A program made the translations under genes and the position numbers. Source: a virus. From it: 64,000 nt of DNA. The stretch lies in the IMG/VR virus record IMGVR_UViG_3300042905_004067; one strand, given 5' to 3'. Under the pieces are notes generated by a model that saw only the letters and a program-made list of their open reading frames with translations, did no database searches and was not told the DNA's origin. Below are positions 1 through 64,000 of this stretch, piece after piece (positions within the stretch are counted from its first letter, which is position 1; every line of letters begins with the position of its first letter).

Positions 1-623
1 TTTCTTTTTCTTTTGTTCTTATTAGGACCTAAACCAAAGTAATCAATCATATCCATAATTTCTCTTGGATCGATCATTCCTTCATTAATCATATGTGCCA
101 ATACTTGAGGTGGAAATACCATACTCATATGAACTATTTGTTCTTGAGATGGTTTATTTTTTGATCTTCGTTTTTTTGGTTTTTCTTGTTCTTCTTCTAA
201 TTCTTTGAAGATGGAATCAAACATGTCTGAAATCATTTCTTCATAATCTGCAACAGATTTTTCATGTTTGTTATTCATTTTGGGTGGAGTAGGAGATTCA
301 TTAGTAAATTCTTGTAATGATTTACTCTCGTAACCAATTTCTTGTCTTGCTTTTTCAATTAAATAATATTGAACTACGTCTTGTGTTGGTTCTAGTGTAG
401 TAGCAACAAAGTCCACTGGTATTGTTGTCTTGTGTTCATTTCCAAAGGCTAACCAGTTCTTTAAAATTATGCCTTCTTTTGGCATACCATACTGATCCGG
501 TAACATGACAGACTTAAAAACCATAGGACGGTTTAATGTCATTTTTCCATTTTCATTTTCAGCCACCTCAGCAATCAGTTCTTCTCCACTTCTGAGTTTG
601 ATTACTTTATAGATTTCTGACAT
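1..623 (-). CDS. Conserved T4-like hypothetical protein with N-terminal Sm-like domain (partial, runs off window start)
   Basis: ATG at 623 abuts the uvsW stop. Open frame to the edge, MSEIYKVIKLRSGEELIAEV..., with the 'KLxSGEEIIA' start typical of genes following uvsW. Not in the ORF track. Confidence 0.7.
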   Translation of the reverse strand, partial: MSEIYKVIKLRSGEELIAEVAENENGKMTLNRPMVFKSVMLPDQYGMPKEGIILKNWLAFGNEHKTTIPVDFVATTLEPTQDVVQYYLIEKARQEIGYESKSLQEFTNESPTPPKMNNKHEKSVADYEEMISDMFDSIFKELEEEQEKPKKRRSKNKPSQEQIVHMSMVFPPQVLAHMINEGMIDPREIMDMIDYFGLGPNKNKRKR

Positions 624-2120
624 TTAATTCTCCTTTAGTTTCAGAGACACCAACTTATAGTTAAACTTCTCTTTAGTATATATTCGTATTCGTTCATCCA
701 TATGATTGAGAGAGTGATTCCTATATTTTTTGTATTTTAAGTCATCTCCAATATCGTAAACTGCAACAGAATTTTTAGTTTCGCTTTTACGAAGTCCTCT
801 ACCGATAGATTGTAAAACACGAATTACAGATTTAGAAGGAGAGGCAAAAACAATATTGTGTATATTTCTAATATTAATTCCAGTAGAACAAGTTCCATAT
901 GAGGCAAGAAGTATTGAATTATCTTGTTTATCTACTACTTTTCTTATATGTTCTCTTTGTTCTACATCAGTTCCACCGTGTATAAAAAATATATCTTTAT
1001 CAGTTATATGATGTTTAAAATTCTCATACAAAGGTTTACCGTGTAATTCTACAAAATTAAACAACACAAGAGTATTTCCTTTTAAATTAGAACATAAATT
1101 TCTAATAAATGCATTTCTTTTGTTATTTGTGATAATCCATTTAATTTCTTCTTTATAAAGCATTCTTTTAGTTTCTTCTATCTCTTTATCAGAATACTGA
1201 AGAAGAATGCATTGTATTGAAAGATTTGATAACAGATTTTTTTCTATTAAATCGGATGTAGTTGTGACATGAAGAACTCTTCCAAATAATCCTTCTACTA
1301 CTAATTTATGAGTATGTGTTCCATCTAATGTTCCTGTAGTGCCTATGCGAATAGGACATTCGGTTAATTTTGACATCAAAGTAGATAAAGATTTTGCTTT
1401 AAATAAATGACATTCATCACCTACTACCATATCAAACTGTTCAAAGAATTCTTTTGGCATTTTATAAATGCTTTGCCACGTTGATATGACTACTCTTTTA
1501 TGAGTATCTTTTTCTTTACCTGAAGATATAACGTGACACCATCTCTCAGCAGACCATTTATTTTCTTTTGAATAGTCTTTAAAATCGCTGTACATCTGAG
1601 AAACAAGACCAACAGTGGGAACAACTACCAATACTTTTTTATCTGGTTTAATTCGGTCTAAAAACAATCGAATAAGACAATATATTATTAAAGATTTTCC
1701 ACTCCCGGTCGGGCACAACAACAAACATCTTTCTTTGTTTAGTGCGTGTGTTATTGCTTTTATTTGGTAGTCATGTGCTGTTATTCTTTTTCCCGATGCT
1801 GTTGGTTTTATAAATTCTTCAACAAATTTTGCAATTTGTTCTTCTGTGTATGTTTTGTCAATATGATCTAATGTTTGAATTGAATAATTTCTATCATTTG
1901 CAAATTTAATTAGATAGTCTTGAAGACCAGCATAAATTGTGTGGGTAAACAAATTAAAAAGGCGTATTTGTCCATCCCATACTTTATTTTTATAAGCAGG
2001 AGTAAATTGATAATTTGGTACGGCAAACGTAAAGTACTGATTTAATTCCTTTGCAATACTTCGTTCACAGTTTACTTTTATAAAAACAGAATTTACAGGT
2101 TCAATCACTAAATCGGGCAT
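624..2120 (-). CDS. uvsW: UvsW SF2 DNA helicase
   Basis: PTGSGKS Walker A, DECH box, QSIGRGLR motif VI, N-terminal WDGQIRLF. Confidence 0.95.
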   Translation of the reverse strand: MPDLVIEPVNSVFIKVNCERSIAKELNQYFTFAVPNYQFTPAYKNKVWDGQIRLFNLFTHTIYAGLQDYLIKFANDRNYSIQTLDHIDKTYTEEQIAKFVEEFIKPTASGKRITAHDYQIKAITHALNKERCLLLCPTGSGKSLIIYCLIRLFLDRIKPDKKVLVVVPTVGLVSQMYSDFKDYSKENKWSAERWCHVISSGKEKDTHKRVVISTWQSIYKMPKEFFEQFDMVVGDECHLFKAKSLSTLMSKLTECPIRIGTTGTLDGTHTHKLVVEGLFGRVLHVTTTSDLIEKNLLSNLSIQCILLQYSDKEIEETKRMLYKEEIKWIITNNKRNAFIRNLCSNLKGNTLVLFNFVELHGKPLYENFKHHITDKDIFFIHGGTDVEQREHIRKVVDKQDNSILLASYGTCSTGINIRNIHNIVFASPSKSVIRVLQSIGRGLRKSETKNSVAVYDIGDDLKYKKYRNHSLNHMDERIRIYTKEKFNYKLVSLKLKEN

Positions 2121-2125
2121 AACAG

Positions 2126-2132
2126 TATTTAT
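2126..2132 (-). promoter_or_regulatory. T4-type late promoter ATAAATA, 5 nt before uvsW ATG
   Basis: Minus strand ATAAATA-CTGTT-ATG. Confidence 0.6.
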
Positions 2133-2566
2133 TACTGCCCGTTAGCAAACTTTGTCCAATCAATTATTGATCGAATATTCCATTGTCGGTTGTTGATTAT
2201 CTTTATAATATTTTCAAGATAATTTACTTTTTCTCTCTGGTATTCTACTTTTAATTTTTGACGAATAACTTGATCATCGGCTTCGATTAGACGATCCATG
2301 TCAGTTCGAATGATGTGAAGATCAAACTGCTCCCATCCGTTTTCCTTGAGTTCTTCTTCAGTCATTTTGCCACTAAAGTATAACCATTTCTTTTTACGAA
2401 GAACTTCAAGTTCACTTTCTATGCGAGCCAAGGATAGTTTTTCTTCCATGAAAAAAAGAAGATACTTATTGTGTATTTGTGGTGTACGAACAGATTCTTT
2501 GTCGAGTTGTGTCTCATCCAAAGAAATATCTTTTTTGACCATTTCTTTTAGTTCATCAAATGTCAT
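2132..2566 (-). CDS. uvsY: UvsY recombination mediator
   Basis: LDxES.RTP.IHNKY and INNRQWNIRSIIDW motifs; adjacent to uvsW. Confidence 0.9.
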   Translation of the reverse strand: MTFDELKEMVKKDISLDETQLDKESVRTPQIHNKYLLFFMEEKLSLARIESELEVLRKKKWLYFSGKMTEEELKENGWEQFDLHIIRTDMDRLIEADDQVIRQKLKVEYQREKVNYLENIIKIINNRQWNIRSIIDWTKFANGQ

Positions 2567-2573
2567 GACAAAA

Positions 2574-2601
2574 ATTATACATCAATTTAAGATGAAGTCA
2601 A
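2574..2601 (-). promoter_or_regulatory. sigma70-like early promoter of uvsY
   Basis: TTGACT-N16-TATAAT, 7 nt before ATG. Confidence 0.7.
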
Positions 2602-3120
2602 GGCTTCAAACTCAAAGTAGGTGTATCTAAAAGATGCCACGCACGATAATGGAACATTATCTGTATCTTGAACACTTAATGCTATTTCTGATAGGTCTAC
2701 TGGATATGCTTTTCTAAATGTGATTAAAAACTTTTCTTTGTAAGAACTGTTCATCAAATATAGGCTAATGTCAGAAAATCTATCTTTAAAGTTTATAGTA
2801 TTTTCTGTTGAAGTTAAATTGGCTATTGAAGTAATCCAATCATAAACTTCTTTCCATCCTCTTAAATTTTCATCTACTAAAAATTTAACAGAAAGTGGTT
2901 TAAAATCATATTTATTGCCTGGTATGCTTATCGCTGTACTGAGAGTGGTTGGCTGAATTAACTCTTGTAAAGAAATAGAAGGTATTGCTACTTGTTGTGC
3001 AAAATAAGATAGCGTTGGAGCCCGAGATATCATTAACCTAAAGTAATTTGAACTAAGGTAATTATTATTGTCGGGTCTAGAAATATCCGAAACAAAATCT
3101 ATATCAGTTTTCTTTGCCAT
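2587..3120 (-). CDS. gp3-like tail completion / tube terminator protein
   Basis: NYLS..F, F.VDEN...W.EV..W, F.Y..F motifs; position after gp23. Confidence 0.85.
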   Translation of the reverse strand: MAKKTDIDFVSDISRPDNNNYLSSNYFRLMISRAPTLSYFAQQVAIPSISLQELIQPTTLSTAISIPGNKYDFKPLSVKFLVDENLRGWKEVYDWITSIANLTSTENTINFKDRFSDISLYLMNSSYKEKFLITFRKAYPVDLSEIALSVQDTDNVPLSCVASFRYTYFEFEALTSS

Positions 3121-3125
3121 AATAT

Positions 3126-3132
3126 TATTTAT
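3126..3132 (-). promoter_or_regulatory. Late promoter ATAAATA, 5 nt before gp3 ATG
   Basis: ATAAATA-ATATT-ATG directly after the gp23 terminator. Confidence 0.65.
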
Positions 3133-3134
3133 TC

Positions 3135-3167
3135 AAAAAGAAAGGGGAGAGTCTTTCGACTCTCCCC
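3135..3167 (-). terminator. Rho-independent terminator after major capsid gene
   Basis: GGGGAGAGTC-GAAA-GACTCTCCCC followed by TTTCTTTTT. Confidence 0.9.
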
Positions 3168-3193
3168 CATCCTCTCCCCAATTAGTTATTTAA

Positions 3194-4642
3194 TTAGAGT
3201 CCGAATCCAGTGTTACCGTGTAGGTTAGTGACTTGGAAAATTCGGTAGTATTGGTTTCCACCAAGAGCATTGATATCAGTGTTCTCGGAGAATGGATTTG
3301 CAACCATTCCGTAACGAGTCTTGAATCCAATCTTTGGTTGGAAAGTGTTTTGATCAACCGCTCTGACCATTTGTAGTGGAACGTATGGGCAGTAGAAGAT
3401 ACCGGCATCATATGGTGATGTACCACGATATCCAACTACACAGAAGTTAACACCCAACTTGGCATATGGATCGATATAAACCTTCATCTTGTTGTTTAGA
3501 ACACCAACAAAGGTATTGCCAGTGTCATCAACGTCGAGGTTAGCAGTCATTGCTGGTGCGAGGTTGAGGAAGCCACCCATTGTGAGTGCGCTTGCAACGT
3601 CGCTTGAGCAAACAAGGAAGTTACCCTTACCACGACGAGTCTCCTTAGCGATTACGTTTGCTTCACGCTCGATTTGGAACATGAGGCCACGGAATCTTTC
3701 AGCAGACCAACGACCGTCTGAGTCGGTGTTGAGATCGTAGATACCACCAGTTGAGAAATTGGTGAGATCGCTTTGAGTTGCACCGGTCTTAGCAACACGA
3801 TAAATTGTAGTGATCAACTCACGGTTGATTTCGTGCAAAATTTCGGTGCTGAGAATATTTGCGAGTTCGCTCTCGGCGTCAAGACCATGAACAGCCTTGA
3901 GGTCTTGTGCGAGTTCTGTGGTGTACTCAGCCTTTAGAGCGCGAGTCTTTGCTTCTACAGCAATACGCTCAATGCTGAATGCCATCTCACGGAACTGGGT
4001 TCCACCAGACTCACCGAGTTGTTCGGCTGTTGAGGTGAGGAAACCACGGAAAGCATTCATGTCGAATCCGCTATCGCGAATACCCCATTGATTGCTTGTG
4101 CTTGCATCACCAGAACCGGCGCTAGCACCGATTGGGTTGATACCACCGGTTGCAGAGAATGCTGCGCCGTTTGATGTGTTTCCGCTACCACCGAACTTAG
4201 CGTATGCTTCGTTCCATAGTGCTTCACCATACCGTTTGTCATTGTTATTGACGACACCACCGCGTGATGGTTCTTGTCGGTCATAACGACTACGCATTGC
4301 GAAGATGAGACCGGTTGGTGCAGTCATTGGCTGAACACCAGCGATATCATAAGCAATGAGGTTTGGCATTGAACGACGAACGAGGCTGATTAGGATTGGG
4401 TCATAACCAGCGAGGTTGCCAGCGGTTCCTGCTGCTTGGGTAACGCTAAAACCACCACCCATGCTGTTGGCTGGTGTTTCAACGAGATATTGCTCTCTGA
4501 GAGCCTTTTCTTGGTTCTCTAAGAGGACAGCGGTTACCTTCTTGCGGTAGCTGTCTCCGATTGATGGAAGTGCCTCGTGAGAGAGAAGGGGTTCCCACTT
4601 CTCAGTTAGCACATCGTAAGATGAGTTGCTTGAAAAATCCAT
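3194..4642 (-). CDS. gp23: Major capsid protein gp23
   Basis: LISLVRRSMPNLIAYDIAGVQPM, ELAQDLKAVHGLDAE, FYCPYVPLQM, FQPKIGFKTRYG. Confidence 0.98.
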   Translation of the reverse strand: MDFSSNSSYDVLTEKWEPLLSHEALPSIGDSYRKKVTAVLLENQEKALREQYLVETPANSMGGGFSVTQAAGTAGNLAGYDPILISLVRRSMPNLIAYDIAGVQPMTAPTGLIFAMRSRYDRQEPSRGGVVNNNDKRYGEALWNEAYAKFGGSGNTSNGAAFSATGGINPIGASAGSGDASTSNQWGIRDSGFDMNAFRGFLTSTAEQLGESGGTQFREMAFSIERIAVEAKTRALKAEYTTELAQDLKAVHGLDAESELANILSTEILHEINRELITTIYRVAKTGATQSDLTNFSTGGIYDLNTDSDGRWSAERFRGLMFQIEREANVIAKETRRGKGNFLVCSSDVASALTMGGFLNLAPAMTANLDVDDTGNTFVGVLNNKMKVYIDPYAKLGVNFCVVGYRGTSPYDAGIFYCPYVPLQMVRAVDQNTFQPKIGFKTRYGMVANPFSENTDINALGGNQYYRIFQVTNLHGNTGFGL

Positions 4643-4671
4643 TTCTTATTCTCCTTAAATGTGTTTAGAAA

Positions 4672-5619
4672 TTAGAGTTTGTTTGATTTGGCAAGACGAT
4701 CAAGTGTGCTCAAGTATGCATTCATGCTTGAACCAACTTCTGGTGTGATCTTCTTGTCGGTTGTTTCTTCTACCAGATTGTTTACGGTTGGTGCAGAGTT
4801 AAAGTAACTCTCTTTGAGTACATTTAATTTCTCTGCATATTGTTCTAGACTTTCGAATTCGACTCCTTCAGCCAAAGATGCAAATTTCTCAACTTCAACA
4901 TCGCTTAAACCATTAGCAACGTTTGAGAAAACTTGTGATGCTTGGTAAGCAAGAAGTTCTTTTTCGAGTTCCATGTTCTTTTGTAGTTGTTCGTTGAGTG
5001 AAGATTCGAGTTCTTCGTTCTCTGAAAAGAGTCCGTCAATGACATCGTACTTTTCTTCTGGAACTTCGATGTAGTGTGACTCAAAGAGTTCCTTGAGCCC
5101 GGACATAAAGTTTTCTGCAATTTCGGTACGAATACCATTTTCGACTGCAAGTTTATTCTCTTCCATCCACTCCTCAACAACGTAACCAAGATAATCATCG
5201 AGTCTTTCAGCAAGTGTATTAACTGCTTCTTCGACTTCCTCTTGAATTACTGTTGCGGCTTCAGAAAGAACTTGCTCACGAAGGGAATTTACTCTCTCGT
5301 TTACTGCGGCTTCGAAAATGGTCTTAGCCTTGTTCATGAATTCTTCAGAAAGAGTTTCACCGTTGAACAAAGCGTCTAGGTGTTCGTGCATTTCTTTTGC
5401 ACCATATTCACCCATCTCTTCGTTCTCTTCGTCTTCTTCCCCCTCCTCAGCAACTGCTTTAGTATTGGCTTTTGCTCCACCTGTTGGGCGAAGAGTAGCC
5501 ATATTTGCTGCTGCATTTGGATTGAAGTTTGCAAAGGGGTCCCATTGTACTGTTTTACCGTCTGCGGTTTGGGGGGCTGCACCGTTGGCGGCGTGTGTTG
5601 GTGTAGATTGTTTTTCCAT
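4672..5619 (-). CDS. gp22: Prohead core scaffolding protein gp22
   Basis: KAKTIFEAAV, LDDYLGYVVEEWMEEN..AVENGIRTE; acidic coiled coil. Confidence 0.93.
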   Translation of the reverse strand: MEKQSTPTHAANGAAPQTADGKTVQWDPFANFNPNAAANMATLRPTGGAKANTKAVAEEGEEDEENEEMGEYGAKEMHEHLDALFNGETLSEEFMNKAKTIFEAAVNERVNSLREQVLSEAATVIQEEVEEAVNTLAERLDDYLGYVVEEWMEENKLAVENGIRTEIAENFMSGLKELFESHYIEVPEEKYDVIDGLFSENEELESSLNEQLQKNMELEKELLAYQASQVFSNVANGLSDVEVEKFASLAEGVEFESLEQYAEKLNVLKESYFNSAPTVNNLVEETTDKKITPEVGSSMNAYLSTLDRLAKSNKL

Positions 5620-5680
5620 AAATTTCTTGTCCTCTATAAGAACTATTGTTATTTAGTAAATTTTGTTTTTTAAGCCTTAA

Positions 5681-6697
5681 TTAGTGGTCACGCTTCTTTT
5701 TGCTTTCCATCAGCGGATTGGGTGCTAGTGTTGCCATTCTTGCATTTGGATTAGGCATATTGCTAAGTGTGGTTTGTTGTCTTCGTTGTCGTAGAGCGTC
5801 GTAAGCAGATTTAGTTTTGGCAAACTGAGGTGTGTTTATTCTATTTCCAAGTAACTCTGCTCTTTTTTGTAATTCTGCATCAAAATTTGTGTTTGATGAT
5901 ATTGGTTTTGTTTTTTCAGCATCTGTTGCTGGTCCTAGTTCTGGTCTTCTAATAACAGAACCAGGTCTTGTAATTTGTACTGGTAGAGTTGCATTAGTTT
6001 GTGCAATTTCTGTTTCTAGTCTTGCTCTATCTCTCTCTGCTTCTTGTTCTGGTGTTAACTTGGTGCTAACATTTGGTGGAGATACTGCACCTCTTAGTTT
6101 TTGTAATAAACTTCCGGTTCTTGCTACTGCTCCACCAATTCCTCGTTGAACAGAATCAGAACTACCAAGTGCATCAACGGCACCAAGAATTCTATTACCA
6201 CTTGTATCTCTACGTCCCAATCGTGCATTTCTCTTTTCAAATGCAGTTGCTAATGCTCCAACTGCTCCTGCGACTACATTAGATCCAATTGCTCCGTAAA
6301 TCCCACCGAGTCTTTGCTTTGCTGCTTGTCTTGTTACTACTTGACTACCCATTTGCATCGTATTAGGAGGAACAGCCGGTGTAAATTCTGGTCTAAATGT
6401 TGATGGTGTTCTATTCTGTCTTCCAAGAGAAGGCATTGCTGATGGTTTAGGTAATTGATTAGGATCTAATACTCCAGCGCCTACTTTTCTGCTCAAATCA
6501 CCAGGTCTTAATAAACTTCTTTTAGTATAAGATGTTGGTGGTCTTTCTTGTACTGGTTGTCTTGTTTCTGGATTGATTAATGGTTGTCCTGTTCGCGGAT
6601 CAATACCACCAGCAACAGCCCGACTAGCAGTGGCTGCTGCAAGTGTTCTAGTTGCAGCATTTTGCTGTTCTTTAAGATATTGCTTAAAACTTAGCAT
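5681..6697 (-). CDS. Hypothetical basic low-complexity protein, probable internal head protein
   Basis: N-terminus MLSFKQYLKE resembles the T4 capsid-targeting sequence; lies between gp21 and gp22. Confidence 0.55.
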   Translation of the reverse strand: MLSFKQYLKEQQNAATRTLAAATASRAVAGGIDPRTGQPLINPETRQPVQERPPTSYTKRSLLRPGDLSRKVGAGVLDPNQLPKPSAMPSLGRQNRTPSTFRPEFTPAVPPNTMQMGSQVVTRQAAKQRLGGIYGAIGSNVVAGAVGALATAFEKRNARLGRRDTSGNRILGAVDALGSSDSVQRGIGGAVARTGSLLQKLRGAVSPPNVSTKLTPEQEAERDRARLETEIAQTNATLPVQITRPGSVIRRPELGPATDAEKTKPISSNTNFDAELQKRAELLGNRINTPQFAKTKSAYDALRQRRQQTTLSNMPNPNARMATLAPNPLMESKKKRDH

Positions 6698-7341
6698 TAA
6701 AGTTTCTTAAAAAAGTCTTCAAATAATCTTAATGCTTTTTTTTCTATATTTTTGGTTGAAGTCTTTTTCATGGTTCGTTTTGCTTCCATCAAATCTCTCT
6801 CCAACCAAGAACCATTATTCCATACCCATTCTTTTCCTTCCATGATGCCATTTACAAATGCACCCGGAGCAGATGGATCAGCAACAATATCAACGGCAGA
6901 AAGCATCAAATCTGGTTGAACAATCTTTTTTCCATTTTGCTCAACGAGTGATCCCATTGCTCTTGAACTAACACCAAGTTTTGCACCTTCTCGAATTAGT
7001 TCTCCTGCTATCTTTCCCATTGGAGTACTTTCAAGAATTTTGGCTTTTCCATAAACCTTATTCTTTTTGAATTCCAACATAACGATTCTGTGACTAACTC
7101 TATCAAGGTTTACAGTTGGACCTGTTGGATGTCCTAGTTCACCAAAGGCACGATTGCAATTCACAAATTCGGTAATATAACGACCAACCTCTTTGTTTAG
7201 AGTATCATAAGGATATACTCTACCGTTTCGGTTACATTCATCAGAAACCATGAAGACACCCTCTATAAAGAGAGACTTTTTATCTTCTGGACCTTCTGTA
7301 ATGTATTGAATGTCCTCTATAGTTTCTGTGATGAGTTTCAT
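6697..7341 (-). CDS. gp21: Prohead protease gp21
   Basis: MKLITE start at 7341 (TAATG overlap), NRNGRVY, GELGHP, GVSSRAMGS, DIVADPSAPGAFV. Confidence 0.95.
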   Translation of the reverse strand: MKLITETIEDIQYITEGPEDKKSLFIEGVFMVSDECNRNGRVYPYDTLNKEVGRYITEFVNCNRAFGELGHPTGPTVNLDRVSHRIVMLEFKKNKVYGKAKILESTPMGKIAGELIREGAKLGVSSRAMGSLVEQNGKKIVQPDLMLSAVDIVADPSAPGAFVNGIMEGKEWVWNNGSWLERDLMEAKRTMKKTSTKNIEKKALRLFEDFFKKL

Positions 7342-7910
7342 TATTCGTCTTTCTTTGCTTTCTTCCATGCAGTTGCATATTGAACAGACTTACCGCGTTT
7401 GCCATATTGTGCTTTAAAGGATTCTCTTGCCTTTTTAGAATGAGTCATGTGTTTCATACCGGAAGGAGAAACTTCATCTAGTTGTTCAGTTTCTTCTGAA
7501 ATTCCAGTGGACTTTTTGAATGCTTTTTGATTCATTTCCGCTGCTTTATTATCTTGATTGCAATTATCGCAACCTTCATCTTCATAAACTAAACCATCTT
7601 CTCCCATTTTTTCTTCCTCGTCTTCTTCCTCTTCCTCCTCCTCTTCCTCCTCTTCCTCTTCCTCTTTTTTCTCAAGAAGATCATTTAGTTCTGAACGAAG
7701 TTCATTGGCTTCATCAAGTTCAGTTTCTAGTTCTAATTCACCTTCAACCTCTTCCTCTGTAGTTTCATCCAAGAAAGTCTGTGGTGCATATTCTTCAAAC
7801 TTGGCTTGAAGTCTCTCGTTGAGTTTTTGCATCAAAAGATCGTGTACGATTCTTTTTGTTTCTACTACGTTCTCTTGAATTACGTTTTTAATTAGATCGT
7901 TGGTGTCCAT
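7341..7910 (-). CDS. Acidic prohead core protein (gp67/gp68-like)
   Basis: Poly-Glu tract; position between portal and protease. Confidence 0.55.
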   Translation of the reverse strand: MDTNDLIKNVIQENVVETKRIVHDLLMQKLNERLQAKFEEYAPQTFLDETTEEEVEGELELETELDEANELRSELNDLLEKKEEEEEEEEEEEEEEDEEEKMGEDGLVYEDEGCDNCNQDNKAAEMNQKAFKKSTGISEETEQLDEVSPSGMKHMTHSKKARESFKAQYGKRGKSVQYATAWKKAKKDE

Positions 7911-7912
7911 TT

Positions 7913-8350
7913 TTATCTCCGGTATAATTTTTCCGCAGTTTTTACTGCTTTCTTGAATCCATGTTCTGATTCAAGCATGAGGTTTACTAACTTATCCTTA
8001 TGTGAAGTATTTAGAGTTTTATATAATTCTGCCAAATATTTAGCCATATTTGGAGTTATTTCAAGTAGAGAACCATCTTTTGCGGTTGCCCAAGTAGTTC
8101 TGTTTGTATTAATTGCAACATTTACTTCATTAATAGGCATATACTCAACAGAAACCTTTTCCTCAAAAATTTTTATTTCTTTTTTTGGTTTAGGTTTTGT
8201 TTGTATGTTTTTTAATATTTTGTTTGCTTCTTTTAGATAAAGATGCGCTAAAGAATCACAGATTTTTTCCTTAATAAGAGAATATACTTCCTTTTTAAAA
8301 AGGTCTTTATTTTCTTCTTTTAAGGCTGAAAACTCTGGACGGTTATTCAT
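7913..8350 (-). CDS. Hypothetical prohead core-associated protein
   Basis: ORF coupled to the portal gene; position only. Confidence 0.5.
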   Translation of the reverse strand: MNNRPEFSALKEENKDLFKKEVYSLIKEKICDSLAHLYLKEANKILKNIQTKPKPKKEIKIFEEKVSVEYMPINEVNVAINTNRTTWATAKDGSLLEITPNMAKYLAELYKTLNTSHKDKLVNLMLESEHGFKKAVKTAEKLYRR

Positions 8351-9927
8351 TGTGGAGCCTGTTCGCCTTCTTGCTGCTCTGGTTGTATTCCTAATGCAAG
8401 CATTTGTTGTTGTTGTTCTACCGATTTAATCAATGCTTCTTGTTGTTCTTTTGCAATCTGTGCATTAATTTCTATAATTTCTTCATCGGTCTGTTTGAGT
8501 ATGTTCTTTCGAATATACTCCTCAGAGTAATAACGTCCAACCACTCCTGCCAAATTATTTAGCATATCTAATCTGTCACGAAGAATATCATTTTCTTTTA
8601 ATTCATTGAAATATGAATCTTTGTTGAATTTAAATGCAACATCTTGTTGAATTTTGTTCCACTCATCCTCTGTCATTATTCCCTTGAGAATAACTTGAGT
8701 CTTAATTAGATCTAACAAAAGAGAGGTGAACCTGAGCCTTAGTCTTTCTACAAATTTATAGAATTTAACTTCATCTCTTGTAATTTCAGCAGAACGACCC
8801 ATGTTGAATCCAGTTTCTGCTTCAAGTCGAGAAATAGGAACATTCAGTGCTCTATACAACTTCTTTTGTAAATAAAGAACGTCTTCCATTTCTCCTAAAT
8901 TTTGCCCACCATCTAATGTCTGTATTTCTGTTCCTCTTCCACCTTCTCTTCGTGGCATCCAGAAATCTTCCAACATATGCATGTGGTTTCTATCGTCACG
9001 AATCTGACCAGTGGCTGAATCATATGTAATTTTATTACGGTAACGATTCATGATCTCTCGTAGATATTGTTCTGCCTTTTGTTTTGGAAGATTTCCTACG
9101 TCGATGTAGAATATTCTTCTCTCTGGTGCGCGAGAAATTCGGTATATTACAACAGCATCTTCAATTTGACGCAACATGTTAAGTGGTCGTATTGCTTTTT
9201 GAAGATAACCAATTACTCTTTTTGTTACTGCATCCACTACACCAGAATGCGAATAAGCAACTGTGTCTATGGTAAATCTATATCCAGATGGAGTCGTTGG
9301 ATATAGTGCTTCCTTATCAGTGTCCGTATAGACGTAATACTCATCCACTTTCTTTACAAAAGGAATAATCTGACCACCAGATACTTTTGCTCTTTCTTTT
9401 TCTACTTTTCTTACCTTTTTGATTTTTACCGGATCAATTGGTATCAAAGAAACTAATCCTTTTTGTGGATTTGTTTTATCTATTTCTTTGTAGTAAAAAA
9501 CTTTGCTGTCAATATACCATCTTCTAAAAATTTCATGTCCTTTATTACTAAAGTCTAATAGTTTTAGGATGTGGTTATATTCAAAGTATATTTTGGTTTT
9601 TATTGAGTCTGGAAGATTTACATAATCTAAATTTAGTTTAATGGGTTTTCTGTCTTCTCCCATTACTATACTTTCATTGACAATATCTTCAATTGCGCTG
9701 TCAACTTCTGGGTGAAGAGCCATTCCTCTATATTGCCCAATGAGTTGGTTCTCGTCCCTAATAGAACCGGAGAAGTCAATGGATGTACCAAAGACTCCTC
9801 CAGTTTCAAATGTATAGGTTCCGTCGTAGGGTTCAGGTGTTACCGGAATCTGATTTGTTTCTAGACTCTTTTCTTCCTGATCTTTTCTTTTTCCAAAACT
9901 AAAACCAAATATGTCAGTTATTGCCAT
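8347..9927 (-). CDS. gp20: Portal vertex protein gp20
   Basis: YRISRAPERRIFYIDVGNLPK, EDFWMPRREGGRGTEI, EITRDEVKF. Confidence 0.98.
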   Translation of the reverse strand: MAITDIFGFSFGKRKDQEEKSLETNQIPVTPEPYDGTYTFETGGVFGTSIDFSGSIRDENQLIGQYRGMALHPEVDSAIEDIVNESIVMGEDRKPIKLNLDYVNLPDSIKTKIYFEYNHILKLLDFSNKGHEIFRRWYIDSKVFYYKEIDKTNPQKGLVSLIPIDPVKIKKVRKVEKERAKVSGGQIIPFVKKVDEYYVYTDTDKEALYPTTPSGYRFTIDTVAYSHSGVVDAVTKRVIGYLQKAIRPLNMLRQIEDAVVIYRISRAPERRIFYIDVGNLPKQKAEQYLREIMNRYRNKITYDSATGQIRDDRNHMHMLEDFWMPRREGGRGTEIQTLDGGQNLGEMEDVLYLQKKLYRALNVPISRLEAETGFNMGRSAEITRDEVKFYKFVERLRLRFTSLLLDLIKTQVILKGIMTEDEWNKIQQDVAFKFNKDSYFNELKENDILRDRLDMLNNLAGVVGRYYSEEYIRKNILKQTDEEIIEINAQIAKEQQEALIKSVEQQQQMLALGIQPEQQEGEQAPQ

Positions 9928-9948
9928 AATATAATATCTTTTTTAAAA

Positions 9949-10503
9949 TTAAGAGGTTGGGCTTTGTGCTTCGTAAGTATAATGACTATAAGAAATAGCG
10001 ACTTGAAATTGTGCTGTTTGATTTGCTGCTGCCATATCTAGCGAAACTGGTCCAACCTGTGTTGGCCATGCATTTCTTAAAATTATTTTCTTTAAGAATG
10101 CATCAGACTGATGATCTAAATGTTCAACAGTAAGATCAACGCAGAAATTGCTAACGTGTCTTCTGTCTTGTGCTACGTTATCTTCATGGCTGTTAAACAA
10201 CTCTGACCATGCATGGAATGCATCCCAAGTGCTACTTGCACCAGTATCATCCAGTACTGTTACATTCCAGTCGTTATATACCCTGTCGCCTGGAAATTTG
10301 TAAATTCTTCCTCTAAACGGAATTGGTATATTTCCTACTATGCTTTCTGGTAGAGTTGCTGCAACGCAATGTGTGTCGATGAATAATCCGTTTCCACCAG
10401 TTGCTAAATTACTTGGTGGGGTTGCAGTAATTCTAAATCTATTTGGACGAGTACCACCTTGAAACTTGTCCTGAAACGTGGAAATTGAGTGAATTGTTGC
10501 CAT
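9949..10503 (-). CDS. gp19: Tail tube protein gp19
   Basis: GGTRPNRF, PFRGR....GDR.Y..W.VTV, AWPT.VG. Confidence 0.92.
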   Translation of the reverse strand: MATIHSISTFQDKFQGGTRPNRFRITATPPSNLATGGNGLFIDTHCVAATLPESIVGNIPIPFRGRIYKFPGDRVYNDWNVTVLDDTGASSTWDAFHAWSELFNSHEDNVAQDRRHVSNFCVDLTVEHLDHQSDAFLKKIILRNAWPTQVGPVSLDMAAANQTAQFQVAISYSHYTYEAQSPTS

Positions 10504-10529
10504 TTTGTCTCCTGTGTTTTACTTATTTA

Positions 10530-11687
10530 TTATAAAACGGCATCAGTATTTAGGTTAGTAATTCTAAGTTTGACGAAGTTTACAGACTTTGTTGGTTTGA
10601 TGAATACATCAGCAACAAATTGATTTGAGTCTATAATTGAGGCTGGATTATTTGATTCATCACATACAACTCTATAATCAAATATTCCTCTTCCTTCTTT
10701 AATTTGCTGTAAGAATCCATTTGCAGAATTAGCAAACAGAGATCGTGTTCCTGCGTCGTTTACTTCGAACAAAACAGAACGAGCAGATCGTCCCAAAGTT
10801 TGTTTAATGTAATTAATTAGACGAACTACATTTACTCTTGTGAGACTTGATGTGCTTGTTGCTTCTCTTGTCTTATCTCCGAATAGATAAGTTCCCTCGC
10901 CAGGAATACCGATTACAGAATTAATTTCAGCATCATCGTAAAGTGCATCTTGTTCAGATGCTTTTGGATTCTTTACAAGACGAACTACATTTAGTATTCT
11001 TCCGCGACGAGTTCCGGCCGGAGATGACCAAAGAGTTGCATCTCTATCGGTTCTAGCAAAACATCCAGCAACATCTGATGCGAGTGGAATTGTAACGAAG
11101 TTTTCACCAACAGTTTGATTTGACAAACCAAGCATTACTTTTTCACCACCTACTAAGAATGCTTTGTTATCAGTGGTTGCATCTGCAACTGATGGGAATG
11201 CTGTTACACCAGATACTGCGGTTCCGCTTGCATAACCAGCATAAGTTACACCCACAACACCGATTGTTGTATCTCTTTCTGCAATTGTGTTTAGTACTGC
11301 CGAGACATGTGTTGTGTTGATTTGAGATGTGAAAACAGTATCTAATTGAATGTTTGTATCAAAAAACGCAGTTGAAGTTTCTGCAATTCTAAGAACACCA
11401 CCGTATGAGAGGTAATTATAAGCAGAATACCAATCCTGCTTCCAATCTCCGGTTGGTCCTGGTCCGGTGGCTCCACCATATGTTGTTCCATTTAGCAAAC
11501 CAATCCAGTCTGCTAAACTTTCAACTGTCATATAATCATTATCTTTATCTGCTGTTACCCCGAATAGAGTAACTAAACTTGGGGTGCTGAGGCTGAACAT
11601 GCCTGAAATGTGAGCACTTCCTCCCTCTGAACCAGCGACTACGAATGAATTGTCAATTACGGTTACGCTTACGTTTGGTCTTGCCAT
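10530..11687 (-). CDS. gp18: Tail sheath protein gp18 (unusually short, 385 aa)
   Basis: WSSPAG.RRG, FGDKT, RVNVVRL, VVCDESNN...ID.NQFVAD.FIKP.KS.NF. Confidence 0.93.
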   Translation of the reverse strand: MARPNVSVTVIDNSFVVAGSEGGSAHISGMFSLSTPSLVTLFGVTADKDNDYMTVESLADWIGLLNGTTYGGATGPGPTGDWKQDWYSAYNYLSYGGVLRIAETSTAFFDTNIQLDTVFTSQINTTHVSAVLNTIAERDTTIGVVGVTYAGYASGTAVSGVTAFPSVADATTDNKAFLVGGEKVMLGLSNQTVGENFVTIPLASDVAGCFARTDRDATLWSSPAGTRRGRILNVVRLVKNPKASEQDALYDDAEINSVIGIPGEGTYLFGDKTREATSTSSLTRVNVVRLINYIKQTLGRSARSVLFEVNDAGTRSLFANSANGFLQQIKEGRGIFDYRVVCDESNNPASIIDSNQFVADVFIKPTKSVNFVKLRITNLNTDAVL

Positions 11688-11732
11688 TTTTATCTCCTAG
11701 AGATGCCTTACTAGGGGTATTTATTTAATTCG

Positions 11733-13397
11733 TTATTTCCACTCGTCTGCTTTCCATAAATCCTTTCCGTCTGAAAATGTCTTCATATCTTCGTCTTCGT
11801 AGGAGGAAATAAACCCAAAAGGCGCCAAATCGTCCTCAAGTTGTTTAATTTCATTTTTATATAAAGCAAGTCTGGTGTCCAGATTAGTTAATTCTTTAAA
11901 ATAGGGTTGTCTTGATAACCAGGCAAAAAGAACTAGAGACATTACTAAATCGTCCGTATGACCATCTTCCGCACCATAAGTCTGTGCTTTACTGACAAAT
12001 GACATCAATTCTGTCAGAATATCGTAATCTTCCAACATTAATTTGTCTTGTTCAATCATATTCTTTAGTACTGAACATCCAACTCGTTTTACCTGACTTG
12101 TCGTTCTTACTCCAAATACACTCTCTCCTTTTCCGAAACCGCCACTAACAACCTGTCCTTTTCTACCCTTCATGCTAGTCATAAGAACATGTTCATATTC
12201 AAGTTCACTGTGTAAAATATCAGCAACCTGTCCACCAATGTCATTGATCTCTATAAAGACATATGCTTTATTGTACTTGTAAGCGGCTTTTTCGATAACA
12301 GTAGGAAATAACATGGGTGATATAATATTATTTCTAAATTTACATACCAGTTTATACGGAGAAGTTGTGGCATCTATTACCGTAAATGCACTATAGTCTT
12401 TTCCCTGTCCTCTGGCAGTATCTACAGTTATAAAGTACAAATGATCTTCTATTGGTTGTTCATAAACAGTAAGACCATCTTTAGTAACATATTCTGGTTC
12501 TTTCCATGACATTGTATTTAATTTTGATGTAGAAATTAATGTGTTTGAAGATCCCAAAAAGTTACATTCAAATTCGGATTCGAACTGCTTTTCCGAAGTT
12601 TGTTTGATCATTTCCTCTTTCCACTTTTGATCTCTTAATTTTCCTCCAGATGTTACTGGAACTTGAGACCAGTGTACTTCAATTGGAACATATTCATTTT
12701 TTGTTGGATCTCCCTCTTTTCGAGTCGCACCCTTCCAAAGTTTATAAAACATATTAAGACCATTAGGTGTAGAGATAATTAAAACTTTGGTGCTAACACC
12801 AGAAGTAATTGTTGGAAACACAGAACTAAAGAATTCTTCTGCAATATTTTGGGGAACGAACGCAAACTCATCAAGAAATAACATGTTAAATGATCCACCA
12901 CGCACAGCGGATGCTGACGTAGAAGATGCTAAAATTTTAGAACCATTTTCTAATTGAATAGATCCTTTATTCCATTCTAAAATTCCTTGTTGAATCCATT
13001 TAGGTAAATACTCATATGCTAATTTTAGACGAGACAACATTTCTCTTGCCGTGGATTGTTTGTTTGCAAGAATTGCAACACTCATGTTTTGATTAAACAA
13101 AATATAATGTAGAATATAACCAATAACAGTTGTAGATTTTCCAGACTGACGAGGTAGTTTTGCTATGATATATCGGTTATCATGAAATTTTCGAACCATG
13201 TCCTGTTGGTAATCATAAAGATCAAAAGGAACAAGACCCTTATCAAGAGTTACGATTTTTATGTAATTTTTAATAAAGTAAACAGGATCGTTCGCACATT
13301 TAAGATATTCATCAATCTGTTCTTTAGTAAATTCAATTTTTACCCCAGGTCCTTTTAGGTTGGGATTTCCAAGATAACTTTTATCTTTGCTCGTCAT
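11733..13397 (-). CDS. gp17: Terminase large subunit gp17
   Basis: YLGNPNLK, PRQSGKST Walker A, FLDEFAF Walker B, STPNG, DDLVM nuclease motif. Confidence 0.97.
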   Translation of the reverse strand: MTSKDKSYLGNPNLKGPGVKIEFTKEQIDEYLKCANDPVYFIKNYIKIVTLDKGLVPFDLYDYQQDMVRKFHDNRYIIAKLPRQSGKSTTVIGYILHYILFNQNMSVAILANKQSTAREMLSRLKLAYEYLPKWIQQGILEWNKGSIQLENGSKILASSTSASAVRGGSFNMLFLDEFAFVPQNIAEEFFSSVFPTITSGVSTKVLIISTPNGLNMFYKLWKGATRKEGDPTKNEYVPIEVHWSQVPVTSGGKLRDQKWKEEMIKQTSEKQFESEFECNFLGSSNTLISTSKLNTMSWKEPEYVTKDGLTVYEQPIEDHLYFITVDTARGQGKDYSAFTVIDATTSPYKLVCKFRNNIISPMLFPTVIEKAAYKYNKAYVFIEINDIGGQVADILHSELEYEHVLMTSMKGRKGQVVSGGFGKGESVFGVRTTSQVKRVGCSVLKNMIEQDKLMLEDYDILTELMSFVSKAQTYGAEDGHTDDLVMSLVLFAWLSRQPYFKELTNLDTRLALYKNEIKQLEDDLAPFGFISSYEDEDMKTFSDGKDLWKADEWK

Positions 13398-13833
13398 TAT
13401 CTAAAGCCTTTTTTCTACTTCTGGACTGATTCACTATGTCCTGAAGATCACTTGTTGAACCAACATAAATTGCATTGGTTGTTTTATTATTTACCGTAAT
13501 TTCTTCTTTTTGAATATTTTTCTTTTGCTGATGCAGATCAATTAAATCTTTATTCATTTCAGCAAGTTGTTTTGCAAAATTAGAAACTACTTCGAATCCT
13601 CTGGGAGAGTCTAAACTTTCTGCCAAAGATATGGCATTTTCAAGACTATCTTTTCCCTTTTCTATGAGTTCTTTTAAATTCTGTCTAGCATATTCAAAAT
13701 CTGAATCAATTTTTTTAGTATCTTGTGGTTCTTTTGGTTGAACTGGAACAAGAACTTCTTTTGGGTTTGATTTAAAATCTACACCTAGACTTTGAGATAT
13801 AGAATTAAAAACATTTGGAACATCATCTGTCAT
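13381..13833 (-). CDS. gp16: Terminase small subunit gp16
   Basis: DFEYARQNL, SPRGFEV, NAIYVGSTSDLQ. Confidence 0.9.
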   Translation of the reverse strand: MTDDVPNVFNSISQSLGVDFKSNPKEVLVPVQPKEPQDTKKIDSDFEYARQNLKELIEKGKDSLENAISLAESLDSPRGFEVVSNFAKQLAEMNKDLIDLHQQKKNIQKEEITVNNKTTNAIYVGSTSDLQDIVNQSRSRKKALDNDEQR

Positions 13834-14498
13834 AGTGTGTCATCCTCCAAGATATCGATATTCATTTCTTTAATAATTCCAGAATCACTTTCTTTAATCT
13901 TGGAATATATGTAAGCCTTTGCGGTAAATTGTAAACTAGTATATAATTCTCTTCTTGTAGAAAAATCACCAGTGGTAAACTGATCATTAAATGATACGTT
14001 GTTCAATACAATAGGAACGTCTATTTTTGTATCCAATTCATTCATCTTTAAAGTAACAACAAACTCTGGAGAAAAATAAGGTATAACTTGCTCAACTATT
14101 TGAAGACTGTCATCAACGTTTCTTGCAAAAACATGTAAGTAATATTGAACGTTATATGGAACTTCAACAAAAGATTGATATGTGGTGGCTTCTGCTCCAG
14201 TTCCAACCGTTTTGACTTTTTTGTTTATTTTGTTAACTTTTCGCTGAGGATCATATTGAATAGTAGTTAATTCAAATGCTAATCTTGGAAGCATTGTTTC
14301 AATTTTTACATTATTTGAAATAGAACTTGCTTCAGTTAATCTTCTAACAAATTTTTCTTTTCCAGAGTAAGTTAAAGGGACACGCTTTCTCTCTTCCATC
14401 CCGGTGGATGTTTCTTTTGATACATAAATTTCATCAAATAAACCACCAAACGCTAATGTTAGTTTTTTAAGTGTATGATTGTAAAAATATTGAAACAT
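13830..14498 (-). CDS. gp15: Tail sheath stabiliser / terminator gp15
   Basis: MF.YFY, AFGGLF, VPLTY..KEKF, LPRLAFE, QIVEQVIPYF.P. Confidence 0.92.
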   Translation of the reverse strand: MFQYFYNHTLKKLTLAFGGLFDEIYVSKETSTGMEERKRVPLTYSGKEKFVRRLTEASSISNNVKIETMLPRLAFELTTIQYDPQRKVNKINKKVKTVGTGAEATTYQSFVEVPYNVQYYLHVFARNVDDSLQIVEQVIPYFSPEFVVTLKMNELDTKIDVPIVLNNVSFNDQFTTGDFSTRRELYTSLQFTAKAYIYSKIKESDSGIIKEMNIDILEDDTL

Positions 14499-15412
14499 TA
14501 ATAAGTTCCTTCAGAGAATGGATCTATTTCGGTAAAATCATAAATCTTCATAGAATCACCTTCACTCTTAATATCTTCATTATCTCCTACTTCAAACGTT
14601 GTGACCGGTGTAATTGGAATAATCAAATTACTTCCAGTAATTCCTGAAACATAGTATTCTGCTCCGGAATCTTTTCCTCGTATAGACTGAGATCCATATA
14701 AGAATGAGCCACTAATTCCATATATTTCCATTGTATCGGTGCTGCTGTAGAATTTAACTACCTTTGCTTCTGCGGTTGCATTAGCATAATTACCTCCAGT
14801 AACACCAGCCACCTGAAACACGGTTTCTCCATCGTAAAATATTTTACCGGATGATATTTCACTAGAGAATGTAAATATGGAAATAGATGCTTTATTTTCT
14901 GTTTCTACAACATCAATATCAGTATCACCAGTTTCAAATTCATCATTATCAATTGTTGTAAGTTCACATGTTAATGCATAAGTGTATAACTTTCCTGCTT
15001 GATAAAATGGATTTTCATGTTCAACGAAGTTAATTTCAAATAAACCTTTTGTCAGAGGAAAATAAATTAAATCACCTTCTCTTGGTCTGGTTATCGTGTC
15101 ATAATGATCGGATACTTCTTGTTTAAATCTTTTTCTGGAAAGAATAATAATTGCTTTATCTCTAACTTCTAAACCAAATTTAGAAACTATATCTCCCTCG
15201 CCTTCAAAGCCATTAACAGTAGCAATATACATTTCTATAGGAAATGATTTACTAAACTTATAACGAGCCTCACCGAACTCTTCTTCGATGTTGTACTGTT
15301 CTCTTGGAATATAAAGCATATCTCTGCCCATCGTTTTGATGATCTCTATTGAGAGATCTTCGATGACATTTTGCTCTCCAGAATAATCTTTGAAGTATGG
15401 ATTTCTTGCCAT
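14498..15412 (-). CDS. gp14: Neck protein gp14
   Basis: SKFGLEVRD, RPREGDLIYFP, FEINFVEHENPFYQ. Confidence 0.92.
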   Translation of the reverse strand: MARNPYFKDYSGEQNVIEDLSIEIIKTMGRDMLYIPREQYNIEEEFGEARYKFSKSFPIEMYIATVNGFEGEGDIVSKFGLEVRDKAIIILSRKRFKQEVSDHYDTITRPREGDLIYFPLTKGLFEINFVEHENPFYQAGKLYTYALTCELTTIDNDEFETGDTDIDVVETENKASISIFTFSSEISSGKIFYDGETVFQVAGVTGGNYANATAEAKVVKFYSSTDTMEIYGISGSFLYGSQSIRGKDSGAEYYVSGITGSNLIIPITPVTTFEVGDNEDIKSEGDSMKIYDFTEIDPFSEGTY

Positions 15413-15413
15413 A

Positions 15414-16220
15414 TTATCCCATCATGAAGTTTATTGGTAGTTCGTATTCAAGTTGAACTTGTTGTTCTATTAGTTCGATTTCCTGCATTGCTTCTTGAAC
15501 AATTTCAGGACCACGAAGAGTTACACCACCCGGAAGTTGAACACCACCAAACTTAGACATATTCATGCCCCATTGTCTTTTTATGAGAGCAGTTAAATAT
15601 TTCTTTAGAAGTCGATCATTGTATATCTCAGTAAATTTGTCTGGGCTTAAATTAACATATGCTTCGATCATCAAATTAGAACCAGCAATTAATTCTTGTT
15701 GCCAATTCATTTCTATATGAAGTTTATTTGTGACTTTACTAAACCGAATTGTCTTCTCTGGTTGAAATAGATCTTGAATTAAATTAATATAACGTTTGGT
15801 GCTGTCATACTGACCAAGACCCATATTTCGACTCGACATCAGATTAGTATTAATACCGAAGTAATCTGTTAAAGCCATTTGATAACGAATATCAAACATT
15901 GAAATATTACTGAAGGGTCCAAATTGAAACACTTTTACTATGGATAAAATGTCTGCTCCGGTTGGACCATCTCCACCAAATCCATTTACAGGACCTAAAG
16001 CATCAGTATCAATATACTGATTGGTTATATCTTGTGCTGTAACTGGATATAGAAAGAATGCTTTTTCAACACCATCAAAGTGTCTCTCTGAGAAATACTG
16101 CAAAGCATCATCTAATCTATCCTCACACTGTTGCCAATCAACGTTGATATCCACAACTGGTGCGCCCAGTTGACGTAAACTATACTCAATTAAAGTTTGT
16201 CTTGAGTTTGGTGCAGCCAT
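15414..16220 (-). CDS. gp13: Neck protein gp13
   Basis: LRQLGAPVVDINV, HFDG, LIKRQWG.N.SKF.GVQLPGGVTL.G. Confidence 0.93.
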   Translation of the reverse strand: MAAPNSRQTLIEYSLRQLGAPVVDINVDWQQCEDRLDDALQYFSERHFDGVEKAFFLYPVTAQDITNQYIDTDALGPVNGFGGDGPTGADILSIVKVFQFGPFSNISMFDIRYQMALTDYFGINTNLMSSRNMGLGQYDSTKRYINLIQDLFQPEKTIRFSKVTNKLHIEMNWQQELIAGSNLMIEAYVNLSPDKFTEIYNDRLLKKYLTALIKRQWGMNMSKFGGVQLPGGVTLRGPEIVQEAMQEIELIEQQVQLEYELPINFMMG

Positions 16221-16256
16221 AAATTCTCCTTAAAGGTATTTATGGCTTTTACTTTA

Positions 16257-16847
16257 TTACTGCAAGGGTTCTGTGTTGAGTTGTTGCTGTTTTTGTTCAG
16301 CCATTTTTGCTTCGCGTTCTTCCATAGCCTTTTTCATTGCTTCGGGCATTTCTGGAAGAGTGACGGGCAATTTGTTTAAATCCTCAAACGAGATATTTTC
16401 AATGTAATATTTTCTCGTAATTGGAGAAATGGCTTCATCTGGTTTACTTGCTGAATAGTTTGTAAACCCAGGCATGGTAATTGGGCAGTTCAACTTTGGA
16501 TAATCCAATTTACTGTAATCATTACCATTTGCAACCAACCAAGTTCCTTGTCTATCACCGCATCCACAACCACCGCAGTAATATTGTCCTTGTGTCTTAC
16601 TTTCTTTGAGATGTTCGCATGGGGGCAAAACTCCACCCAAATGCTTGTCACCAAAGCAACTCAAAACACGAAGTTGTTTTGTCGCTTTGTTTATCTTTTT
16701 CTCATTTAGACCACGAGAAGTCAAAGACATGGCAAAACTTTGAATCATGCCTATTTTCTTTGAAATTACTGATTTCCCATCTGGGACTGCTACGCTACGA
16801 AACTCAATAGGATTTGGTTTATTAGAACAGGTATTTTCTTCACTCAT
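16257..16847 (-). CDS. Cys-rich hypothetical protein, possible metal-binding
   Basis: C..PCEH..YYCGGCGCGD..KLNCP cluster. Confidence 0.6.
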   Translation of the reverse strand: MSEENTCSNKPNPIEFRSVAVPDGKSVISKKIGMIQSFAMSLTSRGLNEKKINKATKQLRVLSCFGDKHLGGVLPPCEHLKESKTQGQYYCGGCGCGDRQGTWLVANGNDYSKLDYPKLNCPITMPGFTNYSASKPDEAISPITRKYYIENISFEDLNKLPVTLPEMPEAMKKAMEEREAKMAEQKQQQLNTEPLQ

Positions 16848-16852
16848 AATAA

Positions 16853-19423
16853 TTACTCCAATTCAATTCTTCTTATTAGTCGAACATTTACTTTATCTGT
16901 TCGTGGTACTAAGTATATAGACCCGTAATCTACCTTCTTAAAACTTTGTCCGTACATAAAGGCTTTATCATTAAATATTTGATCATCTATGTTATAGGTT
17001 GTATCTGTATTTACTCTGAAGAATGGGGTAGAAGTTAAGTATACCGCACTATTCATGGATTTAAACACTTCTGGAATAAAGAAACCGTGATTGATTTTTA
17101 AATTAATAAATTCTAATTCATTTTTAGATGGAAGATACCAGCCAGAAAGACGAGAACGGTCTCTTAGGTTCTCCATTGCCTTTCCTTGTATACCGTAATA
17201 AACTTCATTATCACCATAAGTATTCCATAAACCATCATACAGAGATGCAGGAATTGTTTCTAATTGTTCTCTTTTTCCTTTTATGGCTTCTAATTCAAAA
17301 TCAAATGGTGCTACTATAATTGCCCATTTTTTGGCAGTTGTTCCATATCCAACAATACTTGGTTTGTAGTTTACTGCCGGTCCTGTGAATGGTCTTCCAT
17401 TTACAGTTGATCCTTCATAGTTTAGTGGAGAACCAGGCTCAAATATTCCAACATATAACCCATCTTGATAATATGTTAATTCTGAATCTGGTAGAGTATC
17501 CTGTACTTGAACCGATCTTAAAGGAGCATTTCTTTCGCAATTTGCGTCTGTACAATCATCACATGTTTCTAGACCCGGATTTTCAGAACAACATATACCT
17601 CCACTTCTGAATCTTCCATCTAGATTTTGACAATTACCTTGTGTAGTTTGTATGCAAGATCCTTGATCGACACATGTACAACAACTTCCGGGTATTTGAT
17701 TGTTGCATACATCAATATCTGGAACAACAGTTGCTTGACATGAGCCATTGACACAGGACAATGAAGTTACATCTGTTATTGAATATGCTGGTTGATTATT
17801 AAAATCATCAATAGATCCTAGTTTTTCAAATTTATTTTCAAAATCAACAGCAAAACAATAATCGTTTGATGGGTCTAAAGGACCAGCACCTTTTATATTA
17901 CTACAAGAAACTAATTTATATTTCTTAGAGCGCACATATGAATTTGGTATTTCATCGTTTAATGAAACACAAGTCATGATTCCATCTTGTTCTATCCCAC
18001 AGAATGTGTGAACACCGAAAGATGCATTTACATATTCTTTAGGTGGCAAACTTCTAATCATGTCTCGAATTTGTTGTAATTCACTAGATTCATCCATGAA
18101 TGGTGAATAATAATCAAATGTATTATCTAACTTTTGACCAGCAAAACCAATTGTTGAATAGTCTTTATCATAAAAATCAAATCCAATTGGAGCAGAATTA
18201 TGTTGATATAATTTTTTTAATTTTAGAGCAGGAGAATAAGTTTTGTATTGTTCTGTATCTGGGTTGTAAAATCTTCCTTGAATTTTTACATTTGGATTTG
18301 TGGTATTTGTTGATGCCCATGCACTAAATGTTCTTGTAGCAATTAAATCTAAAACTGCACCAAGCACATCCCCAACAGGAGATTCTGAAGAATTTTCGAA
18401 TCTAGAAAAAAATCCAGTAGATGCGTAAAATACACCAGTGTTATTTTCAGTTATACCACCAAAATAACCATCATAATATCTTCGTGGTTCTTCTATTTCA
18501 TTTGTATATGATAAACTTCCCGGGCACACTTTTTTAAGTTTAATGTCTCCGGATTTAGCCAAATTTAGTAAATTTGGTACTTCGTTTTCTGGCCAAAAAA
18601 AGCCAGGAAGTAAATAATTTTGCTCACCAGAGATGTTTTGTGTGTTTTGTATAGTTGCAACATAATGAGTAATTTTGTTTAAAAATTTTCCAGAAAAATA
18701 TTTATCATAAAAATCTTCTTTAGCAGAACATCTTTGTGTTGTGCCTGCTCCATACACCCAACAAAATAAATTTGTACCATTATCACATGAATTTAAAACA
18801 TTTAAATTAGTTTCATTCAATTGACATTCAAGAGAAACCGGAATTGTTCCGCCAACAGACTCATCGCACTTTCTTCCATTATTATAGAAAGTAGAAATAT
18901 ATGGAAATATTGTTTTTTCAGCACATTCTTTTTCGTTGCAAACGTCAGTACACTCCGAAGAAATTGTTCCATCATCTTGAACTTCTGGATGACAACATGC
19001 TTTTTTAGGTCTAAAATCAATAACATTGGATTGTTCTGGTGTTCCAGTTTTACACAGAGCATCTATTTGTGTTGGTGTTTGTGTAGAACTGCAATCATAA
19101 TTAAGAGTCCATAATCCACCAATAGATTCACATTCGCACAATGTTGTATTTTTGACATATGTAGAGGTATCTGGGGGAGTAAACAAAGAACATGCACAAC
19201 AACACCCAGTAGATGCCGGAGTAATTGTATTATTTGGATCACATGCTCCGGACATAAAATAACCATTTAACTGATTGCATTGAGATAATGTTGTATCTAC
19301 AAATTGACCTACAGTATTTGTATCAGCATCAAAAACATAACAACAACCAGTGACATTAGTAGTTTGAATATAACTGCTATAATCTACTATTGTTTGAGAT
19401 CTTGTTCTAAAGTTTATAGACAT
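16853..19423 (-). CDS. Cys-rich fibre-like protein with G(A/S)CC repeats and C-terminal DUF1566/Lcl-like domain
   Basis: TGCC/KACC/GSCC repeats; DGLWNT...GWYLPSKNEL...YLTST...VRLIRRI. Confidence 0.7.
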   Translation of the reverse strand: MSINFRTRSQTIVDYSSYIQTTNVTGCCYVFDADTNTVGQFVDTTLSQCNQLNGYFMSGACDPNNTITPASTGCCCACSLFTPPDTSTYVKNTTLCECESIGGLWTLNYDCSSTQTPTQIDALCKTGTPEQSNVIDFRPKKACCHPEVQDDGTISSECTDVCNEKECAEKTIFPYISTFYNNGRKCDESVGGTIPVSLECQLNETNLNVLNSCDNGTNLFCWVYGAGTTQRCSAKEDFYDKYFSGKFLNKITHYVATIQNTQNISGEQNYLLPGFFWPENEVPNLLNLAKSGDIKLKKVCPGSLSYTNEIEEPRRYYDGYFGGITENNTGVFYASTGFFSRFENSSESPVGDVLGAVLDLIATRTFSAWASTNTTNPNVKIQGRFYNPDTEQYKTYSPALKLKKLYQHNSAPIGFDFYDKDYSTIGFAGQKLDNTFDYYSPFMDESSELQQIRDMIRSLPPKEYVNASFGVHTFCGIEQDGIMTCVSLNDEIPNSYVRSKKYKLVSCSNIKGAGPLDPSNDYCFAVDFENKFEKLGSIDDFNNQPAYSITDVTSLSCVNGSCQATVVPDIDVCNNQIPGSCCTCVDQGSCIQTTQGNCQNLDGRFRSGGICCSENPGLETCDDCTDANCERNAPLRSVQVQDTLPDSELTYYQDGLYVGIFEPGSPLNYEGSTVNGRPFTGPAVNYKPSIVGYGTTAKKWAIIVAPFDFELEAIKGKREQLETIPASLYDGLWNTYGDNEVYYGIQGKAMENLRDRSRLSGWYLPSKNELEFINLKINHGFFIPEVFKSMNSAVYLTSTPFFRVNTDTTYNIDDQIFNDKAFMYGQSFKKVDYGSIYLVPRTDKVNVRLIRRIELE

Positions 19424-19424
19424 A

Positions 19425-22400
19425 TTAACAACTCTCGTATAAATTGCATTCTGGACATATTATATGTACACATAGTCCTTCATCAAGTTTTACATATTTT
19501 GTTTTTTCACCAGTTTTTATTCTTGTTAATGGTTCAGTTTGACCAACTGTTGATGGTGAAACTATGTAAGCATTTATCCATTGTGCCTCAGTTGGTCCAT
19601 CCTCACATGATTCACTATTGCTACCACCGGAGCCACCACCGGAGCCGCTGCCGCCTCCGCGTCCTCCACTGATAACTGTACCACCACACTCATCCTCCGT
19701 CCATGTTCCATAGAATGAACAAGAGTCGAGGCATGCATCTACACAACAACATACATTCTTACAGTCACATAAAGCTTCAACACCAGCGCCACATGATTTT
19801 TGCCAATATGCACCTTGTATAAAAATAATAGGAACTGCGGTTCTTTCTGCTTGAGAAAGTGATTTTGCATTTGAACCATTTAAATGGGTTGTTTGTGATC
19901 TATTATAAAAAACAGAATATGTTCTATATGCTTCTAAATTATATCGAAGGTTTCTTCCTAAAATTCCCCTTGGTATGCCTCCATATAATTGATCGGTTGT
20001 GCCGTTCCCCGGTGATTGAAGCAATGACTCACAGAAATCATTCAGAGGATCTCCTGTCGTAGATGAGATGCCAGCAGCCCAGGCTGGGGGAAATGCATCT
20101 TGAGAAAAACCAATGTTGTCCCTAATTGGATCTTGATACTCTCCGTTTTCATCGGTATCAGTAGTACATTTTAATTTTCCTCCAGTACCAGGCACCTCAA
20201 ACCACAATTCTCCAGTTGAATAAAGAAAATCCCCATGAAGTAACGTTTGTTTTCTAGGATAAAATAAAGTAACACTGGTGCTCGATATGCCTTCACCATC
20301 AAATGTAGAGCATAGTGAGGTATACCCGTCTTCACACAATCTATTAATAGGATCACCATAAAATCCGTGTCTGTAGTAATTCACAAAAGTATTAACCCTA
20401 AATGTCCATAAAGGATCGCTTGTTCCTGCTTCTGGAATATCATTCGATCCTGGATTATTAAAATCAAAAATATCATTACAGTTGTTCAAAAAACCACAAT
20501 TGTCTGCTATTGAAGACCAATATGACCATTGTATTCCAGCGCCCTTATAACTTTTGCTATTACACAACATATATGGATCATATTGTAAATAACCTTCTTG
20601 AACACATCCCGCTCCAAATAGTTTTTTACCACGGAATGGGCTATCTATCCATTCTGTCCAAAAAAATTCTGGCGTTTGATCCTCGAATACATAATCACCA
20701 AGAAGTCTATTATAATAAGTATTTCTACTATTAAAATTCTGTATTTGTAATAACTCTAAAGGCGACGGATCTGGATTAGGAGAATTGACAGTGGCATTTA
20801 TGCTTTCTGGTACTCCCATAGACTCTTTAATTCCACGAACCATATTTTTAACAACTTTCAATTTACCAGACGCCGCTCCGTTTTCAATATCAATATAATC
20901 TGTATGCAACAAATCCATAAAATATTTTAATTCACCATTAAACGTTGCTAAACACATGTCAGTTATTGTTTTGTAATTTAACAAACGAAGATTGTGTGTA
21001 ACCCTAGCATGTCTGTTACTACCACAAACCCGTCTGTCAAATTTATAAGTTATTCTTCCCCACAGTGGAGGAAATGGTGCTAATATTCCATTTTCAATTT
21101 CTTCTTGATATGGTTCAAGCTTTTCAAATGTTGTTTGAAAATTTGATGGTGGTTGACTTAGATTAGTAAAACCGTACTCAATCGGAGGAATTGGATCACA
21201 TAGTTTGCAGTCTGTTTGTTGATCTGGTGTATAACCAAATCGCGTTAAACATCTTGCTCGTGTTATAGAAGGATTACTAGTTTTATTATATGATCCAACA
21301 TAATAACATTTAAATTTACCGCGAACTCCTAGTACATCAGCAGATGTTCTAGTATCAATCTTTAACTTATCTACTGGATAAGATGGACTATTAGTATTAT
21401 CTGGCCATTCTTCTATAAAGTATGGAATTTGAACTGGTGTAAATAGATCTGTTTCTGAATCTAATTGAATTTGTTTTACTCCAGTTTTAGTATTAATAGT
21501 AACATCATCGATTTGTTTACTGTTTAATTTATTTGCAATATTTTCATCTATTAATGCTACTGCTCTGTATGGTGCTTGAGATTGTTTAATAAATTTTTCT
21601 TTCCATACACTCTGATCAGCAACTAATTCTGCAACTCTTTTACTACCAATTGATTCTAAGTATTCTCCTAGAGTAGAAATACCAGCATCTATATCATCTG
21701 GTGTTGGATTGGTTATGGATAAATTATCCACACCAGGAACCAGGTCTGGTTGAATTCGCAACCATTGTCCAGGATCGTTTGGTGCAATATTTGGGTTACG
21801 GAATCTTCCGTCATATAGTCCTTGATATTTAATATAACCACCCATCATTCCACCATTTGGTTCTAGAACAATTGGACTCAATAATGAATCAGTGATACCA
21901 TTATTTTCAATATGAGCAAAGCACCAGAAACATGCAACAGTTTGTTCTTCCCCAGAACCACCACAATCATTAGAACAATCACATGAGTCGTTAGGATGTG
22001 TTTGTGGGCACGTTTGTGTTATTGGAACTTGAGTAGAAAGACATTGACATATTTCGTTAGTACATGGTTTAAAGCATGTTCTTAAATTACAGTCGTAATT
22101 GGTGCAATTTCCGTCATTAAATATTCCTTGGCCGGGAACTTGACCACACCCACCGCATAATTGTTTATCTATACACTGACCGTCTTGTTGGCATTTAGAG
22201 CATTCTACGGGACTGCAAAAACCAACACATTGTTCCTGAGTTGTAAAATAGTTACTACTACCAATCGTAGAATATTCCTCACAAGTTTCACCTGGTCTTA
22301 AATTAACAGAAACTTGCTGACAATTGCATTGATTATTTTCTGGAAGAGTATTGCATCTGTAACAAGTGGATGGGACGGTATTGCAGTCACATTTAGTTGT

Positions 22401-23981
22401 ATCACAGTTTGTATTTTTACCCATGTAAATACCATTTAGTGTGGTATTGCATTCATATGGTGTTTGTACCTCTTGACAAGAATATCCATCTTCTACTGGA
22501 ATACAGCAAGCACCCGGAGCAGATACTGAATCGCAGCATTTTGCTTCAGAGCAACTGTTAACATTTTTTACTGTTTTTCCACCAAGATATTTACAATATT
22601 CTTCTGTTAATTGCCCAAGGCACTCTCCATCTTTACAGCAATAAACTGATGTATCTTTGCAGTTATTATAGCATAGACCAGATTCAACAAGTACACTTCC
22701 ATCTGAATTATATGTTGTATAATTTTGTGCATCGTTGTCTGGAAAAATACCAACATCACCACATGTTATTCCTGAAATAAATTGACCATTAATTGCTTGA
22801 CAAAAACTTGGATCAATATCAGATATACATCTTCCTTCTGAACAGCAAACACCATCATAAGTTTTTTGTGCAGTATCAGTTATGCATTTATTTTTTGTAC
22901 AAGGAACCATAGGTTCAAATGTACCATCTCTCTCATCACAATACGTTTGAGTTACATAATCTTCACAGTGTTTTTCATCATCCACATCAAAATAGCAGCA
23001 TGATCCTCTTAAGCCTGGATTTATGGCTTCATTAACTCCAAACCCTCTTGCTGTAAAATGTGCTCTCCATTTATCATCTTGGTTAGTTCTCCACATGTGA
23101 AGAATATTCATGCCTGGATAGAATATGGGTTTGCTTGCCTCATCAAAAACCACATCTGATGGAAAATTCCAAACATCTTCACCATCAATAAACAATGTAA
23201 CAGACATTACTTGACCGTCTGGGATTGCATCGTATTTGAATCCCTTAATACCAATTGGAGTTATTAACTGATAAACTGTTGCCCTTGAAACATCTAAAGT
23301 AATTCCTTCTGGGCTGCCCTGGTCAAAGAAAGTATCTGTAGTGACAATTCTTTCTCCACGCTCTATTGGACCCAAGGTAAATAAAGTGTCTCGAATATCA
23401 GTTACTACATTTCTTCCGCTAGATTCTGTACCAAAATTAATATATCCATAATCATTATCACCAACTCTGATTGATGAATTTGCTCTTTGTGGAGCAAGAT
23501 CAGTAGACATTACATAGTTTCTTTGTTTAAAATAAACTATTCTATTGTTTTCTGTAGAAGCAGATATACCTCCACCAATATTTTGATCTAAGATAGTAAA
23601 CTTTAGATTGTCAAAAGACGAATAAGTGACACCCAAAATACCGCCAGATCTAAAGTTATAAAATTCTAAAGTTATTCCACCACATACGCCTTTTAGAACT
23701 GGGATTCCTGTTCCAATTGTTGTTGCAGTAATTCCCGCATAAATTCCAGTAGCACCTTTAAAAATGCCAGGAGAAACAACTGTTCCATCAGATAAAGTAA
23801 ACTCCACTTGTCCGGTTGGAGTTACATTTACTAAAGTAATGTAATTTGAATTTATTCCAGTTGATCCAGTGGGACCGGGAACTGTTTGGTTTGCTCCTGT
23901 GGGTCCGGTTGGACCAATAGATCCTGCTGCACCTAAACCAGTACTTGGAAATATAGAACTATGACCAATATTATTTGACAT
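19425..23981 (-). CDS. Giant Cys-rich fibre-like protein (collagen-like N-terminus, GxCC repeats)
   Basis: GPTGPTG/GPTGSTG at N-terminus; GSCC, GVCC, YCC, GACC repeats; Cys-rich C-terminus. Confidence 0.7.
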   Translation of the reverse strand: MSNNIGHSSIFPSTGLGAAGSIGPTGPTGANQTVPGPTGSTGINSNYITLVNVTPTGQVEFTLSDGTVVSPGIFKGATGIYAGITATTIGTGIPVLKGVCGGITLEFYNFRSGGILGVTYSSFDNLKFTILDQNIGGGISASTENNRIVYFKQRNYVMSTDLAPQRANSSIRVGDNDYGYINFGTESSGRNVVTDIRDTLFTLGPIERGERIVTTDTFFDQGSPEGITLDVSRATVYQLITPIGIKGFKYDAIPDGQVMSVTLFIDGEDVWNFPSDVVFDEASKPIFYPGMNILHMWRTNQDDKWRAHFTARGFGVNEAINPGLRGSCCYFDVDDEKHCEDYVTQTYCDERDGTFEPMVPCTKNKCITDTAQKTYDGVCCSEGRCISDIDPSFCQAINGQFISGITCGDVGIFPDNDAQNYTTYNSDGSVLVESGLCYNNCKDTSVYCCKDGECLGQLTEEYCKYLGGKTVKNVNSCSEAKCCDSVSAPGACCIPVEDGYSCQEVQTPYECNTTLNGIYMGKNTNCDTTKCDCNTVPSTCYRCNTLPENNQCNCQQVSVNLRPGETCEEYSTIGSSNYFTTQEQCVGFCSPVECSKCQQDGQCIDKQLCGGCGQVPGQGIFNDGNCTNYDCNLRTCFKPCTNEICQCLSTQVPITQTCPQTHPNDSCDCSNDCGGSGEEQTVACFWCFAHIENNGITDSLLSPIVLEPNGGMMGGYIKYQGLYDGRFRNPNIAPNDPGQWLRIQPDLVPGVDNLSITNPTPDDIDAGISTLGEYLESIGSKRVAELVADQSVWKEKFIKQSQAPYRAVALIDENIANKLNSKQIDDVTINTKTGVKQIQLDSETDLFTPVQIPYFIEEWPDNTNSPSYPVDKLKIDTRTSADVLGVRGKFKCYYVGSYNKTSNPSITRARCLTRFGYTPDQQTDCKLCDPIPPIEYGFTNLSQPPSNFQTTFEKLEPYQEEIENGILAPFPPLWGRITYKFDRRVCGSNRHARVTHNLRLLNYKTITDMCLATFNGELKYFMDLLHTDYIDIENGAASGKLKVVKNMVRGIKESMGVPESINATVNSPNPDPSPLELLQIQNFNSRNTYYNRLLGDYVFEDQTPEFFWTEWIDSPFRGKKLFGAGCVQEGYLQYDPYMLCNSKSYKGAGIQWSYWSSIADNCGFLNNCNDIFDFNNPGSNDIPEAGTSDPLWTFRVNTFVNYYRHGFYGDPINRLCEDGYTSLCSTFDGEGISSTSVTLFYPRKQTLLHGDFLYSTGELWFEVPGTGGKLKCTTDTDENGEYQDPIRDNIGFSQDAFPPAWAAGISSTTGDPLNDFCESLLQSPGNGTTDQLYGGIPRGILGRNLRYNLEAYRTYSVFYNRSQTTHLNGSNAKSLSQAERTAVPIIFIQGAYWQKSCGAGVEALCDCKNVCCCVDACLDSCSFYGTWTEDECGGTVISGGRGGGSGSGGGSGGSNSESCEDGPTEAQWINAYIVSPSTVGQTEPLTRIKTGEKTKYVKLDEGLCVHIICPECNLYESC

Positions 23982-23992
23982 TATTTACTTTC

Positions 23993-26941
23993 TTATCTAC
24001 AGGAGGAACATGTATTCATCGTTTTAAAACTATATTCAAATTGATTTTCATAATTTTTAGTTTTAAAGTATATAGGAATCATTCTACATGCCCTTAATTT
24101 AGCCTGTTGAGAAGATTTTAACAATGAAACCATTTTTCCAGTTGAGAAATCCTGAGTATAGGCTCGGTGTGCCTGTGTTGTTTTATATTTTTTCCAAGTA
24201 TCTAACAGTCCGTCTGGTGAAGACAGAGGATCTTCTAATGAAAAATTATAGTTTTCATAATTTTTTACACCGAAAGAACCAGATTCTGCCGATTTAATTT
24301 CAATGACTTTTCCGCCAGTAGTAGAAGACCAATATTTATTTTGATTTGATATTGTTTTCCAAGAAGAACTATTTGAATTATAAATTATTCCTTGATTGAT
24401 TGCATCTAAGTTGTGATACATCATGTTTAGTTCTAAAGCACTTGGTATGTACCAATCAGAATAACCGTTATACATCTGTTTATTTTTAGAACTAATTTGA
24501 TATAAAGCCGTTGTTTGATTGTTTACGGCATACCACATTTCTTTATACTTTTCTTTGAAGTATGTTTCGTTTGTTGTGATTAAATTTTCATCAATTGCTG
24601 ATTGCCAATAATTTGCTTTGCTATGTTTAAATCTTAACATAGCAAGAGGATCTATGGTTTTAGGGGTTCCATCGATAATATAATTGTTTCGTATGAACCA
24701 AGTATTTCTTTCGATTGTGGTTTCATCAAATAGTCTGGTATTTAATAACCCATCAAATACTGTTGTTCCATAGGGTGTCAATACATTATTTTGCCATAAA
24801 CTGTCTGTGTAATTTTTCATGTAACTTGGTACACTGAAACCGGAAACAGACATACTCATACCAAACGACAATGTATCACCAAAATCTTCTGGAGCAACAA
24901 CAAGAACCCATGCATTTGGTATATTTTCGCCGTGAATGTGTTTTGCAAATTGTTTGTATGCTAATATAGAATTAAAACCATATTTTTTGTTTGTTCCACC
25001 ACCATCGTTGCAAGATTTACTATCTTCAGTGAAGCAAACATCACTTAGTCTATTGTAGAATGTTAGTTTATACTTATCTGGATATCCAGAAAGGGATTTA
25101 ATATCCTTTATTAATATTTTTCCGCTGCTGTCGCCTAAGTTTTTAGAAGTTACATACCTAGAAGGAGAAAAATTAGAGCAGTTACAATTTAATCTTGAAT
25201 TAAACACACCATTTACTGCAATATAATTTTTTATTCCAGTGCCTTTAGCATTTTCTATTTCTGATATAACTTCGCCTCTTGCAAAATAACCAGAAGTATC
25301 AAAACCGGATGGTGGAGGATAGCCAACAAATCCTGCGACGATTCCTCCTTCAAAATAATCTCCAATTTGTAAACTATTTGTTATTTCAATATTTGCATCC
25401 GTTAAAACTCTAGTTGAAGCAATTCTATTTTCTAGCGTATCTGTACAGCAAGATGAATTGGCGCAAACACTTGTTGGTCCTTGATAAATGCCACCTTGTT
25501 CCATACATTCTTTTGGTGTTAAGTTATCAATGCATTCTGTTTTTCCAAAACAGCAAGCACCATAAATGCCATCAATGCAACAATTTCTTTCTTCACATGG
25601 AACTTCTGCGTAAATCCCGTTTAATCCCCTACAAATATCTTGAGATGCGTCGCTTAAAGGCAAACTATAACACGTTCCACTTACGCAGCACGATGCATCA
25701 TTATCTGAAACAGTACAAGTATCCGGGCATCCACCTTTTATGTTTAGTTCTGAGCATCTTATATTTTGGAAAAATGTTCCAAAGACCTTATTACAAACTT
25801 CTTTATTGGTTTCTATACAAATTCCATTTACACAACAAACACCACCAGAATAACAATCTCCTGTTAAATATCTTTCGTTACATGATTTAAAACTAAAGTT
25901 TCCTTTTATATTTTCACAAAATGCTTTATTAACGTAATCAATACAAGTTCTGCTAACAATTGAGCCTGTTCCTTCTGGATCATTTGTGCAGTAACAGCAA
26001 GAACCAATTATTGAAGAAGAATATGTTTGATTGGAATATGTTATTCCTTTTCCAATCATGTCTATTTGAATAGGACCAGTTAGTGCAACACCAATAAATT
26101 CGGGGGTATCAATAAAAGTAATTCCTTCTACTCTAAATGACATTTTAGGATAAAGATTACCATCTTCATCTTTTACTGTTATAAAAATTCCCTGATCTGT
26201 TCTATTAAATATTCCAGATGAATTTGAAGTTAATGCGTATGATACGTCAACTTGGTTTAATACTTCATTGACTTTATCGTTTTCAACATTTATCCAGTTT
26301 AAATTGCCTGTATAACCAACTTTAAACTGAGTTGTGTAGTCTTGATTTATTTTAAAAGTAAAATTATCTAAAGTTAGTCCAAGTAAACTTCCAGAAACCG
26401 GAGATGTAATATCTCTATTATATCTTGTTGTTGAATCTCTTGTAGGAACTGCGGAAAGATCACCGGGACCAGTTCCTGAATCTAAGTATAACAACCCACC
26501 AGTTCTTCCAAATATAGAACTGGGTGCTGAGGGACTTTCGATATAAAAAGAATCAAAACTAATTCCGGCAGTTGCTTCTCCTTCTACCTTTAATGATTTA
26601 AACAATAAATGGTATGGATTATTCCCGGAAAAACCAGCAAATAAACTAAAGTGTGTTGAGTTTCCAGTTTCTTGTATTTTTAAATTTGGATTTGCTACAC
26701 GAAGTATTGATCCACTGGGTGCAGTAACTCCAAAAGAAACAAATGTGTTATTTGTATATGTTATACCAAAGACATAATTTTCTATAGACGAAATAACATA
26801 TGAGGCACCACTTGCGCCTGTTGGTCCAGTTATTGAAAAACCAGTAATACCAATAGGACCAGTTGGTCCTGTAGCACCACGAATATAAGTTACACCAGAG
26901 ACTACTAAGTTACTTGGTATTGTCGAAGAATAAAAGGGCAT
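23993..26941 (-). CDS. Cys-rich fibre-like protein with C-terminal DUF1566/Lcl-like domain
   Basis: GATGPTGPIGITG; GSCC/GVCC/ASCC/GACC; IGDYFEGGIV...DGLLNT...GYSDWYIPSALEL...YWSST...LRACR. Confidence 0.72.
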   Translation of the reverse strand: MPFYSSTIPSNLVVSGVTYIRGATGPTGPIGITGFSITGPTGASGASYVISSIENYVFGITYTNNTFVSFGVTAPSGSILRVANPNLKIQETGNSTHFSLFAGFSGNNPYHLLFKSLKVEGEATAGISFDSFYIESPSAPSSIFGRTGGLLYLDSGTGPGDLSAVPTRDSTTRYNRDITSPVSGSLLGLTLDNFTFKINQDYTTQFKVGYTGNLNWINVENDKVNEVLNQVDVSYALTSNSSGIFNRTDQGIFITVKDEDGNLYPKMSFRVEGITFIDTPEFIGVALTGPIQIDMIGKGITYSNQTYSSSIIGSCCYCTNDPEGTGSIVSRTCIDYVNKAFCENIKGNFSFKSCNERYLTGDCYSGGVCCVNGICIETNKEVCNKVFGTFFQNIRCSELNIKGGCPDTCTVSDNDASCCVSGTCYSLPLSDASQDICRGLNGIYAEVPCEERNCCIDGIYGACCFGKTECIDNLTPKECMEQGGIYQGPTSVCANSSCCTDTLENRIASTRVLTDANIEITNSLQIGDYFEGGIVAGFVGYPPPSGFDTSGYFARGEVISEIENAKGTGIKNYIAVNGVFNSRLNCNCSNFSPSRYVTSKNLGDSSGKILIKDIKSLSGYPDKYKLTFYNRLSDVCFTEDSKSCNDGGGTNKKYGFNSILAYKQFAKHIHGENIPNAWVLVVAPEDFGDTLSFGMSMSVSGFSVPSYMKNYTDSLWQNNVLTPYGTTVFDGLLNTRLFDETTIERNTWFIRNNYIIDGTPKTIDPLAMLRFKHSKANYWQSAIDENLITTNETYFKEKYKEMWYAVNNQTTALYQISSKNKQMYNGYSDWYIPSALELNMMYHNLDAINQGIIYNSNSSSWKTISNQNKYWSSTTGGKVIEIKSAESGSFGVKNYENYNFSLEDPLSSPDGLLDTWKKYKTTQAHRAYTQDFSTGKMVSLLKSSQQAKLRACRMIPIYFKTKNYENQFEYSFKTMNTCSSCR

Positions 26942-29748
26942 TATAGAATATTCCTTAGTAAGTCAGGTACTTTCCATAATTTATATGAATCACTTGTTGA
27001 ATCTGGATATAATCCATCACATCGCATTGCTCGAATTGGTCTAATTTTTAATTCTTCTGTTCTATTTTCTTTTTTAACCTTATAGTTTTCTATTTGTCCA
27101 GAAGAATCAAAATACATTCCCCAAGCAACAGAACCATGTTCTGGTTTTCCTGATGTATAAATTCCTTCTCCGGTGATACCAGTGTCGAATGAACCAGTCG
27201 AAGACCAGTGCCATCCATATAAAGGAATACCATTGTTTGCAAGAAGATATTGATTCACGTTAAAACCATAATATTTATTTGTTGAATCATTTACCGTATT
27301 AGCCGCAATAAATGCTAGTTCATCGTGACTAGGAATGTACCAATCGCTTAGTTGCTCTGGATTTGCGGTTAAACCATGAGAGTTTTGATAATCATTATTA
27401 TCAAATAGTTTTAGCGCCCACAAAGAGTTCATTGTTATACCGGCGGCAAATTCATCATATGTGAAAATAGAACTACTATTAATCTTTAAGTAATTTGCAT
27501 TATCTGCACATAACATTCGAATAGTATTGTAGAGTCCCCAATTTCTGTGCCATAATCCATTTGAAGTTTTTATATTTCTTGCAAAAAGTCTAGCAATTGG
27601 ATCTGTACCATTTTTTCTAGTAGAATAGCAAGTTTGGAAAGTGTTTGTTTTTATGTTATCTAAACTCTCTCCAGTTATTCCATAAAATCCTTCACCATAT
27701 TGTAAATATTCTTTTTCATAAGTTTTATCTAAGAATGTAAAATCACTATAAGAATTATAAATTGGAGACAACATTGGACCCCATGCAATACCACTGCCAT
27801 ACCATGCAAATTCTTCTTTGAATACTTCCTCTTGAGTTGGATTTACTCCATTTAGATCTCTGTCTACCGATGCAGGGTAAAGAGAAACTATTATGTAATA
27901 TGAGTCTGTATCTTTTCTTCTTAACGCGGCACATGTTTCTCCGGTAAATCCATATCCGATGTAATCACACTCGCTTTGATAATAATGACTCGTTGTTTCT
28001 CCACCAAACATAAAATCTGCGGTGCTTCCGTGCCGCGAGAATGCATGTCTTGCTCCTAATATTTTTGATTTGTTTGGACTATACACACCAACCACCATTC
28101 CACCACCAAACAAATCTCCAGGTTTTAGTGGTGTCTCTAAAAATCCTCCACAACGTAAAGATGAATTACATGTAATACCGGAGCAAGATGAATTTGTTCC
28201 AAAATAGTAACCACCATTTTCGAAACAAGTTTCTGCTGTAGAATTTGTGCATGTTCCTGTTGAAGTGCAACATGCACCGGTTCCAGTTGAACACACAGGA
28301 TCTTTAGAATTTGCAACACATGAAATTGCTTTTCCTAAGAAATTTCCGCCGCTTAAAATACAATCAATTTGTGTCTTAGAGGTGCAATTTCCTTTTCCAT
28401 CACAACATGCCCCTCTATCTTCAAAACATTCAGAACAATCCACGGTTGAACATATAGTTTCAATTCCATTAAAAACTGCTTGTGTTGAATTATTATTCAA
28501 AGCCAAACAATCATCTACTGATATATTTTCTAAGCAGTATGTGTTTACTTTTCCATCTATAGTATTTTTTACGCAGCAAGAACCATTTTGTTGAGAACAC
28601 AAATACGATCCAGTTATTCCACAAGTAGTTCCTGCTCCCGCAAAGAAGCCATCACAGAATTCGTATGTTGTATATGTGCAACCACTAACGCCAGTGCAGC
28701 AAGCACCTGTCATTCCATTATAACTTTGTAATATTCTTTGTGCTTGTAATGGTAATTGCTGATTTAAATCTGCACAGAAAAAATCATCCACATTACTATT
28801 TTTTCCAAAAATATAACCATAATATTGTGAATTTATATTAACAAAGTGTATTACTATATTTTGATTTTGTAATGGGCATGGAATTTTATTAAAAGGAAAC
28901 ACGACAGGTATACCAGAACCGTATTCAAATTCTGGAGGTATAAAAGTAGTTAACCAGTTTCCGTTTTGAAGATGCAACGAAAAAGAATTAATTATACTGC
29001 TGTCTTGTATACTAATAGTATTAACACCTTCGAAAGACTGATTACGGAAATTTTCTAAATCAGCAGAAAGTATTTTAGATCTACTAGATCTTTCTGATGT
29101 GGTTGGGTATATAAACCAAAGAGGTGTTTGAGTAATATTAAATGGTTTATCATTAGTACCATAAATTGGAGATTCTGTTTTTTCAAATACATTTGCTTTA
29201 TTGATTTTAATAGACTGTGCTAGTTTTCCGTATTTTGCAGAACCTAATGTTGCACCCACTAAATTTCCACCACCATCAGTTGCCAAAATATCTGTAAGTT
29301 CACCATAAAGATGGGTATATGTTCCATCATAGCGATCAACATTAACCAAAATTTCTCTGTTTGAATTTTGATTCGTAAGTTCTATTGAAGAACGAATTCC
29401 AGTAGTTCCCTCTAATTTTCTTATTACTACTGTTTGTTGTGATGGAATGCTACTTTTAAAAATGTAACCAGTTCCTGTTGAACCAGTTTTTCCATCCATT
29501 AATATGGAAGTATTTCCAGTTATGCCTTTAAATAAACCAGTTGCAGCAAAAGTAATTCCATTTTGAAATGTGCTTATGAGCGTATAACCAGATAAAGTTA
29601 TGCTAGCAAATCTTAAAAATGCAGTTGCACCAGTTGGCCCTGCTAGATCATTTCCTCTTGGGCCCTGAGGACCAGTGCTTCCGGTTGCACCATAAACCGT
29701 GATGCCTTTTATGGATTTAAACTGGCTACTACCACGAATTGATGGCAT
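26941..29748 (-). CDS. Cys-rich fibre-like protein with C-terminal DUF1566/Lcl-like domain
   Basis: GATGSTGPQGPRG; GACC x3 plus GSCC; PGDLFGGGMV...GLYNT...DWYIPSHDEL...HWSST...IRPIR. Confidence 0.72.
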   Translation of the reverse strand: MPSIRGSSQFKSIKGITVYGATGSTGPQGPRGNDLAGPTGATAFLRFASITLSGYTLISTFQNGITFAATGLFKGITGNTSILMDGKTGSTGTGYIFKSSIPSQQTVVIRKLEGTTGIRSSIELTNQNSNREILVNVDRYDGTYTHLYGELTDILATDGGGNLVGATLGSAKYGKLAQSIKINKANVFEKTESPIYGTNDKPFNITQTPLWFIYPTTSERSSRSKILSADLENFRNQSFEGVNTISIQDSSIINSFSLHLQNGNWLTTFIPPEFEYGSGIPVVFPFNKIPCPLQNQNIVIHFVNINSQYYGYIFGKNSNVDDFFCADLNQQLPLQAQRILQSYNGMTGACCTGVSGCTYTTYEFCDGFFAGAGTTCGITGSYLCSQQNGSCCVKNTIDGKVNTYCLENISVDDCLALNNNSTQAVFNGIETICSTVDCSECFEDRGACCDGKGNCTSKTQIDCILSGGNFLGKAISCVANSKDPVCSTGTGACCTSTGTCTNSTAETCFENGGYYFGTNSSCSGITCNSSLRCGGFLETPLKPGDLFGGGMVVGVYSPNKSKILGARHAFSRHGSTADFMFGGETTSHYYQSECDYIGYGFTGETCAALRRKDTDSYYIIVSLYPASVDRDLNGVNPTQEEVFKEEFAWYGSGIAWGPMLSPIYNSYSDFTFLDKTYEKEYLQYGEGFYGITGESLDNIKTNTFQTCYSTRKNGTDPIARLFARNIKTSNGLWHRNWGLYNTIRMLCADNANYLKINSSSIFTYDEFAAGITMNSLWALKLFDNNDYQNSHGLTANPEQLSDWYIPSHDELAFIAANTVNDSTNKYYGFNVNQYLLANNGIPLYGWHWSSTGSFDTGITGEGIYTSGKPEHGSVAWGMYFDSSGQIENYKVKKENRTEELKIRPIRAMRCDGLYPDSTSDSYKLWKVPDLLRNIL

Positions 29749-29749
29749 T

Positions 29750-30949
29750 TTAGATTCCTAATTTTTGTTCTAGAACTTGTATTCTTGCTTCAAGATCCAC
29801 CAATTTAGAATCTACGTTTGCGATATTTTCCGTTGACATCGTACCACCAATCACTAGATTATTAAAATTTACATTTTCTGGTAGATATGAGACTACTGTA
29901 TCTGGTTTGACACGAAGTAAAGTTTTAGTGGAAAAATCTAAAACTTGAGTAGATGTTCCGACTTTTGCATCAACATTTAGTGAAATTTTTGGTGTTTTAA
30001 AATGTGTAATTTCACCAGAAGTTACAGTTACTTTTGTGAGATTTGCAACTGGTTCTGATATCTCATATGTTGAATAAAAAGAACTCCATAAAATTTCATT
30101 TGTAGAATTGTGTTCTACAATTATGTAATTTTCAACAGTGTTTGCACTTATAACCAATGCGTATGCTCCAACTCCTCTTTTTGTTGTAGGATTAAGTGGT
30201 CTTATTGATTTTCCAACCAATCCTGATACAAAAGAAACAGATCCATTTACAGATAATTTTTCGTAAGAGCCATAACTAGTTCCATAAAGTGCATACGCAG
30301 AAGAGTATTCGGAGACTGATAAAAACTGAGGAATACTTGTATCAACCCATCCCTCTGGAACAGAAGAACCAGAATCTACAACTTTTATGTCTCCAATTGT
30401 CGATTCAGAACTTCTTACTGTAAAATCTGATGCTTCCGATGACTCGTATCCAAGATAATTAATTACAACCGAGTTATAGTTTGTTCCGGCAACTGGACAC
30501 ACCTGTAAAACTGGTTTTACTATAAATCCTCTTTGCTCAACTAACTCAAATGTTATTCCGCCTGGAACCGATGGGCTTAAAAAGAAAACATCTGTTCCAC
30601 CAATACCACCAGATGACGCTGAAATTCCTGCTATAGTAGAAGTTAGATTTGGATAAACCATAAGTCCCGAAGTTACAATTGTGGCATATGTAACACCAGA
30701 TACTTGTTCGATTTTTTCAACAATTCCTATAACTTCAGCATTTGACAATCCATTATCATCATAGTCTGGATCTGCAATAGATCTTGTAAATTCTTTGTCA
30801 TCTACGTCATAACGAATAACATCACCGGCGGCAATACTGGAATCCCAGTTCACATTTGTTTGTTGTTGAAATGCTATACGAAGACCGCTGGTTGCTTCAG
30901 TTGTGTTTATTGATATTGAATTAATAGTCGAGTTTGAGCAAGATGACAT
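29750..30949 (-). CDS. Virion structural protein with tail-collar-like domain
   Basis: IGDIKVV..SVPEGWV...LSVSEY..AYALYGT.YG resembles the tail collar domain; N-terminal domain paralogous to the 34004 ORF; C-terminal coiled coil. Confidence 0.55.
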   Translation of the reverse strand: MSSCSNSTINSISINTTEATSGLRIAFQQQTNVNWDSSIAAGDVIRYDVDDKEFTRSIADPDYDDNGLSNAEVIGIVEKIEQVSGVTYATIVTSGLMVYPNLTSTIAGISASSGGIGGTDVFFLSPSVPGGITFELVEQRGFIVKPVLQVCPVAGTNYNSVVINYLGYESSEASDFTVRSSESTIGDIKVVDSGSSVPEGWVDTSIPQFLSVSEYSSAYALYGTSYGSYEKLSVNGSVSFVSGLVGKSIRPLNPTTKRGVGAYALVISANTVENYIIVEHNSTNEILWSSFYSTYEISEPVANLTKVTVTSGEITHFKTPKISLNVDAKVGTSTQVLDFSTKTLLRVKPDTVVSYLPENVNFNNLVIGGTMSTENIANVDSKLVDLEARIQVLEQKLGI

Positions 30950-30964
30950 CTTCTATCCTTATGT

Positions 30965-32080
30965 TTATGGAGTTTCAGGAGTTTCATATTCTATAGGTTC
31001 TGATGGACCTCTATCGTATGGACTTGGATCTATATCTGCATCAGCAATTATATGGACTAAAATATCATCAAAAATCACTGCACCAGTGTTTACAGTAAAA
31101 GCCACACCATATGTATTTCCGGCTGCTGTAAGTGTTGATGCCCCTGTTGGAGAAAATCTTGTAATTTGATTCCATCCACGAGTACCGGAAGTTAATCTCA
31201 TATCTTTTTCAGCGGATTTGTTATAACCATCATTTTGTGTTCCGCTTTTTGGTGAATACACAGTAATTTGGGGTGCTTTTATTTGTTCAACTGGTAGTTT
31301 AAAATTATAAGAATAACTTGGTGTTACTGTGAAATTCAAAGCAGTTAAATCGTTTCCATTTTGAAGTGTAACGTCACCCGTATTATATTCAAGAGGATAT
31401 GATCTATAATAATATTTGTTTTGTTTATTTTTTTCCTCAATAGGATCTGAAACAAAATTAGTGGATATTTTAGATTGTGTTTGTTGAAGTAAAACATTTG
31501 AAATGCTAATATTACATTCTGGTAATATTTTAAATCCAATAGAAAAATAATGATCGCCACTTATTCCATTATAATTTACACTGGAAGGAGTAAAATTTAA
31601 AGAATATTTTTGCCAATATGGTTGTACTGATAACTCTGTGGGCAAAACTGTGCTAAATTCTGTGGTGTTTGGATTTACTGCTTGTCTATAATAGCAAGAT
31701 AAAGTTCCTCCAGTTATTCCAGACAATATTTTTGCAGAAAAACTTAAAGTTAATGGTACATTTTGGAATGAATTTGCACCAAATTGTTTATTTTCAAAAT
31801 AACAAAAACCAGAAGTTACTCCTGTTATTTGATTAGTTATTGTTACATAGTTTCCATAACCATGAATTGTTCCTATGTTAAATTTTTCTTTATAGACTTG
31901 AATTTGTCCGGTACTTCCACTAATTCTTTGTTGACTATCTATTAAATACCAACGATCTGCTGTTTTTCTGAGAGGCGCAGTCAACGTATTACCGGCATCT
32001 ACATCGTTCCATAAAATAGAAAATGTGATTCCTCTTTGCCATAAATCAAAATTTCCATTTATGATTAAATTATTAGTCAT
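30965..32080 (-). CDS. Tail-associated protein with carbohydrate-binding-like module
   Basis: NLIINGNFDLWQRG...ADRW motif common in tail proteins. Confidence 0.55.
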   Translation of the reverse strand: MTNNLIINGNFDLWQRGITFSILWNDVDAGNTLTAPLRKTADRWYLIDSQQRISGSTGQIQVYKEKFNIGTIHGYGNYVTITNQITGVTSGFCYFENKQFGANSFQNVPLTLSFSAKILSGITGGTLSCYYRQAVNPNTTEFSTVLPTELSVQPYWQKYSLNFTPSSVNYNGISGDHYFSIGFKILPECNISISNVLLQQTQSKISTNFVSDPIEEKNKQNKYYYRSYPLEYNTGDVTLQNGNDLTALNFTVTPSYSYNFKLPVEQIKAPQITVYSPKSGTQNDGYNKSAEKDMRLTSGTRGWNQITRFSPTGASTLTAAGNTYGVAFTVNTGAVIFDDILVHIIADADIDPSPYDRGPSEPIEYETPETP

Positions 32081-32094
32081 TTGTGTTTCCTAGT

Positions 32095-32628
32095 TTAAGA
32101 CTGAACATTTTTATCACCAAGATAACGATAGTAAATTTGATCCGCATTTAATATTTGATTACCGGAAAATATACCTTTACCAAAAGTAATTCCCGTAATA
32201 GCATCAGCAGTAGCACCACCACCGGCACTAGTTAAAAATGCTTGTTTATTTGTTTGAATATAAAATGCTTCAAATTTATCATCAGATGTAGCAGTTATTG
32301 ATGGATTTGCGGTAGAAAAATCTACAGATGTTGTAGCATATTTCCATGCTATGTTTATTTCATTTGGGGCCGCGATATAAAAATCAGGCATAAATGCACA
32401 TGTAATTGTTCTATTTGTACTCACAAAGTCAGAACTGTTCAAATAAATTGTAGAAAATCCAGCTAATGTAGTTCCTCCAGATTTTGCAACACTAGGTGTT
32501 TTTGTAAATATTTCAGATTCAAAAGCATTACTATAGTCTGGGGCGGTAAACCCCGCTTTTGGTAAAGCATTTGCTGTAGAAAGAGTTCTTGGAACAATTG
32601 CACCTGTTATGAATGTTGGTAATGGCAT
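32095..32628 (-). CDS. Hypothetical structural protein
   Basis: Tightly packed ORF in the tail cluster. Confidence 0.5.
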   Translation of the reverse strand: MPLPTFITGAIVPRTLSTANALPKAGFTAPDYSNAFESEIFTKTPSVAKSGGTTLAGFSTIYLNSSDFVSTNRTITCAFMPDFYIAAPNEINIAWKYATTSVDFSTANPSITATSDDKFEAFYIQTNKQAFLTSAGGGATADAITGITFGKGIFSGNQILNADQIYYRYLGDKNVQS

Positions 32629-32632
32629 AAAT

Positions 32633-34003
32633 TTATCCTACTAAATTTTGATAAGCATTTTGAATTTTTGTCAATGTTGATGTTAATTTTTCCTGTAAAA
32701 CATCAAATTGTTTTTTTGTTGCTACTTGTTTTTCATCTGTGTTTGAATAGTAATATGTAATTGGTATTTCTTGATCTATTAAATATTGCATTAATGGGTA
32801 TACTTCATTATTTAACGAAGTATTCGAAATACCTCCACCGGTTAACATTCCTAATCCAAATATTTCATTGTCTATTACCCTACAAAGTAAACCCGAAGAA
32901 TCTCCTCCCACCGTGGCCGCCCTCCCCTTTATGTCGATTCCAAGCGGTAAAAAACTAGTATAAGTTAATGGATTTTTAGCTACAAGTGTACTAGAATAAT
33001 AAACATAACCATTTTTTGGTATTTTAAAAACTGTTTGATTTGCTCCTATGAAACAATATGTATCATTTTGTTTAACTGGAACTATTAACTTATTTAAACT
33101 TATAAAATAATCATTAAATCTTGTTTTTGGTTTTCTTTGTGTTTCTAAAGTAAAATTAGCAACTGTGGTCATATCATTTGGTAGGTTTCTTACAATATAG
33201 TTTTTAATATTTTTTCGTTCTTCTTTATTTAAACATGAGTATAGACTTAGAGTTCTCATGTATGGTGGATCGCGAGGTTGAAGTGGAGCTTGACCAGGAT
33301 TTTCATAGAATTTAATCAATCCAAAATCCCATCGATTTGTAACTCTATAAAATGTTGTACCGGGAACTAAAGTTTCTTCTATAAAAGAATCTGATAAAAC
33401 TGGACAATTACTTGTATTTACACCAGAATACACTTGTTTTTCTGTGCTATGTTCATATGGTGTTTCTACAAACTCATACGGTCTTCCAGCGTATAGACTA
33501 TAATCAATAGTTTCAGAAAAAGAACTATTTGTGTCCCAAAAAGAAAGCCAGCCAGCAACTGGTAGTTCTACACTTCCCTGCGTGGATGCATAATTTGCAA
33601 ATAGTTTATCAATTTGAAATTGAATTTGATTACCAGAATAAGATGGTCCAAATGTGTTTACACATGTTGTGTCATTTCCAGTTATTGTTATATCCTGAAT
33701 ATGAGTTGCAGTACAAACATGATAAGGACCTATCCAATAGGTTTTAACTCCATGTGACTGGTAATAATTAGGAAAAAGACCGGGAGTTAATCCGGGTGGA
33801 ATTCCTGCCAATCCCCCAGGCTGTCCTGCCGCTTCGTCAAAGTCACCGTAATATGTTCTTTCTATTATATTTTGAAATTTGTAGGATTCTCTTGCATTGT
33901 ATAAAATACAATTCGGATTTATACCAGTTGGTGCTCCCATGCCGGAAACTCCACCGTATAAATACATGTCATGTAAGTTTGGATTGTATGTTGAAAAATA
34001 CAT
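32633..34003 (-). CDS. Putative trypsin-like (PA clan) serine protease
   Basis: Ordered triad-like motifs HVCTATH, WDFGLIK, VGGDSSGLL. Confidence 0.6.
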   Translation of the reverse strand: MYFSTYNPNLHDMYLYGGVSGMGAPTGINPNCILYNARESYKFQNIIERTYYGDFDEAAGQPGGLAGIPPGLTPGLFPNYYQSHGVKTYWIGPYHVCTATHIQDITITGNDTTCVNTFGPSYSGNQIQFQIDKLFANYASTQGSVELPVAGWLSFWDTNSSFSETIDYSLYAGRPYEFVETPYEHSTEKQVYSGVNTSNCPVLSDSFIEETLVPGTTFYRVTNRWDFGLIKFYENPGQAPLQPRDPPYMRTLSLYSCLNKEERKNIKNYIVRNLPNDMTTVANFTLETQRKPKTRFNDYFISLNKLIVPVKQNDTYCFIGANQTVFKIPKNGYVYYSSTLVAKNPLTYTSFLPLGIDIKGRAATVGGDSSGLLCRVIDNEIFGLGMLTGGGISNTSLNNEVYPLMQYLIDQEIPITYYYSNTDEKQVATKKQFDVLQEKLTSTLTKIQNAYQNLVG

Positions 34004-35002
34004 TTAAAATTGTATCCAACCAGTGTTTCCAATTACAGTGTAATTACCATAAACTACTGCTCTAGAAAGATCATCTAATTGATCTTGCATTGTTACTAAC
34101 GCAGAAAGAGCCGAAAGCATAGTAGATTCTCTGGGAAAATCTATCGAGGTATCAATAGAACTTGCAACATATACTTCGACATCATTGTTTTCTTTTGCTG
34201 AAACTTCAACACCTGGACCTTTAAATATTAAATTGTTTAATGAAGTCGTTATAGTTTCTTGATTAATTCCATTATCAAATAAAACTGTTATCGGAGAACC
34301 AGAACCACCAACTGAGGTTGAACTAGAACCGGATACACCACCAATGAATCCTCTATGAACTATAAACAGTCCGTCATTTCCAGTTATACCAATTACAACT
34401 GGTTTTGAAACATATTGTACTGAATCTGGTTCTAATGTTGTTCCTGCTCCAGACACTCCAGCACTCAAAAAGTAGACGGCACCTTTTATTAATGTTGCTC
34501 CAGCAGTTCCTATAAAATTTTCCACAAGGGAAGAACCAGAAAATTTACCTGAAGTGCATACTTGTGCGTTTGCTCCAGTAAATCCTACAACAATTCCTGC
34601 AACTTCGGCTGTGCATTCATCATCTGCTTTTGCTTTTTGTGCTTTTCCGGTAGAATCAATATAGACTAGATTTCCTAAAGTCACTCCAGTATTAAATGGT
34701 AATGACAATACAGTGCCAGAAACATCATTTGTAATTGAATAGTTTAAAACACCACTTACTGTTAAATTTCCATTAATGTTTACGTTGTTTCCAAATGTTA
34801 CAGTTTTAGAAACCGTACTTGCAATAGCTAAAGTATAACCACCAGTAACAGATGGGTGTGGTGTGACTATAATTCCATCACCGCCAGTAATGCTAGCAAC
34901 TTTTCTATAATTTAGGCCAGCAATAATATCATTTGTGCGTTTATACCACGCACCAAAAGTATTTCCTAAACTTAATGAACTAATATTTGTTATGTCTGCC
35001 AT
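34004..35002 (-). CDS. Virion structural / fibre-attachment protein
   Basis: N-terminal NTF..W...TN motif of T4-like tail proteins; internal domain shared with the 29750 ORF (AEV.GIV...TSG...FLS...KPV). Confidence 0.55.
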   Translation of the reverse strand: MADITNISSLSLGNTFGAWYKRTNDIIAGLNYRKVASITGGDGIIVTPHPSVTGGYTLAIASTVSKTVTFGNNVNINGNLTVSGVLNYSITNDVSGTVLSLPFNTGVTLGNLVYIDSTGKAQKAKADDECTAEVAGIVVGFTGANAQVCTSGKFSGSSLVENFIGTAGATLIKGAVYFLSAGVSGAGTTLEPDSVQYVSKPVVIGITGNDGLFIVHRGFIGGVSGSSSTSVGGSGSPITVLFDNGINQETITTSLNNLIFKGPGVEVSAKENNDVEVYVASSIDTSIDFPRESTMLSALSALVTMQDQLDDLSRAVVYGNYTVIGNTGWIQF

Positions 35003-35003
35003 A

Positions 35004-35726
35004 TTATGCTTCCGATACTTTAATATTATTTATGAAGTAAAACCCATCAGATCTTCGCTGTGCTATTGCAACAAATGAATTTGTTATTTGTTGGGTGGAA
35101 GTAACAACATCGGTTATTTTTAAGTAATATCTGGAAGATCCACATGCAGAGGAATTTGCAACACTAAGCGGATGTATTCCTGAGAGTCCAGATGTATTAC
35201 AAGTGGCAATTTCTCCAGTATATTCTCCGCTTCCACTTGTGTTTAGACTAAAACCAACATATGAATTTAGTGGGATATCTGTAAGTGAAAGAAAATTATC
35301 AACGCTGGTTGGGGCATCTGTAACGAAATATAACCAAAAATACAAACCACTAGAATTTGCCTTACAAAGATACCAAGAATAATTTTTTAATAAAATAGAG
35401 GAACTGCTAGCCTTGACATTATCGGGTGTAATTGGAGTTGCGCCATCCCACCCTGGTCCAAAAGTCTCAGCAGAACCAGAGGTTAATATTTCTGTCATCC
35501 AATTTGATATCATCTCCATTGTCAATGTTTGATGAACATTCATTCTAAATTGGAGTTCATTTAATTCTTGTGCCTGTAATATTTTACCTGGCTCAAATGC
35601 GATCATTTTATAACCAGCCGAATAAGATCCTGCTGCTGCCTGACCATAATCAACTGCACCACCGAAACTAAGTGGGCTGAAATCCGGTAATGAAGAAAGT
35701 TGTTCTGTTGTTATGTTTATTGCCAT
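35004..35726 (-). CDS. DUF4815-N-terminus-like baseplate-associated protein
   Basis: AFEPGKILQAQELNELQ resembles the F.PG..LQA.EL.QLQ motif of the protein following gp8 in cyanomyoviruses. Confidence 0.6.
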   Translation of the reverse strand: MAINITTEQLSSLPDFSPLSFGGAVDYGQAAAGSYSAGYKMIAFEPGKILQAQELNELQFRMNVHQTLTMEMISNWMTEILTSGSAETFGPGWDGATPITPDNVKASSSSILLKNYSWYLCKANSSGLYFWLYFVTDAPTSVDNFLSLTDIPLNSYVGFSLNTSGSGEYTGEIATCNTSGLSGIHPLSVANSSACGSSRYYLKITDVVTSTQQITNSFVAIAQRRSDGFYFINNIKVSEA

Positions 35727-35727
35727 T

Positions 35728-37464
35728 TTATATTAGGAATGAAAGTTTTGTTGATGCTATTGAACCAGTTTTTTCAAATTTAATATTTGTTGGAAGACTT
35801 CTGGTTGTGACGTAATTTACATTATCTAATTTATAATTAGGTGTATTTACATTTGTTATTGTGTATTCTACTGAATTTATTGACATTTTAGATTTTGGCT
35901 GAAGCACTTCTTGTGCAAGTTCGTCTACTCCGGCAATTTCTAAAATAGCATTAATTGCACTTCCACCAGATGTATAATTTTCTTTATATGCAGTTAATTT
36001 TGAACCATAATCTAAAGAATTTCTTGTTGAATCCGTTGAAGATTTAATAGTAACTGTTGTTGAATCTTTATTGTTAACATATATTTCTTTTTCATTCTCA
36101 AGACTGCTTGGTAAAGATCCACTAACTGGAGATAGTGTTATTTTTGTTGTAGTTCTTGCTTTTATTGATTTATTTAACGTTGTATCGTCAGTTGGATTTA
36201 AATTTTCTAATGTTTTTATGTTTTTAACAATTCCTATTTTTGAAAAAATAGTTTGTTCTGTTTGTGTTTCTGTTAAATCACTACTTGATACAGTTTTTAC
36301 TACAGAAATTCTAGGATTTGGTAAAAATGTAGAGGGATCTATTATATCTGGTAGAACTACTGCTTTAATTGCGTTTTCTAAATTAGTTGTTCCTTGTGTA
36401 ACTTTAAACGAAGGATTTATATAATTTTGTCCTGGTGTCTTTAAAGTAATTCCATTTGCTATAAAAACATTTCTTCTTATATCATAATAAGTTTCAATAT
36501 TTGCTGTTGCTTCAAATCCAAGCGCATCTAAAACTATTACTTCTGGAGAAGCAACGGAGCAAATCCTGTCCTCTATCGAGAGAGAACTTACATCTAATTG
36601 TAAACTTTGAATTCCGTTATTTAAATTTTGAACATATTCATAATTTTTATACTGAATATAAAAGCGATCATTTACATCTAATTTATCTGAAAGTATTGAA
36701 GATTCTAATTCATCAACAGAATTTCTATTAACTGTTGAATTTCCATTGTTACTGTAAAATGCACTTTTATAACCTAATTTTTCACCAACCTCATGACAAG
36801 CCCAACACTCCCAGTCTACAGTTGGAATTCCCTTGGTAATTTGATCACCATTTTCATAAATCTCATATCCGGCATCTGTTACTGGTTCTTTTGTTTTTGT
36901 AACATAGTAAAAATAACACGATCCCTGGTCATCCGCGCCGCCCGGACACAAAGAATTATATTTTGAGAGTAGTGTTGAACCATTTTCTATACTAGTGGTA
37001 TAATCATTAATATTGCTAACTGGCATAAAACTTTCAGTTAAAAATTTACTTAGTTCAAAATCTATTCTATACATGGCAAGCCAGGAGTAACCATCTGTGT
37101 ATGTTTGAACCCCGTTTTCGTGAGTTGGTGATTCCGTACTAGGAAATGCAGTTTCTCCTAATAGACCAGTTGGTTGATTTTTACCAACACAGAGATATAC
37201 TATGTCAGTAACATCATTATAACAGTATGTGGAAGAACTCGTTGAGGTTAAATAATAAGGCTCAAAGTTTGTTCCATAAGACCAATTTACTCTAGGAACT
37301 ACGGTTGAAACTTCATCTTTTGTGATTCTGCTAACATAAGAAATATCAGTTTCGTCTACTAAATTACTTCCACCAGAAATACCACCAAGAAACACAAAAA
37401 AGTTTGTCATTTCTTTTTTTGTAACGTTTGCTGTGAAAGATTTTACTTGATTTTTAATACTCAT
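35728..37464 (-). CDS. Baseplate wedge protein gp8-like
   Basis: VVPRVNW..G, VYLC, P.H......DGYSW..MY.I...KFLT..FMPV. Confidence 0.8.
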   Translation of the reverse strand: MSIKNQVKSFTANVTKKEMTNFFVFLGGISGGSNLVDETDISYVSRITKDEVSTVVPRVNWSYGTNFEPYYLTSTSSSTYCYNDVTDIVYLCVGKNQPTGLLGETAFPSTESPTHENGVQTYTDGYSWLAMYRIDFELSKFLTESFMPVSNINDYTTSIENGSTLLSKYNSLCPGGADDQGSCYFYYVTKTKEPVTDAGYEIYENGDQITKGIPTVDWECWACHEVGEKLGYKSAFYSNNGNSTVNRNSVDELESSILSDKLDVNDRFYIQYKNYEYVQNLNNGIQSLQLDVSSLSIEDRICSVASPEVIVLDALGFEATANIETYYDIRRNVFIANGITLKTPGQNYINPSFKVTQGTTNLENAIKAVVLPDIIDPSTFLPNPRISVVKTVSSSDLTETQTEQTIFSKIGIVKNIKTLENLNPTDDTTLNKSIKARTTTKITLSPVSGSLPSSLENEKEIYVNNKDSTTVTIKSSTDSTRNSLDYGSKLTAYKENYTSGGSAINAILEIAGVDELAQEVLQPKSKMSINSVEYTITNVNTPNYKLDNVNYVTTRSLPTNIKFEKTGSIASTKLSFLI

Positions 37465-37471
37465 GGCTTTT

Positions 37472-37479
37472 TATTTATA
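37472..37479 (-). promoter_or_regulatory. Late promoter TATAAATA, 7 nt before gp8 ATG
   Basis: Exact T4 late consensus. Confidence 0.65.
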
Positions 37480-37481
37480 TG

Positions 37482-38900
37482 TTAAACACCAGTTGTAGTA
37501 CAAAGAGCACAGTCTTGACCGTTTGTGTTTTCTGCTATTGATTCTTCACAGGTAGAACCAGTTCCTATATTTGGTGATAAATATGTGTTTGAGTACAAAT
37601 CAGTAAAACTTCCAATTTTTACTTTTGAAAACGGGACAGTATCTGAAGACTCTTCAATTGGAACATTTGAACCATTTAAATCAATCCTGACATTATCTGC
37701 CCAGTCAGGCCACCAATGTTGTGGATAATAACCAGTAACTCCAGTTGGATCACAGTCATTAGTACAACAGTAACAGAAATAACCATTTGGTGTGACACAA
37801 TTAGGACTAACAAATCCAATAGTGACTAAATTGTCTTCTGTTCTGTCTGGAGAAAATAGCAAATAATGAGAAATAACTGGTTGTTCTGTTGAACCAGTTG
37901 ACACTGGATCTGTATCTTCATCATTTACTTCATCTGGTCCTGCGTCTTCTTCTTCCAAAGGAACATACTGTTCAAAGAAACCCAACATTCCAGCAGGGTG
38001 TGCTCCTGCTAAAATTGTAGATTTATACGTTTCTGCCTCCTGAACATCCGCGCTAGATGTCAGTAAATATGAGTGTTCTTGCCAAAAATAATCATCAGGC
38101 AAAACCGCTTCATTTAGAGCAGCACCAAACAAATTTGGTCTTATAGAAGCATCATAACCACCTAATGGGGATTGTGTAGCAGTTGGATTTCTTACATCAA
38201 AATCTTGTGGTAAATCTATTATTGTGTTATTTGTAACGTCCCATTGAAAATCAATATATTTCCCACCATTTAATCTCATTAAATATTTTTTTGGATATTG
38301 AAATTGAACATTTGTTATATTAAATAATGTTTTCAAAATATATCGATATGAGTCTTCCGTTCCTTTGGTTATTAAGAAATTACTTTTTAATGATTTTAGA
38401 AAAGATCTGACATATTGCCTGTCTGTTGGGGTTATATCAGAAAGATTTATGAATGGAGCATATGTTTTGACGTAGTTATTTAAAAATGCGTCTGGTACTC
38501 GTTCAATATCTAAAAGTTCTTCAATATCATATGGAGTTAATTGAATTTCTTCTTTTTTAAATCCACAATAAATCCAGTTGTAATATTCCTTTAAAAATAA
38601 AGTAAAATAATTATTAGAATCGGATGCACCGTAATTTTGTTTCATCCAAAACGGTATTTGTCCATCAATAAAGGAAGGTGCTTCGCAATAAATGTCTTGT
38701 ATTGGGTTTGTTGCATTTTCTATTACTACTAGATCTTTAAGATATAACGACGATGACGCCCCAGAATTTGAGACTGGTTGAAGTGATTGTTCAAATTCTC
38801 GTTCAATTTGTGATACAAAATTCCTAAAACTTAAAGCCTGAGAAGCAACTGCAATTGGGGGCTCTGTTTGAGGTTTCTTTAATAGAGTTATAATACTCAT
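37482..38900 (-). CDS. Baseplate wedge protein gp7-like
   Basis: FLKEYY.W, KGTEDSY...K.LF, DDYFWQEHSY, HPAGM..F. Confidence 0.78.
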   Translation of the reverse strand: MSIITLLKKPQTEPPIAVASQALSFRNFVSQIEREFEQSLQPVSNSGASSSLYLKDLVVIENATNPIQDIYCEAPSFIDGQIPFWMKQNYGASDSNNYFTLFLKEYYNWIYCGFKKEEIQLTPYDIEELLDIERVPDAFLNNYVKTYAPFINLSDITPTDRQYVRSFLKSLKSNFLITKGTEDSYRYILKTLFNITNVQFQYPKKYLMRLNGGKYIDFQWDVTNNTIIDLPQDFDVRNPTATQSPLGGYDASIRPNLFGAALNEAVLPDDYFWQEHSYLLTSSADVQEAETYKSTILAGAHPAGMLGFFEQYVPLEEEDAGPDEVNDEDTDPVSTGSTEQPVISHYLLFSPDRTEDNLVTIGFVSPNCVTPNGYFCYCCTNDCDPTGVTGYYPQHWWPDWADNVRIDLNGSNVPIEESSDTVPFSKVKIGSFTDLYSNTYLSPNIGTGSTCEESIAENTNGQDCALCTTTGV

Positions 38901-40639
38901 ACTCTTTGAACCTGTGTTGTTATATTTGGACGAAGGTATACTTCATCTTTGGCTGTTATTTGATTGGTATTATATGGCGCAGCAAGAATTTCAAACGACG
39001 AATTAGATAAATTTGGACTTAAAGTAACAACTCCAGTTTTATAGTTTATATCACCAACTGTTGCATTTATTGCAAGAGTTACAACACCTTCTTGATTAAC
39101 TGAGTATAGTTTTAATTTTCCAATTTCTGGTGGATTTTCGCTGTTTTGAAATAAAATAGGAACATCTCTTATTTGAACCTGGCTCTGTGAATAACTTGTA
39201 GAAGTAAAAAGAGAAGAAACTAAACTATAACCATTTTGTGTTGCTTGTGTTGGTGTTCTAAGTCTATTTTTAAAATTTAATGTTTTGATTCTTGTGCTAG
39301 GAGAAACCGTATATTGCAACGTTACGTTACTAAATGAATCTAAATTAAATCCTTCATATTGTTCAACAATTTCTCTTGTATCTGACAGGGTTAATGATGT
39401 CGAATATGCTCCTACTGGATATTTGTTCAGTATTTCTTGTTTAATCAACGCAACAGCAACATCTGGTTGAACTGTGGCACTGTCGTTATAAGAAATGTTT
39501 GCGGTTAGATTTAAACGAAGAGAAACCGGATTTACATATTCTGGCAAAACTGTCACAACAGATCTTTCTTTGAGTTTAGTAACAACGTCACGAATGATGC
39601 TATTATCACTTGTGTTTATTCCACTTATCGAAAACAATAATCTTCCATAAATTGGGGGTGAATTGTCTTCTCCTCCCCAGACATACGCATTTGGATAACC
39701 AAGTTGAGCAAGATAACCTTTGTAATCTGATTTTGTTACTAACCTTTGTTGGGCTGCAAATATAAGAGGAGCCACAGTTTTTGCTTCTTCTAAATCGGGA
39801 CTATTTAAACCACCCTGAGATGGTTGTAGTGTTCTCACAATTGAACCAGATGGTGTTATTGACGATCTAAAAGATCCACATCTATTGCCATTTGCTCCAT
39901 TTGATGCCAAATATTGGATTTTGACCAAATCTCCTGCTACTAAATTTGTAGTAACAGCGGCAGTAGTTCTAAACTTTACCACAAAACCGCCGCTTGTTCT
40001 TTCTAGAGCATACAAATTATTAGTTGGTTCTATAAATTGTCCGCTGTAAGTATCAACTAAGGTCCAGTACTTATAATCAGTATCTGTGGTTCTTTTAACA
40101 CTTATTCTAATAGTGTTGATATCCATAGTTAAATCTGGTATTAGTATTTTTTGATCTGGGTAATCAAAACCATTTCCACCGTATGTTAAAGTATTTAATG
40201 TTCCCTCATAGGCTGTAAAATAATTTGTACTATTATTTGTTACTGGTATTTGTTCTATATTCCAGAAATTGTATTGAAGACCTTCTGGTGTTGTCCCTAT
40301 TACATTTACAGTAAAAGGATCAATTATTGTTGCAGTGCTTACATTTTCTAATTTAATTCTTGCCTTTGAACTTATTCTTGTTGGAAGAACATACCCTAGT
40401 GGTTTTACTAAAGAAACAATTGATCTTTCAAGTTGTGCAGAATCAAGAAACGCCTCACCAGATATCATGTTTGCAAAGTGAGCATAATACAATGTATTGT
40501 ACGCTAACAAGTCAAGCAAAAAATTAACAGCAGATCCCTCAAAATTAAAATCTTTGACGGTATCTTGCTTTTTTAAATAATTAACCAAAGATTGTCGGAT
40601 ATTATCAAAATCTAGTTCTGATAAGTTTACTTGCGTCAT
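38897..40639 (-). CDS. gp6: Baseplate wedge protein gp6
   Basis: LDFDNIR..L, DFNFEGS, LLDLLAYNT, FLDSAQL, QRLVT..DY, WGGEDN.PPIYG. Confidence 0.92.
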   Translation of the reverse strand: MTQVNLSELDFDNIRQSLVNYLKKQDTVKDFNFEGSAVNFLLDLLAYNTLYYAHFANMISGEAFLDSAQLERSIVSLVKPLGYVLPTRISSKARIKLENVSTATIIDPFTVNVIGTTPEGLQYNFWNIEQIPVTNNSTNYFTAYEGTLNTLTYGGNGFDYPDQKILIPDLTMDINTIRISVKRTTDTDYKYWTLVDTYSGQFIEPTNNLYALERTSGGFVVKFRTTAAVTTNLVAGDLVKIQYLASNGANGNRCGSFRSSITPSGSIVRTLQPSQGGLNSPDLEEAKTVAPLIFAAQQRLVTKSDYKGYLAQLGYPNAYVWGGEDNSPPIYGRLLFSISGINTSDNSIIRDVVTKLKERSVVTVLPEYVNPVSLRLNLTANISYNDSATVQPDVAVALIKQEILNKYPVGAYSTSLTLSDTREIVEQYEGFNLDSFSNVTLQYTVSPSTRIKTLNFKNRLRTPTQATQNGYSLVSSLFTSTSYSQSQVQIRDVPILFQNSENPPEIGKLKLYSVNQEGVVTLAINATVGDINYKTGVVTLSPNLSNSSFEILAAPYNTNQITAKDEVYLRPNITTQVQRV

Positions 40640-41028
40640 AGTTGATTTACCGTTAGTATGAGGGTTTGACTGTTATTATTTTGCTGACTATTATTTAACT
40701 TATATTTAATATCTATAGTCAAGTCTTCTGTAGCACTATTTTCAGATGGGTATCTTATTTCTACAGAATCTACTATAATTCTAGGTTCCAACTGATCTAA
40801 AATGTCTTTAATATCTTGAGACAAAAAAGCCATTTCAGCAGTGGTTGGTTGCTCAAACATCACATTAACCGCATCAGTACCAAAATAATTATTAAAAGGT
40901 CTTTCTCCTTTTTTTGTTAGTACTATATTCTTAATAGACTGAACAATAGAAGAATTATTTGATACAAATGATATATCAGAGTTGTCTACATTTTTCTTGA
41001 AGAAAATTTCTAAATCTCTGTATTTCAT
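40636..41028 (-). CDS. gp25: Baseplate wedge protein gp25
   Basis: SIKNIVLT..GERPF...FG, LEPRI. Confidence 0.9.
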   Translation of the reverse strand: MKYRDLEIFFKKNVDNSDISFVSNNSSIVQSIKNIVLTKKGERPFNNYFGTDAVNVMFEQPTTAEMAFLSQDIKDILDQLEPRIIVDSVEIRYPSENSATEDLTIDIKYKLNNSQQNNNSQTLILTVNQL

Positions 41029-41035
41029 TGATGCC

Positions 41036-44000
41036 TTATTCAGTATTTAGCGTAAGTTTTTTTGCTTTCTTGTTTGGATCTTTGTATTCCGTATCCCGAA
41101 TCAAAATTACATCCATTAAGTGCTTTGTCTTAGCAAAGTCATGTAAAATACTAGAAACTAACCATTTGCCCGAGTAGCGTTTATCTCCAAGATCTAAAGT
41201 TACTACATTACCTGGTCTGAGGGTAAGATCTCCGTTTAGTTTTACTAAAATTTTGTTTGACAGCAATTGCATCATTTGAGCGTTTCTCAATAAGGGTCTT
41301 TCTGGTGGGGTTTGCCAGAAAGTACAATAAGTTTGGGAATATCTCAAATAATCCATATAACGCTCACCGATACATGGACAATTACAATTAAGTGGGTTTT
41401 TGGGATCATTCCAAGCACATCCTAACCAATCTTCACCCAATTTCTCCTCAATCAAAGTACATTCTTTAATTTCTTTTTCTAAATCTTTTAGTTCCTTGTA
41501 AGTTGGTTCGGAACCAGTAACTCCAACTAAAAGTCTATCAGGTCTGAGTTCTTGACATGGGCAATTACACAATGGATTGTCGTCTGGGCAAGGTGCATTA
41601 TTTACTGGGTTTGGATTTGAACAGTTATAATCACCACATGGTCCTTCTATGTCAATTGTTTGACGAGTCATCACCACAAACTGAGCGGCAAAATTGCGAT
41701 CAAAAACAGAGAATTCTTCTTCTAGTTCTGGTGAAACTAAACCATACTCTGTTTCTCCTGTATAATCATTTTTCCAAACTAATTTTTCTAAATTATCTGC
41801 TAGTTCGTGTTTCCATATGGAGGAACCATAATAATAACCATAAAATGATGTTTCATCCTCTGGTTCTACTCTTTCGTTTCTATTTTTTAAATAATTTTCC
41901 CCCAAAATTGTCCAAGAGGAAGTAATTCTATCACTAGTACTTGGTGGAAGTGGAGTTGTGCTTTTAAAATAATTTACATCAATTGGAACTGGTTCATTTG
42001 CATGTATACGAATAGCTGTAGTATTTGAGAGTACAGGAATAGCGTTCATGAAGTCAGTGTCATTAAAATCTTTAAACGCATCCACGGCGTTTAAACTTGT
42101 CCAAGAAGAAACCTCTGCATCTACATATACCTGTGTATAATTTCCGGCCGCGACCTCATATCTCGTAGTGCGATATCGCGCTTTTGGTATTTTAGTATTC
42201 CAAGAACCTCCCTCATAATAAGGAGTACTAAGATTATAATAAGATGAAGGCAGAGCAGTTCTTGCACTTATTGATCTTGGTCTAATATTTGAAAACTCAT
42301 AATAAGATTGTGCCAATGATAGAGGGTTTTTTCTAGTAGTTCTTTGAATCATATCATAGTATAAAATTTCTGTTGTAGTTGTATTGATATTATTAGACGA
42401 TCTCATATAAAAATTAGAAAAATCATCTTGAACTAATCTTTTATTATCGGAATCAGACGAAAAAACATCTCCGATTGAATAACCATATGTTCTCGATTTT
42501 TGATCTAATACTTCTTGTGGTGGATAAAACCGTTTTTCATATAATGGAAAATTATCATTACTGTTATAAATCTTTGAGGCGGAATTAAACCTATTTAATG
42601 GTCTCCTAAAATAATTATCATACCCCCTCACGCCAATCGTGTATAGGCCATTATATGTTGTTGCAATACTAGGCAAATAACCGTAAGTTGCTTCATAAGT
42701 TTCATTAGCAGGTCTCTCATAATATGATTGTGGAAAATGAGAATAACCAGTTTCTATAATATGATTGTCTTTATGATTAGTTAATGCTTTTTTACCAGTA
42801 TTTAAGTTTTGTTTTTTCTTTTTTATTCGTTTAACTGCAACATCAAACCCAAAAGGATCTTGACCAATTACAGATATATTATAGTCTACAGATTTAGTAC
42901 CAAATGGACCTGGTGTTATTAAAACATTATATGGTAAATAATATTCCGAGCCTGGTGTATCATAAAACCCTTGAGGAAAATCATACAAAGTATTAACGCC
43001 AATTGGTGTTTGAAATTCAATTCGCACAAAACTTTCTATTTCTTCTAAAATATTTTCTGTTGGTCTTACTGGTTCTTCATTGCCTTCTATATTTACAAAA
43101 TTTCTAGAATTCAAATAATCGATTGGATTAAAATCAGTAATTCTTTCTAACCCATAAGGAGCAGCAACACAAATTGCAGAATTAAACTGAGATAAATAAG
43201 GATTTCCTTTGTTATTACTAGCCGCCTCTACAAATTCAATTGTAAATGTATAATCGCTAAAATGGTTATTACATGATGATGTTACATCATACCGCCTCCT
43301 AAAACTTATGGAATTATTTGTTTTATTTGTTATACTAAGATCGTCATTATATACAGAATAATAATAAAAATCATAAAAATAATCTGCGAAACCAGATTCT
43401 GAATAAGTAAGAGTTCGAATGTCATCCCACTTTTGTACTTCTAAATTTTGTATTGTTCTTTTTATAATATTATCTGGGGTTAATTCACTGGGATCAGTTC
43501 CAGTAGCAATACGATAATACTCATAAGTCTCTGTAAAAGAATCTTGCCTTGAATCGCAGGTAGGGGAACCAGCAACTGGATACGATCTTTTAATGTCAAC
43601 AGTCATTTTAAACAAATATTGTGCATAATAAGTAAAAACACTATAAGGATTTCTATCTAATGGTCCACCAGAATCTGGACCACCAAAATCTTCAAATAGA
43701 GAAAAAGAAGGATTTGCATTATATCCAATATTTAAATTATATTGTGAATCATAGTGTGGGTGTTTTATTGAAGGATCTATCGAAGAGTCATTATCATAAT
43801 ATATTTCATATGGATAATATGAAGTTGCTCCAACAGGAAATCCTTTAAAAGCAAAATCATTAGACTGCAATTGTTCTTCAGACAATGCTGCTATCCAATT
43901 ATCTACTACTGATTTTTTTGCAAGTTTCTCATATTTACTTCCTCGTATTGGAACTCTTTTAATTGTTTTTATATTAAAAAGATTTAATTTAGAATTATCA

Positions 44001-45964
44001 GCAGTAAAACCTATTTCTTTTGATATAAAGAAGGCTTTTCTGTCTTTAAATTTTTCATAAACTTCTAAAAAGTTCTGTTTTTCCTCTGAAATAATGTTTT
44101 TTAACTTAGAAAAATAATTAGAATTTAAAATTTGTTGTCTATTGGCAATCGCCCGATCACAGTCTCTAAGGTGACGGTTATATCTTGCCTCACTTATGCT
44201 GCCCTCGCCATACGATTCAAAGAAATCACAATCAGGGTTTATTGAACATTCTGATACAAGTCTATTCCAACGTTCAATCATCATTTGTTTGATGTTTTGA
44301 ATTCTAGTTATAGAGGCTTGTAAAAGATCTCTTGCAATATCTACTCTTTTTTCTTCTAAATCATAAAGATATTTTGTTTGCAACGTAGGAGTGTCTACTA
44401 GATGAAACAAATCACCAATTGTTTTATTATAAGGATCACTATCTAGTTCATAACTTAATGTTAGACCCATCGGAAACTGTCTTCCTAAAGTCGAACCATC
44501 TGCAATATCAAAATTAACCATATCACTGAAAGAACCAGCAGCAACAACGCCGTATTCGGGGGTAAATACTGGTTCATTTTCAAGTTGTTCAGTGGGATCT
44601 CTATATCGTGTATCGCAACAAATACTGCAACGATATAATTTCCATTTTTCTTTTAAGTTTTTCTTATTTGCATATTCAATTTTTTTGTCTTTTATTTTTT
44701 GTTTTATTTCTTTTTGAATTATTTGGCATATTTTTCCATCTAATTCAGTTTGATCAAACATTGGTTGCCAAGTTTCAAAACCATCGCGGTTTGAAAAAGT
44801 ATAACCATAATGATCCCACTCTACCGTTTTATCTCTATTGCTATAACTCGGTGAAAAATAACCAGAAATATTGTCATTAATTACATTAGCAACTGTTGGT
44901 TTTGTATCAACACCAGTTTCTAAAAGAGGGTATTTTTCTACTTTTAACCACTTATTGTAATCTTTAAAATAATCAAATGATATTTCTTTTACAGAATGAG
45001 ATTCATTATAGTCTAGTATTTCTCTATATGGATGATCCCATTTTGGTTCAACAAGATAATACTTTGCAGAAAATGCGTTTGATTCAAGTAGTCTTAAATA
45101 ATTTGATTCATTAATTATCTGTAGTTGACGAATATTTCCAGTTTTGGTTGAAACGGTCGATGCAACATACTTTTTATCAGTTTTTTCTTTTAGTAGAGAC
45201 TCAACGCTTCTAAAATTCCAACGATCAATATCTTGCCAAAACATGTAATTACAAGCATATTGATTGCTTTCTGCTACAGAATGTTCGGCTAAAAACTGTA
45301 GAAGTTGAGTTGCTTTAACTGGTCTATTTAATTTACCCCAAGGATACAAAGATTGGTTCTGTTTATACCAAACCCAATTATAAGTGGGTTCGATAAACAT
45401 TGGTTTTTGAGTTGTTCCTTGTTGTTTATTTCCTGATTTAAAGAAATTATTATTAATTACATTTACTAAACCAAGATTATCTTCTCCATCTTTTGATGCT
45501 ATTTTTGTAATAATATCAGCACCAGTAGATCCCGTCAATTCTGAAAATTCTTTATATGAAAGAAGATAATGTTCATAAGAAATAAATTGTATTTCTAATT
45601 TGACAGAAGATATATTTACATCTTGATTTAGTTTGTTATTTTTAATCTGATCTTCTGTTGCCTTTACATTATAAATTTTATAGCGTAAAGATTTATACGA
45701 GTTTGGAATATCTGGATTTTCTATTTTTATAACAACATCTTCAAATCCTGAAAAATTTATTTGTTCTGCTGTAGAATTTAAATCTCGTATTACTAATTTA
45801 CCAACAACGGAAGCTTCAAACATTCCTTCCAATAATTCAAGTGAAACATAAGAAAGTTTTGATGCGTCTGGAAAAATTTGGTAAACTTGACCATCTTTTC
45901 CTATAATTTTTAAATCATGTATTGTTAAATTAATAAGTTCTTGTACAATTTCGCTATTTGACAT
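41036..45964 (-). CDS. Large baseplate hub-like protein (gp27-like ends) with long insertion
   Basis: N-terminal E.MF...V.G...I.D and YMFWQD...NFRSVESL; C-terminal GDLTLRPG...RYSGKWLV..I.H.F; located between gp53 and gp25. Confidence 0.6.
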   Translation of the reverse strand: MSNSEIVQELINLTIHDLKIIGKDGQVYQIFPDASKLSYVSLELLEGMFEASVVGKLVIRDLNSTAEQINFSGFEDVVIKIENPDIPNSYKSLRYKIYNVKATEDQIKNNKLNQDVNISSVKLEIQFISYEHYLLSYKEFSELTGSTGADIITKIASKDGEDNLGLVNVINNNFFKSGNKQQGTTQKPMFIEPTYNWVWYKQNQSLYPWGKLNRPVKATQLLQFLAEHSVAESNQYACNYMFWQDIDRWNFRSVESLLKEKTDKKYVASTVSTKTGNIRQLQIINESNYLRLLESNAFSAKYYLVEPKWDHPYREILDYNESHSVKEISFDYFKDYNKWLKVEKYPLLETGVDTKPTVANVINDNISGYFSPSYSNRDKTVEWDHYGYTFSNRDGFETWQPMFDQTELDGKICQIIQKEIKQKIKDKKIEYANKKNLKEKWKLYRCSICCDTRYRDPTEQLENEPVFTPEYGVVAAGSFSDMVNFDIADGSTLGRQFPMGLTLSYELDSDPYNKTIGDLFHLVDTPTLQTKYLYDLEEKRVDIARDLLQASITRIQNIKQMMIERWNRLVSECSINPDCDFFESYGEGSISEARYNRHLRDCDRAIANRQQILNSNYFSKLKNIISEEKQNFLEVYEKFKDRKAFFISKEIGFTADNSKLNLFNIKTIKRVPIRGSKYEKLAKKSVVDNWIAALSEEQLQSNDFAFKGFPVGATSYYPYEIYYDNDSSIDPSIKHPHYDSQYNLNIGYNANPSFSLFEDFGGPDSGGPLDRNPYSVFTYYAQYLFKMTVDIKRSYPVAGSPTCDSRQDSFTETYEYYRIATGTDPSELTPDNIIKRTIQNLEVQKWDDIRTLTYSESGFADYFYDFYYYSVYNDDLSITNKTNNSISFRRRYDVTSSCNNHFSDYTFTIEFVEAASNNKGNPYLSQFNSAICVAAPYGLERITDFNPIDYLNSRNFVNIEGNEEPVRPTENILEEIESFVRIEFQTPIGVNTLYDFPQGFYDTPGSEYYLPYNVLITPGPFGTKSVDYNISVIGQDPFGFDVAVKRIKKKKQNLNTGKKALTNHKDNHIIETGYSHFPQSYYERPANETYEATYGYLPSIATTYNGLYTIGVRGYDNYFRRPLNRFNSASKIYNSNDNFPLYEKRFYPPQEVLDQKSRTYGYSIGDVFSSDSDNKRLVQDDFSNFYMRSSNNINTTTTEILYYDMIQRTTRKNPLSLAQSYYEFSNIRPRSISARTALPSSYYNLSTPYYEGGSWNTKIPKARYRTTRYEVAAGNYTQVYVDAEVSSWTSLNAVDAFKDFNDTDFMNAIPVLSNTTAIRIHANEPVPIDVNYFKSTTPLPPSTSDRITSSWTILGENYLKNRNERVEPEDETSFYGYYYGSSIWKHELADNLEKLVWKNDYTGETEYGLVSPELEEEFSVFDRNFAAQFVVMTRQTIDIEGPCGDYNCSNPNPVNNAPCPDDNPLCNCPCQELRPDRLLVGVTGSEPTYKELKDLEKEIKECTLIEEKLGEDWLGCAWNDPKNPLNCNCPCIGERYMDYLRYSQTYCTFWQTPPERPLLRNAQMMQLLSNKILVKLNGDLTLRPGNVVTLDLGDKRYSGKWLVSSILHDFAKTKHLMDVILIRDTEYKDPNKKAKKLTLNTE

Positions 45965-45966
45965 AA

Positions 45967-46884
45967 TTATGGAGTTCTAAAAAGTGAGGTTGAAGTAACA
46001 GTTGGGTCATTAAATAAAAGTTTTGCTTTATCTTCGATGAGAGGAACTATACGAGTACTAATTACATTTAATTTTACTTTATCAACATACTCGGATACAG
46101 TTTTTTGTTCATATGTTCGTACTTTAATACCAGTAACAGATAAATTATTTATTACTCTGTAAATTAATGTTTTTTGAAAAGCAGTTTTATCTGATGGACT
46201 GCAAGTATCAACTATAATTTTACTTTCCGATAAAGTTCCGCCTTCGGCTGAAATTAGTGGATTTAAAACTTTGCCGTTATTTGCAAAAATTTGATAAGGA
46301 GAAGAGGCGTAATTTGAATAGCCAAATAAAGTAAAGTCTGTGGATGGTGTTGTACAGAAATTTGTCAAATTAACTTCTTCAATCTGCGAAGAATTTGTCA
46401 ATCTAGACAACCGTTTTATTTTAAATGTTGAAGAAGACAGTCCGGTGGTTGGAAGATTATAATTTTCTTTCAATACGATTTGTTTATAAAAAGGATTCCA
46501 AGATTCTATAATTCCATATGAATTTTCATTTAAATAAAGTATATCATTTGGCAAAATTTCTGCGTTTTCATACACATAAAAAGTTGCTTTTCTCGAATAA
46601 TTGTCTAATAACGTTCCAAGTTCTTCTTGCTGTGATGGCCAATCGCGATTTACATCATATACTTTATTTGCAAGCATCATAATCCAATAATAATCAAACG
46701 TTCCATACTTTGAAAATGATAATCGTTCTGGTCTTAAGATTTTATCAGAGTATTCTTCATAAAATAAATCAGGATTTTGAAAAAAAGAATCCTTTATTCC
46801 AACTTTAATAAACAAATCTGGAACGGTAAATACTCCATTCGAAAAAGTATATTCCATTTTTGGTAACTGTTCAAAGTAACGCAT
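45967..46884 (-). CDS. gp53: Baseplate wedge protein gp53
   Basis: MRYF..LP, RPERLS...YG..DYYWI.ML.N...DWP. Confidence 0.85.
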   Translation of the reverse strand: MRYFEQLPKMEYTFSNGVFTVPDLFIKVGIKDSFFQNPDLFYEEYSDKILRPERLSFSKYGTFDYYWIMMLANKVYDVNRDWPSQQEELGTLLDNYSRKATFYVYENAEILPNDILYLNENSYGIIESWNPFYKQIVLKENYNLPTTGLSSSTFKIKRLSRLTNSSQIEEVNLTNFCTTPSTDFTLFGYSNYASSPYQIFANNGKVLNPLISAEGGTLSESKIIVDTCSPSDKTAFQKTLIYRVINNLSVTGIKVRTYEQKTVSEYVDKVKLNVISTRIVPLIEDKAKLLFNDPTVTSTSLFRTP

Positions 46885-47696
46885 TAAATGATGTCTCCGT
46901 ATCCAGCCGCGGCCCTGCTCATTATTTTTTCTGAGTTTGTGGCATCTCTATACGCTGGTTCTATTTCTAGAAATGCTAATTGAAGATCCAATCCCATATA
47001 ATAATTATTGGTTGTTAAAATAGGAGAAGATGGATCTAATCGATTAACTGTGTAATTCACCAAAAGAGATGGTTGTATTTGGTTCGACAAAACAAATGAT
47101 TTATTTGGTCCAGCGCCTGGAACAATGCTTATTTTCCACATTGCTGGAGGTGTAATTTTATTAAATGTTCTGGATTCTAGTGTCGGATACATTCTGGACT
47201 GAAATCCGTTTGCAATTGCATCAATTATATCCGCATCTTTTCCGTTTTTTGCATATAAACTGAAACCAAAGGAGTGAGCACGTTTTGCCATATTTTTAAA
47301 AGACAAATCACTAAAAGAAACGTCCTGAATAGCAGAACCATTAATTCCGCCCAAAGCACCCATTACATCATTTGGGGAAAATCCCTTCAGTATTGGCAAA
47401 TCCAACACTAATGTTGAAAGTTTACCAACTCCACCACCCGTAAATAAATCTCGAACTCCCTGAAGAGCCATATCTACATTTGATGGTTCTACGTCTTGGT
47501 AATTTGCTGTGTTTGGTGAATTATATCTCTGAAGTGGTAGTATGTAAGAACCAGAATTACCTACAAGTTTTGCTTCTACTCTTTTATCAGGTCTAGTACT
47601 AAAATCTTGTGGTTGAAAACGAACCCAAGCAGCAACTCTTCTTTGATAAGTACTACTGGAGGGATATTGTTCGTTTACTGGTATTGATGTTGGCAT
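46884..47696 (-). CDS. Baseplate tail-tube cap gp48-like
   Basis: F....R.HSF.F.L.AKN..DA, P..W.I, L.L.F.EIE; next to gp53. Confidence 0.7.
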   Translation of the reverse strand: MPTSIPVNEQYPSSSTYQRRVAAWVRFQPQDFSTRPDKRVEAKLVGNSGSYILPLQRYNSPNTANYQDVEPSNVDMALQGVRDLFTGGGVGKLSTLVLDLPILKGFSPNDVMGALGGINGSAIQDVSFSDLSFKNMAKRAHSFGFSLYAKNGKDADIIDAIANGFQSRMYPTLESRTFNKITPPAMWKISIVPGAGPNKSFVLSNQIQPSLLVNYTVNRLDPSSPILTTNNYYMGLDLQLAFLEIEPAYRDATNSEKIMSRAAAGYGDII

Positions 47697-47707
47697 ATCT
47701 ATTTCCT

Positions 47708-48151
47708 ATGGCGTATAAAAGTAAATATAAACCAAAAAATCCACAAAAATACGTTGGCAACCCAAACAACATAATATGTAGATCCTTATGGGAAAGAACC
47801 TTCTGTAAGTATTTAGACGAAAATGCCAATATTATTCGTTGGTCTAGTGAAGAACTACAAATTCCTTATATTTCTCCAGTCGATAACCAAGTTCACATGT
47901 ACTATCCTGACTTTTTATTTGAAATGAAAAAAGAAAGGGAAGTAGAAACAGTGGTTGTGGAAATAAAACCAGAAAAACAAACAAAACAACCAATTAAAGG
48001 CAAAAAAAGTAGTAAAACATTTTTAACTGAAACTATTCAATATGAGATAAATAAGTCTAAATGGCATTCTGCTAAAAATTTTTGTGATAAAAACGGATGG
48101 AAGTTTATGGTTTTGACAGAAAACAACCTTTTTAGAGGAACCACCAAATGA
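47708..48151 (+). CDS. gp4: Head completion nuclease gp4 (TnsA-like)
   Basis: MAYKSKYKPKNPQKY.G, RSLWE, W.SEE..IPY, YYPDF, EIKP; true start at 47708. Confidence 0.92.
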   Translation: MAYKSKYKPKNPQKYVGNPNNIICRSLWERTFCKYLDENANIIRWSSEELQIPYISPVDNQVHMYYPDFLFEMKKEREVETVVVEIKPEKQTKQPIKGKKSSKTFLTETIQYEINKSKWHSAKNFCDKNGWKFMVLTENNLFRGTTK

Positions 48152-48717
48152 GTCTTTACGAACACTCAATCTCCACTCTTCAAAACTATATAAATTCTCA
48201 AGGTGGGATACAACTCCCAAACAGATATCATGTAACAATAAAGAGAAAAGATCAAGATCAACAAGGTGAATTTATCTGTAGTATGTCTCAACTACCATCA
48301 AGAAGAGTTAAAGCATATGCAGATATGTTATCTGGTGTTGCCTCACCAATTGGTATGCCTTATGGGGTTGAATATGTAAATAATCTCATGGAATTTGTAA
48401 TTGAGGAATCTTTTGCGAGCAGAAAATACTTTGAAGATTGGATTTCTTCACTTTTTACTGATGAATTTGGACATTCTGATTCAGATTATGTAAATAGAAT
48501 AAATTTTGTTGAAAATGCAACCGGAGAGATAAAGATAGAAGCATTATCTGTTCAGAATAGAGGAAATTCACCAAAAGTAAATGCTAGATACAAATTGTAT
48601 GAATGTTTTCCTTTAGAATTAATACCAACTAAATTCGATGAAACAATGATGAACTCTACAATGAAATTTACTGTTAATATGTTCTATTCACGTTACACAT
48701 ATGACATGCTTGCATAA
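48148..48717 (+). CDS. Tail-tube-like baseplate protein (gp54-like)
   Basis: GG....NRY, LP.R, YF..W, L.ECFP..L, F.V.M.Y tube-fold motifs. Confidence 0.65.
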   Translation: MSLYEHSISTLQNYINSQGGIQLPNRYHVTIKRKDQDQQGEFICSMSQLPSRRVKAYADMLSGVASPIGMPYGVEYVNNLMEFVIEESFASRKYFEDWISSLFTDEFGHSDSDYVNRINFVENATGEIKIEALSVQNRGNSPKVNARYKLYECFPLELIPTKFDETMMNSTMKFTVNMFYSRYTYDMLA

Positions 48718-48741
48718 CTAATAAATATTATTGAGGTAATT

Positions 48742-49479
48742 ATGCTTAAAGAATTATTGATTGAAAAAACACCAAAATATACTGAAATTTTACCAGTAAC
48801 CCAAAAAAGAGTAACATTTAGACCATTTGTTGTTAGAGAAGAAAAAAATCTCATGATAGCAAAGGAAACTTCATCATTTGATAATTTAATGACAACGGTT
48901 CAAGAAGTAATCAACTCTTGTACCACTGGCATTCCAAATGATGACTGTAAATCTCTACCATTTTGTGATTTAGAATATTTGTTTTTAAAAATAAGAGAAA
49001 AATCGCTAGGAGAAATTGTTGAATGTTATCTAACTTGCCCAGAAACACAGGAACGAGTTGTTTCTTCTATTAATTTACAAAACGTAAAAATATCAAATAA
49101 AAAAATAAATGACAAGATAAAGTTAGATTCGAATATTACAGTTGTAATGAAACAACCAACTCTTGACACTTATTTAAAGTTAAATAAATTCGAATTTAAA
49201 GAAGAAGAAGAGGGAGTGTTAGAATTACTAGCATTGTGTGTTTCTGAAATACATGCAAAAGAAGAAGTTTATTACACAAAAGATGTACCTCACGAAGAAG
49301 TTCAACAGTTTATTGAGTCATTAACTGCAAAACAATTCAAAATATTAGTTTCTTTTTTGAAAGAAATACCAACAATTGAATACACCATACCGTATAAAAC
49401 AAAAGATGGGGTTGAAAGAACACTAACAATAAGAGGATTTTCTGATTTTTTAGAATTATTCTTGGTTATGCCGATTTAA
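48742..49479 (+). CDS. gp26: Baseplate hub assembly protein gp26
   Basis: FRPFVVREEK.L..A, DLEYLFLKIR.KS.GE, G..DF C-terminus. Confidence 0.88.
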   Translation: MLKELLIEKTPKYTEILPVTQKRVTFRPFVVREEKNLMIAKETSSFDNLMTTVQEVINSCTTGIPNDDCKSLPFCDLEYLFLKIREKSLGEIVECYLTCPETQERVVSSINLQNVKISNKKINDKIKLDSNITVVMKQPTLDTYLKLNKFEFKEEEEGVLELLALCVSEIHAKEEVYYTKDVPHEEVQQFIESLTAKQFKILVSFLKEIPTIEYTIPYKTKDGVERTLTIRGFSDFLELFLVMPI

Positions 49480-49625
49480 TCTCTATTTTTAAAATAAATT
49501 TTCAAATATTTTTTGAACATAAAGTGCCAATAGATCAAATAGAGAGAATGCTACCGTGGGAGAGAAATTTATTCGTGGACATGATGAGAAAACATATAGA
49601 AAATCTAAACGAAGAATTAAAATAA
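49446..49625 (+). CDS. gp51-like hub assembly module in the -1 frame of gp26, with no suitable start codon
   Basis: Open -1 frame FFRIILGYADLISIFKINFQIFFEHK..IERMLPWERNLFV; the M.PWER motif is typical of cyanomyovirus gp51; begins at slippery T TTT TTA. Confidence 0.75.
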   Translation, partial: FFRIILGYADLISIFKINFQIFFEHKVPIDQIERMLPWERNLFVDMMRKHIENLNEELK

Positions 49626-49637
49626 TCATCAAAAGCC

Positions 49638-51104
49638 ATGAAGCCTACAAAAAAAGAACAAATTAAAAAAATTATAAGAAAACAAGCGAATAAAATTAAC
49701 ATACCTTTCTTTAATTTTGACAACGCAAAGAAAACTGTTGATATTTCTCCATCCACTACTCTAAAAATTCTTCCAGATTTAATTGAAAAAGAAAAAAATG
49801 AGGAAACTAATGAAAAGTTTTCTCATTTTTTAATAAAACCCACTCCTGTTTTACCAAAAACAGCAAAACTAAGTTCAATTACACAACCAATTTTGTTTAA
49901 TTCCGTAAAAAATGAACAAAAATTGACAGCAAACTATAATAAAAATACACTGCAACCAAAATTATTAGTTAATAGTGCAGTTAACTCTGCAATTAAACCA
50001 AAATTATTAGTTAATAGTGGAGTTAACTCTGCAATTAAACCAAAATTAAAAGAAAATAATACTAAAAATTCATTAATTTCATCAATATTAGTAAATAAAC
50101 AGACAACTTCTCTTCCATCTATAGAGGCAAAACTAGAACCAAATGCAACGAGTGCTGGTGGGTTTGAGCAAGCAAAATTAATAACAATTAAAAAACCGAA
50201 TGCCACCAAAAAAGAATTAGTTTTAGTGGGGGAACGGGGAAAAGAAACTATTAATCAAATAGACAATTCCATAGTTCCTGTAGATTTAATAAAACACATA
50301 AAAACAAAAACTAATCTTATCACAACCACAGATACTAAACCAAAAACAGAACTAAAAAAAGAAATAAAACCAATTCAAATAAAAGCAAAAGATGATCTTG
50401 GAACCATAACAAATGTTTTAGTAGCAAAACATGACGCCAAATCTATTCTTTCTATGGTAAAAAATCAATCAATTGCAAACAGAATTGAACGTAAATCTGA
50501 CGGTGGATTTGAACTTCAAGCATCCGCACATTTCTTAGGAATGTTATCAAAAATAGGAAAAGCAACTAGTGCAATTAGTAAATCTGGCTTAGGATCAACC
50601 GCAAAAAATATGGCAAAAAATGCTGCTGGAAATATTAAATCTGGAGCTACATCTATAGCATCTAAATCTTCTGGATTGGCTGGTGTTGGTAGCCAGCCAG
50701 GTACTTCTGCGACAGTTGCTGTCCCATCTACTGCATCTGAACCACTCCCGGTTGCGGATCAGCCTCAAGCAGAAGAAGGAGGTTCTGGTGGATCGGCCGG
50801 CGGTGGAATTGCGTCTGCTGTGGGGGGGATAATGGGTGGTGCAGGAGCAGCATTAGGTGGTATCGCTTCTGGTTTAGGTGCAGGATTAGGTGCAATGAGT
50901 GCATTGAATCCTGCTTCAATGATTGGAAAGGGAATAAAAGGATTATTAGGTGGTAGCGATGAACAAAAACCGGTTCTTCCAATTGTTCAAAGTAATTCGG
51001 CAAATCCAACAACAGTTACCACAATATTACATCAATATGATATCTACAGAAAAACAGCAGATGATTCATTTATGCTGCCAAATTATAGAAGAGAATATGG
51101 TTAA
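49638..51104 (+). CDS. Tape-measure-like / low-complexity tail protein
   Basis: Follows gp26/51; LVGERGKE resembles the VGExGPE motif of tape-measure proteins; Gly/Ala-rich segment. Confidence 0.45.
   Translation: MKPTKKEQIKKIIRKQANKINIPFFNFDNAKKTVDISPSTTLKILPDLIEKEKNEETNEKFSHFLIKPTPVLPKTAKLSSITQPILFNSVKNEQKLTANYNKNTLQPKLLVNSAVNSAIKPKLLVNSGVNSAIKPKLKENNTKNSLISSILVNKQTTSLPSIEAKLEPNATSAGGFEQAKLITIKKPNATKKELVLVGERGKETINQIDNSIVPVDLIKHIKTKTNLITTTDTKPKTELKKEIKPIQIKAKDDLGTITNVLVAKHDAKSILSMVKNQSIANRIERKSDGGFELQASAHFLGMLSKIGKATSAISKSGLGSTAKNMAKNAAGNIKSGATSIASKSSGLAGVGSQPGTSATVAVPSTASEPLPVADQPQAEEGGSGGSAGGGIASAVGGIMGGAGAALGGIASGLGAGLGAMSALNPASMIGKGIKGLLGGSDEQKPVLPIVQSNSANPTTVTTILHQYDIYRKTADDSFMLPNYRREYG
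49954..50048 (+). repeat. 42-bp in-frame tandem repeat (2 copies plus partial)
   Basis: aaccaaaattattagttaatagtg(c/g)agttaactctgcaatta x2, then aaccaaaatta. Confidence 0.9.
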
Positions 51105-51137
51105 AAAGAAAAACCCCCGATTTCTCGGGGGAATTTC
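51103..51137. terminator. Terminator between convergent genes (U-tail on minus strand, after gp32)
   Basis: CCCCCGA-TTTC-TCGGGGG with an A-run on its left. Confidence 0.8.
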
Positions 51138-52049
51138 TTATTGTTCAGCCAACTTTTGGAAGTAAGACAGAGAATCCATCTCCTCTTCCGGCTCATCTGT
51201 TGGAGCCGGTTCTTTCTTCTTTGGAGCAGGCTTGCTGCGACTGGGAGCATCAAAAGGTGTTTCGGTTTCGTCTTCGGCTCTTGACTGATTTTCCATTGTG
51301 TTAGAACGAATGTCATCACCAAGAGTTTCATACAACTTAGTCTTGAGAGCAGCATACTCCTTGAAATTCTTTGCTGAAACAAACTCTTGGAGAGAGTATT
51401 GCTTATTCCAAAGAGTCTCTAGTTTAGCATCATCGCCACCGAAGAGTGGAGATGCAGGAGCAAATTCAGACTTGTCATAGTTTGTATAACCAGCAACTTT
51501 TCGAATCTTCAACTTAAAGTCTGCTCCAGACCAAAAATTAAAGGGATCAATTGCGGCTTCATCTTTAAATTCAGGATACATTGCTTCCTTGAGTTTATCA
51601 AAGATCTTTACGCCATACTTGAATAGGAAAACTTTTCCCTCATTTTGAGGATTTGCTTCATCCTTAATAACAAGAATATTTGAGATATAAGTCAATTTAC
51701 GCTTTCTATCTCGCGCAATATTCTTATCATCTTCAATTCCGCTATTCCATAGTTCGTTATTCAATTCACACACAGGGCATTTGCCACCATTAGTAGTAAG
51801 GCAGTTTTCAATAAACCAACCATTCTTTCCCTGAAATGCATGTGAATATACTTTTACAAATGGTAGTTCTTCGTCCTTTGGTGATGGTAGAAATCGAAGA
51901 ACTGCATATCCGTTTCCAGACTTGTCTGGCTCAGGACGCCAAAAACGGTCATCCTTATAATCCTTCTTACCTTCTAGAGTTTCTAGTGCCTTAGTAAGAT
52001 CGCTAATACTTGTTTTTGACTTCTTCTTAAAATCGTTAAATGATGACAT
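51138..52049 (-). CDS. gp32: Single-stranded DNA-binding protein gp32
   Basis: DDRFW.P..DKSGNGYAV.RFLP, W.IENC.TT, CPVCE, NEGKVFLFKYG.KI, LSYFQKLA; start MSSF at 52049 after AAGGA. Confidence 0.96.
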   Translation of the reverse strand: MSSFNDFKKKSKTSISDLTKALETLEGKKDYKDDRFWRPEPDKSGNGYAVLRFLPSPKDEELPFVKVYSHAFQGKNGWFIENCLTTNGGKCPVCELNNELWNSGIEDDKNIARDRKRKLTYISNILVIKDEANPQNEGKVFLFKYGVKIFDKLKEAMYPEFKDEAAIDPFNFWSGADFKLKIRKVAGYTNYDKSEFAPASPLFGGDDAKLETLWNKQYSLQEFVSAKNFKEYAALKTKLYETLGDDIRSNTMENQSRAEDETETPFDAPSRSKPAPKKKEPAPTDEPEEEMDSLSYFQKLAEQ

Positions 52050-52136
52050 TTTTTTTCCTTTATGGGATCTACCCATTGCTAATGTTTAAGACGGGAACTA
52101 CCCGCCACGAACATATGTAATTATAACAAATAAAGT

Positions 52137-52364
52137 TTAGATTGGAAGTTTATTTTTTATTTTTGGGAGAAGATTTATTTGCCGTCCCTCTTCTTGAATC
52201 TTCTCTACGATTGGTTTGGTGAGAAATTTGGCTGCAACTTCAGGTTCAATATTCATATCTTCCGTAACTGCAACTATGGCTTCGAGATATGTTACATTCC
52301 ATCGTTTTACATGATTTTCTATTTTTTTACAAAACTGTTGTTGTTTTTCGGTATCAAATATCAT
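52137..52364 (-). CDS. gp33: Late transcription coactivator gp33
   Basis: F...IE..V......YLEAI.......IEPE..AK.L...I.EKI..E...NLLP..KLPI. Confidence 0.8.
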   Translation of the reverse strand: MIFDTEKQQQFCKKIENHVKRWNVTYLEAIVAVTEDMNIEPEVAAKFLTKPIVEKIQEEGRQINLLPKIKNKLPI

Positions 52365-52417
52365 TTATATTCCTGTTTTCATAGTTATACATACTTTTAT
52401 CAATACGGAGAATACGG

Positions 52418-53677
52418 ATGGCAGACACAGACAAAGATCTGACAATTGACGTTTCTGGTAACACCGCAAGTATAGCAACTGACTATCTATATGTCAATGG
52501 GCTAAGCGGTGACGCAGCACACGTTCAAATCATGAAAATGATGTGGGGAACCAGCGGCGAAGCATTTAGAGTTTCCCAATCAACACCACTTCCAGTTAAT
52601 ATTTATTCGACCAACCCGAGCACTGTTTTGGGTATTTCTGGTTCTGTTTCTGGAACTGTAACAGTCACAAACACAGGAACTGGATCTAGTTTTGTTTATG
52701 TACGAGGGAGCACTGGGTATCAACTTCCAGTAACTGGTAATATTCAAGGTGTTACAAATGGCGTTCCTGTTGCCATCACGGGAAGTGTCAGCCTTCGTCA
52801 ACCAGTAATCGTTGGAGGTGCTGGATCAACCGGAATAACCATACAACCAATTACAGTTACTGGTGGTAGATATCTTTCATCATCAAACGATAGTGTAAGT
52901 GTTACTGGTTCTGTAACAATCAGTGGTGGTAGATATCTTAATTCAGTAACCGACACTGTTTCTGTGTTGGGTTCTGACCTTGGAAGTAAAGTACTAACCA
53001 GATTGTATGACTCATCTGGTGCAACATTAAATTCAACATCAAATGCATTAAATGTTTATTTGACAAATTCAGGATTTACTGCCACAATAAATGTTGGAGC
53101 AAGTACTGGTGTATTTAATCATAACAATTTACCGCTTGTTGTTGCTGGATCTACTTCAGGTGCTGCTATCGTAGTAAAAGGAGAAAATGGAGATGCGATT
53201 GAAGTTACCGCAACAACTCCACTTGATGTTAATGTAACTAACGATCTAAGTATTGATGACACTGAAATAGTAAATGCAATAACTCTTGAAACAACTCCGT
53301 TAATTTCTAAACTTTCTGATATTAAAACGAATACTGCTGTTTTGTCATCTATAAAAACAGACATAACTGGCGGAAATATCAGAGCAAAGGTATCAGAGAT
53401 TATAAGACCATCAAAAGTAACAAGCGCAACTAAAACAATTGCTGCAACAGCCACTCAATTGAATTCAAACTTTCCATTGCTTGTGGGTGTCACAGTAAAG
53501 GCAAATAGCACAAATACTGCGCTCGTTTACATTGGTGGTCCACAACTACTTACAAATCCAAGAGATGGTTATCCACTAGAGGCGGGAGAGAGCATTTATA
53601 TAGAATGTAATAATTTGAGTGCTCTATATGCAAGATCGGCAGAAGGTTCTCAACTAATAAGTTATATTGGTTCGTAA
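52418..53677 (+). CDS. Hypothetical Gly/Thr-rich structural protein
   Basis: GGAG SD; repeats VTG/GGRYL; C-terminal KA...N...VYIG...GYPL.AGES beta domain. Confidence 0.6.
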   Translation: MADTDKDLTIDVSGNTASIATDYLYVNGLSGDAAHVQIMKMMWGTSGEAFRVSQSTPLPVNIYSTNPSTVLGISGSVSGTVTVTNTGTGSSFVYVRGSTGYQLPVTGNIQGVTNGVPVAITGSVSLRQPVIVGGAGSTGITIQPITVTGGRYLSSSNDSVSVTGSVTISGGRYLNSVTDTVSVLGSDLGSKVLTRLYDSSGATLNSTSNALNVYLTNSGFTATINVGASTGVFNHNNLPLVVAGSTSGAAIVVKGENGDAIEVTATTPLDVNVTNDLSIDDTEIVNAITLETTPLISKLSDIKTNTAVLSSIKTDITGGNIRAKVSEIIRPSKVTSATKTIAATATQLNSNFPLLVGVTVKANSTNTALVYIGGPQLLTNPRDGYPLEAGESIYIECNNLSALYARSAEGSQLISYIGS

Positions 53678-53680
53678 TGC

Positions 53681-55138
53681 ATGTCAGGAACTAGAAGAAA
53701 TACTAAAAGAGTATACACTCAAAAAGATACAAGATCATTTTATCTTGTAGCAAACGATGTGTTTTATGGTTTGATTTTTTCTTCTACTCAAGAATTCTAT
53801 TTTAAGAAAAATAGAAATTTATTGAGCATTCCGTCTTTGCTTTTTTATGATAATCAAAATAAAGTAATAATAGATTACAGTAATTCTAAAAACGAAGATG
53901 ATTTATCTTATGTTAGTTCGTTTTTTAATTCACTAACTCCTGGCATAACATTCACAATACAAGATGCTTTGTATGTTGATGATAAGTCACAGATTCAGGC
54001 AAATTTAAGTGGTACTTTTTCGTTTACCTCATTCGATCAAGGAAAAATAATAAGAGCCGAAGTTGTTTCTACCTCAAGACTGATAGAAAGTAACGATTCA
54101 TATTTTTCTAAATTTTTTACACAAGTTCCTCAATTATTTAAGAGTTCTTCAACACTATCTTCTAAACAACAAAAACAAAGCATAATCAAAAATTCACTGT
54201 CAAATGGAATATATTCTTTTAAACGAATGGGGATACAAGTTGGCGACTATGTTGAATTTGGTGGAACTACATCTAATGACAATAAAAAATTAAAAGTTAT
54301 TGATTTATTTACTGATGCGGATGGTTTTGAAAATATATTAGCTGATGAAGAAATAATAAGTGAAGATTTAATAGGACAACCTGTTCTTTTAAATTTATTT
54401 TATACAGGGGATAAACAATCAAATCCAAATCTGAATGATAAAACATATGGGGTTTGCATGTCTAATGCAACATGTACTCAGGCTCAAAATGAATTTTTGT
54501 GCAAAGAAATAATAGAAAAAAATCAACAAACATTTCTATATTATTCACCAAATCAAGAATGTCAAGATGAATTAGAAGAAAGAAATAGATTTATGCAACA
54601 ACTTGATGGAGTAGAACAAGGAAATAGAATTACACAACCTAGTGTTTTAGAACAAAGAAATAGACTTATACAAGAAATTAGTAGAATAGAACAAAGAAAT
54701 AGAATTACACAACCTACTGAAAATACTTCTAGTTCTTTATTTACAAATAACAATTTATCGGGTTCGGAGGCGTCGGTTTTACGCTCAATTCAACCTATTG
54801 TTAGAAATTATTCTGTAAGACCAAAAATATTTGGTAAATCAATATCGCTCAAAATATCTAAAAATTCTTTTGTGATTGATGAAAAAGAAACAAAAGAAAT
54901 AACAGTAAACAAAAACACAAATTTAAAGTTTATTTTAGATAATCCAAGTTTAAAATCTTACAGTTTTAAGTTTTCGAATTCAGAAAATACTCTACAAGAA
55001 ATTACAGAAAACGTGTTAGTATTAGGTACGCCCGGATCTTCAAATTCATATTCTTCGATATACACGGGAAGTACAGACAAAATAATTTATTTTGTTTCTA
55101 ATAATTTGAAAACAAAACTAAAAATAATAGTAAAATAA
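53681..55138 (+). CDS. Hypothetical protein
   Basis: 485-aa ORF with four E.(R/G)NR..Q peptide repeats. Confidence 0.6.
   Translation: MSGTRRNTKRVYTQKDTRSFYLVANDVFYGLIFSSTQEFYFKKNRNLLSIPSLLFYDNQNKVIIDYSNSKNEDDLSYVSSFFNSLTPGITFTIQDALYVDDKSQIQANLSGTFSFTSFDQGKIIRAEVVSTSRLIESNDSYFSKFFTQVPQLFKSSSTLSSKQQKQSIIKNSLSNGIYSFKRMGIQVGDYVEFGGTTSNDNKKLKVIDLFTDADGFENILADEEIISEDLIGQPVLLNLFYTGDKQSNPNLNDKTYGVCMSNATCTQAQNEFLCKEIIEKNQQTFLYYSPNQECQDELEERNRFMQQLDGVEQGNRITQPSVLEQRNRLIQEISRIEQRNRITQPTENTSSSLFTNNNLSGSEASVLRSIQPIVRNYSVRPKIFGKSISLKISKNSFVIDEKETKEITVNKNTNLKFILDNPSLKSYSFKFSNSENTLQEITENVLVLGTPGSSNSYSSIYTGSTDKIIYFVSNNLKTKLKIIVK
54575..54720 (+). repeat. Degenerate internal repeats (gaacaa.gaaatagaattacacaaccta)
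   Basis: Encode EERNRFMQ, EQGNRITQP, EQRNRLIQ, EQRNRITQP. Confidence 0.7.
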
Positions 55139-55156
55139 AAACCCGCATTTAGCGGG
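55132..55156 (-). terminator. Terminator after the DksA/TraR gene
   Basis: CCCGC-TAAAT-GCGGG followed by TTTTTATTTT on the minus strand. Confidence 0.65.
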
Positions 55157-55358
55157 CTCTATTAGAAACTCGTTGTGCTCGTCGCAGATTTTCTTTATCT
55201 GCTGAATTTACCATTACCAACTCTGGCGCAGTTTTATGATACCAATCCATAAACCCAACATATGGTTTTGCATCAGAACACTTTATGCACTTTGTTGTAT
55301 AAGGGAGTGCTTCTAGTCTGGCTTTTGGAATTTCACAACCACATGTTTGACAGTTCAT
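55149..55358 (-). CDS. DksA/TraR C4 zinc-finger protein
   Basis: CQTCGCEIPKARLEALP.TTKCIKC; start at 55358 (ATGA overlap, GGAG SD). Confidence 0.85.
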   Translation of the reverse strand: MNCQTCGCEIPKARLEALPYTTKCIKCSDAKPYVGFMDWYHKTAPELVMVNSADKENLRRAQRVSNRAR

Positions 55359-55546
55359 TGTTCTTTCTCCACGCATTTTACTAGTTTACGCTGTATTGCA
55401 TAAGTGCCATCAAGATGCATTTTACGTTCTGCAATCGTTTTCTTTCCTAGTGCGCGTTTAGCAACTTGAAATACTATTTGTTTGCGAAAAGCACGACCTT
55501 GTGCTTCTGCTCCCATATCAATAACATCCCATTTACGTTTAGCCAT
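55355..55546 (-). CDS. Small basic hypothetical protein
   Basis: ORF directly after a consensus promoter. Confidence 0.6.
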   Translation of the reverse strand: MAKRKWDVIDMGAEAQGRAFRKQIVFQVAKRALGKKTIAERKMHLDGTYAIQRKLVKCVEKEQ

Positions 55547-55552
55547 GTAAAT

Positions 55553-55580
55553 ATTATATCAGACGAAACAGTTATGTCAA
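55553..55580 (-). promoter_or_regulatory. sigma70-like promoter
   Basis: TTGACA-N16-TATAAT, 6 nt before ATG. Confidence 0.8.
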
Positions 55581-55588
55581 AAAATAAA

Positions 55589-55880
55589 TCCGGTTTTTCA
55601 GATGCGGGAAAACCGGGAAACCCCACTGCTTCAAGCAGCCATTGCCAGTTCGTTGGCAATTATATTTGCAACTGTTTATTTACGACACTTGTTACCCGTG
55701 TCGGGTATCTCCTTCTTTCATACTCTGCTCCAGTCGATGCCATTCAGCCCCTTAAATGCCCCGCTGCAACGAGGACTTGTTTCGCCATCCCTAAAGTTTG
55801 CAGAGGCTTTAGGTTAGGCTAATGGAGCCGAGGGGATTCGAACCCCTGTGCTGTTAGCATTTCTGTCCGAGATCAACAAT
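55589..55880 (-). ncRNA. ssrA: Circularly permuted (two-piece) tmRNA
   Basis: Acceptor piece ~55880-55823 ends AGGGG-TTCGAAT-CCCCT-CGGCTCCA. Coding piece starts GGGGCTGAATGGCATCGAC at 55751. G3:U70 pair, pk1, tag ORF ANIIANELAMAA* (55669-55631) and a further pseudoknot. Confidence 0.92.
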
Positions 55881-55886
55881 ACCAAA

Positions 55887-55967
55887 AGCGTAGTGAGGGA
55901 CCTGCACCCATGCTCAATCACCGTTTGCAACCAATGATCCTAGTAGGCATCACACACCTAGCCACGC
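55887..55967 (-). tRNA. Atypical tRNA-Cys(GCA)-like gene
   Basis: GCGTGG/CTACGC acceptor, U73, hairpin with TTGCAAA loop, GGG-TGCAGGT-CCC T-like arm; arm lengths non-canonical. Confidence 0.5.
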
Positions 55968-55982
55968 ATATACCTTATATAG

Positions 55983-56064
55983 TGCGAGCAGAGAGATTCG
56001 AACTCCCGTAGGCGAAGCCATCTGATTTACAGTCAGACCTCGTTGACCACTTGAGTATACTCGC
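55983..56064 (-). tRNA. tRNA-Tyr(GTA)
   Basis: Cloverleaf; TCTGA-CTGTAAA-TCAGA; long variable arm. Confidence 0.95.
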
Positions 56065-56067
56065 TAA

Positions 56068-56139
56068 AGCGGGAGAAGGGGATCGAACCCTCGACAGTTG
56101 GTTTGGAAAACCAATACTCTACCACTGAGTTACACCCGC
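56068..56139 (-). tRNA. tRNA-Gly(TCC)
   Basis: TTGGT-TTTCCAA-ACCAA; GAGGG-TTCGATC-CCCTT; U73. Confidence 0.93.
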
Positions 56140-56155
56140 AAGACTGTATTGTAAA

Positions 56156-56536
56156 TTAAAGTTTAGCGCGTGTCAATGATAAAAGTTTTTGAATCTGTAA
56201 ATCGCACTGGGCTTCTCTTTGAACCCCTGGCCAAAAAATATAATCTTTTACTTTATTTTTCTTTAAACTCGCTAAAAGTGGAAGAATAGTTTTTTCTATT
56301 TCCGTCATTCTGGCTTTTAGTAATTCATCATATTGACTTTTTACTGCCATTGCGCCTTCACATGTAGAATTCATTTCAAGAATCATATCCAGTTTGTCTT
56401 TAATTGCAGCAATTTCTGCTGGCTCAGCAACGTTTGGTGTTAATAAATTACCAAGTTCATTTTGATCTACGGTGCTGAAACCAAAATCTCCTTCTAGGAG
56501 CGATGGATCGATATTGTACTGAAAGGGGTCTACCAT
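56156..56536 (-). CDS. Hypothetical protein
   Basis: Likely start MVDP at 56536, 5 nt after ATAAATA; DFGFS.V and KDYI.WP motifs seen in T4-like phage proteins. Confidence 0.65.
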   Translation of the reverse strand: MVDPFQYNIDPSLLEGDFGFSTVDQNELGNLLTPNVAEPAEIAAIKDKLDMILEMNSTCEGAMAVKSQYDELLKARMTEIEKTILPLLASLKKNKVKDYIFWPGVQREAQCDLQIQKLLSLTRAKL

Positions 56537-56544
56537 GTTATTAT

Positions 56545-56811
56545 TTATTTGCAAATAACTTTAATTTTGGCAGAACCTTCCTCACTATCCAGTATTTGTA
56601 TAGAAGTCACGATTCTATCAACATTAAACTCAATAGCCTTTTCACCAACCATCACAAAAGGACCTCCTTCAAAGTCAAACATACAAATACTTCCATCATC
56701 GTTTGCACTGGCTCTAGTAAAATTAGTTTTTCCTTCCACAATATAAGTGTTCTTGGAATCCTTTATTACCTTCCTAATATCACCGTATCTAGATTTAAAT
56801 GTGTATTCCAT
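56545..56811 (-). CDS. Hypothetical protein
   Basis: SRYGD...DFEGGPF; packed ORF. Confidence 0.6.
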   Translation of the reverse strand: MEYTFKSRYGDIRKVIKDSKNTYIVEGKTNFTRASANDDGSICMFDFEGGPFVMVGEKAIEFNVDRIVTSIQILDSEEGSAKIKVICK

Positions 56812-56816
56812 AATGT

Positions 56817-57374
56817 TTATCGAACCACAAATGAATTAATTTTAAAACAATAGTTATTCATTATAATACCAGAAGCAGTTCCAACATTAATACTGCGAAC
56901 AGAACCATATTGTGGAATATAAAGAATATCATCACACATACTTAGAACGTTTTCGGGAACCCCAATTTGTTCCTGACCAAAAATCATCACATAATGAATA
57001 TTTGGATCAAATTGATATTCGTTTACGTCTTGTGCTTCAGGAACATTGTCAATTCCAAGTAATTTAACTTTTTCTTCATGGGAGGAAATAATTTCTTTAA
57101 TGTAGGAATTGAGGTTGTCAATAGTTTTAACATGACGGAAGTTGGTATAGTGATGGGTGCCAACGGTTCCCCGCCTGTCGTATTTTTTTTGTCCATAGAT
57201 CGCTACTTCTTTTGCCAAAAACGCATTAGCGTTTCGAATAACTGTGGCAATATTAAAATCATTGCCAATATTACAGCAGATAACTGTATAGTTAAAACGC
57301 TTATGGTTAAGATCTGCTCTAATAGCGTCATCGGACCAATATTTATAGTGATCAATTAGATTTCTTGTGTCCAT
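56817..57374 (-). CDS. SpoU/TrmH-family (SPOUT) RNA 2'-O-methyltransferase
   Basis: N...DFNIATVIRNANAF, IFGQEQIGV, IPQYGSVRSINVGTASGI. Confidence 0.9.
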   Translation of the reverse strand: MDTRNLIDHYKYWSDDAIRADLNHKRFNYTVICCNIGNDFNIATVIRNANAFLAKEVAIYGQKKYDRRGTVGTHHYTNFRHVKTIDNLNSYIKEIISSHEEKVKLLGIDNVPEAQDVNEYQFDPNIHYVMIFGQEQIGVPENVLSMCDDILYIPQYGSVRSINVGTASGIIMNNYCFKINSFVVR

Positions 57375-57804
57375 TTTCAACTAATTCAAAATCATGAGAA
57401 ATTCTTGACTCTTCGCACAAAGTCATAAAGTGCCAACCCTTTTTGCACAATGCACCAGGTCGACCAGTTATTTGACAAATTCCATAAGAATCGTCTTCTG
57501 CTTTGTCTATTAATGTTTGAATATTCTTAAATAGAATTTCATTGTTTGTCTGAACCGTGTAATAGAATCTTAGTCCTCCAAATTTTTCTTTTATTTGAAG
57601 AACCTCAAATACTGTATCTGAGTTTTTTTGCTTTTCTTCTGTCAAATATTGCTCAACAGTAGAACAAACTTTGTCTAGCAATCCATACCAACCATTGGGA
57701 AGTTCATTGTATGTTTGTTCAGACATGGTTTCAAAAACCAGTGGATATTTTTCAATGAGAATATCAATAGGTTCTTTAACCTCTTTAATTTCATTTTCAT
57801 TCAT
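57352..57804 (-). CDS. Conserved phage hypothetical protein
   Basis: GW..L...QIKEKFGGLRFY...C...G..G motif. Confidence 0.7.
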   Translation of the reverse strand: MNENEIKEVKEPIDILIEKYPLVFETMSEQTYNELPNGWYGLLDKVCSTVEQYLTEEKQKNSDTVFEVLQIKEKFGGLRFYYTVQTNNEILFKNIQTLIDKAEDDSYGICQITGRPGALCKKGWHFMTLCEESRISHDFELVENGHKKSN

Positions 57805-57812
57805 AATTTAAA

Positions 57813-58238
57813 TTATCTTGTGTATCTTTTTCTGCGTTCTTGTGTTATCGTTTCTAAATGTTTTTCGGGATCAACAAATCTACCAGCCATTGGTCTACCA
57901 ACTGGTTTTCCCTCTACAACTTTACGACCAACACCAGGACCTCTTTGTCCCTTTACCAGAGAAGAATGAACATCTCCGGCATGAACACTTGCTGCATGAA
58001 GACGATCTCTAACAGAATTTGGCATTTCAACATCGGTATTTAACGCATGTTGTACTGCACCGCGAAGAGTATTATGAGTATCCATAAACGCAGCAATTAT
58101 TTGGTGATCTTGTTTTTGATTTGTATGCATTTGCTGCAATCTACTCAAAACTTTATTGTACCGCTCGGTGTGTGCGGAATGAAGATCGGTCATTGCTTGT
58201 CTGCAACCAGTCGGTACTGAAAATGTTCTTGAAGCCAT
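57813..58238 (-). CDS. Hypothetical His/Arg-rich protein
   Basis: Start MASRTF at 58238 after late promoter ATAAATA and GGAG SD; the longer track ORF overlaps a tRNA. Confidence 0.6.
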   Translation of the reverse strand: MASRTFSVPTGCRQAMTDLHSAHTERYNKVLSRLQQMHTNQKQDHQIIAAFMDTHNTLRGAVQHALNTDVEMPNSVRDRLHAASVHAGDVHSSLVKGQRGPGVGRKVVEGKPVGRPMAGRFVDPEKHLETITQERRKRYTR

Positions 58239-58270
58239 AATATTATTCTCCGTACCGTATTTATTAAAAA

Positions 58271-58343
58271 TAGGATGTATAGGATTCGAACCTACTGCCA
58301 CCTCGTTATAAGCAAGGCTGGGCCTCCCAGACCCCCACATCCC
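58271..58343 (-). tRNA. tRNA-Ile(TAT) with atypical D-arm
   Basis: CCTTG-CTTATAA-CGAGG anticodon arm; GTAGG-TTCGAAT-CCTAT; A73. Confidence 0.85.
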
Positions 58344-58349
58344 ATAAGT

Positions 58350-58577
58350 TCACACCCAGTGAATGTGACACTTTTTGTTTGAAACATGACCGTTTTCATT
58401 CTTCAAGAGATAATTACTCTTTTGACGATCTTCGTCATGTCCAAGACGATAGTTTACTTGTTCTACTCCAAAAGTCAACATTTTTTCTTTCTCTAGAAGG
58501 TCGATAATCTTCTTTGAGATTTCTGCTGCTTCTGATTCGGTGCCAAGCAATGGAATATCAATATGAAGTCTAAACAT
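58350..58577 (-). CDS. Hypothetical protein
   Basis: Start MFRLHID at 58577 after AGGAG. Confidence 0.6.
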   Translation of the reverse strand: MFRLHIDIPLLGTESEAAEISKKIIDLLEKEKMLTFGVEQVNYRLGHDEDRQKSNYLLKNENGHVSNKKCHIHWV

Positions 58578-58589
58578 TCTGTCTCCTAA

Positions 58590-58662
58590 TAGCACGGGTG
58601 GGACTCGAACCCACACTGAATCGATTTTAAGTCGATTGCCTCTGCCTTTGGGCTACCGCGCC
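58590..58662 (-). tRNA. tRNA-Leu(TAA), short variable arm
   Basis: ATCGA-CTTAAAA-TCGAT; GTGGG-TTCGAGT-CCCAC; A73. Confidence 0.92.
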
Positions 58663-58668
58663 AATCCA

Positions 58669-58947
58669 TCACCTAGAGGTGCGCTCAAGGTGAGAAATAC
58701 GATCTGACATTTCCTTCTTAACTTCCTCTAGTGTATAGTATTCACGATCATAACGCATATCAGACTTTAGATCCTTGATATGTGTATGCAGTGAAGAAAT
58801 GCATAGTCCTAGAAAAGCAAGGCTAGCAACACCAAAACCAAAAACGTATGGATTCTTAAAATCTAGGTTTGCAACATTAACAAAACCAAGAATTGAAATT
58901 GCACTTAGGATCAAACTGTTTGTTGAATTAAATGAACGATAAATCAT
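58669..58947 (-). CDS. Small membrane protein (two hydrophobic segments)
   Basis: AGGAG SD; two TM-like stretches then a charged tail. Confidence 0.6.
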   Translation of the reverse strand: MIYRSFNSTNSLILSAISILGFVNVANLDFKNPYVFGFGVASLAFLGLCISSLHTHIKDLKSDMRYDREYYTLEEVKKEMSDRISHLERTSR

Positions 58948-58964
58948 AGTATCTCCTTTAAAAA

Positions 58965-59342
58965 TTAGTACTCAAGACGCTGAATACCTGTATCAGTAGT
59001 ATAGTGAATAGTGTGAAAAACTTCAACACACCACGGTAAACATTTTTCACATGGCTTTGACATTCTCATTTGAGCAAACTTATTAAATCGAATATTAATC
59101 AAATGTATCTTTTTGGCTTTATCTTCTTTGTCGAGTTTGCGATAGGCATCAAGTTCTGAATGCATTTCCTCAAACTTATAACCAATTTCTTTTGCCATTG
59201 GATGCGTTTTGAAATAATTCATACCAACGGCAATAATTCTCTTTTTACAAATAACAAGAGAAACGTGCTTTTTTTGCCTTGGAATGGCTAGGCACATAGG
59301 AAACGCAGTCTGTAGATATTCTTCTACATGAGACAGTTGCAT
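58965..59342 (-). CDS. Zinc-dependent cytidine/dCMP deaminase-like protein
   Basis: HSE...SKPCEKC (HxE/PCxxC). Confidence 0.8.
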   Translation of the reverse strand: MQLSHVEEYLQTAFPMCLAIPRQKKHVSLVICKKRIIAVGMNYFKTHPMAKEIGYKFEEMHSELDAYRKLDKEDKAKKIHLINIRFNKFAQMRMSKPCEKCLPWCVEVFHTIHYTTDTGIQRLEY

Positions 59343-59348
59343 GACAGA

Positions 59349-59376
59349 ATTATAACAAAAAATAAAACAAATGCAA
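59349..59376 (-). promoter_or_regulatory. sigma70-like promoter
   Basis: TTGCAT-N16-TATAAT, 6 nt before the deaminase ATG. Confidence 0.65.
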
Positions 59377-59380
59377 CCAA

Positions 59381-59560
59381 TTATGATTGAATTTTAATGT
59401 ACTGAATATAGGCTTCCCAAGGATCGTCTTTATATACAGATTGCCCTGTTACTCCTGCTATCTTTTGCCCGTTCTCGTCTAATTGAAAGACCGTGGCTCC
59501 AGATGGTCCAGTAATTGCCCATATAACGGGATATACTAATATTTTTTCTTGAAATCCCAT
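59381..59560 (-). CDS. 59-aa hypothetical late protein (not in ORF track)
   Basis: MGFQEKILVYPVIWAITGPSGATVFQLDENGQKIAGVTGQSVYKDDPWEAYIQYIKIQS; ATAAATA 5 nt upstream. Confidence 0.65.
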   Translation of the reverse strand: MGFQEKILVYPVIWAITGPSGATVFQLDENGQKIAGVTGQSVYKDDPWEAYIQYIKIQS

Positions 59561-59573
59561 AATACTATTTATT

Positions 59574-59673
59574 AAAAAGAAAGAGGGGGATTACCCGAAT
59601 CCCCCCCTCTGACGGTCTAAAGGTAGCGAAGTTCCTTTTTCGCACGAACAGCGTAGTTCGCGAGCCCGTCTGT
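59574..59673 (-). ncRNA. Candidate ~100-nt structured late small RNA with intrinsic terminator
   Basis: ATAAATA at 59685-59679; three-way junction at 59670-59611; GC hairpin plus U-tail at 59610-59574; no ORF. Confidence 0.65.
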
Positions 59674-59703
59674 ACTTTTATTTATGAATATACATATTTT
59701 ACT

Positions 59704-62031
59704 ATGCCAATATGGATTCATAATTATTCACAAGTTCGAGATAACATAGATGTTTTTCGTTATGACACAGAGCCTGCTGTATTTCCTCAATATGTTGCGG
59801 CAAATCCTATAGCCTACAACCCAAACCTATTTACAAATCAAGAAAGTATTACTGTAAATGGAGAGCAAATACCAATTACTGTTGACTTTTCTGGTTGTAG
59901 GGTCGGACAAAAAAAATATGGTGATGGTGGCTCGGTTTGGTGTGGAGATGCAAATCAAGACGGAAGTTTTGAACCAAATGAAGGATTTATAGCATGTAAA
60001 GAGTCTACTAATGCAGTTTTTCCATTTTGTAATGCTTTTTGGGCATATGCTAAAGCAGGAGATCAGGCTTCATGCTCTCTTAATAACATATCTATTTCAG
60101 AACGAATTGCACTTTACAAAAATAGTGGAACAATAAACCCACCATATACACCTCATCAACCCTGCGAATCTTTTTTAGCAAATTCTTGTGTGTTTGATTC
60201 TTATTGGGCAGATAATCGTGGATATAATCCACAACCGTTCAAAAAAATAGATCCGAGAATATCAACAAATGGAAAATATTGGAATAATACAAATTTATGG
60301 TTTAGTGGTAGCTGGTGGGGCGACGTTTTGGTAGAAAATGATGGTCCAAAATACGGTGAACCTGACGGGTATGAATATGCAATAACTGTAGGGCATCCAA
60401 TTACTACCTCACCATGCAGCACAACACTTACTTTTAGTTACTTTGATAAAGAATTAAACGAAATACAGTATAGAGAATTTGAATGTCCATGTAATGCTTG
60501 GGGCAATCCCCCTAACTGCATTAGTTTACAAGAAGACTATCATAGACTTTGGGTAATGAAACCAGATCAAGAACCAATTCCAGATCATATAAAAAGATAT
60601 AAGGTACTACAAGGACCAATTAGAAACAATCATCCAACTTACGGATTTCATGAAAATTATACTATAACAAAAGTAATTCATAAATTAGAAAATGGCATTT
60701 CAGTTGGGATCGCTGATAGATCTAAACCATTTACATTTGGTGTTGATCCAGCACTAATCGGTCTTGGTTTAAATTATAATGGAAACGAGCAACTATATTT
60801 TCAAGGACAAGGAGAGGACGGTGGTTCAGTATTTACTGTAACTCCTGAAGGTGAAACAATTTATGTAGGAAGACACGAAAACACACATGGAACTAAATTT
60901 GGTATATCAAACAGAGATACTATTGATGCATCTAGTTGTTCCACGCCCGATGATGTGTTTTTAATAGCAGGAGATGAATTGGTATTAAATACAAGATGTG
61001 CTTTAGACATCTATCACCCAAATGAAATTTCTGAAGAAAGCACAACAGATATAAAATTAAATCTTGGCAATCTTAATAATTACCTGTCATATACGAATGA
61101 TATTCTGGGAACAATTGAAAAACCAAAAATTAAAACTTATGTGTTTCCTGAATTTATTGTAAACCCTGATGTAAATATAGAAAATATTTCAGATGTAAAT
61201 AAAAAATATCCACTAAAAGAAGTTCCGTATCTTTCTAGAGAATCTAAAAATACATTTTTTGAAAATTCAAACAACATTATTTTTGGTTCTAAAAAAATGT
61301 TACAAGCATCGGAATTAAACGAACTTCAAGAAAAATTTTATAAAAACCAATCATTATTTGTTGAATATGTAAAAAATTGGATTACTTATTCAAAAATTTA
61401 TGGTGTTGATTCTTTAGGATTTACAAGAACTGGAAATTCAAGTATAAATCCTTTTGGGTTTGATCTTAATAAAATCATACCACTCAATATTGATATGGTA
61501 AAAATAAATAAAACAGCACAAACCGAATATGTTATTACCATGAATGCTGGTTGGTATTTGTTAAATTCAAATTTAACGTTGTTAAGCGCCGGCGAAGGAC
61601 TCGTTCAATATTTTGGGAGATATGGAAATAATGATTTTATTCATTTAACAGAGAACCAATCAATAACTATAAACTTGAACAATATAACTTCTTTTCAGAC
61701 AAATTTAACAACTGTAAATATTAAACAAAATAATATAATAAATTGTACAAATTACGAAGAATTAAAAGACAATACAAATGGAATTCTTCAAGTATCTCCA
61801 TGCGGTGCTCAAAGAAATTTATTGTTTTTTAAAGAATTAAAAAATGCAACATATACTTCACAAATAACATTTAACGAACCCCCATCAATTCTATCACCAC
61901 TACCACCACTTCCATTTTATGGTTATTTAGAGAAAAATCTAGGAAGTAATAACTTATTGTTGTATACTAAAACAACAGGACAGGGATTGTCATTCTATTT
62001 TGCTAACGATGTCCCTATCGAATTTACTTAA
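59704..62031 (+). CDS. Fusion-like protein: degenerate trypsin-like domain plus DUF4815-N-like domain
   Basis: YAITVGH and GEDGGSVF; C-terminal FGSKKMLQASELNELQ...CG..R...FYF.N paralogous to the 35004 ORF. Confidence 0.55.
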   Translation: MPIWIHNYSQVRDNIDVFRYDTEPAVFPQYVAANPIAYNPNLFTNQESITVNGEQIPITVDFSGCRVGQKKYGDGGSVWCGDANQDGSFEPNEGFIACKESTNAVFPFCNAFWAYAKAGDQASCSLNNISISERIALYKNSGTINPPYTPHQPCESFLANSCVFDSYWADNRGYNPQPFKKIDPRISTNGKYWNNTNLWFSGSWWGDVLVENDGPKYGEPDGYEYAITVGHPITTSPCSTTLTFSYFDKELNEIQYREFECPCNAWGNPPNCISLQEDYHRLWVMKPDQEPIPDHIKRYKVLQGPIRNNHPTYGFHENYTITKVIHKLENGISVGIADRSKPFTFGVDPALIGLGLNYNGNEQLYFQGQGEDGGSVFTVTPEGETIYVGRHENTHGTKFGISNRDTIDASSCSTPDDVFLIAGDELVLNTRCALDIYHPNEISEESTTDIKLNLGNLNNYLSYTNDILGTIEKPKIKTYVFPEFIVNPDVNIENISDVNKKYPLKEVPYLSRESKNTFFENSNNIIFGSKKMLQASELNELQEKFYKNQSLFVEYVKNWITYSKIYGVDSLGFTRTGNSSINPFGFDLNKIIPLNIDMVKINKTAQTEYVITMNAGWYLLNSNLTLLSAGEGLVQYFGRYGNNDFIHLTENQSITINLNNITSFQTNLTTVNIKQNNIINCTNYEELKDNTNGILQVSPCGAQRNLLFFKELKNATYTSQITFNEPPSILSPLPPLPFYGYLEKNLGSNNLLLYTKTTGQGLSFYFANDVPIEFT

Positions 62032-62151
62032 TTCAATTTTGAGTTGTTCAATTTCTTTTTGAAGTCTAAAAACAAGATCATCCCCTCTGTTTTCATAGAG
62101 GGGATGATTCTTTAATGGTGATTCTTCAGTCTTGGAGGAATTGTTTTCCAT
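61990..62151 (-). CDS. Small hypothetical coiled-coil protein
   Basis: Likely start MENNSSK at 62151. Confidence 0.4.
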   Translation of the reverse strand: MENNSSKTEESPLKNHPLYENRGDDLVFRLQKEIEQLKIELSKFDRDIVSKIE

Positions 62152-62347
62152 GACCCTGCTCATTAAGTTGAGAAATACTTCTTTCCTTTGCTTCCTCAAA
62201 TATTTTATTATCTGCTTCCGTCCAACCTGTCATCCATTCGTGTCCTTGCATTGACCGAATAGTGTATGGATTCTCGGATCGATGCTTTCCTGAATAACGA
62301 GCCTTAAAGCCCTCATCAAAACTATTTCCGGCATTGTACTCACTCAT
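62126..62347 (-). CDS. Ribosome modulation factor (RMF)-like protein
   Basis: FDEGFKA...G.....NPY.......W..GW.EA pattern of RMF. Confidence 0.65.
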   Translation of the reverse strand: MSEYNAGNSFDEGFKARYSGKHRSENPYTIRSMQGHEWMTGWTEADNKIFEEAKERSISQLNEQGHGKQFLQD

Positions 62348-62466
62348 TTTTTAGATTCCTTTTTCTTAATTTTTTTATTGAAAATACGATCCCAGTTGTC
62401 AGACCATTTTTTATAGTCTACTGGTCTATATCTATCGCCTTTTCCAGCACCGTGTTTACCACCCAC
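62344..62466 (-). CDS. 40-aa basic hypothetical protein (GTG start, not in ORF track)
   Basis: MGGKHGAGKGDRYRPVDYKKWSDNWDRIFNKK...; GKG...R......NWD.IF small phage protein pattern; overlaps both neighbours. Confidence 0.6.
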   Translation of the reverse strand: MGGKHGAGKGDRYRPVDYKKWSDNWDRIFNKKIKKKESKK

Positions 62467-63457
62467 GATTAAAACTCACTTCTTCTCTATTTCCAGAGAA
62501 TGATATGTTTGCATTTAAGAACTCTAATGTATTTGAAATAAATTCAGTCATTTTAAGCAAACTACTAAATTGATGTAGAAACCCTTTGTAGTATACTTTG
62601 AATACGCCAACTGTTTCTAAAACATCACACTTATTTATGATGAGATAATCACAACCAGAAAGTTGCATTGATTCAATCAACTTATCAAGATTTAACCAAT
62701 TTACTAGTCTCTTACGGCCGGTTGTGGAACCGTATTCTTGGCCAAGTTCAATGATTCGATTTAGTGTTTCATCCTCCCATAAAGTTTCAGGGAACAGTGG
62801 ATCTACACCACTTTTCGTATCGTAGATTTTAGCAACACCAATACTACGACCAATGTACTTTGGAGGAATACCAAGAGAACATGCTCCGTATGGTAAAGTA
62901 GTACTACTCGTCACAAATGGATAGTTTCCATGATCAATATCAAGCCACACACTTTGTGCTCCTTCACATAAAACTGCACCAGAAAGATGTCCATCCCAGA
63001 TATACTGAGCATCTAGAACATCTTTTGCTTGTGTACCACAACGAAGCATCTTATCGGCATAGCATGGAGCAATTCCTTGTCCTGTAGTTCCAAACTTCTT
63101 TTTTAATTCTTTCATGTCTCGTTCAATATGCTCATCTGTGATGATATGAGCATGAGGAGAAACTTTTACAAGAGAGACATCAAAACCATTTTGCTCCAAG
63201 TAAGAAATTTCTTGTAAAAACTTATTTACATGAAGAACACATCCAGGACCAATAATTGATTTTTTACCTTTAAAAATTCCACAAGGAACACTGTGTGTTT
63301 TATACTTTTTGTCTTTGATGTAAACGGTATGTCCCGCATTTGGACCACCATTCCATCGACAAACATAATCGTATTCGTGCGCGATTGCATTAGAAATTTT
63401 TCCTTTGCCTTCGTCGCCCCATGCGAGTCCATAAATTACGTCTGCATAATCAATCAT
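62456..63457 (-). CDS. purA: Adenylosuccinate synthetase (short form)
   Basis: WGDEGKG, GGPNAGHT, GTTGQGI.P.Y.DK, EGAQ, G.YPFVTSS, EYGSTTGRKR, NKCD. Confidence 0.93.
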   Translation of the reverse strand: MIDYADVIYGLAWGDEGKGKISNAIAHEYDYVCRWNGGPNAGHTVYIKDKKYKTHSVPCGIFKGKKSIIGPGCVLHVNKFLQEISYLEQNGFDVSLVKVSPHAHIITDEHIERDMKELKKKFGTTGQGIAPCYADKMLRCGTQAKDVLDAQYIWDGHLSGAVLCEGAQSVWLDIDHGNYPFVTSSTTLPYGACSLGIPPKYIGRSIGVAKIYDTKSGVDPLFPETLWEDETLNRIIELGQEYGSTTGRKRLVNWLNLDKLIESMQLSGCDYLIINKCDVLETVGVFKVYYKGFLHQFSSLLKMTEFISNTLEFLNANISFSGNREEVSFNRGW

Positions 63458-63485
63458 GATAAATTCTCCAACTCCTTCGTTTAAA

Positions 63486-63557
63486 CTGGAGCGACAGGAT
63501 TTGAACCTGTAACCGATCCGTTAACAGCGGATTGCACTACCGTTGTGCTACGCTCCA
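63486..63557 (-). tRNA. tRNA-Asn(GTT)
   Basis: ATCCG-CTGTTAA-CGGAT; G73. Confidence 0.93.
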
Positions 63558-63561
63558 TCTC

Positions 63562-63588
63562 ATGAATTTCTCTATGGCAATTTGCACA
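63562..63588 (-). pseudogene. Relic of an HNH endonuclease C-terminus
   Basis: Spacer translates to CANCHREIH, with a stop three codons upstream. Confidence 0.5.
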
Positions 63589-63605
63589 TGTGAATTAAAA
63601 TTTAA

Positions 63606-63679
63606 CGTCCCTGGCAGGATTTGAACCTGCAATCTACGGCTTAGAAGGTCGTTGCATTATCCTGTTATGCTACAGGGAC
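63606..63679 (-). tRNA. tRNA-Arg(TCT)
   Basis: ACGAC-CTTCTAA-GCCGT; GCAGG-TTCAAAT-CCTGC. Confidence 0.93.
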
Positions 63680-63705
63680 GGATGTTCCTTTTTCAAGGAA
63701 CACAA

Positions 63706-63733
63706 ATTATATCCACTGTCGTTCACAAGTCAA
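63706..63733 (-). promoter_or_regulatory. sigma70-like promoter driving tRNA-Arg/Asn and purA
   Basis: TTGACT-N16-TATAAT. Confidence 0.75.
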
Positions 63734-64000
63734 GTTGTAAGTTTAAGACCAGCACCAGCACCGACTGGTCCGTTATTTGGAACGACTAGACCAGAAAGCA
63801 TTCCTAGATATTGATTCTTCATCTCTTCATCAATATCAACAACAAACATAACAAAACGATCATCAATGGTAATTCCGTGTGTGTGCTGATTTTCGCTAAC
63901 ATATGGCATCCACTTTGCAAAAGCCAACTTACCTTGTCCCATTGGGAACAAAATTGCTGAATCTGTTAGAATGTGAATTACACCGTTTACATCTTTGTCA
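63730..64000 (-). CDS. Conserved T4-like hypothetical protein, Sm-like (partial, starts beyond the window)
   Basis: Frame open to the edge; P...G.LAF..WMPY...V.F......NQY....S.LV.P pattern. Confidence 0.65.
   Translation of the reverse strand, partial: DKDVNGVIHILTDSAILFPMGQGKLAFAKWMPYVSENQHTHGITIDDRFVMFVVDIDEEMKNQYLGMLSGLVVPNNGPVGAGAGLKLTT

Follow-up and report, generated by a model that had tools for sequence, protein, structure and literature searches.

A circularly permuted (two-piece) ssrA gene, very probably a functional one, lies at positions 55883-55590 on the minus strand of a viral contig; its carrier is a T4-like myovirus that is uncultured. The contig, IMGVR_UViG_3300042905_004067, is an 88.6-kb IMG/VR virus record with an estimated completeness of about 49%; the window analyzed here, a stretch of 64,000 nt, is part of that record. 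The gene belongs to a family recovered from virus contigs, and comparison within this family supports its structure, corrects its predicted tag peptide, and draws attention to a conserved, folded RNA in the spacer between the two tmRNA pieces.

Identification and anatomy of the gene

The Rfam model for permuted tmRNAs (RF04321, tmRNA_permuted) matches 55883-55631 (minus strand) over its full length, model positions 1-213, scoring 73 bits where the gathering score is 47 (E 4e-12, computed over the entire window; Rfam 15). A reading made earlier from the letters of this DNA (hereafter the sequence-only reading) had proposed a phage-encoded two-piece tmRNA at this locus; the Rfam score bears this out, as do the viral portal, terminase, and tail genes on the same contig. 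The permuted order is visible in the coordinates: T-arm and 3' acceptor strand (55847-55823) lie upstream of the 5' acceptor strand (55751-55745), and the 3' end of the tmRNA at 55823 thus precedes its 5' end at 55751, as originally described. ARAGORN, which had been suggested as a check, calls no tmRNA for 55883-55590 in the window; it does call permuted tmRNAs in the relatives L005, L196, and L018 and in phage Melnitz. Because the Rfam match and the relatives establish the gene, we regard this miss as a false negative. The elements of the gene are as follows.

55883-55823, minus: acceptor piece, 61 nt (Rfam alignment; pair counts on 56 and 94 distinct relatives)
55883-55878, minus: helix 2a, 5' strand GGUAUU, in the acceptor piece
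55859-55856, minus: helix 2b, 5' strand UGCU, in the acceptor piece
55853-55851, minus: helix 2c, 5' strand CAG, in the acceptor piece
55847-55831, minus: T-arm AGGGG-UUCGAAU-CCCCU, in the acceptor piece
55830-55824, minus: 3' acceptor strand CGGCUCC, in the acceptor piece
55823, minus: discriminator A; the next letters are UUA, with no CCA
55822-55752, minus: 71-nt spacer (intervening sequence), a conserved folded RNA
55751 to about 55590, minus: coding piece, roughly 160 nt
55751-55704, minus: start of the coding piece (Rfam match, pair counts)
55751-55745, minus: 5' acceptor strand GGGGCUG, pairing 7/7 with CGGCUCC, including G3:U70
Between the 5' acceptor strand and the helix 2 strands, minus: D-loop analogue AAUGGCAUCGA, in the coding piece
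55733-55731, 55729-55726, and 55709-55704, minus: 3' strands of helices 2c, 2b, and 2a, the last being GAUACC
55703-55668, minus: pseudoknot 1 (pk1), ending 10 nt before the resume codon
55703-55698 with 55688-55683, minus: pk1 stem 1, CGACAC/GUGUCG (covariation)
55695-55691 with 55672-55668, minus: pk1 stem 2, GUAAC (loop)/GUUGC (pseudoknot search and covariation)
55657-55631, minus: predicted tag frame, resume codon GCC at 55657-55655 and stop UGA at 55633-55631; translation ANELAMAA*, 8 codons
55638-55626, minus: hairpin CUGCU/AGCAG with the stop codon in its loop (pair counts)
55625-55579, minus: 3' pseudoknot and putative terminator; UGGG/CCCG, then CCGGUUUU/AAAACCGG, then a U-run
55616-55609 with 55597-55590, minus: second stem of the 3' pseudoknot, CCGGUUUU/AAAACCGG, with at least 10 compensatory variants

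The letters A-UUA at 55823 agree with the earlier claim that CCA is not encoded, and an encoded CCA is likewise absent from all 113 relatives described below; post-transcriptional addition would therefore be required. At the far end of the gene, the second stem of the 3' pseudoknot together with the U-run looks like a terminator. The U-run follows this stem directly in one class of relatives, and a separate terminator hairpin follows in the other.

Viral contig and gene neighborhood

The contig encodes a T4-type portal (PHROG 213, E 1e-189), a large terminase, and tail genes. Its portal is only about 51% identical to the portals of cultured cyanomyophages; the phage is thus T4-like but uncultured, and no near relative of it has been deposited. 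The tmRNA gene stands in a cluster with tRNA genes, six of which are called by ARAGORN in the window, and tRNA genes adjoin the tmRNA gene in relatives as well.

56817-57380, minus: SpoU-family RNA methyltransferase, flanking the tRNA/tmRNA cluster
56176-56148, minus: sigma-70-like promoter TTGACA-17-TACAAT, 11/12 consensus match, ahead of tRNA-Gly, tRNA-Tyr, and the tmRNA gene
56139-56068, minus: tRNA-Gly(UCC) (ARAGORN; Rfam tRNA, 66 bits), no encoded CCA
56064-55982, minus: tRNA-Tyr(GUA) (ARAGORN; Rfam tRNA, 56 bits), no encoded CCA, directly upstream of the tmRNA region
55580-55553, minus: perfect sigma-70-like promoter TTGACA-16-TATAAT, 12/12 match, with TG before the -10 element
55149-55376, minus: DksA/TraR C4 zinc-finger protein (Pfam PF01258), flanking the tRNA/tmRNA cluster

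Judged by its sequence and placement, the promoter at 56176-56148 is the likely start of a precursor transcript holding tRNA-Gly, tRNA-Tyr, and the tmRNA. The promoter at 55580-55553 would serve the next unit, a 63-aa ORF and the DksA/TraR protein, and on this reading marks where the tmRNA unit ends. Homologs of the SpoU and DksA/TraR proteins each occur in about one-fifth of related loci, with median identities of 70-75%; these neighbors, together with the further tRNAs, fit a translation-support region.

Two other features of the contig are recorded here in their own right. Between tRNA-Tyr and the tmRNA gene lies an 81-nt tRNA-like stretch (55887-55967, minus), with a T-arm-like GGG-UGCAGGU-CCC and an acceptor-like stem, which is kept in L003 and in part in L213. 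It receives no ARAGORN call and no listed Rfam tRNA match, and its minimum-energy fold closes with GCGUGG/CUACGC at a z-score of only -1.2. tRNA-like processing of this stretch, if it takes place, would set where the tmRNA acceptor piece begins at its 5' side. Farther along, 62456-63457 (minus) encodes a 333-aa adenylosuccinate synthetase homolog (Pfam PF00709, E 1e-83) whose best PHROG family is annotated "2-aminooxy adenylosuccinate synthetase." From sequence, its product is read as putatively PurZ-like, with ordinary PurA and the PurZ of the diaminopurine (Z-base) pathway both candidates.

Relatives and covariation

A search with the 24-nt pk1 core found it in 71 IMG/VR contigs, and a looser pattern for the 3' pseudoknot matched at least 119; the set of relatives drawn from these at least 119 virus contigs comprises 113 complete genes, 95 of them unique. 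The acceptor stem was located by requiring full pairing (L213, with 6/7 positions paired, was left out), and the 7/7 pairing of all 14 different acceptor-stem sequence pairs among the 113 genes reflects this locating criterion. G3:U70 and the discriminator A are invariant across the 113.

Among 56 distinct close relatives, the whole structure is 97.0% paired, with changes on both sides in 21 pairs against 12.4 +/- 1.4 in column shuffles (0/500 as good); when partners were slid by 1-3 columns as a control, only 3-7 pairs changed on both sides. The acceptor stem, which bridges the two pieces, is 100% paired in these 56, with compensatory changes in 4/7 pairs and U-G at position 3:70 (that is, G3:U70) in every sequence. 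Compensatory changes also affect 4/5 pairs of the T-arm and 7/7 pairs of helix 2b/2c. The comparison across related phage contigs thus supports both the permuted tmRNA structure and the 7-bp acceptor stem with G3:U70 that the sequence-only reading had drawn.

The helices nearer the coding region were examined in a more diverse set of 94 distinct relatives. Here helix 2a (GGUAUU/GAUACC) is 99.8% paired with 5/6 pairs compensatory, and helix 2a and pk1 together are 96.2% paired with 12/17 pairs compensatory; pk1 stem 2 (GUAAC/GUUGC) is 99.1% paired and shows compensatory changes. Of the helix 2 pairings proposed earlier, CAG/CUG and UGCU/AGCA are upheld by covariation, and ATCTC/GAGAT is not: its middle pair is broken in 53 of the 94 relatives, it does not exceed the controls, and it overlaps helix 2a. 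Across tmRNA lineages, helix 2 is unalignable, and the alignable part is short.

An exhaustive search for H-type pseudoknots in the 64 nt before the resume codon of 60 sequence variants recovered one pk1 layout in nearly all of them, a hairpin directly after helix 2a whose loop pairs with a segment nearer the resume codon. The end of pk1 lies 9-11 nt from the resume codon in 60/60 variants, close to the distance in Escherichia coli, which is roughly 11 nt. The earlier pk1 had combined CGACAC/GUGUCG with TACCC/GGGTA; the former stands, with covariation in its favor, and the latter is rejected, being only 82.8% paired, matched by 460 of 500 column shuffles, and in conflict with helix 2a.

Downstream of the tag, the placement of the stop codon in a hairpin loop is confirmed by pair counts for CUGCU/AGCAG (99.3% paired in the 56 close relatives, one pair with compensatory changes), and silent changes in the final Ala codons are mirrored by changes on the opposite strand of the hairpin. 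For the second pseudoknot of the sequence-only reading, covariation backs the stem CCGGUUUU/AAAACCGG; GUGGG/CCCGC never varies, and covariation therefore neither supports nor refutes it.

Tag peptide

The predicted tag is ANELAMAA, eight codons followed by UGA (translation of 55657-55631). It had been offered earlier as an alternative, with resumption at GCC, to a primary tag ANIIANELAMAA resuming at GCA. The primary version is refuted: the stretch between GUUGCA and the GCC/GCU codon measures 9 nt in some relatives and 10 nt in others, which places GCA out of frame in the many that have 10, and GCA is used by pk1 stem 2. The alternative is instead the one borne out, since exactly eight codons and a stop are kept in 112 of the 113 relatives; ARAGORN reads the same eight-codon frame in L005 and L196. 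The tags of these 112 genes start with Ala and always end in Ala-Ala; there are 19 variants, the commonest being AAPMRMAA (40), ANQLAMAA (16), and ANELAMAA (11). A point against a functional tmRNA is that ANELAMAA is short, with M-A-A at its end where the classical tag has L-A-A.

A conserved, folded spacer

Spacer lengths in the family fall at 5-6 nt (28 genes), 71-74 nt, 95-99 nt, and up to 165-173 nt. The 71-99-nt class, to which the present gene belongs, is a single conserved module whose elements in the window are listed below.

55819-55817 with 55786-55784, minus: GCC/GGC pairing enclosing the 7-bp hairpin
55813-55807 with 55796-55790, minus: 7-bp hairpin (36-sequence pair test)
55803-55799 with 55768-55764, minus: loop-loop pairing CUGCA/UGCAG (compensatory variants)
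55774-55770 with 55763-55759, minus: second hairpin CCUCG/CGGGG (CCUCN/NGGGG in the family)

In 36 sequences the module is 87.3% paired against 78.9% in shuffles, with both-side changes in 9 pairs against 5.9 (0/500); the loop pairing occurs in the compensatory variants CUGUA/UACAG and CUGCG/CGCAG. Searching 1.18 Mb of DNA from related phages with a covariance model of the module yields 66 copies, all of them inside tmRNA spacers, with none elsewhere in that DNA and none near the Melnitz gene. The 71-nt spacer matches no Rfam family, and its similarity to LOOT RNA is at chance level (12-17 bits against a cut-off of 46). By-eye comparison with the cores of twister (with which it shares GCCUAAC), pistol, HDV-like, and hammerhead ribozymes found none that fitted. 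A peptide gene is also rejected, since relatives have ACG or AGC in place of the AUG at 55787, which is thus unconserved.

It is possible, at somewhat under even odds in our judgment, that the 71-nt spacer is a functional RNA in its own right, built of two loop-joined hairpins and confined to this phage tmRNA family. A tmRNA can function without the module, given that some genes of the family have spacers of just 5 nt. The module may be a small RNA travelling as a passenger and set free in stable form by the RNase P and 3' processing cuts; it may alternatively act in cis, directing the cuts that make the two tmRNA pieces, and self-cleavage may be one form of such action. The structured spacer would hinder purely exonucleolytic 3' trimming, which weighs against the functional reading of the gene.

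Other spacers in the family have features of their own. Those of 95-99 nt (for example, L017:1629-1723) hold an extra hairpin with a covarying stem (CCCGAAG/CUUCGGG, CCUGAAG/CUUCAGG, UCUAAAG/CUUUAGA) and a nearly invariant loop, UCCUAGG, through whose palindrome CCUAGG two copies could pair. Long spacers of another class, unrelated to this module, measure 126-131 nt in L210, L214, L215, L220, L221, L232, L233, L235, and L240, and 165-173 nt in L002, L012, L013, L024, L054, and L069. These are closed by the 8-bp stem GACACUAU/AUAGUGUC or by GGUUAG/CUAACC, share the motifs GCGUAAAAC, GACAAAGC, and AGAUGGUG, and have no Rfam match, even in a 156-nt search.

Relation to known tmRNAs and origin of the permutation

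The first demonstration of two-piece tmRNA came from Caulobacter (Keiler, Shapiro and Williams 2000, as cited in PMC9004378). The novelty that the sequence-only reading implied for a phage version does not hold: a two-piece ssrA of the Methylophilales phage Melnitz was published by Buchholz et al. (2022; PMC9004378), who found 53 of 133 unique phage tmRNAs, mostly aquatic, to be two-piece by ARAGORN. Two cultured phages, Melnitz and Synechococcus phage S-CAM1, carry such genes. The 2025 tmRNA database (PMC11915505) includes 79 sequences from phages and notes that CCA is not in every case encoded at the CCA position. The phage two-piece tmRNA is an already known kind, to which this gene adds a member.

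With the RF04321 kind, the gene shares the order of acceptor piece, spacer, and coding piece; the acceptor stem and helix 2 bridging the pieces; G3:U70; pk1 before the resume codon; a tag ending in Ala-Ala; a stop codon in a hairpin; and one 3' pseudoknot. It differs in being phage-borne, in lacking an encoded CCA, and in its eight-codon tag and conserved folded spacer. Among the cultured phages, the Melnitz gene (MZ577097 46013-46345; 113 bits with RF04321) and those of pelagimyophages are likewise two-piece genes of aquatic T4-like myophages with an early-type promoter ahead. Melnitz differs, however, in its SAR11-type T-loop GGCAGUA (canonical UUCGAAU here) and in encoding CCA; its spacer, 133 nt long, is unrelated, its tag has 14 codons (ANDNYVPVDYALAA), a glutamine riboswitch lies downstream, and its gene has no blastn similarity to the one in the window. 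A riboswitch of this type is rejected for the 55883-55590 locus, where neither the glnA nor the Downstream-peptide RNA motif matches at E <= 10. The permuted tmRNA of S-CAM1 (NC_020837, 108734-108917, minus; 99 bits with RF04321), also from a cultured T4-like cyanophage, is alike in its lack of an encoded CCA and its near-identical T-arm. Its spacer is 5 nt long, within the 5-6-nt range of 28 relatives of the present family, but its 21-codon cyanobacterial-type tag and its coding domain are different.

Among bacterial forms, the betaproteobacterial RF01850 genes of Rhodocyclaceae (L073, L075, L135, L143) have a similar helix 2a (GGUUGU/GCAACY, against GGUAUU/GAUACC in the phage), a similar pre-resume sequence (AUAAWUGCC AAY GA), and, like the phage gene, a tag ending in A-[IM]-A-A and a comparable layout of the 3' pseudoknot. 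They differ in their pk1 sequence, in a 10-codon tag (ANDEQFAIAA), in an ACC encoded after the acceptor stem, and in a final GC-rich hairpin. The SAR11 and Rhodocyclaceae genes found with a tag-region pattern have the same order of elements as the phage family, but their pk1 sequences differ, their tags are longer, and they encode (A)CC(A). That pattern matches SAR11, Rhodocyclaceae, and standard tmRNAs alike, and is thus no lineage marker.

The sequence-only reading had raised the possibility that the permutation arose independently in phages, apart from the alpha- and betaproteobacterial and cyanobacterial events. That none of the clade models reaches its cut-off could be taken in this sense: alpha_tmRNA (RF01849, cut-off 50 bits) gives no match at E <= 10, cyano_tmRNA (RF01851) gives 30.6 bits against a cut-off of 70 and covers only model positions 56-120, the tRNA part, and beta_tmRNA (RF01850), the best-fitting, gives 30.3 bits against 84. 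Further, a search of one genome from each of 185,579 species of bacteria and archaea did not find the 24-nt pk1 core, and blastn against 50,697 deposited phage records matches only about 30 nt of T-arm and acceptor. Yet bacterial permuted genes have the same kinds of elements in the same order, and the beta model, although below its cut-off, aligns end to end, including the tag region and the 3' hairpin (46.7 bits in the relative L005, also under 84). Exchange with known lineages moreover occurs, as evidenced by a hybrid gene, L222:3261-3496 (plus), in which a tRNA-like domain with the SAR11/Melnitz-type T-loop GGCAGUA and the 5' end GGGGGUGAACUAGAAUCGA is joined to a coding domain with this family's pk1, the AAPMRMAA tag, and the 3' pseudoknot; the sequence suggests that domains have been exchanged between phage tmRNA types. 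Fast divergence in phages suffices to explain the low scores, and we consider an independent permutation improbable. From sequence comparison, we instead read the family as a branch of the known permuted tmRNAs that has diverged fast in viruses and stands closest to the beta form.

Proposed function and alternatives

We infer the processing, charging, and tagging steps below entirely from bacterial two-piece tmRNA and T4 tRNA maturation. A precursor including tRNA-Gly and tRNA-Tyr would be transcribed from the promoter at 56176. Host RNase P would cut before G55751, and trimming to A55823 would fall to a host 3' processing activity like RNase Z/BN, alone or together with exonucleases; the host CCA-adding enzyme would then add CCA there; the 71-nt spacer would be released as a by-product. 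The 61-nt acceptor piece and the coding piece of about 160 nt, held together by the 7-bp acceptor stem and helix 2, would be charged by host AlaRS through G3:U70 and, with host SmpB and EF-Tu, would enter stalled ribosomes. Translation would then resume at GCC (55657), adding (A)ANELAMAA, whose Ala-Ala end would mark the protein for host proteases. Neither SmpB (PF01668) nor a CCA-adding enzyme (PF01743) is found in the 88.6-kb record, which is about 49% complete; this is consistent with reliance on the host's SmpB and CCA-adding enzyme, and with no CCA encoded either, function would depend entirely on the host. The benefit to the phage may be that ribosomes are kept free during take-over of the cell or after mRNA damage. 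That the tmRNA counters mRNA- or tRNA-cleaving defenses, as also put forward earlier, is speculation.

A tmRNA look-alike could also act as a decoy that binds SmpB or ribosomes without tagging, or persist as an inert relic; a tmRNA-like RNA of mycobacteriophage DS6A that has no reading frame is cited in PMC11915505 as inhibiting host tmRNA. The very short tag, the missing CCA, and the failure of ARAGORN on this copy would all suit such a role. But although the tag occurs in 19 different sequences, 112/113 genes keep a frame with an Ala start, eight codons, an Ala-Ala end, and a stop; pk1 keeps a distance of 9-11 nt from the resume codon, and all helices needed for tagging covary; the phage's own tRNAs also lack CCA, so its absence from the tmRNA is no defect. 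We therefore judge a decoy or relic to be quite unlikely. Still less credible, at the very edge of what we would entertain, is a bacterial gene on a contig misclassed as viral, or one recently captured from a host. Integration at tmRNA genes is common, and prophages can contain pieces of such genes (PMC9004378), but here the gene is complete, it shares its contig with the T4-type portal, large terminase, and tail genes, all of its relatives come from virus contigs, and its pk1 core occurs in 0/185,579 species genomes. A functional phage tmRNA thus remains our preferred reading.

Significance

The family described here is a large, purely viral branch of two-piece tmRNAs, represented on at least 119 virus contigs and, judged by the pk1 core, lacking a counterpart in the species genomes searched; it comes with a covariation-backed structure and a corrected eight-codon tag. 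Surveys that depend on ARAGORN miss some tmRNA copies. The findings support the view that many aquatic T4-like phages bring a ribosome-rescue RNA into the cell, relying on the host for SmpB, AlaRS, and CCA addition. New biology, if any, is most likely to come from the conserved folded RNA in the spacer: if it is indeed functional, the spacers of phage tmRNA genes would be a dedicated launch site for small phage RNAs.

Follow-up and report, generated by a model that had tools for sequence, protein, structure and literature searches.

The window analysed in this study is a stretch of 64,000 nt from the virus record IMGVR_UViG_3300042905_004067, which belongs to a phage genome of 88.5 kb that is T4-like as judged from its Gp23 capsid gene (E 4e-144). 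On the minus strand of this window, a unit of about 100 nt displays the outward signs of a gene for a small RNA (sRNA), and the question raised by this locus is what such an RNA is and on what it would act. Our analyses suggest that it constitutes an inverted and shortened copy of the part of 23S rRNA domain IV that joins the two halves of the ribosome, whose transcript could pair with the rRNA itself.

The features described in a previous sequence-only reading of this locus were all present when the minus strand was read again, namely an ATAAATA motif, the stems P1, P2 and P3, an intrinsic terminator and a second ATAAATA ahead of the next open reading frame (ORF), each found as described. They are given below with their positions in the window; helix numbers of the rRNA other than that of helix/loop 70 are presumably those of the standard numbering.

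59679..59686, minus strand: promoter-like motif CATAAATA, 8 nt ahead of P1 and of the type of T4 late promoters
59685-59679, minus strand: ATAAATA within the promoter-like motif, as read from the sequence
59574..59673, minus strand: predicted sRNA transcript of ~100 nt, its 5' end placed from the promoter motif and its 3' end from the terminator
59666..59670, minus strand: 5' strand of P1, GACGG, the partner of 59611-59615
59611..59615, minus strand: 3' strand of P1, CCGUC, which at the same time complements 23S helix 69 on its 3' strand
59642..59662, minus strand: P2 hairpin in its short form, 59662-59656 pairing with 59649-59643
59655-59642, minus strand: 3' half of P2, antisense to 23S ~1963-1977
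59619..59638, minus strand: P3 hairpin, in which a stem of 5 bp closes the 10-nt loop AACUUCGCUA, AAAGG (59638-59634) pairing with CCUUU (59623-59619)
59610..59637, minus strand: 28-nt stretch complementary to 23S ~1917-1944, that is, to the helix 69 3' strand and the helix-70 hairpin
59574..59610, minus strand: intrinsic terminator, a 13-bp GC-rich hairpin and a U-run, from sequence and folding
59381..59572, minus strand: next transcription unit, outside the RNA, with ATAAATA (59572-59566) and a 59-aa ORF

A promoter and a terminator on the same strand of a non-coding unit, as expected of a stand-alone sRNA, were both found here, the promoter as a motif match. Among 28 distinct homologues, 21 carry a TAAATA or TATATA motif 4-9 nt upstream of the first stem, and in 25 a run of four or more U comes after a hairpin (dG -9.7 to -25.8) whose stem takes no fewer than eight different sequences across the set; the predicted transcribed strand is fixed by these terminators and promoter-like motifs. 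The promoter had been called late, and the motif is indeed present and conserved in position, but across the whole window it shows no enrichment (25 found vs 33.6 expected), so that its lateness is read from its likeness to the T4 consensus and its conserved position. A 34-aa ORF (59617-59721) overlaps the unit; this ORF is not coding, since the indels among homologues are not multiples of three. That the AACUACGC motif might be coding, or a tmRNA tag, was likewise rejected, its frame being broken by indels and the motif occurring nowhere else in the window.

The predicted minimum free energy (MFE) of the 100-nt RNA is -39.1 kcal/mol, compared with -28.7±3.1 kcal/mol for dinucleotide shuffles, all 200 of which it beats (z -3.3), while the opposite strand of the unit folds with z -2.6. 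The fold proposed previously (-37.7 kcal/mol) lies 1.4 kcal/mol above the MFE fold of the window RNA, in which a competing GCGAA/UUCGC helix stands in place of P3. The P3 loop of the window copy is partly sequestered by this helix, with a predicted unpaired probability of ~0.3 for UUCGC; folding leaves the loop open in most forms of the RNA.

Support for the structure was sought across relatives with a covariance model constructed from nine long forms, which found all the other forms; the resulting model-based alignment was used instead of a MAFFT alignment of all forms, which misplaced the 5' strand of P1. In the model-based alignment, 90.8% of the cells are paired vs 37-47% with the partners slid, eight pairs show changes in both partners (two in P1 and six in P2) and the covariation score lies above all 500 shuffles, although these pairing and covariation figures lean towards the structure because the alignment was fitted to the model. 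The double changes in P1 replace G-C by A-U across the family (14 GC and 10 AU at one pair), and P2 of the longer forms is a 15-pair helix with six pairs altered on both sides. P3 is invariant in the family, which makes covariation impossible for this stem, and no covariation was found inside single subfamilies, whose sequences are too similar. The predicted three-way junction is real at the family level, with the P2 of the window being a remodelled short version. The covariance model R1, built from long-form relatives, matches the window at 59604-59670 (41.8 bits, E 6e-7).

The unit belongs to a genuine gene family. In IMG/VR, pattern scans turned up about 30 distinct homologues in contigs of uncultured T4-like phages, and a metagenome scan about 11 more, after filtering out the true LSU genes (of A1926 lineages) that its pattern, with a Y at the variable base, also caught. 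The family comprises the short form of the window, a long form with the 15-pair P2, a form with an extra hairpin and a form with a 5' extension. Its RNA core is almost constant, while the adjoining 775-aa protein is only 33-65% identical among the same contigs. PHROGs and Pfam searches with the flanking ORFs returned nothing for the 59-, 125-, 150- and 775-aa proteins, and the 59-aa ORF, lacking any family match, is present only beside short-form relatives of the sRNA.

Searches of Rfam 15 over the window identified tRNAs and a permuted tmRNA elsewhere and nothing on the RNA. Even at an E-value limit of 10, the highest-scoring match was sraA, which was at chance level (28.4 bits vs 56 needed) and covered the terminator on the opposite strand, and no family covers the RNA at 11 homologous loci. 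GenBank phage genomes yielded no match to the window RNA or to one long form. The proposal that this is an unannotated sRNA of the phage that stands alone, equipped with a promoter-like motif and a terminator of its own, folded as a three-way junction and unmatched in Rfam, is therefore upheld, and the only known family that enters the picture does so unexpectedly, as the opposite strand of LSU rRNA. Searched by BLAST against GenBank phage records, a second long form matched annotated 23S genes only, on the opposite strand. Paenibacillus phage Pd_22F, considered as a second example, was discarded since its record holds a complete 23S+5S operon and the match is to the 23S gene. The complete 23S and 5S rRNA genes of this record (MZ092003.1, 79588-86388; 2940 and 92 bits) are overlaid with small 'hypothetical protein' calls and are probably host DNA.

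What the sequence-only reading missed is that the RNA is antisense to 23S helices 69-70 and to the stretch that follows helix 71. The reverse complement of the window copy is identical to the best 23S sequence at 41 of 46 positions, covering E. coli ~1917-1977 and skipping the 1945-1961 hairpin, which we take to be helix 71. Against the E. coli 23S sequence itself, the best match of each member falls on the minus strand of 1927-1944 (18 nt, one mismatch), reaching 1914-1944 in some members and being accompanied in some by a second collinear match at 1963-1979. Gapped local alignments score 46-76 in the antisense orientation vs 20±2.5 for shuffles (maximum 33), whereas the sense orientation remains at background (~20). 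When the 88.5-kb phage genome was compared with 16S, 23S and 5S rRNA, this locus alone was returned (28 nt, 92.9%, E 5e-4), and 26 of the 28 bases of the stretch 59610-59637 pair with 23S rRNA of the Planctomycetota type. A model made from the phage RNAs alone in turn finds the antisense strand of 23S, with 27.8 bits for a planctomycete and 24.1 bits for E. coli. The predicted duplex energy is -83.8 kcal/mol vs -55.6±2.7 kcal/mol for shuffles, and the best site across the whole 23S rRNA is always this one; a conserved target complement beyond chance, as required of a trans-acting base-pairing sRNA, was thus found.

The complementarity is arranged in two blocks, one opposite E. coli ~1914-1944 (helix 69 3' strand and the whole helix-70 hairpin) and the other opposite ~1962-1977, which in longer relatives runs collinearly to ~2008. 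The 1945-1961 hairpin between them has been removed in all forms and replaced by an A-rich linker or an unrelated hairpin. Constraint is unevenly distributed along the RNA: the helix-70 complement, an 18-nt core (59637-59620), is complementary at 18/18 bases in nearly all members, the 1962-1978 block at 11-16/17 and the helix-69 part, which co-varies with the 5' strand of P1, at 8-11/15. Opposite 1925-1926, the family retains two mismatches. The essentially invariant P3 hairpin (18 nt) exactly complements the helix-70 hairpin of Planctomycetota-type 23S rRNA, which carries G1938, and its 10-nt loop complements the 10-nt loop of that hairpin in G1938-type 23S, giving the loop-to-loop match known from CopA and RNA I. 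The sole substitutions in the helix-70 loop complement are two independent changes of C to U opposite 1938, which still allow pairing with G or A.

These two variants were seen at L180:6894-6964 and in L332, and each would pair with either G1938 or A1938 rRNA. An LSU rRNA gene or pseudogene in the sense orientation does not account for the locus, the sense score being at background, the expression signals lying on the antisense strand, and only 60-95 nt being related, with helix 71 removed. A box C/D guide RNA was also rejected, since the window RNA contains neither a C box (RUGAUGA) nor a D box (CUGA).

The relation to helix 70 also bears on the twin GAACUWCGCU motif that had been pointed out in both arms. 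This motif occurs exactly twice in the 64 kb, where 0.07 occurrences are expected, but it is not a family-wide trait, its first copy being split by 4-16 nt or absent in other members. The apical region of P2 (59656-59662 in the window; long forms such as L044:240-337) contains (A)GCGAA, the bases of the 23S helix-70 loop, which are complementary to the UUCGC(U) of the P3 loop (59624-59630). This internal complement may represent an intramolecular kissing contact or a built-in mimic of the target, and may explain the twin motif.

The single mismatch with E. coli lies opposite A1938, where the phage RNA needs a G. Queried against one genome per species, the G1938 18-mer gave at least 120 matches, with at least 70 Planctomycetota among the 80 titles listed, in unspecified order, and the usable matches among those listed were all true 23S genes. 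In 151 Planctomycetota genomes, about three-fifths of the sites found carry G at 1938. Planctomycete 23S rRNA also fits the phage RNA at 1918 and 1967, where the latter differs from E. coli, and the best-scoring targets for every sRNA type were 23S genes of Phycisphaerae or Planctomycetaceae. Three longer relatives extend the match (reverse complement vs best 23S, E. coli numbering) to 64/75 identical positions over 1915-2008 (L044), 70/80 over 1916-1995 (L029) and 59/63 over 1914-1995 (L050). Within the variable 1976-1990 block, different sRNA types mirror different lineage variants.

These matches indicate that the ancestor of the sRNA was an inverted piece of a 23S rRNA gene of the Planctomycetota type. 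All forms have in common a derived U opposite U1926. This speaks for one capture, after which the sRNA tracked the rRNA, with repeated gene conversion as a possible alternative. The lineage-matching bases suggest selection for pairing and, through the rRNA signature only, a Planctomycetota host for these uncultured T4-like phages. The ribosome modulation factor RMF was not found in five planctomycete genomes, so that the gene context of the sRNA does not confirm such a host. Many LSU genes at metagenome loci (L267, L271, L274-L276 and others) carry A at the equivalent of U1926, and the conserved U of the phage RNAs would pair with it.

The region of the ribosome concerned is functionally exposed. 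Helix/loop 70 is single-stranded and is cut by MazF-mt3 and MazF-mt6 in the 50S subunit, not in the 70S ribosome, and a mutation in it abolishes subunit association (PMC5408214); decay of E. coli 23S rRNA starts with RNase E cleavage after residue 1942 (PMC4931109). Since the target is needed for subunit joining and is an RNase E entry and MazF cut site, an RNA covering it could switch off, protect or mark ribosomes. We favour, with a probability of roughly 0.55, the pairing of a trans-acting sRNA with the 23S rRNA of the host in the helix 70 region. The P3 loop would kiss the helix-70 loop on the free 50S subunit or on 23S rRNA still under assembly, after which the pairing would extend over the 3' strand of helix 69 and, past an extruded helix 71, into 1962-1977, leaving the paired sRNA in occupation of a stretch of the subunit interface. 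The outcome could be that 50S subunits are kept out of 70S ribosomes or that the ribonuclease entry site is covered; RNase III-type directed cleavage of the rRNA for nucleotide salvage might also result. The RMF-like ribosome hibernation gene present in the same phage inclines us towards occupation or shielding of free 50S; tRNAs, the tmRNA and genes for a SpoU methylase, DksA/TraR and PurA likewise lie near the sRNA, and these neighbours weakly suggest ribosome management, again favouring occupation or shielding.

Several considerations weigh against pairing. In the predicted structure, a large share of the complementary sequence lies within P1 and P2 and the RNA must unfold in order to pair in full, and the target is itself buried in mature 70S ribosomes. 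Furthermore, if the promoter is truly late, the blocking of ribosomes at that stage looks counter-productive, and the invariance of P3 could equally reflect a protein-binding site.

This last point belongs to the first alternative, in which a structured RNA would act through a protein, as decoy, scaffold or enzyme cofactor, and its complementarity to rRNA would be a mere trace of an inverted rDNA origin. The compact conserved fold with covarying P1 and P2, an invariant hairpin of the sort that protein-binding sites often are, the apical GCGAA of P2, whose possible pairing with the P3 loop suggests a closed tertiary fold, and the proximity of an RNA-handling gene (the SpoU methylase) all agree with this explanation. 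A relic would drift, however, and the complement is instead exact, specific to a lineage (G1938) and tracks rRNA variants, with the sole substitutions seen preserving pairing; no partner protein is conserved beside the sRNA gene either. We therefore regard action through a protein as unlikely, and nothing points to the two more specific functions that had been suggested, a two-site protein decoy and a virion or packaging RNA.

It is more doubtful still that the RNA is a conventional trans-acting regulator of an mRNA, for example of the leader of the gp32-like SSB gene, contacted through the P3 loop or the 5' end. The complementarity to the gp32 leader hinted at previously does exist, as the site GTAGTTCCCGTCT (52089-52101) complements the 5' region of the sRNA where none is expected by chance, and the conserved loop of the SSB leader holds AGUUCC, complementary to the GGAACU of P3. 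This pairing is lost in relatives, though: on contigs with both genes (L189 with L003, L205 with L006) the leader loop changes from U to G uncompensated by the sRNA, the long-form sRNAs are without the AGACGG 5' end, and the pairing amounts to 7+6 nt vs 26-30 nt for 23S rRNA. The leader of this SSB gene (52049-51138, minus strand) is of interest in its own right. Its hairpin at 52089-52106 has a stem that covaries over 80 loci (L184-L263), with variants such as CCAAGG/CCUUGG, CCCGGG/CCCGGG and GCAGG/CCUGC, and an almost constant loop (G/U)AGUU closed by GG-CC, and it is an unannotated candidate translational operator.

We consider it very improbable that the locus works as DNA or is a neutral relic, whether as captured rDNA or as a site that serves an rDNA-specific homing endonuclease as target or decoy. 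It is collinear with rDNA over 60-95 nt and overlaps what we take to be the classical I-CeuI recognition region, with an I-CeuI-type site at ~1915-1940. By contrast, the promoter-like and terminator signals have been preserved on a single strand, compensatory changes maintain stems of the RNA that are absent from rRNA, helix 71 has gone from all forms, no endonuclease gene is linked, and the core remains almost constant across phages in which the neighbouring 775-aa protein has diverged to the extent given above. Finally, a cis-acting leader or riboswitch controlling the downstream 59-aa ORF by transcription termination is scarcely credible despite the typical riboswitch anatomy of three-way junction, terminator and ORF, as the core stays unchanged while the terminator stems behind it are of at least eight unrelated sequences, which makes a conserved antiterminator pairing impossible, the 59-aa ORF is preceded by a promoter-like motif of its own and most members lack it downstream, where the genes differ, and no Rfam riboswitch matches.

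The favoured pairing with 23S rRNA has partial parallels among known systems. CopA, which acts on CopT in plasmid R1, and RNA I, which acts on RNA II in ColE1, are antisense RNAs working by loop-loop kissing. Like the phage sRNA, they combine a hairpin loop that exactly complements the loop of the target with complementary flanks, a dedicated promoter and an intrinsic terminator; they are, however, encoded in cis opposite their targets and act on an mRNA or a primer, whereas the phage sRNA is encoded in trans and its apparent target is an rRNA. Trans-acting base-pairing sRNAs of phages and bacteria resemble it in size, in being stand-alone genes, in their terminator hairpin and in a conserved complementary stretch. 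The phage sRNA differs from them in the class of its target (rRNA, not mRNA), in a complement of 26-30 nt plus a second block, far beyond seed length, and in being derived from the target gene itself.

Complementarity to LSU rRNA is also found outside phages. Synthetic antisense oligomers aimed at 23S rRNA have reportedly been reviewed; these are man-made molecules complementary to the LSU rRNA. Natural antisense rRNA transcripts of Leishmania, which one report links to rRNA fragmentation, are also complementary to LSU rRNA but are made from the rDNA locus of the same cell (PMC3504711). Both kinds of antisense molecule affect translation or the integrity of the rRNA. In contrast to both, the virus carries a dedicated and remodelled gene. 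The rRNA mimics, such as ribosomal-protein leaders and the Rfam 23S-methyl motif, are, like the phage sRNA, short RNAs related to a piece of rRNA; they imitate the sense strand to bind rRNA-binding proteins, whereas the phage sRNA corresponds to the opposite strand.

Phage takeover of translation is known to proceed via proteins, tRNAs and tmRNA, while no description of a phage RNA antisense to or otherwise aimed at rRNA was found in a literature search of incomplete coverage. We put at about even the chances of a wider proposition, namely that Planctomycetota phages encode an RNA dedicated to binding host 23S rRNA at the helix 69-70 interface, and that this RNA is kept matched to the rRNA of the host lineage and controls whether 50S subunits join 30S subunits, are shielded or are cut. 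If true, host takeover would include a layer in which RNA acts directly on the ribosome, and hosts could be predicted with the matching bases as a marker. The family adds a clear ancestry, an inverted collinear rDNA fragment with helix 71 excised, and lineage-specific matching bases that provide a testable host assignment, to Planctomycetota.

Some further features of the surrounding genome were recorded, all on the minus strand of the window: an RMF-like ribosome modulation factor (62126-62347, E 3e-7), the SpoU-family RNA methylase (56817-57380, E 1e-22), a DksA/TraR zinc finger protein (55149-55376), PurA (62456-63457) and the permuted, two-piece tmRNA gene (55631-55883; 73 bits vs the Rfam gathering score of 47). 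One relative, L052, carries both a permuted tmRNA and the anti-23S sRNA. At homologous loci, as at 59561-59573 of the window, the downstream genes begin 8-12 nt past a TAAATA- or TACATA-like motif without a Shine-Dalgarno sequence, and their mRNAs would be leaderless or nearly so.
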